A DNA stretch of 30,775 nt from a virus (Duplodnaviria > Heunggongvirae > Uroviricota > Caudoviricetes). Each line of letters opens with the position of its first letter. Position 1 is the stretch's first letter. The notes beneath the pieces are model-generated. The model was not told where the DNA came from. It did no database searches and saw only the letters and a program-made list of their open reading frames with translations. Below are positions 1 to 30,775 of this stretch, in pieces. The translations under genes were made by a program, and so were the position numbers. The stretch lies in IMG/VR virus record IMGVR_UViG_2877958089_000005; one strand, given 5' to 3'.

Positions 1-17
1 AACACCAGCAAACAGAT

Positions 18-46
18 AAAAAAAGGGCCAGCCAATTGGCCAGCCC
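18..46 (-). terminator. Imperfect GC-rich hairpin followed by a T7 run on the minus strand, downstream of int (or a host-gene terminator at the attachment junction)
   Basis: gggccagccaattggccagccc (25-46) forms an imperfect stem around the palindrome gccaattggc; on the minus strand it is followed by ttttttt (18-24). Confidence 0.35.
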
Positions 47-172
47 TTCTTAACAGGATGTCGCTTAAGCGAAATCTTAGTTAAGACGCTCCTATTAACA
101 CCCCACAACAAACAAATACTTACCATAAAAAACAACTAGTTAAAGTAATTTTTAATGCAGTGAATTGCAGTG

Positions 173-1222
173 TTATGCAACCTCTGCCGCCACATTGTCG
201 CCAACATACAGCGATAACGGATTGAGGGTTACAGCTTGTTCAAGGTGGTCAGGAGCAAAGTGCGCATACTTCATTGTTTCTCGAATATTGGCATGTCCGA
301 GAATTTTCTGCAGCACCAGTATATTCCCTCCGTTCATCATAAAATGCGCACCAAAAGTATGACGCAAAACGTGCGTCTTCTGCCCTTCCGTCAATTCAAT
401 ATTCGTTAGTTTGAGCATCTTTTTAAACTCCTGATAGCAGGGTTTAAACATTCTGCCTTGACGTACGGACAACTCGTCGTACAGCCATTTAGGAATAGGA
501 ACTGTGCGATTCTTCTTACCTTTGGTTTTGGTGAACGTTAGTTTATATGGAGAAAGTTGAGGTCGGGTCAATCTCTCCGCTTCCCCCCATCGAGCCCCGG
601 TTGCAAGGCACACCTTAACAATCATGGTGAGGTCTTCTTTGCCGTATTGCTCGCAGGCTCGAAACAGCTCCGGGAGCTGAGACAAAGTTAGCCAGGACAT
701 TTCTTTCTCAGCTTCTTTGAATACTCGGATCCCATCAAGTGGATTGGGTAGGCTCCACTCCCCTAACCGGCGGAGCTCATTAAACACTGCTTCTAGGTAT
801 TGTTGTTCGCGATTGACGGTTATAGGTTTGGCGATCCATTTCGAGGGGTCTTTATGATAACCATTGTCTATTTCACCACGTAATCGACGGTCACGATAAT
901 GAGCCCAGTCTTTCGCGGTAAGGCGAGATGCAATCGGGTCGCCAAGTCCATTACATACGATTTGAAGCTTTGCAAACCTCGACTTACTGGCGACTAACGC
1001 TTGACCGTGCAAATTGTGCCAAAGCTGAATAATCTCGCTTAAGCGTCGGCGGTCTTCTTTCTTGCCGAGCCACGGCTTATCTTCACTCTCGCTTTTGGTA
1101 AATGCTTCAAATGCCTCGGCCTCACCTTTGGTATTGAATTGCCGACGTATACGCCGCCCTTCTCGACCATTTGGATAGAGTTCACACAACCATTTTCCAC
1201 TTTTTTGTTTACTTACAGTCAT
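173..1222 (-). CDS. int: Tyrosine integrase (site-specific recombinase, phage integrase family)
   Basis: 349-aa ORF with ATG at 1220-1222; C-terminal catalytic region VLRHTFGAHF...GHANIRETMKYAHF has the His-x-x-Arg and Tyr nucleophile arrangement of tyrosine recombinases; sits at the prophage end next to the repressor. Confidence 0.9.
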   Translation of the reverse strand: MTVSKQKSGKWLCELYPNGREGRRIRRQFNTKGEAEAFEAFTKSESEDKPWLGKKEDRRRLSEIIQLWHNLHGQALVASKSRFAKLQIVCNGLGDPIASRLTAKDWAHYRDRRLRGEIDNGYHKDPSKWIAKPITVNREQQYLEAVFNELRRLGEWSLPNPLDGIRVFKEAEKEMSWLTLSQLPELFRACEQYGKEDLTMIVKVCLATGARWGEAERLTRPQLSPYKLTFTKTKGKKNRTVPIPKWLYDELSVRQGRMFKPCYQEFKKMLKLTNIELTEGQKTHVLRHTFGAHFMMNGGNILVLQKILGHANIRETMKYAHFAPDHLEQAVTLNPLSLYVGDNVAAEVA

Positions 1223-1246
1223 TGCGATACCGAGGCTAAAAGAAAA

Positions 1247-1585
1247 TTAATTACAAAGGGCTGTAGCGGCATCAATCACCGGTGAAATTGAAATTTTAAC
1301 GCCGTCATACTCAGGGTCATCCTTCCATACGTCATCTAAGTTAGACCCCTCCAGCTTTCCTGATTTAACAGCATCTACCGCCATGCCATTCAGAGGATAT
1401 CTATCATCAGTTTTGATGTCATACACAAAAGCATAAGCACGGTTAACACATGATACCTTTGCCTTTTCAAAGGTTAGAGGCCACTTGTCACCATATGCAG
1501 CGCCGTCTATCTCTTTAAACTTCTCAGCGGCTATGACTGAGGAAGAAAGTGCAATGCAGACTATCGCAAATATAAACTTTTTCAT
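1247..1585 (-). CDS. Secreted/periplasmic small protein, DUF2511 (YebY-like) family candidate; moron between cI and int
   Basis: 112 aa; N-terminal signal peptide MKKFIFAIVCIALSSSVIAAE; C-terminal ...AATALCN; pattern GDKWPL...C...YPLNG...GK...DDP resembles YebY/DUF2511 as I recall it; SD AGGAG upstream of ATG 1583-1585. Confidence 0.6.
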   Translation of the reverse strand: MKKFIFAIVCIALSSSVIAAEKFKEIDGAAYGDKWPLTFEKAKVSCVNRAYAFVYDIKTDDRYPLNGMAVDAVKSGKLEGSNLDDVWKDDPEYDGVKISISPVIDAATALCN

Positions 1586-1594
1586 TACTGCTCC

Positions 1595-2440
1595 TTAAAC
1601 ATGCTTTTCCAAAGTAAAAATAACCGCACCTGATGGTGTGATATCTGAAATATTACATTCAAACTCAGCAGACTTATTTGATAACCTGACCTTTCCGCCT
1701 GGCAACCTGATTACGTCAAAAACATCGAGTGCGCCATCAATACCAATAAGCCAGCGACCATTTCCTATCTTCGAGTTAGAACTATCAACAAGCCAAGATG
1801 TGCTCACACCATCAATAAACACTAAATCATCAGTATTTGATGGAACCATAGATATATCAGGAGTCCAGCGTCCGATATCTTTGAGTTCGCCCGCCTCGAG
1901 GCGGCACTTTCTAATCGTTAAAGCATTTGCCGGTTCACCATCATTACTGTTACGCATCTGGCCTTTTCCGGTTGATAACCATTCTAACGATACGCCAGTA
2001 TCAAGGGCGCAAGTGACAACCACGTCACCGGGGAAAAAATCGCGTCTAACCCAAGTGCTTATAGTGCCGGAAGATATGCCTAATAAATCTCCAAGCTCTT
2101 TTTGCAGAGTAAAACCATACGCATCGAGAATCCGACGCAGAACCGCCCTCCCTCCATTTGCCATGATTTCATCATAGAGTTGCTTACCTTTAAGCTTAGT
2201 TTTCACCACTTCAAATCTTGCATTTGCAAGCTCACCATTAATTAGCCATCGCAGGTCAGCTCCAGTATCAAGAGCACACTCAACGAAAACGTTGCTAGGG
2301 ATTACGTTTCTAGCAAGCCAGCTACTCACGTTGTTTGCATGTATGCCAAGCCTTTCGGCTAGTTCCTTTTGCTGCTTAAAGCCGTATGCAGAAAGGACAC
2401 GTTCCAATGCGGCAGACGCATTAACATCATTTTTAGACAT
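1595..2440 (-). CDS. cI: 186-type CI repressor with two tandem CI-type HTH domains and a non-catalytic C-terminal domain
   Basis: The track ORF (1595..2629) has a Cys-rich N-terminal extension that I reject; likely start is ATG at 2438-2440 (MSKNDVNASAALERVLSAYGF...). Two repeats of the motif L-R-x-L-x-AYGF-x-x-QKEL-x-x-LGI...W...CALDTG-x-x-L-x-WL. No Ser-Lys dyad like LexA is recognisable. Confidence 0.75.
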   Translation of the reverse strand: MSKNDVNASAALERVLSAYGFKQQKELAERLGIHANNVSSWLARNVIPSNVFVECALDTGADLRWLINGELANARFEVVKTKLKGKQLYDEIMANGGRAVLRRILDAYGFTLQKELGDLLGISSGTISTWVRRDFFPGDVVVTCALDTGVSLEWLSTGKGQMRNSNDGEPANALTIRKCRLEAGELKDIGRWTPDISMVPSNTDDLVFIDGVSTSWLVDSSNSKIGNGRWLIGIDGALDVFDVIRLPGGKVRLSNKSAEFECNISDITPSGAVIFTLEKHV

Positions 2441-2553
2441 ATGACACCAACAATAATTTTGTTTACAACCAAAATTTAGCGATCTATATTGGTGCTCATC
2501 GACCAAGATGCACACCACTGCACTACATTTCAAACAACAGGAGATAATGCGAT
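2441..2553. promoter_or_regulatory. Lysis-lysogeny switch region; candidate rightward lytic promoter (-35 TTTACA 2462-2467, 17-bp spacer, -10 TATATT 2485-2490)
   Basis: Intergenic region between divergent cI and apl; sigma70-like hexamers with 17-bp spacing; SD AGGAGA at 2537-2542 before apl ATG 2554. In 186 the lysogenic promoter faces the lytic one from inside or beyond apl; I could not place it. Confidence 0.45.
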
Positions 2554-2925
2554 ATGTCAGATGCAAAATCAATCTCGACGAATGATTCGCAAAACTCACA
2601 AAATCAAACTGTGCTGTTAGATCCAACACAGTTTGATGCCATCGTTACCGCCATGCTGCCAGCTCTCCAGACAATGATTCGCTCCGCTATGTCAGACACG
2701 ATGACTGTGAAAGACTTCGCCGCTACTCGCGGTGTTAGCGAGCGTCTGGTCTGGCAATGGCTCGATGAGGGAGTCCTTCTCAAAGCTCCGACCAAAGACT
2801 TTTCCAACAAAGAGGAAGCTGCTAAACGAAGCCGAACCCTCGTAAACGTAAAAGCATGGCGCGATAAGCTGACTCAACAAGCGATTGATTGTCGCTACAT
2901 CGACCAGCGCACCGCTCTTAACTGA
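2554..2925 (+). CDS. apl: Apl/Cox-like excisionase and transcriptional regulator (HTH)
   Basis: First gene of the rightward operon with SD; central MTVKDFAATRGVSERLVWQWLDEG resembles excisionase/AlpA-type HTH. The 123-aa length is longer than I recall for 186 Apl, so the true start may be internal. Confidence 0.6.
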   Translation: MSDAKSISTNDSQNSQNQTVLLDPTQFDAIVTAMLPALQTMIRSAMSDTMTVKDFAATRGVSERLVWQWLDEGVLLKAPTKDFSNKEEAAKRSRTLVNVKAWRDKLTQQAIDCRYIDQRTALN

Positions 2926-2957
2926 ATTTGATTATGCAAGTTAGAGGGAATTTAACC

Positions 2958-3467
2958 ATGTTTGATTTTCAGGTTTCCAAACATCCCCACTATGACGAAG
3001 CATGCCGCATTTTCGCACAGCGTCACAACATGGCGAAGCTGGCCGAGCGTGCAGGTATGAACGTTCAAACGTTACGTAACAAGCTCAACCCGGAACAGCC
3101 TCACCAGTTCACGCCACCTGAATTGTGGCTGCTGACTGACCTGACCGAAGACTCAACCCTCATTGATGGTTTTTTAGCGCAGATTCACTGCCTACCATGC
3201 GTGCCGGTTAATGAGTTGGCTAAAGACAAATTGCAGTCTTATGTCATGCGCGCAATGCGTGAACTCGGCGAACTGGCGAGCGGCGCGGTATCTGATGAGC
3301 GTCTGACCACTGCCCGTAAGCACAACATGATTGAAAGCGTTAACTCTGGTATTCGCATGTTGTCATTGTCGGCTCTGGCACTGCATGCACGTCTGCAGAC
3401 TAATCCTGCAATGTCGAGCGTGGTCGATACCATGAGCGGTATTGGCGCATCGTTTGGTCTGATTTGA
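2958..3467 (+). CDS. cII: CII-like lysogeny establishment regulator (186 CII family)
   Basis: Track ORF starts at 2928, but ATG at 2958-2960 gives MFDFQVSKHPHYDEACRIFAQRHNMAKLAE..., which matches my recollection of the 186 CII N-terminus; 169 aa. Confidence 0.75.
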   Translation: MFDFQVSKHPHYDEACRIFAQRHNMAKLAERAGMNVQTLRNKLNPEQPHQFTPPELWLLTDLTEDSTLIDGFLAQIHCLPCVPVNELAKDKLQSYVMRAMRELGELASGAVSDERLTTARKHNMIESVNSGIRMLSLSALALHARLQTNPAMSSVVDTMSGIGASFGLI

Positions 3468-3474
3468 GGTGCGT

Positions 3475-3675
3475 ATGCTGAAAAGTGAACCGTCATTCGC
3501 GTCTCTGCTCGTTAAGCAAAGTCCCGGCATGCACTACGGCCACGGCTGGATCGCAGGTAAGGACGGCAAGCGCTGGCACCCGAGCCACTCGCAGGCTGAT
3601 TTACTGGCTGGCCTCTCTACTCAAAAGCGGGGGGGATCATGGCTATCGAAGCTGTTTCCGCGACTGTTCCGCTAA
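3475..3675 (+). CDS. Small early protein, possibly Fil-like (186 filamentation protein family); uncertain
   Basis: ATG at 3475 preceded by GAGG (3466-3469); 66 aa MLKSEPSFASLLVKQSPGMHYGHGWIAGKDGKRWHP...; position after cII matches 186 fil. An overlapping alternative-frame ORF (3485..3685) cannot be excluded. Confidence 0.4.
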   Translation: MLKSEPSFASLLVKQSPGMHYGHGWIAGKDGKRWHPSHSQADLLAGLSTQKRGGSWLSKLFPRLFR

Positions 3676-3977
3676 AAGCGGGTGAACGTCTGGCCGGTCT
3701 CAATCATGTTGCCGAATTGCGCGCGAGATATTGGGGCGATAGCTGGAAAGAGGTTGAACGTTTTGTCGATGATATGCGCGATAAACGTGACCCACAATTT
3801 GAAGAAAATAATCGGGCGCTGGCCGCTATTTTCTTTCTGGCAAAAATACCGGCGGCTCGTCATGAACTCGAATTAAGTGAGCTGACTACTGACGAGAAAA
3901 AGGCGCTTATTACAGCGATGAATCATTTTCGTGCAGTAGTGAGCTTATTTCCCAAACGGCTAACCATGCCGAATTAA
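3639..3977 (+). CDS. Hypothetical early-operon protein
   Basis: 112-aa ORF with GGGGGGA SD-like run immediately upstream of ATG 3639; codirectional with the early operon. Confidence 0.55.
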   Translation: MAIEAVSATVPLKAGERLAGLNHVAELRARYWGDSWKEVERFVDDMRDKRDPQFEENNRALAAIFFLAKIPAARHELELSELTTDEKKALITAMNHFRAVVSLFPKRLTMPN

Positions 3978-4044
3978 TCCAAACAGAAATTTAATGGCGT
4001 AAACCCGCCGGGCATCTTATTGCCCGAAATCAGGAGAGTTAATT

Positions 4045-4272
4045 ATGCGTAATACCGAAATCCGTAGTTTTAACACTGATAGCGATGCGCTGGCCGTATT
4101 GCTGACCGATGCAAAAAAAGAAGAGCGTAAAGACCGCGCGCTCGCTGTTTCCATCCGCCTTGAGGCGCTGGCTATCCATATTACCAGAGAGGGAATGAGC
4201 GGCACCGAAGCTGCCGAACTGCTGCGCCGTGAAGCAACCCGCTTTGAGAATGAATCACAGGAGCTGCACTAA
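4045..4272 (+). CDS. Hypothetical small early protein
   Basis: 75-aa ORF; strong SD CAGGAGAG 8 nt upstream of ATG 4045; stop overlaps the next start (ATGA-type coupling at 4272). Confidence 0.6.
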   Translation: MRNTEIRSFNTDSDALAVLLTDAKKEERKDRALAVSIRLEALAIHITREGMSGTEAAELLRREATRFENESQELH

Positions 4273-4493
4273 TGGCCGACGCAATGGATTTAGCACAACT
4301 GCGCGAGCAGGAAGACCGCGAACGCCACATCAGCAATGCACGCACCCGTATCGCTGCACCTTCCCGTTTTCTTTGCGAGGAATGTGACGCACCAATCCCG
4401 GAAGCTCGCCGCATTGCGATTCCGGGCGTGGCTTTTTGCGTAACCTGCCAGCAAATCGCAGAGCTAAAAAACAAACACTATCGGGGGGTATAA
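4272..4493 (+). CDS. TraR/DksA-family C4 zinc-finger protein
   Basis: 73 aa with C-x2-C-x17-C-x2-C (CEEC...CVTC), the architecture of phage TraR/DksA-like zinc fingers. Confidence 0.7.
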   Translation: MADAMDLAQLREQEDRERHISNARTRIAAPSRFLCEECDAPIPEARRIAIPGVAFCVTCQQIAELKNKHYRGV

Positions 4494-4494
4494 A

Positions 4495-6717
4495 TTGGCT
4501 GTTCAATTCGCTTATCCGTGGAACGTCCCACGGTCGGCAATCTCCAGCCCATACCTTACTTATGAGCAACAGCATCGCCGCGACCGTATGTTCGCGGCTT
4601 TGCTGCATGCGAAAAAGGTGCTTTCTCTCCAGCCCGACTGCGTGCGGTTAGATGTTTATCGCACTGCTGCGGTGCTGGAGCAAAATCAGGGTAGTCAACG
4701 AGCCAATGCATTTTTAATCAGCTTCTGCAAAAAGGCATTGCCGCGTCTTGAACTGGTCGCAAAAAAATACGAATGCGCTGGTATCAACAGCAAGGTATCA
4801 ACCGCTGTTTTTGGAAGTCATTTTGATACTCAGCAAATGCAATATCTGTCGTCACGCATGGTTAATATGGTCGCCCGATATAACCGTCTCCCGGACATGT
4901 CGCGCGCTGATGTTGACCTGTTGGCCGCTGATATTGCTAATTTCATTCGTGGTGAACTTGCCAACATTAATGACCACGGATTCGGCGAGCTTAAAACGCT
5001 GTACACCTGGTATATTCGTGCTGGCTTTATTTCCCTCCAATTCAACGTTATCCCACCACATTGGGAGCGGGTTGAAAAAAAATATGTCGGTGCGGATGAA
5101 ATCGCACCGGCTATCGCCAAAATGTTTAACGATGGGTGGTGGCGCGGTCGTTTGCGCCGTGTTGCAGCTACGTGGCGCGAACACCTGCAAATTGCAGTCG
5201 GCAACGTCAGTAAGAAAAAAAACACTTACGCGAGTAAAAACTGCGTGACTGACTGGCGTGAACAAAAGCGCCGCACTCGTGAATTTCTCAAAGGTCTGGA
5301 TCTCGAAGACGAAGACGGCAACCGTATCAGCCTAATTGAAAAATATGATGGCTCAGTTGCTAACCCTGCGATTCGCCGCTGTGAGCTCATGACCCGCATT
5401 CGTGGGTTTGAAAACATCTGTAATGAGCTCGGTTATGTCGGTGAGTTTTACACTCTAACCGCGCCGTCAAAATATCACGCCACGACTAAAGCCGGTTACC
5501 GTAACAGCAAATGGAGCGGTGCCAGCCCGGCTGACACGCAAAACTATCTAACCGGTATCTGGGCGCGTATCCGTGCCAAACTACATCGGGAAGATGTCCG
5601 TATTTTCGGTATTCGTGTCGCCGAGCCCCATCACGACGGCACTCCACACTGGCACATGCTGATGTTCATGCTGCCGGAAGATGTTGAATATGTTCGCTCC
5701 ATCGTCCGTAAATACGCATGGAAAGAAGACCGCCACGAACTGAAAAGCGATAAATCCAAAAAAGCACGTTTCCACGCCGAGTCCATTGACCCGGAGAAAG
5801 GCAGCGCAACCGGCTATGTTGCTAAATACATTTCAAAAAATATCGACGGTTATGCTCTCGATGATGAAACCGATGATGAAAGCGGTGAGCTGCTGAAAGA
5901 GACAGCCCCCGCCGTTTCAGCATGGGCTGCGCGCTGGCACATCCGTCAGTTTCAGTTTATTGGTGGTGCGCCGGTGACGGTTTACCGTGAGTTGCGTCGC
6001 CTCGCTGATACCGAAACCGCGCACGGTCTGAGCGTTGAGTTTGCCGCCGTCCATGATGCCGCCGACGCTGGTGACTGGGCTGGTTATGTTAATGCTCAGG
6101 GTGGGCCGTTTGTCCGTCGCGATGATTTACAGGTGCGCACACTGTATGAACCGCGTACCGAGCTTAATCAGTACGGTGAGGAAACGGTATGTATTAAGGG
6201 GGTCTACGATTCCTCCATAGGTGCAGGAAGCCCGATTTTAACCCGGCTCACTCAGTGGAAGATTGTTCCGAAGCGTGCTGTTGATTTGGCCGTTGACCTT
6301 CAGGACGGCAAAGCCGTCCCTCGGAGTTCTGTCAATAACTGTACGGGAAGCGAAAGCGATCCACCGATACTGGATTTAACAAAACCACTGAGTCGGCGTG
6401 AAAGACGAGAATTAACCAACCGACTCAGGAAGCAAAAGCCAGCAGCACGGCGAAAATTCATCCACGGAACGGATGAGCAAAACGCAGCTATAGCTAAAAC
6501 TATCGATGAGATACATCTGACAACCGGCATTAATATCAGCCGGGGCGAAGCCCTGCACCTGATGGCCGGTGGTAAAAGTTGTTTTGATGGTAAATGGCTA
6601 CGCGGAACGGCCAAAGGAGAAATATTTTCCGCAGCACCATCGCATGAGGCTAAAGCTCGGAAAATCCTTAATCGTGTTGCGGCGATGGCTGAAGCATCAA
6701 AACCAATACATGAGTAA
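4495..6717 (+). CDS. A: Replication initiation endonuclease (P2 gpA-type rolling-circle initiator)
   Basis: 740 aa; HUH-like PHHDGTPHWHMLMF and tandem tyrosines in GYVAKYISKNIDG, as in P2 A. Track start 4495 is TTG after a G-rich SD-like run; first in-frame ATG is at 4588, so the start is uncertain. Confidence 0.9.
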   Translation: MAVQFAYPWNVPRSAISSPYLTYEQQHRRDRMFAALLHAKKVLSLQPDCVRLDVYRTAAVLEQNQGSQRANAFLISFCKKALPRLELVAKKYECAGINSKVSTAVFGSHFDTQQMQYLSSRMVNMVARYNRLPDMSRADVDLLAADIANFIRGELANINDHGFGELKTLYTWYIRAGFISLQFNVIPPHWERVEKKYVGADEIAPAIAKMFNDGWWRGRLRRVAATWREHLQIAVGNVSKKKNTYASKNCVTDWREQKRRTREFLKGLDLEDEDGNRISLIEKYDGSVANPAIRRCELMTRIRGFENICNELGYVGEFYTLTAPSKYHATTKAGYRNSKWSGASPADTQNYLTGIWARIRAKLHREDVRIFGIRVAEPHHDGTPHWHMLMFMLPEDVEYVRSIVRKYAWKEDRHELKSDKSKKARFHAESIDPEKGSATGYVAKYISKNIDGYALDDETDDESGELLKETAPAVSAWAARWHIRQFQFIGGAPVTVYRELRRLADTETAHGLSVEFAAVHDAADAGDWAGYVNAQGGPFVRRDDLQVRTLYEPRTELNQYGEETVCIKGVYDSSIGAGSPILTRLTQWKIVPKRAVDLAVDLQDGKAVPRSSVNNCTGSESDPPILDLTKPLSRRERRELTNRLRKQKPAARRKFIHGTDEQNAAIAKTIDEIHLTTGINISRGEALHLMAGGKSCFDGKWLRGTAKGEIFSAAPSHEAKARKILNRVAAMAEASKPIHE

Positions 6718-6777
6718 TTCATATCCATATCATGCACATACAGCAATCGCTCTATTCGTTTTTTTTCTTCCCATCTT

Positions 6778-6809
6778 TTGCCAATACATGCTACTGTATA
6801 AATATACAG
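6778..6809 (+). promoter_or_regulatory. SOS-regulated promoter: -35 TTGCCA (6778-6783) with a perfect LexA box CTGTATAAATATACAG (6794-6809) overlapping the -10 region
   Basis: Exact CTGT-N8-ACAG palindrome with AT-rich core; SD GGGAGGG and ATG 6831 immediately downstream. Confidence 0.8.
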
Positions 6810-6830
6810 TAACCCTATGGGAGGGATTTC

Positions 6831-7013
6831 ATGGTTGGCGAACATTTCAGCCGAACGCAGCAAAAGTGGGCTTGTGTGCAATTTATTGCCGAGGTATCTC
6901 TGATTGCAAACTGCAAGCCATCAGACTTAAAGCTCGCGCTCACTCTCATTGCAGACCTAGCAAACAGCGAAAATAACGAAACCGAAGATGATAATTTTTA
7001 TAAGGCTGATTAG
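6831..7013 (+). CDS. Small LexA-controlled protein, candidate Tum-like antirepressor N-terminal module
   Basis: 60-aa ORF directly downstream of the LexA box with SD GGGAGGG; ends at TAG 7011-7013, in the same frame as the following DinI-like ORF. Confidence 0.55.
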   Translation: MVGEHFSRTQQKWACVQFIAEVSLIANCKPSDLKLALTLIADLANSENNETEDDNFYKAD

Positions 7014-7016
7014 ATT

Positions 7017-7250
7017 ATGAGAATCAATATCACGTTGGATAAAGAGCAAAAAATTAGTCAGGCAACATTGGATGCACTTGAGGCTGAACTGTACCGCAAT
7101 CTTCAACCTATTTACCCAAAGACTGCTATCCGAATTCGCAAGGGCTCCGCTAATGGCGTTGAACTAAGCGGTTTGAAACTGGACGAAGATAAAAAACGAG
7201 TAATGGAAATCATGCAGCAGGTATGGGAGGACGATAGCTGGCTGCATTAA
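7017..7250 (+). CDS. DinI-family protein (SOS-associated; 186 Tum-like C-terminal module)
   Basis: 77 aa MRINITLDK...LDALEAEL.R...E.DKKRVMEIMQQVWEDDSWLH resembles E. coli DinI (MRIEVTI...IDALAGEL...ISEILQETWESADDW) along its whole length. Confidence 0.75.
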   Translation: MRINITLDKEQKISQATLDALEAELYRNLQPIYPKTAIRIRKGSANGVELSGLKLDEDKKRVMEIMQQVWEDDSWLH

Positions 7251-7252
7251 CA

Positions 7253-7321
7253 AACGCCGCCGGTGCTGAAACTTGCTTTCAGTGCTGGCGGGGTTGAACA
7301 ACTCGCACCGCGAGGCGCTAG
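7253..7321 (+). repeat. Direct repeat copy 1 (69 bp) with internal 15-bp stem hairpin
   Basis: aacgccgccggtgctgaaacttgctttcagtgctggcggggttgaacaactcgcaccgcgaggcgctag; about 60 of 69 positions identical to copy 2; arms ccgccggtgctgaaa / tttcagtgctggcgg pair fully if G-U wobble is allowed. Confidence 0.8.
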
Positions 7322-7445
7322 TTCTTCCTCTCAAAGTTTCTCGATGTTTTATTGGTTACACACCAGTGATGAATGGGACGTTACCTTAGCGGGTTTTATA
7401 GTGGCGCTGTGGCAGCACTAAATAAAATTCATTGAGGGCGATAAT

Positions 7446-7655
7446 ATGCATCGACTACCGGGCGAAATTCCGCAGCACAAAACTAAAAGCATCAAACTGA
7501 TGGCCATCGTTCATCGTCTGCAGCAGATAATGGTCAATGAGAATTTGACACCCGCCGAGCTGGTCGGGTGTGCCGAAATAGTCAGGGATAATTACGGCAA
7601 GCTGGATAGCATCAGCAAGCCGACACATTACTCACCGCCACCACGTCGACCATAG
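7446..7655 (+). CDS. Hypothetical small protein flanked by the two 69-bp repeats
   Basis: 69-aa ORF; GAGGG 7 nt upstream of ATG 7446; stop lies immediately before repeat copy 2. Confidence 0.45.
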   Translation: MHRLPGEIPQHKTKSIKLMAIVHRLQQIMVNENLTPAELVGCAEIVRDNYGKLDSISKPTHYSPPPRRP

Positions 7656-7657
7656 AT

Positions 7658-7726
7658 AACGCCGCCGGAGTTGAAACTCGCTTTCAGGTCTGGCGGGGTT
7701 GAACAACGAGCTACGCGAGGCGTTAG
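7658..7726 (+). repeat. Direct repeat copy 2 (69 bp) with internal hairpin
   Basis: aacgccgccggagttgaaactcgctttcaggtctggcggggttgaacaacgagctacgcgaggcgttag; same architecture as copy 1. Confidence 0.8.
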
Positions 7727-7788
7727 CCGGTCATAGCGTCGCAAATACTTCAACCGTCTGCTGGTTAAATAATTCGAGGTTTTTGGAC

Positions 7789-7983
7789 ATGCAAAATCCC
7801 CTTTCATCGAAAAATGACCCGTTTGCCGATTGGGCAAAGAATCTGACTTTAATGGCTTTAAATAACGACCTGAGCTCTCGCGAGGTGGAAAGCTACACCG
7901 CAAAAATGGTCGAGCAGGCCGGTAAAGATGAGCTATCAGTCGTTATCAAACACCTGTTAAATCACATCAGAATGCGCAAATAA
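7789..7983 (+). CDS. Hypothetical small protein
   Basis: Track ORF 7699..7983 begins inside repeat copy 2; ATG at 7789 (MQNPLSSKNDPFADW...) is a more plausible start; 64 aa. Confidence 0.4.
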   Translation: MQNPLSSKNDPFADWAKNLTLMALNNDLSSREVESYTAKMVEQAGKDELSVVIKHLLNHIRMRK

Positions 7984-7999
7984 GAGGAACTATATAAAT

Positions 8000-8101
8000 A
8001 TGTTATCTCTCGTTTATGAAAATCCGTGGACGACGATTTTTCTGATGATTGTTGCCAGCATGTGCCTCAACAGTGTTATTGGCGCATTGCGCGGTCATTA
8101 A
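8000..8101 (+). CDS. 33-aa hydrophobic single-TM peptide (MLSLVYENPWTTIFLMIVASMCLNSVIGALRGH); candidate small membrane toxin-like or regulatory peptide
   Basis: Below the ORF-track size cutoff; SD AAGAGGA (7982-7988) then ATG 8000; followed by a canonical terminator. Confidence 0.4.
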   Translation: MLSLVYENPWTTIFLMIVASMCLNSVIGALRGH

Positions 8102-8122
8102 TCGCGACAAAACCAGACTAAA

Positions 8123-8149
8123 GCCGGCACCCTGAATGCCGGTTTTTTT
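8123..8149 (+). terminator. Rho-independent terminator
   Basis: ccggca-ccctgaa-tgccgg stem-loop followed by ttttttt. Confidence 0.7.
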
Positions 8150-8309
8150 ATGCCATTTTTCCGCGAATTTCCCGTTTTTTAGTCGTGCATGCATCAGGTG
8201 CATGGTTTTGCATGCGTCAGTCTTGCCCGTTCTGTTCGTGCGCCGCCAGAGCTAGCGCGGATCCAGAGTTGTCATGCAACTGCATTAAAACCGCCCCATA
8301 AAGCGGGCA

Positions 8310-8328
8310 GGCGTGGCGGGGAAAGCAT
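8310..8328. other. Candidate cos site (cohesive-end sequence)
   Basis: ggcgtggcggggaaagcat matches 17 of 19 positions of the P2 cos sequence as I recall it (GGCGAGGCGGGGAAAGCAC); located in the gene-free GC-rich stretch upstream of portal gene Q, where cos lies in P2. Confidence 0.55.
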
Positions 8329-8532
8329 TGCGCGCCAGCGGTGGTGCGTATTATTAAAAATTATCGTCTGAGAACGTCGTGACGGCGCTGTAGTGGCCGG
8401 GTGTGATCGTGGGCGCGTGGTGCGTCTGTGGCGTGGTGCTAAAGGATGGGATCAGTTGCACAATTTTACGGTTTCGCTTTGGCTAATATCCATATTGAGA
8501 CTTTATGTTCCCCACAACAGTTGGAGGCTTTA

Positions 8533-8757
8533 ATGGATAACTATCATATTACAAAAGATGGCGATAAGTGGAAGTTGCAAAAAGAGGGCAATGACCGCCC
8601 TAGCAAGACCGCGACCACAAAGGCCGAGCTGATTAAAACAACATCTGAGTTTATGTCGAACAAAACAGGCTCGGTCAAAATTCACAAGGAAGATGGGAAA
8701 ATTCAGGAAGAACGCACTTATCAGAGAAAAGATGATCCTAAAAAGTCTAAAGGCTAA
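8533..8757 (+). CDS. DUF2188-like small protein (moron between cos and Q)
   Basis: ATG 8533 preceded by GGAGG; 74 aa MDNYHITKDGDKWKLQKEG...IHKEDGKIQEERTY..DDP..KG fits my recollection of the DUF2188 pattern. Confidence 0.55.
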   Translation: MDNYHITKDGDKWKLQKEGNDRPSKTATTKAELIKTTSEFMSNKTGSVKIHKEDGKIQEERTYQRKDDPKKSKG

Positions 8758-8784
8758 CATAGCAAAAGCCGCCAAAATGGCGGC
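8758..8784 (-). terminator. Hairpin terminator after Q (shared, bidirectional with the DUF2188 gene)
   Basis: gccgcc-aaaat-ggcggc stem (8768-8784); on the minus strand it is followed by cttttgc. Confidence 0.5.
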
Positions 8785-8795
8785 TTAAAAGGTGA

Positions 8796-9842
8796 TTATT
8801 CCGGGTTGTCGAGTGTGTACTCTTTGAACCTGATGACCTCCATACCGAGCCAGTCGTTTACCTCCCTGAACCTATCCTGCAGGGGTGACAGCTCATTACG
8901 CACAAATACCTTTGCCACCTTCTCAACGTCACCGAGTGAACCGATATTCTCGGGCTTGCCGCCCATGAGCTGGAACGGTACGCGGTGCGCGTCCATCAGA
9001 TCGGCGGCACTGGCCTTCTTGATGTTGAAAAAGTCATCCTTTGTGGCGACCTCGCTCAGTGGCACGATTTTGATGCCGTCCGGTTTTCCGCCGGGAGCGT
9101 AGAAAAACAGGTTCTTAAAGTTGCCGAGCCCTTTTGAGTTGCGCATCGCCTCGCGCAGCGATTCGACGTCGGTCGCGCTCTGCGCCGGGTCAGTCACATA
9201 CATGATGTAACCCGCGTGCGCGCCGTTCTGATAATACTTGCGGCGGAACAGCGTCGCGGATTCATTCAGCCAGGCGGAATTTAGCGCGCTGAGATATTCG
9301 GGCAGGCCGTAAATCTCCTGATTAATGTCGGGCTCCAGCAGGTGAAACACGGTATCAGGCGCGAACTCGTGCGGCTGGGTGAAGTTTTCCACAAACCAGA
9401 AAATCGAATCGTCGACTCCGCGTCGGGTGTATTTGGCTGGCGAGGCCAGCAGTTTGATTAACTGGCCGGTGACACTGTGGCGCTGCTCAAGAAAGGCGTT
9501 ACCGAACACCAGATAATCGAGCGCAAAGCGGCTGAAATCCTGACGGGATAACAACGGGTGCGGAATGTAGGTGCTCGCGAGCACGTTACGCTTAACATAA
9601 ATTGGCGAGCTGTGATGCACGGCAGAGCGCAGGCTCTTTGCCAGCCCTGAGAAGCTGACCGGCGGCTCGTACCATTTGCCGTTACTGATGCACTCGACGT
9701 AATCCAGAATGTCGCGCTTATCGAGTACCGGCACCGGCTCGCCGAAGGTGAACGCTGTCGTTTTTGGCGGTGCGCTGGCGGTCAGTTGTTGTGGTTTGCT
9801 GGCCTTTTGTGCGTTGGCTTTACGGGATTTTTGTTTACCCAT
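8796..9842 (-). CDS. Q: Portal protein (P2 gpQ family)
   Basis: 348 aa, size and position as P2 Q; minus strand adjacent to P and divergent from O, as in P2. Confidence 0.9.
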   Translation of the reverse strand: MGKQKSRKANAQKASKPQQLTASAPPKTTAFTFGEPVPVLDKRDILDYVECISNGKWYEPPVSFSGLAKSLRSAVHHSSPIYVKRNVLASTYIPHPLLSRQDFSRFALDYLVFGNAFLEQRHSVTGQLIKLLASPAKYTRRGVDDSIFWFVENFTQPHEFAPDTVFHLLEPDINQEIYGLPEYLSALNSAWLNESATLFRRKYYQNGAHAGYIMYVTDPAQSATDVESLREAMRNSKGLGNFKNLFFYAPGGKPDGIKIVPLSEVATKDDFFNIKKASAADLMDAHRVPFQLMGGKPENIGSLGDVEKVAKVFVRNELSPLQDRFREVNDWLGMEVIRFKEYTLDNPE

Positions 9843-9843
9843 T

Positions 9844-11613
9844 TTAGTTGAACTCCAGAATAGATTTAGGCTGCATGCCGCTACCGGCAGAAAGCGGTTC
9901 GTTTAACAGGGCGTGCATGGTCGCCCATGCGATATCGGCGTGGCTGGCTTCCTCGGTGCGGCTGGCCTCATAGGTGGCGCTGCGCCCGCTGCTGGTCATG
10001 GTTTTGCGGATGGACATAAACGACTGCGTGACGTCGGTTGCTCCGGCGTCGTACTCCAGACAGCCACGGCGAATGGTGTCTTTCGCCTTGAGTACCATTG
10101 CGGTTTTCATTTCAGGTGTGTAACGGATGCCGCGTGCCGCCGGGTAAAATGAGCGCACCAGCTGGAACACGCCGAGACCGAGGCCGGTTGCGTCAATGCC
10201 GATGTATTCGACGTTGTATTTCTCGGTCAGCTTGCGGATGCCCTCTGCCTGTGCTGCAAAATCCATGCCCTTCCACTGGTGGTGCTCCAGCATGCGGAAC
10301 TTGCCACCAGAGACCACCGGCGGCGCGAGCACGACGCACCCGGCACTGTCGCCGGTGTGTGACGGGTCGTAGCCAATCCAGACAGGACGAGAGCCGAACG
10401 GATGGTCGGCGAACGGGGCAAAGTCCTCCCATTCCTCCATCACATCGACCATGCAGCGCTGCAGCTCCTCGAACGGGAATACCGACGCTTTATCGTCGAC
10501 AAACTCGCACATAAACAGGTTCTTAAAGTCCTCATCACTGTTTTCGCGTTTGAGCTGGTCGAGGTCGAACAGGGTGCAGCCACCCGCAAGGGCGTCCTCA
10601 ATGGTGACAATCTGCCGCCACTGGCCATCGTCGCAGAGCTGGCCACCGGCGAGCGCGCTGTGACTGATGTCGATTTCGATGCGGTCGGCAATCCGGCTGC
10701 GCCCCTTGTTGAACAGCTCGCCAGACCAGAAGGGGTAAGCGCCGTGCGCCAGCGTGGAAGGTGTCGAAAAATAGGTCGAGCGCAGGTGCTTTTGCGAGGC
10801 CATGCCCGAGGCGACTTTGCGCAGTTTCTGAAAATTCGGGATCCAGAATATTTCATCGACATACAGATCGCCGTTATGGCTCTGCGCGGTGTTGGAATTG
10901 GTACCGAGAAAAATCAGTTTTGCGCCGTTGTTACCGATGACAATCGGGTCGCCAGTCAGGTCAACGTCGACCAGTCGCGCAAACTGGATGATGTATTCGC
11001 GGAACACGTAAGCCTGCGTTTTACTGGCTGATAAAAATATCTGGTTATGGCCGGTTTTGAGTGCGCGCAGCAGTGCCTCGCGGGAGAAATAGAATGTCGC
11101 GCCAATCTGGCGGGATTTGAGAATGTCACGAATACGGTGCTCCAGTCCTGCGCGGTACCACTGCAACTGGTACTCGAAAGACTGGTCGAAAAATAATTCC
11201 TCTAGTTTATCGATAGCCTCGTCGCTGAAAAAATTCTTTTTCGGCTTTTTGCGCTCCCCTTTGTTGCGGTTGGCGACGTTGGGGTTAAGGTCGGCTTCGT
11301 TGCCGGTCTGGCTGTAGCGGTTGACTCGCGCCAACCGTTCAATCTGCCGTCCGAGCAGGTCAATCTCTTTGAAATCACCCCCTGTCTTTTGCGGCTTGGC
11401 GATGAGCTGAATCAGCCTAGCCTCAAGGCTGCTTTCAACGCGGGAAATCGGCGCGATGCCGTCCCAGCCGTCGCGCTGCTTCCAGCTCTGCACGGTCGGG
11501 CGCTTGACCTGCAGCATTTCGGCAATCTGTGGCACGGAAAAACCCTGCCAGTAAAGCAGCGATGCCTGCCGTCGCGGGTCATGCAACAAGGTTGTATCGG
11601 TGGAAATGGTCAT
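9844..11613 (-). CDS. P: Terminase large (ATPase) subunit (P2 gpP family)
   Basis: 589 aa; size and position as P2 P; ATG at 11611-11613. Confidence 0.9.
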   Translation of the reverse strand: MTISTDTTLLHDPRRQASLLYWQGFSVPQIAEMLQVKRPTVQSWKQRDGWDGIAPISRVESSLEARLIQLIAKPQKTGGDFKEIDLLGRQIERLARVNRYSQTGNEADLNPNVANRNKGERKKPKKNFFSDEAIDKLEELFFDQSFEYQLQWYRAGLEHRIRDILKSRQIGATFYFSREALLRALKTGHNQIFLSASKTQAYVFREYIIQFARLVDVDLTGDPIVIGNNGAKLIFLGTNSNTAQSHNGDLYVDEIFWIPNFQKLRKVASGMASQKHLRSTYFSTPSTLAHGAYPFWSGELFNKGRSRIADRIEIDISHSALAGGQLCDDGQWRQIVTIEDALAGGCTLFDLDQLKRENSDEDFKNLFMCEFVDDKASVFPFEELQRCMVDVMEEWEDFAPFADHPFGSRPVWIGYDPSHTGDSAGCVVLAPPVVSGGKFRMLEHHQWKGMDFAAQAEGIRKLTEKYNVEYIGIDATGLGLGVFQLVRSFYPAARGIRYTPEMKTAMVLKAKDTIRRGCLEYDAGATDVTQSFMSIRKTMTSSGRSATYEASRTEEASHADIAWATMHALLNEPLSAGSGMQPKSILEFN

Positions 11614-11778
11614 TGATGCCTCGCCGTAGTGGATTCAGGGCAAGGCTACTTAATGGCCGTCAGTGATTCGCTAAGGTGCTGTTGTGTGGGCGGTTGTCCA
11701 GTCGTCATTGGTGGTCTGGCGTGTCCTGAGTCTGGAAACTGGCGGTGACCAGTAACCTCAACCTCAGGACTCCTGACA
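11614..11778. promoter_or_regulatory. Divergent late-promoter region between P (leftward) and O (rightward)
   Basis: 165-bp intergenic region between divergently transcribed P and O, the position of the divergent late promoters in P2. I could not confidently identify a TGT-N12-ACA activator site by eye. Confidence 0.4.
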
Positions 11779-12633
11779 ATGGCAAAAAAAGTCTCAAAAT
11801 TCTTTCGCATCGGCGTCGAGGGTGACACCTGCGACGGCCGCATTATCAGCGGCAACGATATTCAGGAAATGGCCGAATCGTTTGACCCTCGCGTCTACGG
11901 TTGCCGCATTAACCTTGAGCATATTCGCGGTCTCTTTCCTGATGGCGACTTCAAACGCTTAGGCGATGTGGTTGAACTGAAAGCTGAAATAATTGACGAC
12001 GATTCTGCGCTTAACGGCAAATGGGCGTTGTTCGCCAGAATCACCCCAACCGACGACCTGATTGCGATGAATAAAAAATTGCAGAAGGTCTACACCTCAA
12101 TGGAAATTCAGCCGAATTTTGCCAATACCGGCAAATGCTACCTCGTCGGCCTTGCTGTCACCGATGACCCGGCGAGCCTCGGCACTGAATACCTCGAATT
12201 CTGCCGCAACGCGAAGCACAACCCTCTGCAGCGCTTTAAGGCCAACCCTGAAAACGTTTTTTCCGCTGCCACGCTGGCCGAACTGGAATTTGAAGACGTT
12301 CCCGATACGGTGCTAAACAGCCTGGCAGATAAGGTGAAAGCCATTTTCAGCCGTAAGCAGGTCAGCGACGATGCGCGCCTGAATGATGTGCATGAAGCGG
12401 TGACCACCGTCAGCGAGCATGTGCAGACCAACCTCACTGCGCAGGATAAGCGTCTTTCCGCTATGGAAGCCGCACTTACCACCTTTAAACAGGAACTGAC
12501 CGGCAAGATTGAAGAAACCAGCCAGGCATTTTCCGCCCTGAAAGCCACCCTCGACAAAACCGAAAGTTTCAGCCAGCCGCGACGCACGAAAGCCAGTGGC
12601 GGTGGTGGCGATGAGCTGCTGACCGACTGCTGA
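11779..12633 (+). CDS. O: Capsid scaffolding protein (P2 gpO family)
   Basis: 284 aa, same length as P2 O; first gene of the rightward head operon. Confidence 0.9.
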   Translation: MAKKVSKFFRIGVEGDTCDGRIISGNDIQEMAESFDPRVYGCRINLEHIRGLFPDGDFKRLGDVVELKAEIIDDDSALNGKWALFARITPTDDLIAMNKKLQKVYTSMEIQPNFANTGKCYLVGLAVTDDPASLGTEYLEFCRNAKHNPLQRFKANPENVFSAATLAELEFEDVPDTVLNSLADKVKAIFSRKQVSDDARLNDVHEAVTTVSEHVQTNLTAQDKRLSAMEAALTTFKQELTGKIEETSQAFSALKATLDKTESFSQPRRTKASGGGGDELLTDC

Positions 12634-12651
12634 TAAACCGCAGACCAGAAA

Positions 12652-12671
12652 CCGGGCGGTAACTCCGCCCG
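12652..12671 (+). other. Intercistronic stem-loop between O and N
   Basis: ccgggcgg-taact-ccgcccg; no T-run, so more likely an RNA structural element than a terminator. Confidence 0.3.
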
Positions 12672-12709
12672 ATGCAGTGACTAACCGATAAATTCAAACA
12701 GGAAATACT

Positions 12710-13777
12710 ATGCGCCCGGAAACCCGTTTTAAGTTCAATGCCTATCTGACCCGCGTCGCTGAGCTGAACGGCATCAGCACTGATGACGTCAGTAAAAAAT
12801 TCACCGTCGAGCCGTCCGTCACGCAAACGCTGATGAACAAAGTGCAGGAGTCATCCGCGTTTCTGCAGACGATTAACATTCTGCCGGTCGCAGAAATGAA
12901 GGGTGAGAAAATCGGCGTCGGTGTGACCGGTACTATCGCCAGCACGACCGACACCTCGGGCGATGATGAGCGTAAGACCGCAGACTTCACCGCGCTTGAG
13001 TCCAACAAGTACGAGTGCGACCAGATTAACTTTGACTTCCATCTGAAATATAAAACCCTCGACCTGTGGGCGCGTTTTCAGGACTTTCAGCGCCGCATCC
13101 GTGACGCCATTGTTAAGCGTCAGGCGCTCGATTTCATCATGGCCGGTTTTAACGGTACCACTCGCGCCGCCACCTCTGACCGCACCAAAAATCCGATGCT
13201 GCAGGATGTAGCCGTCGGCTGGCTGCAGAAATACCGCAACGAAGCCCCGACGCGTGTGATGAGCAATATCACCGATGCTGACGGTAAGGTCGTTTCGGCA
13301 GTGATTCGCGTCGGTAAAAACGGCGACTATGAGAACCTCGACGCGCTGGTGATGGATGCTACCAACAACCTGATTGACGAGGTTTATCAGGATGACCCGA
13401 AACTCGTTGCCATCGTTGGCCGTAAGCTGCTGGCCGACAAATATTTCCCGCTGGTGAACAAGCCGCAAGAAAACAGCGAAGCGCTCGCGGCAGATATCAT
13501 CATCAGCCAGAAGCGAATCGGCAACCTGCCTGCTGTGCGTGTGCCGTACTTCCCGGCGAATGCCGTGTTAGTGACAACGCTGGAAAACCTCTCTATCTAT
13601 TTCATGGATGAGAGCCACCGCCGCAGCATTGATGAAAACCCGAAAAAAGACCGCGTGGAAAACTACGAGTCAATGAATATCGACTATGTGGTCGAGGCGT
13701 ATGCCGCCGGGTGTCTGCTGGAAAACATCACCCTGGGCGATTTCACCGCACCTGCAGCACCGGAAAGCGGAGAGTAA
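12710..13777 (+). CDS. N: Major capsid protein (P2 gpN family)
   Basis: 355 aa; SD AGGAAA; size and position as P2 N. Confidence 0.9.
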   Translation: MRPETRFKFNAYLTRVAELNGISTDDVSKKFTVEPSVTQTLMNKVQESSAFLQTINILPVAEMKGEKIGVGVTGTIASTTDTSGDDERKTADFTALESNKYECDQINFDFHLKYKTLDLWARFQDFQRRIRDAIVKRQALDFIMAGFNGTTRAATSDRTKNPMLQDVAVGWLQKYRNEAPTRVMSNITDADGKVVSAVIRVGKNGDYENLDALVMDATNNLIDEVYQDDPKLVAIVGRKLLADKYFPLVNKPQENSEALAADIIISQKRIGNLPAVRVPYFPANAVLVTTLENLSIYFMDESHRRSIDENPKKDRVENYESMNIDYVVEAYAAGCLLENITLGDFTAPAAPESGE

Positions 13778-13781
13778 GCCC

Positions 13782-14531
13782 ATGACGAGCCCCGCACAGC
13801 GTCACATGATGCGGGTCTCGGCCTCTCAAGCCGCGCAGCGGGAACAAGCCCCGCTGCGCCATGCAACCGCCTACGAGCAGATGCTGGTAAAGCTGGCCGA
13901 TGACCGCCGCACGTTGAAAACCATCCGTTCAAACGAACTGAAAGCCGCGAAAAAGCGTGAGCTGCTGCCGTTCTATGCGCCGTGGGTCGCCGGTGTGCTG
14001 GCTGATGGCCGTGGTGCGCAGGATGACATTCTGATGACAGTCATGCTGTGGCGTCTCGATGCCGGTGATATCGCTGGCGCGCTGGAAATTGCGCCATACG
14101 CGCTGAAGTACGGCCTCACCTCTGACTATCGCCGCACGACACCTTACATGCTGGTTGAGGAGGTGGCGCTTGCCGCGCTGCGCCTGCGCGATACCGGTGA
14201 GCCTGTCGACCTCGCATTACTGCTGACCACCCTTAGCCTGACCGACGGCGCTGACGTTCCCGATATGGTGCGCGCTCGACTGCATAAGGTGACCGGTCTA
14301 ACCCTGCGCGATGCCGGTCAGAGCGCCGAAGCACTGGCACAGTTTCAGCGCGCGATGCAGCTCGACCGCAATGCCGGTGTGCGCAAAGAGATTGAGCGAC
14401 TGGAGCGGGCATTGAAGCCTAAGCCCGATGCCGCGCCCCGTAAAACGACTAAACCGCGCACGCGCAAACCTGCCACCAAACCGGCGGCAAAGCGCGGGCG
14501 TCCACCAAAGGCGGTAAAAACCGCCGGTTAA
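13782..14531 (+). CDS. M: Terminase small (endonuclease) subunit (P2 gpM family)
   Basis: Track ORF starts at 13686 inside N; ATG at 13782, 4 nt after the N stop, gives 249 aa, close to P2 M. Confidence 0.85.
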   Translation: MTSPAQRHMMRVSASQAAQREQAPLRHATAYEQMLVKLADDRRTLKTIRSNELKAAKKRELLPFYAPWVAGVLADGRGAQDDILMTVMLWRLDAGDIAGALEIAPYALKYGLTSDYRRTTPYMLVEEVALAALRLRDTGEPVDLALLLTTLSLTDGADVPDMVRARLHKVTGLTLRDAGQSAEALAQFQRAMQLDRNAGVRKEIERLERALKPKPDAAPRKTTKPRTRKPATKPAAKRGRPPKAVKTAG

Positions 14532-14624
14532 CTGAACGCTCCCCGAGCCGGGCGGCACGCCGGTCAAAGCGGGTTTTGACCCTGACGGCGACCGGCGTCC
14601 ACCGCCCAACCTAATGAGGTTGTC

Positions 14625-15134
14625 ATGACGACAGTAATACTGAATCAGCCCGACGAACCGCAGGACGTACCGGGCGTGGTGATTCCCGCACCGGAGACGG
14701 GCGACGCAGTGATTAAAAACACGTTCTTTTTCCCTGATGTGGATCCGAAGCGGGTGCGCGAGCTGATGCGCCTTGAGCAGACGGTTTCCGATGCGCGCCT
14801 GCGCAACGCCATCAAGACCGGCATGGCGGAAACCAATGCGGAGCTTTACGACTACCGGCTGCGCCAGATTGTCGCAGGGTTTAAGACACTGGCCGACGTG
14901 CCTGACGCCGAGGAAATCGACGGCGAGAATGTGCGCGTTTTCCACTACCTCAGCGCCGTGACGGCGATGGCGACCGCCACCCTGTATGAGCGTTATCGCG
15001 GGGTTGAGGCCACCGGCAAGGGTGACAAAAAAGCCGACAGCGTCGAAACCACCATTGATGACCTGTGGCGGGATATGCGCTGGTCGGTCTCGCGCCTGCA
15101 GGGTAAGCCGCGCTGCATCGTGGGTCAGCTCTGA
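14625..15134 (+). CDS. L: Head completion/stabilisation protein (P2 gpL family)
   Basis: 169 aa, same length as P2 L; conserved position. Confidence 0.85.
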   Translation: MTTVILNQPDEPQDVPGVVIPAPETGDAVIKNTFFFPDVDPKRVRELMRLEQTVSDARLRNAIKTGMAETNAELYDYRLRQIVAGFKTLADVPDAEEIDGENVRVFHYLSAVTAMATATLYERYRGVEATGKGDKKADSVETTIDDLWRDMRWSVSRLQGKPRCIVGQL

Positions 15135-15337
15135 TGAAAGTCTACGCGATGCAGGGCGACACCATCGACGCGCTTTGCGCCCGGCATTACGGGCGCACTG
15201 AGGGCGTGGTCGAGGCGGTGCTGCAGGCTAATCCCGGTCTGTCTGAGCTGGGCGTCATTCTGCCGCATGGCACGGCAATTGACCTGCCCGACGTGGCATC
15301 GTCACCCGTAACAGAAACTATCAACCTTTGGGAGTAA
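15134..15337 (+). CDS. X: Tail protein X
   Basis: 67 aa MKVYAMQGDTIDALCARHYGRTEGVVEAVLQANPGL...TETINLWE closely resembles P2 gpX. Confidence 0.9.
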   Translation: MKVYAMQGDTIDALCARHYGRTEGVVEAVLQANPGLSELGVILPHGTAIDLPDVASSPVTETINLWE

Positions 15338-15340
15338 ACC

Positions 15341-15637
15341 ATGACAGAAGGGGAAAAAGGCGTCCTGTCACTGTTTGTGATTGGCGTGATGATTGTTGTC
15401 GGAAAAGTGCTGGCGGGTGGTGAGCCCATTACCCCGCGCCTGTTTATCGGCCGCATGCTGCTCGGCGGTTTTGTTTCAATGGTCGCCGGTGTTGTTCTGG
15501 TGCAGTTTCCAGATATGTCACTGCCTGCCGTTTGTGGGATTGGATCCATGCTCGGCATTGCAGGTTATCAGGTGGTGGAAATCGCCATTCAGCGCCGCTT
15601 TAAGTCACAACAGGGGGATAGCGATGCCGGTCATTAA
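15341..15637 (+). CDS. Y: Holin (P2 gpY family)
   Basis: 98 aa with hydrophobic helices (LSLFVIGVMIVVGKVLAGG..., LLGGFVSMVAGVVLV...); immediately upstream of the endolysin. Confidence 0.85.
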   Translation: MTEGEKGVLSLFVIGVMIVVGKVLAGGEPITPRLFIGRMLLGGFVSMVAGVVLVQFPDMSLPAVCGIGSMLGIAGYQVVEIAIQRRFKSQQGDSDAGH

Positions 15638-16121
15638 TACTCACCAGAATATCGCCGCGTTTCTGGACATGCTGGCCTATTCCGAAGGGACGGCGATGCA
15701 TCCGCTGACGAAAAATCGTGGTTACGACGTCATTGTCACTGGCATTGATGGCAAGCCGGAAATTTTCACCGACTACACCGACCACCCTTTCGCACATGGC
15801 AGACCAGCGAAAGTGTTTAATCGACGCGGCGAAAAATCCACGGCATCAGGGCGTTACCAGCAGCTTTATCTCTACTGGCCGCACTATCAGAAACAGCTCG
15901 CATTGCCTGATTTCAGCCCGTTGTCGCAGGACAAACTTGCGATTCAGTTAATCCGGGAGCGCAGTGCCATTGAGGATATTAAAGCGGGGCGTATTGAGCG
16001 AGCAATTTCACGTTGCCGCAATATATGGGCGTCGCTGCCGGGTGCAGGTTACGGCCAGCGTGAGCACAGCCTCGACAAACTGGTCACTGTGTGGCGCACG
16101 GCTGGCGGGGTGATGGCATGA
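15624..16121 (+). CDS. K: Endolysin (P2 gpK-type lysozyme)
   Basis: Track ORF 15393..16121 includes a spurious extension overlapping Y; ATG at 15624 gives 165 aa (MPVINTHQNIAAFLDMLAYSEGTA...), the size I recall for P2 K. Confidence 0.85.
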   Translation: MPVINTHQNIAAFLDMLAYSEGTAMHPLTKNRGYDVIVTGIDGKPEIFTDYTDHPFAHGRPAKVFNRRGEKSTASGRYQQLYLYWPHYQKQLALPDFSPLSQDKLAIQLIRERSAIEDIKAGRIERAISRCRNIWASLPGAGYGQREHSLDKLVTVWRTAGGVMA

Positions 16122-16531
16122 AAATCCTGATAACGCTGCTGGTGATGGCCGTGCTCGGGCTGCTGTGGTTGCGCCATGAGAACGGCAATTTATCCCGCTC
16201 CTTTGAGACGGCAAACCGCGTCGCAAGCGAACAAAAGACGACGATTGGCATGCTGAAAAATCAGCTCAGTGTTGCCGGTCAGCTTGCCCGACGTAATGAA
16301 TCCGCGCAGGTGGAACTGCGCGAACAGCTCGCAAAGGCCAGCGCAGAGGCCAGCCGCCGTGAGCAGACGATAACGAGGTTACTTAATGAAAATGAAGCCT
16401 TTCGCCGCTGGTATAACGCTGCTTTGCCTGATGTTGTGCGTCGGCTGCACACCCGCACCGCCTGCGCCAGTGCCGGTAATTGTGGTCAGCGGATGCCCGA
16501 GGGTGAGCCTTTGTCCGATGCCGGGAAGTGA
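16118..16531 (+). CDS. lysB: LysB (Rz-like inner-membrane spanin)
   Basis: ATG 16118 overlaps the K stop (ATGA); N-terminal TM helix MKILITLLVMAVLGLLWL followed by a coiled-coil-like charged region. Confidence 0.8.
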   Translation: MKILITLLVMAVLGLLWLRHENGNLSRSFETANRVASEQKTTIGMLKNQLSVAGQLARRNESAQVELREQLAKASAEASRREQTITRLLNENEAFRRWYNAALPDVVRRLHTRTACASAGNCGQRMPEGEPLSDAGK

Positions 16532-16676
16532 CCCGAAAACCAATGGTGACCTGAGCGCAGATATCCGCCGTCTTGAGGGCGCGCTGACCGCCTGCGCGCT
16601 GCAGGTTAAAACCGTCAAACACTGTCAGGATGAACTCGATGCAGAAGCACAAAAGCCTGCGCAAAGCGCTGATTAA
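16386..16676 (+). CDS. lysC: LysC (Rz1-like outer-membrane lipoprotein spanin), embedded in lysB in another frame and extending into R
   Basis: 96 aa; lipoprotein signal MKMKPFAAGITLLCLMLCVGC followed by a Pro-rich stretch (TPAPPAPVPV). Confidence 0.8.
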   Translation: MKMKPFAAGITLLCLMLCVGCTPAPPAPVPVIVVSGCPRVSLCPMPGSDPKTNGDLSADIRRLEGALTACALQVKTVKHCQDELDAEAQKPAQSAD

Positions 16677-17106
16677 CGCCGTGCCGCAGCTCCGAAATAA
16701 TCCCGATATGCTGCGCCTTTTTGCCGACAACGGCCATACCGATTCCCGACTGGCGAGCTCGCTGTCGTTTGAAAAGGTGTACGTGCTTAACGTGGTGGTG
16801 ACCGACTTCACCGGTGACCTTGATTTGATATTCGTGCCGGTGCAGGCGTGGCTGCGTGAACATCAGCCGGACATTATGACCACCGACGACGGGCGGGAAA
16901 AAGGATTCACCTGGATTATTGATATCAATAACGACGATTCGCTCGATATCAGTATCAGCCTGAGGCTCACCGAGCGCACACTCGTCAAAGAGGTCGACGG
17001 CGCGCTGCACGTCAGCTATGCCCCTGAGCCGCCACTGCCTGAGCCGGTGACGCGCCCGGTCGAGCTGTACGTTAACGGCGAACTGGTGAGTAAGTGGGAT
17101 GAGTGA
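16630..17106 (+). CDS. R: Tail completion protein R
   Basis: 158 aa; position and size as P2 R. Confidence 0.8.
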   Translation: MNSMQKHKSLRKALINAVPQLRNNPDMLRLFADNGHTDSRLASSLSFEKVYVLNVVVTDFTGDLDLIFVPVQAWLREHQPDIMTTDDGREKGFTWIIDINNDDSLDISISLRLTERTLVKEVDGALHVSYAPEPPLPEPVTRPVELYVNGELVSKWDE

Positions 17107-17545
17107 ATTAACCGTGCTGCAGGAACGCCTTGCCGGTCTGATTGCCAGCCTGTCACCGGCGGCACGTCGGCAAATGGCGGCTGAGATTGCGAAAAAGCTG
17201 CGTACCAGTCAGCAACAGCGTATCAAGCGCCAGCAGGCACCCGACGGCACCCCGTATGCGGCACGAAAGCGCCAGCCGGTGCGGAGCAAGAAAGGTCGGA
17301 TTAAACGTGAAATGTTCGCCAAACTGCGCACCAGTCGCTTTATGAAAGCCAAAGGCAGCGACAGTGCGGCGGTGGTGGAGTTTACCGGCAAGGTGCAGCG
17401 CATGGCGCGGGTTCATCAGTACGGCCTCAAAGACCGGCCAAACCGTAACAGCCGGGATGTGCAGTACGAGGCGCGCCCGTTGCTCGGTTTCAATAGTATA
17501 GATATGAGAATTATTGAGCGGTTAATAATTGGGGCTTTGGATTAA
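17099..17545 (+). CDS. S: Tail completion protein S
   Basis: 148 aa; overlaps the R stop; the C-terminal codons run into the AT-rich cargo junction, so the C-terminus may have been remodelled by the insertion. Confidence 0.8.
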   Translation: MSELTVLQERLAGLIASLSPAARRQMAAEIAKKLRTSQQQRIKRQQAPDGTPYAARKRQPVRSKKGRIKREMFAKLRTSRFMKAKGSDSAAVVEFTGKVQRMARVHQYGLKDRPNRNSRDVQYEARPLLGFNSIDMRIIERLIIGALD

Positions 17546-17573
17546 TTATGATCTAATATATTATTTTGTGATG

Positions 17574-17602
17574 AGGCTGGATAAACACCAGCCTTGATTT
17601 TA
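17574..17602 (+). terminator. Hairpin terminator at the S/cargo junction
   Basis: aggctgg-ataaacac-cagcct stem-loop followed by tgatttta; lies between convergent S (+) and the HIT gene (-). Confidence 0.5.
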
Positions 17603-18244
17603 TAGTTTGAAATCTGCGTAATTATCAATAACCTCTAGAACACCGCTGATGTTGTTATCTCTGCGCCAATTCCAATTGCCATGTATCAAATTTGCATTAG
17701 AATAAAGATATCTAAGGAACTGAGATGGTAAGAGTGGTTTGTTGCATAAAAATTCATCATAACTATTACTCATATACCACACATATCCATTTTTAATGTC
17801 AAAACTTAAATTCTCACCTTCAATTTTCTTAAAGTTAATTTCTTTATTTAGAGCATTTTCAAACTCTTGCGTATAATAAACACAGTGTATATGAGCGTGA
17901 GAAATGCACCCTCCCGAACGATCTATATTTTCACCTGCTCCGCTTTCAAAGAAAATTAGAGATCTACCAGATTGGTGGATTATAAATTCATTAAGTTCTC
18001 GCAGAATCTCCTTGCCATTACTCCGGGTATCTCGATCAAGAGCAGCAAAGGAGTTGATATGCCGCTTAGGAATCAGCATCACATGCGAATTATTTAGCGG
18101 GCCAATACTAGGTACAATTAGAAAATCATTTGTTTCTGCAATGATATTTTTCTTGTCATTTACGATTTCATCGTATCCTTTGATAAGGCTAATGCCATTT
18201 ATTTCATCGCATATTCCACAGAACGAATTACAAGAATTATTCAC
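17600..18244 (-). CDS. HIT (histidine-triad) family nucleotide hydrolase/transferase-like protein with a C-terminal extension; cargo gene 2
   Basis: 214 aa. Histidine triad H116-A-H-I-H120-C-V (GGCISHAHIHCVYY); upstream Hint-like FLIVPSIGPLNNSHVMLIPKRHI and N-terminal NSFCGIC, comparable to E. coli HinT as I recall it (ETIFSKII / THILIIPN / VYHIHMHLLGG). GTG start at 18244 with SD CAGGAGA 8 nt upstream, inside the 3' end of the TM gene. Confidence 0.8.
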   Translation of the reverse strand: MNNSCNSFCGICDEINGISLIKGYDEIVNDKKNIIAETNDFLIVPSIGPLNNSHVMLIPKRHINSFAALDRDTRSNGKEILRELNEFIIHQSGRSLIFFESGAGENIDRSGGCISHAHIHCVYYTQEFENALNKEINFKKIEGENLSFDIKNGYVWYMSNSYDEFLCNKPLLPSQFLRYLYSNANLIHGNWNWRRDNNISGVLEVIDNYADFKL

Positions 18245-18803
18245 GTTTATTGTCTCCTGGTTTTTTAGGGAGCAATTTTTCAGCCCAAGATGCGAGTCGG
18301 CTTAGAACTAAGTCTGAAAAATATCCTAATATAAAACAAATCGAGAATGCAATTTTGGTCTTACCATGCCCTTTAATGGAGGATACAAACGTATCCGGAG
18401 ATAATAGCGTATAAGAACAAAAAGCCACTAAAGCAGCTAAGAACGGAATAAAAATCCTCCAGTAGAACTTATGGGATTCCCAAGGGAAATTATACTGATT
18501 GTTTTTCCCTCTAGCAGTTACTCTATAAAACCATTTTGCATTATACACCCACCCTCCAAAAAAACCGCCAAGAATAGAAAACAAAGATATTTTATTATTA
18601 TATGTCAGCTCAAAAACAAATTGAAAAAGAAAGGCGAGAATGCAACCTATTACAAAAAGAACTATTAAATAAGCAAATTCGAATTTTATTTGTTCACAAT
18701 CGTTATTAAAATAAGGCACAACCTCATCATCGCCTAAGGTTTTTTTTCTTTCAGTCATTTGCCAAACACCTTCATTTTTTACTGTGAGCCAGGGTAATTG
18801 CAT
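18237..18803 (-). CDS. Polytopic inner-membrane protein (about 4 TM helices); cargo gene 1
   Basis: Hydrophobic segments FAYLIVLFVIGCILAFLFQFVF, ISLFSILGGFFGGWVY, FYWRIFIPFLAALVAFCSYTLL, IAFSICFILGYFSDLVL; basic C-terminal tail. Track start 18809 is TTG; first ATG is 18801-18803. Stop overlaps the HIT gene start region. Confidence 0.7.
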   Translation of the reverse strand: MQLPWLTVKNEGVWQMTERKKTLGDDEVVPYFNNDCEQIKFEFAYLIVLFVIGCILAFLFQFVFELTYNNKISLFSILGGFFGGWVYNAKWFYRVTARGKNNQYNFPWESHKFYWRIFIPFLAALVAFCSYTLLSPDTFVSSIKGHGKTKIAFSICFILGYFSDLVLSRLASWAEKLLPKKPGDNKRE

Positions 18804-18934
18804 ATTCAACTTGGCTATTCTAATTAATTCTCACAAGATTTCATAGATGTTGAGTAGACCTCTCAGAAGTTGTTTCATTCCTCACAGAATCCATCTCGAT
18901 TGCCACTAATCTTGCCGGGCGTCATCCTTCCCAT

Positions 18935-19570
18935 ATGAAAAATCTAAATTCTTTGCAAGAAATCGCACGCGCGATCCGAAATCTCATCCGTACCGGCATC
19001 GTTAGCGACGTAGACCTCAAGGAGGGGCTATGTCGTATCCAGACCGGGGGGATGCAAACCACTTGGCTGAACTGGCTGACCACCCGAGCCGGTCGTTCGC
19101 GGACGTGGTGGGCTCCCTCGGTCGGTGAGCAGGTTCTGCTGCTGGCAATCGGTGGCGAGCTTGATACCGCTTTCGTGCTGCCGGGTATTTTCTCCGACGA
19201 TAATCCCGCCCCGTCTGCCTCGGCGGATGCGTGGCATGTGGCTTTCCCTGATGGTGCGGTCATTGAGTACGAGCCCGAAACCGGCGCGCTGACGGTCAGC
19301 GGCATAAAAACGGCCGACGTGACGGCATCGGAGTCCATCACCGCAACCGTACCGCTGGTACTGGTGAAAGCCTCGACCAGTATCACCCTCGACACCCCGG
19401 AGGTGATTTGCACCAATAAGCTAACGACGGCGACGCTTGAGGTGCAGAAAGGCGGCAAGATGAGCGGCAATATCGAACATACCGGCGGGTCACTGTCGTC
19501 TAATGGCAAGGTACTCCACACCCATAAACACCCGGGCGACAGCGGCGGGCAAACGGGGGCACCGTTATGA
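18935..19570 (+). CDS. V: Baseplate spike protein V
   Basis: 211 aa; MKNLNSLQEIARAIRNLIRTGIV...GKVLHTHKHPGDSGGQTGAPL closely resembles P2 gpV. Confidence 0.9.
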   Translation: MKNLNSLQEIARAIRNLIRTGIVSDVDLKEGLCRIQTGGMQTTWLNWLTTRAGRSRTWWAPSVGEQVLLLAIGGELDTAFVLPGIFSDDNPAPSASADAWHVAFPDGAVIEYEPETGALTVSGIKTADVTASESITATVPLVLVKASTSITLDTPEVICTNKLTTATLEVQKGGKMSGNIEHTGGSLSSNGKVLHTHKHPGDSGGQTGAPL

Positions 19571-19914
19571 CGGCGCGCTATCAGGGGATGAACCGAAATA
19601 CCGGCCTTGGCATCAGCGATACCGAGCATATCAGCCAGAGCATGCGCGATATTCTGCTGACGCCGGTCGGCTCGCGGGTGATGCGTCGTGAATATGGCTC
19701 GCTTCTGTCGGCGCTGATTGATATGCCGCAAAACCCGGCGCTCAGGCTGCAAATTATGGTGGCGTGCTATTCGGCTATCCAGAAGTGGGAGCCGCGCATC
19801 AGGCTTACATCCATCAGCTTTGAGGCCGGCGACGCTGGCGAGATGTATGTCGATATTACCGGGATGCGTACCGATACCGGTGCGTCAGTTTCAACCACTG
19901 TTTCACTGAGTTAA
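19567..19914 (+). CDS. W: Baseplate wedge protein W (gp25-like)
   Basis: 115 aa, same length as P2 W; start overlaps the V stop. Confidence 0.85.
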   Translation: MTARYQGMNRNTGLGISDTEHISQSMRDILLTPVGSRVMRREYGSLLSALIDMPQNPALRLQIMVACYSAIQKWEPRIRLTSISFEAGDAGEMYVDITGMRTDTGASVSTTVSLS

Positions 19915-19920
19915 ATAACT

Positions 19921-20829
19921 ATGGCAACCGTTGACCTGAGTCAGTTACCCGTTCCCGATGTGGTTGAGGAACTGGACTATGAAACCATCCTTGCGGAACG
20001 CAAAGCGACGCTGATATCGCTCTATCCAGAAGACCAGCAGGAGGCCATTGCCCGGACGCTCACACTTGAGTCAGAGCCGGTTGTTAAGCTGCTGCAGGAA
20101 AACGCCTACCGTGAAGTTATCTGGCGTCAGCGGGTGAACGAAGCCGCGCAGGCGGTGACGCTGGCCTACTCCGCCGGTAACGACCTCGACGTCGTAGCCG
20201 GGAACAATAATACCGAACGCCTGACCATCACCCCGGCGGATGATACCACCATCCCGCCGACACCTGCCGTTATGGAATCTGATACCGACCTGCGACTGCG
20301 CACGCAACAGGCGTTTGAGGGATTGAGCGTGGCGGGTCCGGTCGGTGCATATGAGTATCACGGTCGCAGCGCCGACGGGCGGGTCGCTGACGTTTCGGTC
20401 GCCAGCCCGTCGCCAGCCTGCGTGACGATTACCGTGCTATCGCGTGAGGGTGACGGCACTGCCAGCCCTGAGCTACTGGCGATTGTTGATAAAGCGCTGA
20501 ACGCCGAAGATGTGCGCCCGGTGGCTGACCGGGTGACCGTCCAGTCAGCCGAGATTGTACCGTACCAGATTGACGCGACGATCTACGTTTACCCCGGCCC
20601 CGAATCTGAACCCATCAGGCAGGCGTCAGAGCAGAAGCTGCAGAGCTACATCAGCGCGCAGCACCGCCTCGGGCGTGATATCCGTCTGTCAGCCATTTAT
20701 GCGGCGCTGCATGTTGAGGGGGTGCAGCGTGTCGAGCTGACATCACCGCAGGCCGACATAGTGCTGAGTAAGTCGCAGGCGTCGAACTGTACCGAGTACC
20801 AGATAACTATCGGGGGCTCGGATGAATGA
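19921..20829 (+). CDS. J: Baseplate protein J
   Basis: 302 aa, same length as P2 J. Confidence 0.85.
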   Translation: MATVDLSQLPVPDVVEELDYETILAERKATLISLYPEDQQEAIARTLTLESEPVVKLLQENAYREVIWRQRVNEAAQAVTLAYSAGNDLDVVAGNNNTERLTITPADDTTIPPTPAVMESDTDLRLRTQQAFEGLSVAGPVGAYEYHGRSADGRVADVSVASPSPACVTITVLSREGDGTASPELLAIVDKALNAEDVRPVADRVTVQSAEIVPYQIDATIYVYPGPESEPIRQASEQKLQSYISAQHRLGRDIRLSAIYAALHVEGVQRVELTSPQADIVLSKSQASNCTEYQITIGGSDE

Positions 20830-21430
20830 CCGGCTATTACCCGTTGGCTCGTCGCCGCTGGAGGTCGCCGCCGCCGCTGCGTTCTCTGAGATTCAGCGCG
20901 TGCCGGTACCGCTGCGCACCCTGTGGAACTGGCGCACCTGCCCGGTAAAGCTGCTGCCGTATCTGGCGTGGGCGCTGTCGGTCGACAGGTGGGATGAGAA
21001 ATGGCCGGAGGCGACAAAGCGCAGCGTCTGCGCGTCCTCGTTTTTCGTCCATCAGCACAAAGGCACCATCAGCGCATTGCGTCGGGTCGTCGAGCCGCTC
21101 GGCTTTCTGATTGAGGTGCGCGAGTGGTGGCAACTCGACGAGGAGCCAGGCACATTCCGCCTCGTTGTTGGCGTCCTCGACAGCGGCATCACTGACGAAA
21201 TGTATCAGGAGCTTGAGCGCCTGATTGAAGACGCCAAACCGGCAAGTCGCCACCTGACCGGGCTGGCTATCAGTCTGAGCTCGACCGGCGAACTGTATGT
21301 CGGCGCGGGATGCTATCACGGCGACGCGCTGACTGTTTACCCCTACACCCCCGAGGAGATTGTCGTCGGCGGTGAATATTACCCGGCCTCGGCCATCCAT
21401 TTGATTGATAACCTGAGAGTAAACGCATGA
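20822..21430 (+). CDS. I: Baseplate/tail-fibre attachment protein I
   Basis: 202 aa; overlaps the J stop; P2 I position. Confidence 0.8.
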   Translation: MNDRLLPVGSSPLEVAAAAAFSEIQRVPVPLRTLWNWRTCPVKLLPYLAWALSVDRWDEKWPEATKRSVCASSFFVHQHKGTISALRRVVEPLGFLIEVREWWQLDEEPGTFRLVVGVLDSGITDEMYQELERLIEDAKPASRHLTGLAISLSSTGELYVGAGCYHGDALTVYPYTPEEIVVGGEYYPASAIHLIDNLRVNA

Positions 21431-22491
21431 CCGCAAAATATTTTGCCATTCTGACCAATCAGGGCGCGGCGCGGCTGGCGAACGCGGCGGCACTCGGTAC
21501 CAAACTCAACCTGACGCAGATGGCCGTCGGTGATGCGAATGGTTCGTTGCCGACCCCTGAGCCGGCGCAGACGAAGCTCATTAACCAGAAACGCATCGCG
21601 CCGCTGAACCTGCTGACCGTTGACCCGGCCAATACCAGTCAGATTATCGCGGAACAGATTATTCCCGAGAATGAAGGTGGTTTCTGGATCCGCGAGATTG
21701 GTCTCTATGACGATGATGGTATTCTGATTGCCGTGGCGAACTGTCCGGAGACCTACAAGCCACAACTGCAGGAGGGAAGCGGTCGCACGCAGACCATTCG
21801 CATGATTCTGATTGTGTCGAGCACATCGGCAATCACCCTGAAAATCGACCCGGCAGTCGTGCTGGCAACGCGCCAGTATGTCGACGACAAGGTTATCGAG
21901 GTGAAAGGATATGCTGATGACCTGATGAAAAAACATGTTGAGGCCGCCAATCCACACAAGCAGTACCCGTTAATCGCTAATGCTCTGAAAGAAATGGTTG
22001 ACGCGGGACTGGTCGGCGACGTTCTTAAAAACCTTGGTTTGGGAGAAGGTGCTCCAGCTATTGGCGTTCCGTTCTTCTGGCCGTCCGCTGCAATGCCAAA
22101 TACTGTAATCGATAGCTGGTCCAGTATGGTGTTTTTGAAGTTCAACGGGGCGAAATTTTCTGCCTCTGATTACCCTGTGCTGGCAAAAGTGTTTCCTTCG
22201 CTGGTATTACCTGAAGCCCGCGGTGATTTCATTCGTATCTGGGATGATGGGCGAGGGGCGGACAGTGGGCGAGCATTATTAAGCTGGCAGGCAGCAACAG
22301 CTTTATCGCAATTTGGCGGTAATTATCCAGAAGGGTCCGGCCATGCGATTGCTGATTACGATGGAATATCAGCACACCAACCAGGTTTCTCTCGATTTCA
22401 GTACACCAGTAACTCAGTAGGAGATGGTGTTAATTTTATTGCCGTCAGACCACGTAACATTGCATTTAACTTTCTGGTGAGGGCTAAATAA
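21427..22491 (+). CDS. H: Tail fibre protein H: constant N-terminal part fused to the currently expressed variable C-terminal part (Sv)
   Basis: 354 aa; N-terminus MTAKYFAILTNQGAARLANAAALGTKLNLT is the conserved P2 H start; a hix-like crossover site lies inside the gene at 22022-22047, so residues after about 207 belong to the invertible segment. Confidence 0.85.
   Translation: MTAKYFAILTNQGAARLANAAALGTKLNLTQMAVGDANGSLPTPEPAQTKLINQKRIAPLNLLTVDPANTSQIIAEQIIPENEGGFWIREIGLYDDDGILIAVANCPETYKPQLQEGSGRTQTIRMILIVSSTSAITLKIDPAVVLATRQYVDDKVIEVKGYADDLMKKHVEAANPHKQYPLIANALKEMVDAGLVGDVLKNLGLGEGAPAIGVPFFWPSAAMPNTVIDSWSSMVFLKFNGAKFSASDYPVLAKVFPSLVLPEARGDFIRIWDDGRGADSGRALLSWQAATALSQFGGNYPEGSGHAIADYDGISAHQPGFSRFQYTSNSVGDGVNFIAVRPRNIAFNFLVRAK
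22022..22047 (+). repeat. hix/gix-like inversion crossover site (left inverted repeat), inside H
   Basis: ttcttaaaaaccttggtttgggagaa resembles the Hin hixL site as I recall it (TTCTTGAAAACCAAGGTTTTTGATAA); the 14-bp core TTGGTTTGGGAGAA recurs inverted at 23985-24010. Confidence 0.7.
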
Positions 22492-23084
22492 TGAAACCTG
22501 TTTTTGATGAAAATGGACTGGCTACAGTGCCGGGTGATATGCGTTGTTTTTATTATGATGCAGTAACGTATGAATATACGGGCTGGTCTGATGAATATAT
22601 TAATACTGGTGTAAGTATGCCCGCCTGTTCCACTGGTATTGACCCGGGCGAAAACATTCCGGGAAAAGTGGCAGTATTTACAGGTAAGGGATGGAGCCAT
22701 GAAGAAGACCATCGCAATGAGACTGTTTACTCAATCGAAAATGGTGCTGCTGTTACAGTGGATTATATCGGTGCCATCAAAAACGGTTATGTCACGCTTT
22801 CACCGTTAACGCCATATGATAAATGGGATGGTGAGAAATGGGTGACAGATACTGAGGCACAACACGGTGCCGCAGTAGAAGCGGCAGAAGCACAGCGCCA
22901 GTCACTGATTGATGCAGCAATGGCTTCCATCAGTCTGATTCAGCTGAAATTACAGGCCGGGCGGAAGCTGACGCAGGCAGAAACCACCCGGCTTAACGCC
23001 GTGCTTGATTACATTGACGCGGTGACGGCAACAGATACGAGCACCGCGCCGGATGTCATCTGGCCTGAACTGCCGGAGGCGTAG
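22491..23084 (+). CDS. G: Tail fibre assembly chaperone (P2 gpG / Mu U type), expressed orientation
   Basis: 197 aa; start overlaps the H stop; C-terminus ...PDVIWPELPEA parallels the C-terminus of the inverted copy (...PDIEWPTPPAVQAR). Confidence 0.8.
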   Translation: MKPVFDENGLATVPGDMRCFYYDAVTYEYTGWSDEYINTGVSMPACSTGIDPGENIPGKVAVFTGKGWSHEEDHRNETVYSIENGAAVTVDYIGAIKNGYVTLSPLTPYDKWDGEKWVTDTEAQHGAAVEAAEAQRQSLIDAAMASISLIQLKLQAGRKLTQAETTRLNAVLDYIDAVTATDTSTAPDVIWPELPEA

Positions 23085-23637
23085 GCCATTCAATATCTGG
23101 CGCACCGGAAGTATCGACCAGTTCCAGTGCGTCCAGATAATCCAGCCACAAATTATATTGCGCCAGTTCCTCACCTTTCAGGCGACCAATCGCCGCTTTA
23201 CCAGGCCATTGCTTACTGTTTATGTATTCGNNNNNNNNNNNNNNNNNNNNNNNNNNNNNNNNNNNNNNNNNNNNNNNNNNNNNNNNNNNNNNNNNNNNNN
23301 NNNNNNNNNNNNNNNNNNNNNNNNNNNNNNTCGCCGCTTTACCAGGCCATTGCTTACTGTTTATGTATTCGTTGACCTGATTAATCAATTGCTGCTTTTC
23401 CAGTTCGGCTGCGGCAATTTGTTCCTCATGAGTTGGCGGTGGAATATCAATCCATGCTGGCATTCCGTCGATGACACCTCTGTACTTTCCTTCTGGTGCT
23501 TCCTTCATAAATTCAGCGGCAGCAGTGTCGTCAATTTCGATTCCATCATCAGGCCATTTCCCCGCTTCCTGATAAGCAATTTTAAGCTCCACAGGGAAAA
23601 ACGCATTTTTATCAGCACTGAAAATATATTTCTGCAT
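23056..23637 (-). CDS. Alternative tail fibre assembly chaperone (U'-type), silent orientation; interrupted by a 100-N assembly gap
   Basis: 193 aa including X residues from the N-run; coordinates and length are only approximate because of the gap. Confidence 0.6.
   Translation of the reverse strand: MQKYIFSADKNAFFPVELKIAYQEAGKWPDDGIEIDDTAAAEFMKEAPEGKYRGVIDGMPAWIDIPPPTHEEQIAAAELEKQQLINQVNEYINSKQWPGKAAXXXXXXXXXXXXXXXXXXXXXXXXXXXXXXXXXXEYINSKQWPGKAAIGRLKGEELAQYNLWLDYLDALELVDTSGAPDIEWPTPPAVQAR
23231..23330. other. Assembly gap (100 N) flanked by an exact 41-bp duplication
   Basis: tcgccgctttaccaggccattgcttactgtttatgtattcg occurs at 23190-23230 and again at 23331-23371, either side of the N-run; consistent with overlapping contig ends scaffolded with a spacer. 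Confidence 0.9.
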
Positions 23638-23639
23638 TT

Positions 23640-23993
23640 CTACCGTCCTATCGAAATATAACTGAATCTGTATTGTTGAGAGATATCACTGATTGCCACG
23701 CGCCACGCTGAATTACTGATATGTTCAAAATTTACAGATAAAACCAGCGGTGCAGGATTCGACGGTTCTGACTGAACGGCATCAGACATGACACTGACTG
23801 AAACAAGCGGTTGATTAGGGAATGGTATAGGGAAGTGTCCACTGATAATGCGGGTCGTGTTCCCTGAAAAAGTGCCAAACTGAACAATATATCCACCTGG
23901 TAGCCTGAACCATCCCGAGCCAGAAGCGAATGCTCCCATATCCGGTATCTGATTTTCCCCTGTCCCCACATTCCTTCTTGCCGCTTCTCCCAA
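23640..23993 (-). CDS. Alternative tail fibre C-terminal segment (Sv'), promoterless in this orientation
   Basis: Reading the minus strand through the right hix-like site gives LGEAARRNVGTGENQ..., sharing the junction LGEGA/LGEAA with H; it would be fused in frame to the H constant region after inversion. Confidence 0.65.
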   Translation of the reverse strand: MGEAARRNVGTGENQIPDMGAFASGSGWFRLPGGYIVQFGTFSGNTTRIISGHFPIPFPNQPLVSVSVMSDAVQSEPSNPAPLVLSVNFEHISNSAWRVAISDISQQYRFSYISIGR

Positions 23994-24010
23994 ACCAACC
24001 TTTTAGAAAA
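23985..24010 (-). repeat. hix/gix-like inversion crossover site (right inverted repeat)
   Basis: ttctcccaaaccaaccttttagaaaa; its reverse complement ttttctaaaaggttggtttgggagaa shares TTGGTTTGGGAGAA with the left site. Confidence 0.7.
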
Positions 24011-24064
24011 TGCAGATATTCCGTTCAGCTGGCATGTTCCCGACTTTTTACCGGGTTATTTCTC

Positions 24065-24311
24065 ATGTTTATCGGTTATGTACGTGTATCAACAAATGAC
24101 CAGAACACCGCATTACAGCGAAATGAACTGGAGTGCGCAGGATGTGAGCTGATTTTCGAAGATAAAATCAGCGGCAAAACATCAATCAGACTGGCCGGGG
24201 CTAAAGAGGTTACTCAGAACCTTGTCAGAGGGCGATACGCTTGTGGTCTGGAAACTGGATCGCCTCGGGTATCTCAACGCTATACAAACAATTTCCCGCA
24301 TCCGTTGCTGA
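24065..24311 (+). pseudogene. Remnant of a Hin/Gin/Pin-family serine DNA invertase (frameshifted and C-terminally deleted)
   Basis: ATG 24065: MFIGYVRVSTNDQNTALQRNELECAGCELIFEDKISGK... resembles the Hin N-terminus, including the catalytic Ser in YVRVSTNDQ; the conserved GDTLVVWKLDRLG is encoded one frame over from about 24231, implying a 1-nt insertion; similarity ends near 24270 and FI begins at 24410, so over half the gene, including the DNA-binding domain, is missing. Confidence 0.7.
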
Positions 24312-24321
24312 TGTCTCAATG

Positions 24322-24346
24322 TGTCAGACATCGCCCAACACTGACA
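24322..24346 (+). promoter_or_regulatory. Dyad-symmetric element upstream of FI (candidate late-activator site or remnant of the invertase 3' region)
   Basis: tgtcag-N13-ctgaca perfect 6-bp inverted repeat about 65-90 bp upstream of the FI start; spacing does not match the P2 TGT-N12-ACA consensus. Confidence 0.25.
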
Positions 24347-24409
24347 AATAGCCCCTCAACAGACCAGCCAGGACAATAACACTTGCCCACTAACCACGGA
24401 GTTAACCGG

Positions 24410-25588
24410 ATGAGTGATTTTCACCACGGCGTGCAGGTGCTTGAGATTAACGACGGCACCCGCGTCATTTCCACTGTTGCAACCGCAATCGTCGGCATGG
24501 TCTGTACAGCCAGCGATGCGGATGCGGCAACCTTTCCCCTCAACGAGCCGGTACTGATTACCAATGTGCAAAGCGCCATTGCGAAAGCCGGTAAAAAAGG
24601 CACGCTGGCCGCGTCCCTGCAGGCCATCGCCGACCAGTCAAAACCTGTCACAGTTGTCGTGCGTGTTGCCGAAGGTACCGGAGAAGACGCCGAAGCGCAG
24701 ACCATTTCCAATATCATCGGCGGCACGGATGAGAACGGTAAATATACCGGCATCAAGGCGCTGTTGACTGCCGAAGCAGTCACCGGCGTTAAGCCGCGCA
24801 TTCTCGGCGTGCCGGGTCTCGATACCAAAGAGGTCGCAGTCGCACTTGCTTCGGTCTGTATCAGCCTGCGCGCCTTTGGCTATATCAGCGCATGGGGTTG
24901 TAAAACCATTTCCGAGGCGATGGCCTATCGCGAGAATTTCAGTCAGCGCGAGCTGATGGTCATCTGGCCTGATTTCCTTGCATGGGATACCACCACAAAC
25001 GCCACCGCACCGGCATACGCAACTGCGCGCGCACTCGGCCTGCGTGCCTATATCGACCAGACCGTCGGCTGGCACAAAACCCTGTCTAACGTCGGCGTGC
25101 AGGGTGTTACCGGCATCAGTGCGTCAGTGTTTTGGGATTTGCAGGCATCCGGCACCGATGCTGATCTGCTCAACGAGGCCGGGGTCACGACACTGGTGCG
25201 TAAGGATGGCTTCCGCTTTTGGGGTAACCGCACCTGCTCTGATGACCCGCTTTTCCTGTTTGAGAACTACACCCGCACCGCGCAGGTGCTGGCCGACACG
25301 ATGGCCGAGGCGCACATGTGGGCGGTCGATAAGCCCATCACCGCATCACTTATCCGTGACATTGTCGACGGCATTAACGCCAAATTCCGCGAGCTGAAAT
25401 CAAACGGCTACATCGTGGACGGTGAATGCTGGTTCGACGAGGAATCGAACGATAAGGAAACCCTCAAGGCCGGGAAACTGTATATCGACTACGACTATAC
25501 ACCGGTTCCACCACTGGAAAGCCTAACCCTGCGCCAGCGTATCACCGATAAATATCTGGTGAATCTGGCCGAATCGGTCAACAGCTAA
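24410..25588 (+). CDS. FI: Tail sheath protein FI
   Basis: Track ORF starts at 24383; ATG 24410 preceded by GGAG gives MSDFHHGVQVLEINDGTRVISTVATAIVGMVCTASDADAATFPLNEPVLITNVQSAIAKAGKKG..., closely resembling the P2 FI N-terminus; 392 aa. Confidence 0.9.
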   Translation: MSDFHHGVQVLEINDGTRVISTVATAIVGMVCTASDADAATFPLNEPVLITNVQSAIAKAGKKGTLAASLQAIADQSKPVTVVVRVAEGTGEDAEAQTISNIIGGTDENGKYTGIKALLTAEAVTGVKPRILGVPGLDTKEVAVALASVCISLRAFGYISAWGCKTISEAMAYRENFSQRELMVIWPDFLAWDTTTNATAPAYATARALGLRAYIDQTVGWHKTLSNVGVQGVTGISASVFWDLQASGTDADLLNEAGVTTLVRKDGFRFWGNRTCSDDPLFLFENYTRTAQVLADTMAEAHMWAVDKPITASLIRDIVDGINAKFRELKSNGYIVDGECWFDEESNDKETLKAGKLYIDYDYTPVPPLESLTLRQRITDKYLVNLAESVNS

Positions 25589-25603
25589 GGAGCCTGAAAC
25601 AAC

Positions 25604-26122
25604 ATGGCACTACCCCGCAAACTTAAATATCTGAACATGTTCAATGACGGCCTTAGCTACATGGGCGTTGTTGAATCCGTGACGCTGCCGAAGCTGACCC
25701 GCAAGCTCGAAAACTATCGCGGCGGCGGCATGAATGGCGCGGCGGCGATTGACCTTGGTCTCGACGATGATGCGCTCACCGTCGAATGGTCTGTCGGTGG
25801 CCTGCCTGATGTGGCGCTATGGGCGCAGTACGCCGCGCCGGGTGCTGACGCTGTGCCGTTGCGTTTTGCTGGCTCTTACCAACGTGACGACACTGGCGAA
25901 ATCGTGGCGGTCGAGGTGGTCATGCGTGGCCGTCATAAAGAAATCGACGGCGGCGAGAATAAGCAGGGTGAAAACACCTCGACCAAACTGTCGACCGTAT
26001 GCACCTATTACCGCCTCACGATTGATGGTAGCGACGTCATCGAAATCGACACCGTCAACATGGTTGAGAAGGTGAACGGCGTCGACCGTCTGGAACAGCA
26101 CCGCCGCGCAATCGGGCTGTAA
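25604..26122 (+). CDS. FII: Tail tube protein FII
   Basis: 172 aa, same length as P2 FII; SD AAGGAG. Confidence 0.9.
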   Translation: MALPRKLKYLNMFNDGLSYMGVVESVTLPKLTRKLENYRGGGMNGAAAIDLGLDDDALTVEWSVGGLPDVALWAQYAAPGADAVPLRFAGSYQRDDTGEIVAVEVVMRGRHKEIDGGENKQGENTSTKLSTVCTYYRLTIDGSDVIEIDTVNMVEKVNGVDRLEQHRRAIGL

Positions 26123-26185
26123 TTCCCTGACCGGTCAGCACTGCTGGCCGGTTATTAATCCCCATTCAGAGCAGAGAAAAACATC

Positions 26186-26521
26186 ATGGCAAAAGCACCA
26201 CGTAAAACCGCTGAATTTGTTGATATGGCTGGCAATGAAATTGACACCGTAAACCCGAACGTCGTGACCCTCGACAAGCCGATTAAGCGCGCCGGTCAGA
26301 CGATTGATAAAGTCACCCTGATTGAGCCGAACGCCGGTACCCTGCGCGGTGTCAGTCTGGCGGCGGTGGCGCAGTCCGAGGTCGATGCGCTGATTAAAGT
26401 GCTGCCCCGCATGACCTATCCCGCGCTCACCACGCAGGAGCTAACCGCGATGAACCTGCCCGATATGCTTTCGCTGGCCGCTAAGGTGATTGGTTTTTTG
26501 TCACCGGCTTCGGCGGAGTAG
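26186..26521 (+). CDS. E: Tail assembly chaperone E
   Basis: 111-aa ORF ending just after a TTTTTTG slippery heptamer; position as P2 E. Confidence 0.85.
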   Translation: MAKAPRKTAEFVDMAGNEIDTVNPNVVTLDKPIKRAGQTIDKVTLIEPNAGTLRGVSLAAVAQSEVDALIKVLPRMTYPALTTQELTAMNLPDMLSLAAKVIGFLSPASAE

Positions 26522-26673
26522 ATTTTCCGCCCGACCTGTCGACCGATGACCTGATGGCGGATATTGCAGTGATATTCCACTGGTCGCCATCAGAGCTCTA
26601 TTCCCTGAGCCTGACCGAGCTCATCACATGGCGCGAAAAGGCGCTACAGCGTAGCGGAAACCACAATGAGTAA
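26186..26673 (+). CDS. E+E' frameshift product (programmed -1 ribosomal frameshift at T_TTT_TTG, 26494-26500)
   Basis: After a -1 slip the reading frame continues ...DFPPDLSTDDLMADIAVIFHWSPSELYSLSLTELITWREKALQRSGNHNE, matching my recollection of the P2 E' extension, and stops at 26671-26673, overlapping the T start. Confidence 0.8.
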
Positions 26674-29110
26674 TAACCTGAGGCTTGAGGTATTGCTGAA
26701 AGCGGTCGACCAGGCGACCCGACCGCTTAAATCCATCCAGACCGCGAGTAAAACCCTCTCGGGTGATATTCGCGACACACAAAAAGGGCTGCGTGACCTG
26801 AACGGTCAGGCATCGAAAATCGACGGCTTTCGCAAGGCAAGCGCTCAACTGGCCGTGACCAGTCAGTCGCTTGAGAAAGCGAAACGCGAAGCCGGTGAAC
26901 TGGCCGTGCAGTTTAAAAACACCACCAGTCCGACCCGGGCGCAGGCGCAGGCACTCGACGCTGCAAAGCGTGCCGCCTCTGAGCTGCAGACGAAATACAA
27001 CAGCCTGAGAGCGTCGGTACAGCGTCAGCGCTCCGAGCTGATGCAGGCCGGTATTAATACCCGCACCCTGTCTGCTGATGAGCGTCGGCTCAAAACCTCC
27101 ATCAGCGAAACGACGGCGCAGCTTAACCGCCAGCGTGAGGCACTGGCGCGCGTCAGTGCGCAGCAGGCGAAATTAGGCCGGGTGAAAGAGCGATATAAAT
27201 CAGGCAAGGAGCTTGCCGGTAACATGGCCGCTGCAGGTGCTGCCGGGGTCGGTATTGCGACAGCGGGAACGATGGCCGGGGTTAAATTGCTGATGCCCGG
27301 TTATGACTTTGCGCAAAAAAACTCCGAGCTGCAGGCTGTGCTCGGGGTCGATAAGCAGTCGCCAGAAATGCAGGCGTTACGCAAACAGGCGCGCCAGCTC
27401 GGTGACAATACAGCCGCTTCTGCTGATGATGCTGCCAGTGCGCAGATTATCATTGCAAAAGGTGGTGGTGATGCGGCGGCTATAGCGGCCATGACACCTG
27501 TGACTCTCAACCTGTCGCTTGCAAACAAAAAAACAATGGAGGAAAACGCGCAACTGTTGATGGGGACAAAAGCCGCCTTTCAGCTTTCTAATGACGCGGC
27601 TGCGCATATCGGTGATGTTCTTTCAACCACGATGAACAAAACCACCGCTGATTTTCAGGGACTAAGTGACTCATTAAGTTACCTTGCCCCTGTTGCGAAA
27701 AATGCTGGGGTGAGTCTTGAACAGGCGGCGGCGATTACCGGCACACTTCATGATAATAACATCAGGGGGTCAATGGCTGGGACTGGCGGCGCTGCTGTTA
27801 TAACGAGACTACAGGCACCCACAGGCAAAGCATACGATGCTCTCAAAGAGCTGGGAGTTAAAACCTCAGACAGCAAAGGCAATACGCGCCCGCTATTTAC
27901 CATCCTGAAAGAAATGCAGGCCAGTTTTAAGCGCAACAATCTTGGTACCTCACAAAAGGCCGAGTACGTGAAAACGATATTCGGCGAGGAGGCTATGAAG
28001 TCTGCAAGTGTCCTTATGGCGGCAGCGGCAAGCGGAAAACTCGATAAGCTAACTGCCACGATAAAGGATTCAGACGGTAAAACAGAGGAGCTGGTCAAGG
28101 TTATGCAGGATAACCTCGGCGGCGACTTCAAGGAGTTCCAGTCAGCATATGAGGCGGTCGGCACTGACCTCTATGACCAGCAAGATAGCTCATTGCGTCA
28201 GCTAACTCAGACAGCAACACGGTATGTGCTAAAGCTTGATGACTGGATCAAAGACAACAAGGAGTTAGCGGAAACTATCGGCATCATCGCCGGTGGTGCG
28301 CTGGCGCTGATTGGTATCATCGGCGGCATTGGTCTCGTTGCGTGGCCGGTTGTCATGGGGATTAATGCAATTATCGCCGCTGCTGGCGTGCTGGGTACGG
28401 TCTTTACTGTCGTCGGTAGTGCCATTGCGACAACGCTCGGTGCGATTACCTGGCCGATAGTGGCCGTCGGTGCGGCGATTGTGGCGGGGGCGCTACTCAT
28501 CCGTAAATATTGGGAGCCCATCAGCGCATTTTTCTCGGGAGTGATTGAAGGCATCATGAGTGCCTTTGCCCCAGTCGGGGAAATGTTAGCTCCACTGGCT
28601 CCCATTTTTGATGGTCTCGGCGAGAAACTGCGCGGCGTCTGGCAGTGGTTTAAAGACCTGATAGCACCGGTTAAGGCCACGCAGGAAACGCTTGATAGCT
28701 GCAAAAATGTCGGCGTCATATTTGGTCAGGCACTGGCCTCTGCCTTGATGGCTCCGCTCAATGTTTTTAACAAGCTGCGCAGCGGTGTCGACTGGCTTCT
28801 CGAAAAGCTCGGCATCATCAACAAAGAGTCGGACAGCCTCGACCAGACCGCCGCCAAAACCAATGCCGCCACACAGGGTAATTCCTACATCCCAGCAACC
28901 AGCACATATGGCGGTTATCAGGCTTATCAGCCAGTTACCGCACCGGCGGGGCGCTCTTACATTGACCAGAGCAAAAGCGAATACAACATCAATCTGCCGG
29001 GAGGTGTTGCGCCGGGGCATCAGCTTGACAGACAACTACGCGACACGCTCGAACAGATTGAGCGCGATAAACGCGCCCGCCAGCGTGCCAACATGACCCA
29101 CGACTATTGA
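26666..29110 (+). CDS. T: Tail tape measure protein T
   Basis: 814 aa; coiled-coil N-terminus, Gly/Ala-rich hydrophobic central region (IAGGALALIGIIGGIGLVAWPVVMG...); size as P2 T. Confidence 0.9.
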   Translation: MSNNLRLEVLLKAVDQATRPLKSIQTASKTLSGDIRDTQKGLRDLNGQASKIDGFRKASAQLAVTSQSLEKAKREAGELAVQFKNTTSPTRAQAQALDAAKRAASELQTKYNSLRASVQRQRSELMQAGINTRTLSADERRLKTSISETTAQLNRQREALARVSAQQAKLGRVKERYKSGKELAGNMAAAGAAGVGIATAGTMAGVKLLMPGYDFAQKNSELQAVLGVDKQSPEMQALRKQARQLGDNTAASADDAASAQIIIAKGGGDAAAIAAMTPVTLNLSLANKKTMEENAQLLMGTKAAFQLSNDAAAHIGDVLSTTMNKTTADFQGLSDSLSYLAPVAKNAGVSLEQAAAITGTLHDNNIRGSMAGTGGAAVITRLQAPTGKAYDALKELGVKTSDSKGNTRPLFTILKEMQASFKRNNLGTSQKAEYVKTIFGEEAMKSASVLMAAAASGKLDKLTATIKDSDGKTEELVKVMQDNLGGDFKEFQSAYEAVGTDLYDQQDSSLRQLTQTATRYVLKLDDWIKDNKELAETIGIIAGGALALIGIIGGIGLVAWPVVMGINAIIAAAGVLGTVFTVVGSAIATTLGAITWPIVAVGAAIVAGALLIRKYWEPISAFFSGVIEGIMSAFAPVGEMLAPLAPIFDGLGEKLRGVWQWFKDLIAPVKATQETLDSCKNVGVIFGQALASALMAPLNVFNKLRSGVDWLLEKLGIINKESDSLDQTAAKTNAATQGNSYIPATSTYGGYQAYQPVTAPAGRSYIDQSKSEYNINLPGGVAPGHQLDRQLRDTLEQIERDKRARQRANMTHDY

Positions 29111-29123
29111 GGGGGATTAAACG

Positions 29124-29609
29124 ATGATGCTTGCTCTCGGAATGTTTGTGTTTGAACTTCGCACCCTGCCTTACCAGTCGATGCAGCATTCGAAAGATTA
29201 TCGCTGGGTGTCCAATGACCGGGTGGGTAAACCACCTGCCTATCAGTTTCTTGGCGAGGGGGAAACCTCTATACAGCTTGCTGGTACGCTATACCCCGCT
29301 ATCACTGGCGGTTGGATCTCACTTAAGGCTGTAGAGGTGATGGCCAATGAAGGCAGAGCGTGGCCGTTGATAGAGGGAACCGGAAATATCCTCGGGATGT
29401 ATATCGTCGATAAAGTATCGACTACACGCACCGAGTTTTTCAGTGATGGTGCGGCCAGAAAGATTGATTTCACGCTTTCGCTAAAACGGGTTGATGAATC
29501 GCTGACAGAGATGTTTGGTGACCTGAATAAACAGGCCAGTGAGCTTCTCGGCTCTGCCGGTAATTTGACAGATAAACTGCAGGGTATGCCCGGAGGTTTC
29601 ACTGCATGA
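29124..29609 (+). CDS. U: Tail protein U
   Basis: 161 aa; position and size as P2 U. Confidence 0.85.
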   Translation: MMLALGMFVFELRTLPYQSMQHSKDYRWVSNDRVGKPPAYQFLGEGETSIQLAGTLYPAITGGWISLKAVEVMANEGRAWPLIEGTGNILGMYIVDKVSTTRTEFFSDGAARKIDFTLSLKRVDESLTEMFGDLNKQASELLGSAGNLTDKLQGMPGGFTA

Positions 29610-30775
29610 TAACGGGGATGGCAATTGACGCCGGTGCCAGCCTTGCACCGGCATTTATGTTGACGCTGAACAGCCAGGACATTACCAGCAATTTTAGTGA
29701 CCGATTGATTTCTCTCACCATGACCGATAACCGGGGTTTTGAGGCTGACCAGCTCGATATTGAGCTTGATGATACCGACGGGAAAGTTGAGTTACCCCTG
29801 CGCGGGGCAGTGCTGACGCTGTGGCTTGGCTGGCAGGGCTCGGCGTTGCTGAATAAGGGGGATTTTACGGTCGATGAGATTGAGCACCGGGGAGCGCCTG
29901 ACACCCTGACCATCCGGGCGCGCAGCGCGGACTTTCGCGGCACGCTAAATTCCAGGCGTGAAGAGTCATGGCATGACACCACCATCGGAGAACTGGTCAG
30001 CACCATCGCAAAACGCAATAAACTGACGGCCAGTGTCGCTGATTCACTGAAAAAAATCCCGGTACCGCATATCGACCAGTCGCAGGAGTCCGACGCGGTG
30101 TTTCTGACCCGGCTAGCTGACCGAAACGGAGCTGCGGTGTCAGTGAAAGCGGGGAAATTGCTGTTTCTGAAAGTCGGTAGTGCGATGACGGCCAGCGGCA
30201 GACCCATCCCGCAAATGACGCTGACCCGTAGCAATGGTGACCGTCATCAATTTGCTATTGCCGACCGTGGGGCTTATACCGGCGTAACGGCAAAATGGTT
30301 GCACACCAAAGACCCGAAGCCGCAAAAGCAAAAAGTGACGCTGAAACGCCAGCCAAAAGAGAAACACCTACGCGCACTGGAGCACCCGAAAGCAAAACCT
30401 GTCAGCAAAAAGACAAAGGCCAAAAAAGAGCAGGAGGCTCGCGAGGGTGAGTATATGGCCGGTGAAGCCGATAACGTGCTGGCGCTGACAACGGTCTACG
30501 CATCAAAGGCGCAGGCGATGCGTGCCGCTCAGGCTAAGTGGGATAAACTGCAGCGAGGCGTTGCGGAGTTTTCAATCACACTGGCGCTAGGGCGAGCGGA
30601 TTTATTTCCTGAGACGCCTGTACGTGTGTCGGGCTTTAAGCGCGTCATAGACGAGCAGGCATGGTTAATCAGCAAGGTGACCCACAACCTCAATAATAAC
30701 GGTTTCACGACGGGCTTAGAGCTTGAGGTTAAACTCTCCGATGTGGAGTACAGCTCAGAAGAAAATGAGGAGTGA
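29606..30775 (+). CDS. D: Tail protein D (late control/tail protein, gpD family)
   Basis: 389 aa; overlaps the U stop; stop codon at the last 3 bases of the window. Confidence 0.85.
   Translation: MITGMAIDAGASLAPAFMLTLNSQDITSNFSDRLISLTMTDNRGFEADQLDIELDDTDGKVELPLRGAVLTLWLGWQGSALLNKGDFTVDEIEHRGAPDTLTIRARSADFRGTLNSRREESWHDTTIGELVSTIAKRNKLTASVADSLKKIPVPHIDQSQESDAVFLTRLADRNGAAVSVKAGKLLFLKVGSAMTASGRPIPQMTLTRSNGDRHQFAIADRGAYTGVTAKWLHTKDPKPQKQKVTLKRQPKEKHLRALEHPKAKPVSKKTKAKKEQEAREGEYMAGEADNVLALTTVYASKAQAMRAAQAKWDKLQRGVAEFSITLALGRADLFPETPVRVSGFKRVIDEQAWLISKVTHNLNNNGFTTGLELEVKLSDVEYSSEENEE

What the first reader, a model, noticed from the sequence alone, without database searches (positions are those of the whole stretch)
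24065..24311. The cognate serine invertase next to the invertible segment is a frameshifted, truncated remnant
Only about 70 aa of Hin-like sequence remain: the N-terminus with the catalytic serine is intact, the conserved DTLVVWKLDRLG block is displaced into another frame by an apparent 1-nt insertion near 24230, and the rest of the gene (HTH domain and the internal recombinational enhancer) is absent before FI begins. The tail-fibre switch is therefore locked unless a host or co-resident invertase (Pin/Hin/Gin-like) acts in trans on the retained hix-like sites.
Basis: partly seen in the sequence, partly recalled or inferred. Interest (0 to 1): 0.5.

Follow-up and report, generated by a model that had tools for sequence, protein, structure and literature searches.

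The report
Dead invertase beside a still-flipping switch
The DNA-flipping enzyme gene next to this prophage's tail-fibre switch is a decayed pseudogene, but the switch is not locked: near-identical prophages carry it in both orientations, so another invertase in the cell most likely flips it.

Summary
The window is a P2-like prophage. At 24065-24351 lies a PinE/Gin-type serine invertase pseudogene, which RefSeq already annotates as frameshifted.

The details were wrong:
- The frameshift is a 4-bp tandem duplication (ATCA|ATCA, 24181-24188), not a 1-nt insertion near 24230.
- The main lesion is a ~311-bp internal deletion (junction ~24267-24270).
- The last ~27 codons and the native stop are retained. 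They overlap the late promoter region of the tail-sheath operon.
- The enhancer-equivalent DNA lies in the retained 5' part, so it is not lost.

The remnant recurs in 35 complete E. coli genomes and one phage record, so it is not a sequencing error.

The two crossover sites match the e14 P-segment sites. Three independent pairs of near-identical prophages, including clonal hospital isolates, carry the same segment in opposite orientations. So the switch still flips, most likely through resident PinE- or PinQ/R-type invertases acting in trans. 33 of 35 carrier chromosomes hold another invertase-like locus.

This is an ordinary kind of system: an orphaned member of the Mu G / e14 P class.

The parts
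21427..22491 (+). Tail-fibre gene H as currently assembled (354 aa). The constant part runs to ~22034; the variable receptor-binding end (22035-22491) lies inside the invertible segment.
   Evidence: ORF list. Pfam Phage_tail_fib N-terminal domain, E=5.5e-63. Flipping the segment in silico gives a 321-aa H, the same length as the H annotated in AST217.
22022..22047 (+). Left 26-bp crossover site, TTCTTAAAAACC-TT-GGTTTGGGAGAA, inside gene H. Core dinucleotide TT at 22034-22035.
   Evidence: Inverted repeat I3. Sequence. The 16-mer TTGGTTTGGGAGAAGG is an exact match to the published e14 P-segment site, with 0 matches expected by chance (PMC12529663). The inversion breakpoint relative to AST217 starts at 22034.
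22035..23997 (.). Invertible tail-fibre segment. True length is 1822 bp once the 100-N gap and the 41-bp duplicated flank are removed.
   Evidence: 100% identical but inverted in AST217. Equivalent segments are inverted between CH423 and CH425 and between EC15 and EC12.
22491..23084 (+). Expressed tail-fibre assembly gene (197 aa).
   Evidence: Pfam Caudo_TAP, E=1.8e-27.
23056..23637 (-). Silent alternative tail-fibre assembly gene, interrupted in the window by an artificial gap. True length is 441 bp (146 aa).
   Evidence: ORF list. AST217 annotates the intact 441-bp gene. The gap flanks overlap by 41 bp.
23231..23330 (.). 100-N scaffolding gap, with the same 41 bp repeated on both sides (23190-23230 = 23331-23371). 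No sequence is missing.
23640..23993 (-). Silent alternative C-terminal cassette of H (117 aa, gp53-like C-terminal domain).
   Evidence: Pfam Gp53-like_C, E=2.1e-09. It is joined to the constant part of H in the flipped state.
23985..24010 (+). Right 26-bp crossover site, TTCTCCCAAACC-AA-CCTTTTAGAAAA. Core AA at 23997-23998, 68 bp upstream of the invertase ATG.
   Evidence: The 68-bp spacing is the same in e14 pinE, and Mu gin has 67 bp. The site is identical in 13 of 14 related loci.
24065..24269 (+). 5' part of the invertase pseudogene: codons 1 to ~68, with the catalytic Ser9 motif. It is split over two frames by the duplication.
   Evidence: PGAP annotates the identical sequence as 'recombinase family protein; frameshifted'.
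24086..24150. Enhancer-equivalent DNA (inferred Fis sites). The blocks 24089-24105 and 24137-24147 are invariant with Mu gin and with the intact and full-length P2-like relatives aligned.
   Evidence: Alignment. Block centres lie ~100 and ~145 bp from the crossover core. In Hin the distance from hixL to the proximal Fis site is ~100 bp and the Fis-site centres are 47 bp apart (PMC3798978). Function is inferred, not tested.
24181..24188 (+). 4-bp tandem duplication, ATCA|ATCA, which shifts the frame by +1. It is specific to this allele.
   Evidence: Absent from the EC15/EC12 allele. The CH allele also lacks it and has instead lost one G from the GGGG run.
24192..24194 (+). TGG (Trp) codon replacing the conserved Arg of the D-R-P-G-L motif.
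   Evidence: The frame-repaired translation reads DWPGLK, against DRPGLK in L003, L004, L005 and PinE.
24267..24270 (+). Junction of the ~311-bp internal deletion, which removes codons ~69-172: the rest of the catalytic domain, helix E and most of the HTH. The junction shows GG microhomology and is itself frameshifting.
   Evidence: Pairwise alignment to L003 and L004. The junction is shared by all 14 loci examined and by 35 genomes.
24270..24351 (+). 3' tail of the invertase gene: the end of the recognition helix, the C-terminal tail and the native TAG stop.
   Evidence: (second domain hit to Gin residues 169-186).
24312..24342 (+). Late-promoter (P_F) activator-binding-site equivalent, overlapping the 3' tail of the dead gene. 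TGT-N12-CCAAC lies at 24322-24341. The transcription start is predicted at about 24381-24385.
   Evidence: The P2 record annotates the site 69-97 bp upstream of the FI ATG, and the start ~25 bp upstream. Alignment. Other P2-like prophages begin to match at window 24334. Function is inferred.
24410..25588 (+). Tail sheath gene FI, the first gene of the late F operon.
   Evidence: PGAP annotation of the identical sequence.

Best explanation
This is an orphaned invertible tail-fibre switch in a P2-like prophage.

How the gene died (shown by sequence comparison):
- Its own PinE/Gin-type serine invertase gene was first inactivated by a ~311-bp internal deletion. The deletion removed the end of the catalytic domain, helix E and most of the DNA-binding domain.
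- The gene then decayed further: an Arg-to-Trp change in the DRPGL motif, and a 4-bp duplication in this lineage. A sister lineage has a different 1-bp deletion instead.

What survives (sites shown; function inferred):
- Both 26-bp crossover sites.
- The enhancer-like DNA inside the first ~90 bp of the dead gene.
- The late promoter region, which overlaps the gene's last codons.

How it works now:
- Shown: the segment still inverts, exactly at the core dinucleotides. This swaps which C-terminal fibre cassette and assembly gene are joined to the constant part of H, giving a 354-aa or a 321-aa fibre.
- Inferred: the catalyst is another small serine invertase in the same cell (PinE-type or PinQ/PinR-type, from another prophage), acting in trans with host Fis.
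For: Anatomy of the lesions.

Recurrence and annotation as a pseudogene.

Order of events: three alleles share the deletion junction but differ in their small indels.

Sites:
- An inverted pair with complementary core dinucleotides, 0 expected by chance.
- They match the e14 P-segment sites 16/16 and 15/16. PMC12529663 reports that PinE, PinQ and PinR all invert that segment.
- The 68-bp site-to-ATG spacing is the same as in e14, and Mu has 67 bp.

Inversion after the gene died:
- Window vs AST217: 30.7 kb at 99.96-100% identity, with only the segment inverted; breakpoints fall within the shared repeats, with in-silico flipping at the core dinucleotides reproducing AST217's H.
- CH423/CH458 vs CH425: clonal hospital isolates with 100% identical flanks.
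- EC15 vs EC12.
- This gives one pair in each of the three pseudogene alleles.

Candidate enzymes:
- The CH clones have +1 PinE-type and +2 PinQ/R-type loci.
- 33 of 35 carrier chromosomes have at least one other invertase-like locus.

Cross-action of such invertases is established: PMC12529663, and titles in its reference list (van de Putte 1984, Kutsukake 2006).
Against: - No experiment or read-level data were available. Orientation is taken from consensus assemblies.
- The trans-acting enzyme is not identified. The extra loci were only counted as similarity 'places'; I did not verify that they are intact genes, and plasmids were not examined.
- The AST217 and MG48 chromosomes show no other invertase-like locus. 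AST217's orientation must therefore have been set in an earlier host, by a plasmid or phage-borne enzyme, or the flip happened in the window's lineage.
- Enhancer and promoter functions are inferred from conservation that also reflects coding constraint.
Confidence: 0.8

Rival explanations
1. The switch is locked. With its invertase dead, the segment is frozen in one orientation, and the orientation differences between genomes predate the inactivation.
For: The cognate gene is clearly non-functional. AST217 and MG48 have no other invertase-like locus on their chromosomes. Eight related genomes (the strain 222 group) and phage 613R3 all share one orientation.
Against: All carriers share one deletion junction, which indicates a single origin. 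Yet each of the three later alleles contains both orientations of an otherwise identical segment. That includes clonal isolates with 100% identical flanks. The orientation polymorphism therefore arose after the gene died. The strain 222 group is probably clonal, and each member has a PinQ-type locus.
Confidence: 0.1
2. The frameshift and truncation are sequencing or assembly errors, and the real gene is intact.
For: The window comes from a scaffolded draft with a 100-N gap about 0.7 kb upstream.
Against: The same deletion junction occurs in 35 independently assembled complete genomes and one phage record. Fourteen genomes are 100% identical across the 216-nt N-terminal query, which includes the 4-bp duplication. 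PGAP marks the locus as a pseudogene in every record examined. The gap lies in a different gene and hides nothing.
Confidence: 0.01
3. Inversion occurs by general (RecA-dependent) homologous recombination between the inverted repeats, with no site-specific invertase involved.
For: The prophage encodes no functional invertase, and AST217 shows none on its chromosome.
Against: The shared inverted identity is only 15-21 bp, which is very short for efficient RecA recombination (established knowledge). The breakpoint intervals contain the core dinucleotide of canonical hix/gix/pix-type sites. The sites and their spacing are invariant even though the cassette content is highly mosaic, which suggests selection on the sites. 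The same sites are proven invertase substrates in e14 (PMC12529663).
Confidence: 0.06
4. The remnant still yields an active or regulatory protein, for example by ribosomal frameshifting or as a truncated N-terminal fragment.
For: An ORF of 104 codons from ATG 24065 remains open. One phage record labels it 'DNA invertase'.
Against: Helix E and almost all of the DNA-binding domain are deleted, so no amount of frameshifting can restore a recombinase. Sister alleles carry different frame-breaking indels, and one has a stop after 44 codons. That is the pattern of neutral decay, not of a conserved product.
Confidence: 0.02

Closest known systems
e14 P segment and PinE (E. coli K-12 cryptic prophage e14)
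   Same: - Matching crossover sequences (TTGGTTTGGGAGAAGG / its complement: 16/16 and 15/16).
- The same 68-bp spacing from site core to invertase ATG.
- The same layout: a constant fibre 5' part, two opposed fibre-end plus assembly-gene cassettes, then the invertase.
- The remnant's N-terminus is PinE-like.
- The e14 segment is also inverted in trans by invertases from other prophages, PinQ and PinR (PMC12529663).
   Different: Here the adjacent invertase is a deletion/frameshift pseudogene, and the element is an apparently complete P2-like prophage rather than a lambdoid remnant. In e14, PinE is intact in K-12.
Phage Mu G segment / Gin and phage P1 C segment / Cin
   Same: A Fis/enhancer-dependent serine-invertase switch that exchanges tail-fibre C-termini and assembly proteins. 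Mu has 67 bp from the segment boundary to the gin ATG. The 5' coding DNA that should hold the enhancer contains blocks invariant with Mu gin. The repaired N-terminus matches Gin structures at E~3e-29.
   Different: The site sequences differ in detail, the segment is shorter (1.8 kb against about 3 and 4.2 kb), and there is no functional cognate enzyme.
P2-like prophages with an intact invertase between the fibre cassettes and FI (e.g. Salmonella phage MET_P1_103_31 hin, E. coli O157:H43 T22 P2-like phage, phage pro483)
   Same: The same gene order and the same 15-mer site pair, with the invertase stop codon lying in the region that aligns with P2's annotated P_F region. These represent the ancestral state.
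   Different: MET_P1_103_31 encodes a full 197-aa enzyme and the T22 phage has an annotated 164-aa invertase ORF (pro483's gene was not examined). The window lacks codons ~69-172.
Invertases acting on sites of another element: PinQ/PinR on e14, and Salmonella flagellar phase variation served by two DNA invertases (Kutsukake 2006, title only)
   Same: An invertase encoded elsewhere operates a switch it is not adjacent to. That is the mechanism proposed here.
   Different: In those cases the local invertase is also functional, so the trans enzyme is redundant. Here the switch would depend entirely on trans-acting enzymes.

Membership tests
Small serine DNA invertase gene (Hin/Gin/Cin/Pin; Pfam Resolvase PF00239 plus C-terminal HTH) | N-terminal catalytic motif with the nucleophilic serine (Y-x-R-V-S-T-x-x-Q) | tested here: met
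   MFIGYVRVSTNDQ from ATG 24065. Pfam PF00239 at E=1.2e-08 (raw ORF) and 2.7e-19 (repaired). Gin structures at E~3e-29.
Small serine DNA invertase gene (Hin/Gin/Cin/Pin; Pfam Resolvase PF00239 plus C-terminal HTH) | Complete catalytic domain and oligomerisation helix E (about 135 residues) | tested here: not met
   The Pfam match covers only profile positions 2-78 of 145. A ~311-bp deletion removes codons ~69-172.
Small serine DNA invertase gene (Hin/Gin/Cin/Pin; Pfam Resolvase PF00239 plus C-terminal HTH) | C-terminal helix-turn-helix DNA-binding domain | tested here: not met
   Only GISTLYKQFPAS and the tail remain, aligning to Gin residues ~169-186 and to the last 26 residues of L004.
Small serine DNA invertase gene (Hin/Gin/Cin/Pin; Pfam Resolvase PF00239 plus C-terminal HTH) | A single uninterrupted reading frame of about 185-200 codons | tested here: not met
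   The three pieces lie in three frames. PGAP labels the locus frameshifted or incomplete.
Small serine DNA invertase gene (Hin/Gin/Cin/Pin; Pfam Resolvase PF00239 plus C-terminal HTH) | Conserved Arg in the D-R-P-G-L motif | tested here: not met
   Trp (TGG, 24192-24194) in all three alleles, against Arg in L003, L004, L005 and PinE.
Invertase-operated tail-fibre switch (Mu G / P1 C / e14 P type) | Two ~26-bp crossover sites in inverted orientation with matching core dinucleotides | tested here: met
   22022-47 (core TT) and 23985-24010 (core AA). The pair matches the e14 sites, with 0 expected by chance.
Invertase-operated tail-fibre switch (Mu G / P1 C / e14 P type) | Constant 5' fibre part outside the segment; alternative 3' fibre ends with their assembly genes inside it, in opposed orientation | tested here: met
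   ORFs and domains. Both orientations give open fibre genes of 354 and 321 aa.
Invertase-operated tail-fibre switch (Mu G / P1 C / e14 P type) | Both orientations occur among otherwise identical copies | tested here: met
   Three pairs.
Invertase-operated tail-fibre switch (Mu G / P1 C / e14 P type) | Fis-dependent recombinational enhancer in cis, ~100 bp from one site | tested here: inconclusive
   The position and sequence blocks are conserved with Mu gin, and the geometry matches Hin (PMC3798978). However, the same bases encode conserved residues, and Fis binding cannot be tested here.
Invertase-operated tail-fibre switch (Mu G / P1 C / e14 P type) | A functional invertase encoded next to the segment | tested here: not met
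   It is a pseudogene. The prophage has no other serine recombinase.
P2 late promoter P_F (Ogr-type activator dependent) | Activator-binding site and transcription start at the P2 positions relative to the FI start | tested here: inconclusive
   The P2 annotation transposed by alignment gives TGT-N12-CCAAC at 24322-24341, with conserved downstream spacing. Activity is not testable. The sigma-70 consensus scan finds nothing, which is compatible with an activator-dependent promoter but is not evidence for one.

The most novel reading that the evidence does not exclude
The dead invertase gene persists in this particular shape because it serves as a scaffold for two cis-acting DNA elements: the recombinational enhancer in its first ~90 bp and the late-operon promoter in its last codons. 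On this reading the phage lineage has outsourced tail-fibre switching to invertases resident in its hosts. Host-range switching would then depend on which other prophages the host carries, and would lock in hosts that have none.
Probability: 0.35. Interest if true: 0.45.

Novelty: new member of a known kind. Interest (0 to 1): 0.3.

Why it matters
An annotated 'pseudogene invertase' does not mean that the neighbouring phase-variable locus is frozen. The cis sites can outlive the enzyme and be operated by invertases from other prophages in the same cell.

For this prophage lineage, found in at least 35 sequenced E. coli genomes including clinical isolates, the expressed tail-fibre type would then depend on the host's other mobile elements. 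That matters for:
- predicting phage host range;
- interpreting structural differences between otherwise clonal genomes;
- annotation, since one phage record calls the remnant a DNA invertase.

It adds an example to a well-known mechanism. It does not reveal a new one.

Tried and rejected
- **MAFFT multiple alignment:** it misplaced the 3' piece, so I replaced it with pairwise alignment.
- **First all-vs-all script:** it timed out and was rewritten.
- **Blind fetch in CH423:** I fetched 50 kb next to the CH423 prophage hoping to find a second invertase. It only showed that the prophage sits at the same attachment site next to yfiB. I therefore counted extra invertase loci indirectly with chimeric queries. 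This gives counts, not coordinates, and merges an invertase that lies next to another FI gene into that place.
- **Papers not held:** Johnson's 2015 review and Kutsukake 2006. The statement that the enhancer lies inside the 5' end of invertase genes therefore rests on the ~100-bp distance quoted in PMC3798978 and PMC4513852, on the measured 67-68-bp site-to-ATG spacing, and on my own knowledge.
- **Sigma-70 promoter and terminator scan of 23900-24450:** it found nothing and is uninformative for an activator-dependent late promoter.
- **P2 vestige idea:** I considered whether P2 itself keeps a vestige of the invertase's KFPAS codons upstream of P_F. The short similarity there coincides with what looks like the terminator stem-loop after gene G, so I make no such claim.
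- **Strain 222 group:** I considered using the uniform orientation of this group as evidence for locking in invertase-poor hosts. I rejected it because these genomes are probably clonal and each has a PinQ-type locus.

Full report
**Context.** The window is almost a complete P2-like (Peduoviridae) prophage. It runs from the integrase (173-1222, minus strand) through head, lysis, baseplate and tail genes to gene D. It is 99.96-100% identical to a prophage that lies between yfiB and rplS in E. coli AST217, whose RefSeq annotation supplies gene names. The finding concerns the short stretch between the tail-fibre region and the tail-sheath gene FI (ATG at 24410).

**Checking the observation.** An ORF starts at ATG 24065 with MFIGYVRVSTNDQNTALQRNELECAGCELIFEDKISGKTS.
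- The raw ORF hits Pfam Resolvase at E=1.2e-08. With the frames joined, the hit is E=2.7e-19, but it covers only profile positions 2-78 of 145.
- The joined sequence matches the Gin invertase structures 4m6f and 3uj3 at E~3e-29 over residues 1-70. A weak second match places GISTLYKQFPAS at Gin residues ~169-186.

**What the lesions really are.** I aligned the DNA to full-length relatives occupying the same position in other P2-like elements. These were Salmonella phage MET_P1_103_31 hin (197 aa), the P2-like phage of E. coli O157:H43 T22, and E. coli 30EVA2.
- The frame shifts because of a 4-bp tandem duplication, ATCA|ATCA, at 24181-24188. There is no gap anywhere in 24200-24269, so the proposed 1-nt insertion near 24230 does not exist, and that stretch is not homopolymeric.
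- About 311 bp are missing after ...GATCGCCTCGG(G), at 24267-24270, with GG microhomology at the junction. This removes codons ~69-172: the end of the catalytic domain, helix E and most of the helix-turn-helix domain. The deletion shifts the frame by itself.
- The last ~27 codons and the native stop survive in a third frame: GISTLYKQFPASVADVSMCQTSPNTDK*, with TAG at 24349-24351. They align to STLYKKFPASVTKNKLCHPLANRDK* of the intact enzyme.
- The conserved Arg of the D-R-P-G-L motif is Trp (24192-24194).

**Not an artefact, and already annotated.** Exactly 35 complete E. coli genomes contain the deletion junction with its downstream sequence. Fourteen are 100% identical across the 216-nt N-terminal query. 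A phage record (vB_EcoM-613R3) has the junction too and labels the 104-codon ORF 'DNA invertase'. PGAP calls the locus 'recombinase family protein; frameshifted' or 'incomplete' in every genome I opened. In AST217 the annotated pseudogene corresponds exactly to window 24065-24311, the coordinates of the finding.

**Order of events.** Three alleles share the deletion junction and the Arg-to-Trp change but differ in their small indels.

| Allele | ATG-to-junction length | Small indel | Examples |
|---|---|---|---|
| a | 205 nt | ATCA duplication | window, AST217, VG888, strain 222 |
| b | 201 nt | neither indel | EC15, EC12 |
| c | 200 nt | no duplication; one G lost from GGGG, giving a stop after DWPG | CH423, CH425, CH458 |

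The deletion was therefore the primary inactivating event.

**Cis elements: crossover sites.**
- An inverted repeat pairs 22028-22048 with 23984-24004.
- Read as 26-bp sites, these are TTCTTAAAAACC-TT-GGTTTGGGAGAA (22022-22047, inside fibre gene H) and TTCTCCCAAACC-AA-CCTTTTAGAAAA (23985-24010).
- The inner half-sites match the published e14 P-segment inversion sites, TTGGTTTGGGAGAAGG and CCTTCTCCCAAACCAA. The window has exactly two matches, inverted, with none expected by chance (PMC12529663).
- The core-to-ATG distance is 68 bp, as in e14 pinE. Mu gin has 67 bp.
- The sites and this spacing are essentially invariant in 14 related loci, although cassette content is highly mosaic.

**Cis elements: enhancer.** The Hin enhancer lies ~100 bp from hixL, and its two Fis sites have centres 47 bp apart (PMC3798978; PMC4513852). 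At those distances the window has blocks that are invariant with Mu gin and the aligned P2-like relatives: 24089-24105 and 24137-24147. Both lie upstream of the duplication. This is an inference, because the same bases encode conserved residues.

**Cis elements: late promoter.** The retained 3' tail also has a plausible reason to persist. The P2 record annotates the P_F activator-binding site 69-97 bp upstream of FI, and the transcription start ~25 bp upstream. Aligned to the window, this places the site at ~24312-24342 (TGT-N12-CCAAC at 24322-24341), with the downstream spacing conserved. Other P2-like prophages begin to match at 24334. A deletion extending further to the right would probably remove the promoter of the tail-sheath operon.

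**Is the switch locked?** No, at least not across the lineage.
- In AST217 the window's cassette DNA (22055-23225) is 100% identical but lies on the opposite strand, abutting the right-hand site. Over the whole 30.7 kb the two prophages differ by a handful of SNPs and by inversion of the 1822-bp segment. The alignment breakpoints lie within the shared repeat at each site, an interval that contains the core dinucleotide. The only 'mismatches' are the differing outer half-sites.
- Flipping the segment in silico yields a 321-aa H, exactly the length annotated in AST217. The window's own H is 354 aa.
- Three clonal hospital isolates from Islamabad (genome sizes 4,740,891-4,740,904 bp) have 100% identical flanks. 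The 1873-bp segment lies one way in CH423 and CH458 and the other way in CH425.
- EC15 and EC12, from one study, form a third pair.
- Each pair belongs to a different pseudogene allele, so inversion has happened repeatedly since the gene died.

**Which enzyme does it?** The prophage has no other serine recombinase. To count invertase loci elsewhere in carrier genomes, I compared 'places per record' for three queries, together with the N-terminal count:
- a single-copy anchor alone (24262-25400);
- the anchor plus the central part of pinE;
- the anchor plus the central part of pinQ.

Results:
- The CH clones gain one PinE-type and two PinQ/R-type places.
- 33 of 35 carrier chromosomes have at least one additional invertase-like locus.
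- AST217 and MG48 have none on the chromosome (plasmids not examined).

PinE, PinQ and PinR are reported to invert the e14 segment, which bears matching sites (PMC12529663). Complementation of Mu gin by e14, and a second invertase serving Salmonella phase variation, are cited in the reference lists I saw (van de Putte 1984; Kutsukake 2006). Inversions in P2-like prophages of E. coli cultures have been observed directly (PMC4272514). Trans action is therefore the best-supported mechanism, but the enzyme is not identified, and I did not check that the counted loci are intact genes.

**Rivals.**
- *Sequencing error* is excluded by recurrence.
- *Pre-existing polymorphism with a locked switch* is contradicted by both orientations occurring within each derived allele and within clonal isolates.
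- *RecA-mediated inversion* is unlikely with only 15-21 bp of shared identity and breakpoint intervals that contain the core dinucleotide of canonical sites, but it is not formally excluded.
- *A functional product from the remnant* is implausible, given the deleted domains and the differing frame-breaking indels.

**Comparison and novelty.** The locus works like the e14 P, Mu G and P1 C switches, and it derives from a PinE-type invertase gene. As a gene it fails four of the five membership features I tested for the invertase family, so it is a pseudogene. As a switch it meets the cis-element and bidirectionality criteria but lacks its own enzyme. I found no description of this particular orphaned state, but every component and the trans-action principle are known, and the pseudogene is already annotated. 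I rate it a new member of a known kind, of modest interest.

**Caveats.**
- Orientations come from consensus assemblies.
- The window itself is a scaffold with an artificial gap inside the segment, although each contig spans one junction consistently.
- Enhancer and promoter roles are inferred.
- Locus counts are similarity counts only.

Noticed in passing
window 23231-23330 (with 23190-23230 = 23331-23371): The 100-N run is a scaffolding artefact. The same 41 bp flank it on both sides, and the complete AST217 sequence shows the two contig ends overlap. No sequence is missing, and the silent assembly gene is really 441 bp.
   Followed up: yes
window 24312-24351: The last codons and the stop of the invertase gene overlap the region that aligns to P2's annotated P_F activator-binding site. 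P2 has no invertase, yet it shares the GACAAATAG that supplies the invertase stop codon in its relatives.
   Followed up: partly
window 8446-8757 (+): A 103-aa DUF2188-type ORF in the variable region beside the portal gene matches the PADLOC candidate defence family PDC-S16 (E=1.3e-14).
   Followed up: partly
window 17600-18809 (-): Two opposite-strand cargo genes are inserted among the tail and baseplate genes: a 214-aa HIT-domain protein (Pfam HIT/DcpS_C/CwfJ_C_1, E~1e-4 to 1e-6) and a 190-aa ORF with no Pfam or PADLOC hit. This looks like a moron of unknown role.
   Followed up: partly
L001, L002, L006, L008-L011, L013-L018 (segment between the crossover sites): Prophages that share the same dead invertase and the same sites carry many different fibre-end and assembly-gene cassette combinations. 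Most pairwise matches cover only 10-55% of the segment, and segment lengths range from 1542 to 1869 bp. The cassettes appear to be exchanged frequently by recombination.
   Followed up: partly
L003 3503-4056; L020 2502-2903: Other invertases of this type are also decaying. The full-length P2-like invertase in E. coli 30EVA2 has a 1-nt deletion (GGAAACTGG to GG-AACTGG), and the e14 pinE of strain HKUOPY1 is annotated as frameshifted and incomplete.
   Followed up: no
L006 3630-3944 (ON470592.1, phage vB_EcoM-613R3): A deposited phage record annotates the 104-codon frameshifted remnant ORF as 'DNA invertase', which looks like a misannotation. The record also suggests that this invertase-less lineage may still produce phage particles.
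   Followed up: no
L008 1-1422 and 31958-34001; L012 1-4794: The prophage sits at one attachment site, between yfiB and rplS, in AST217 and next to yfiB in CH423. The ~1.14-1.25 Mb positions seen in many of the other carrier records may reflect a different start coordinate, as shown for CH423, but their attachment sites were not checked.
   Followed up: partly
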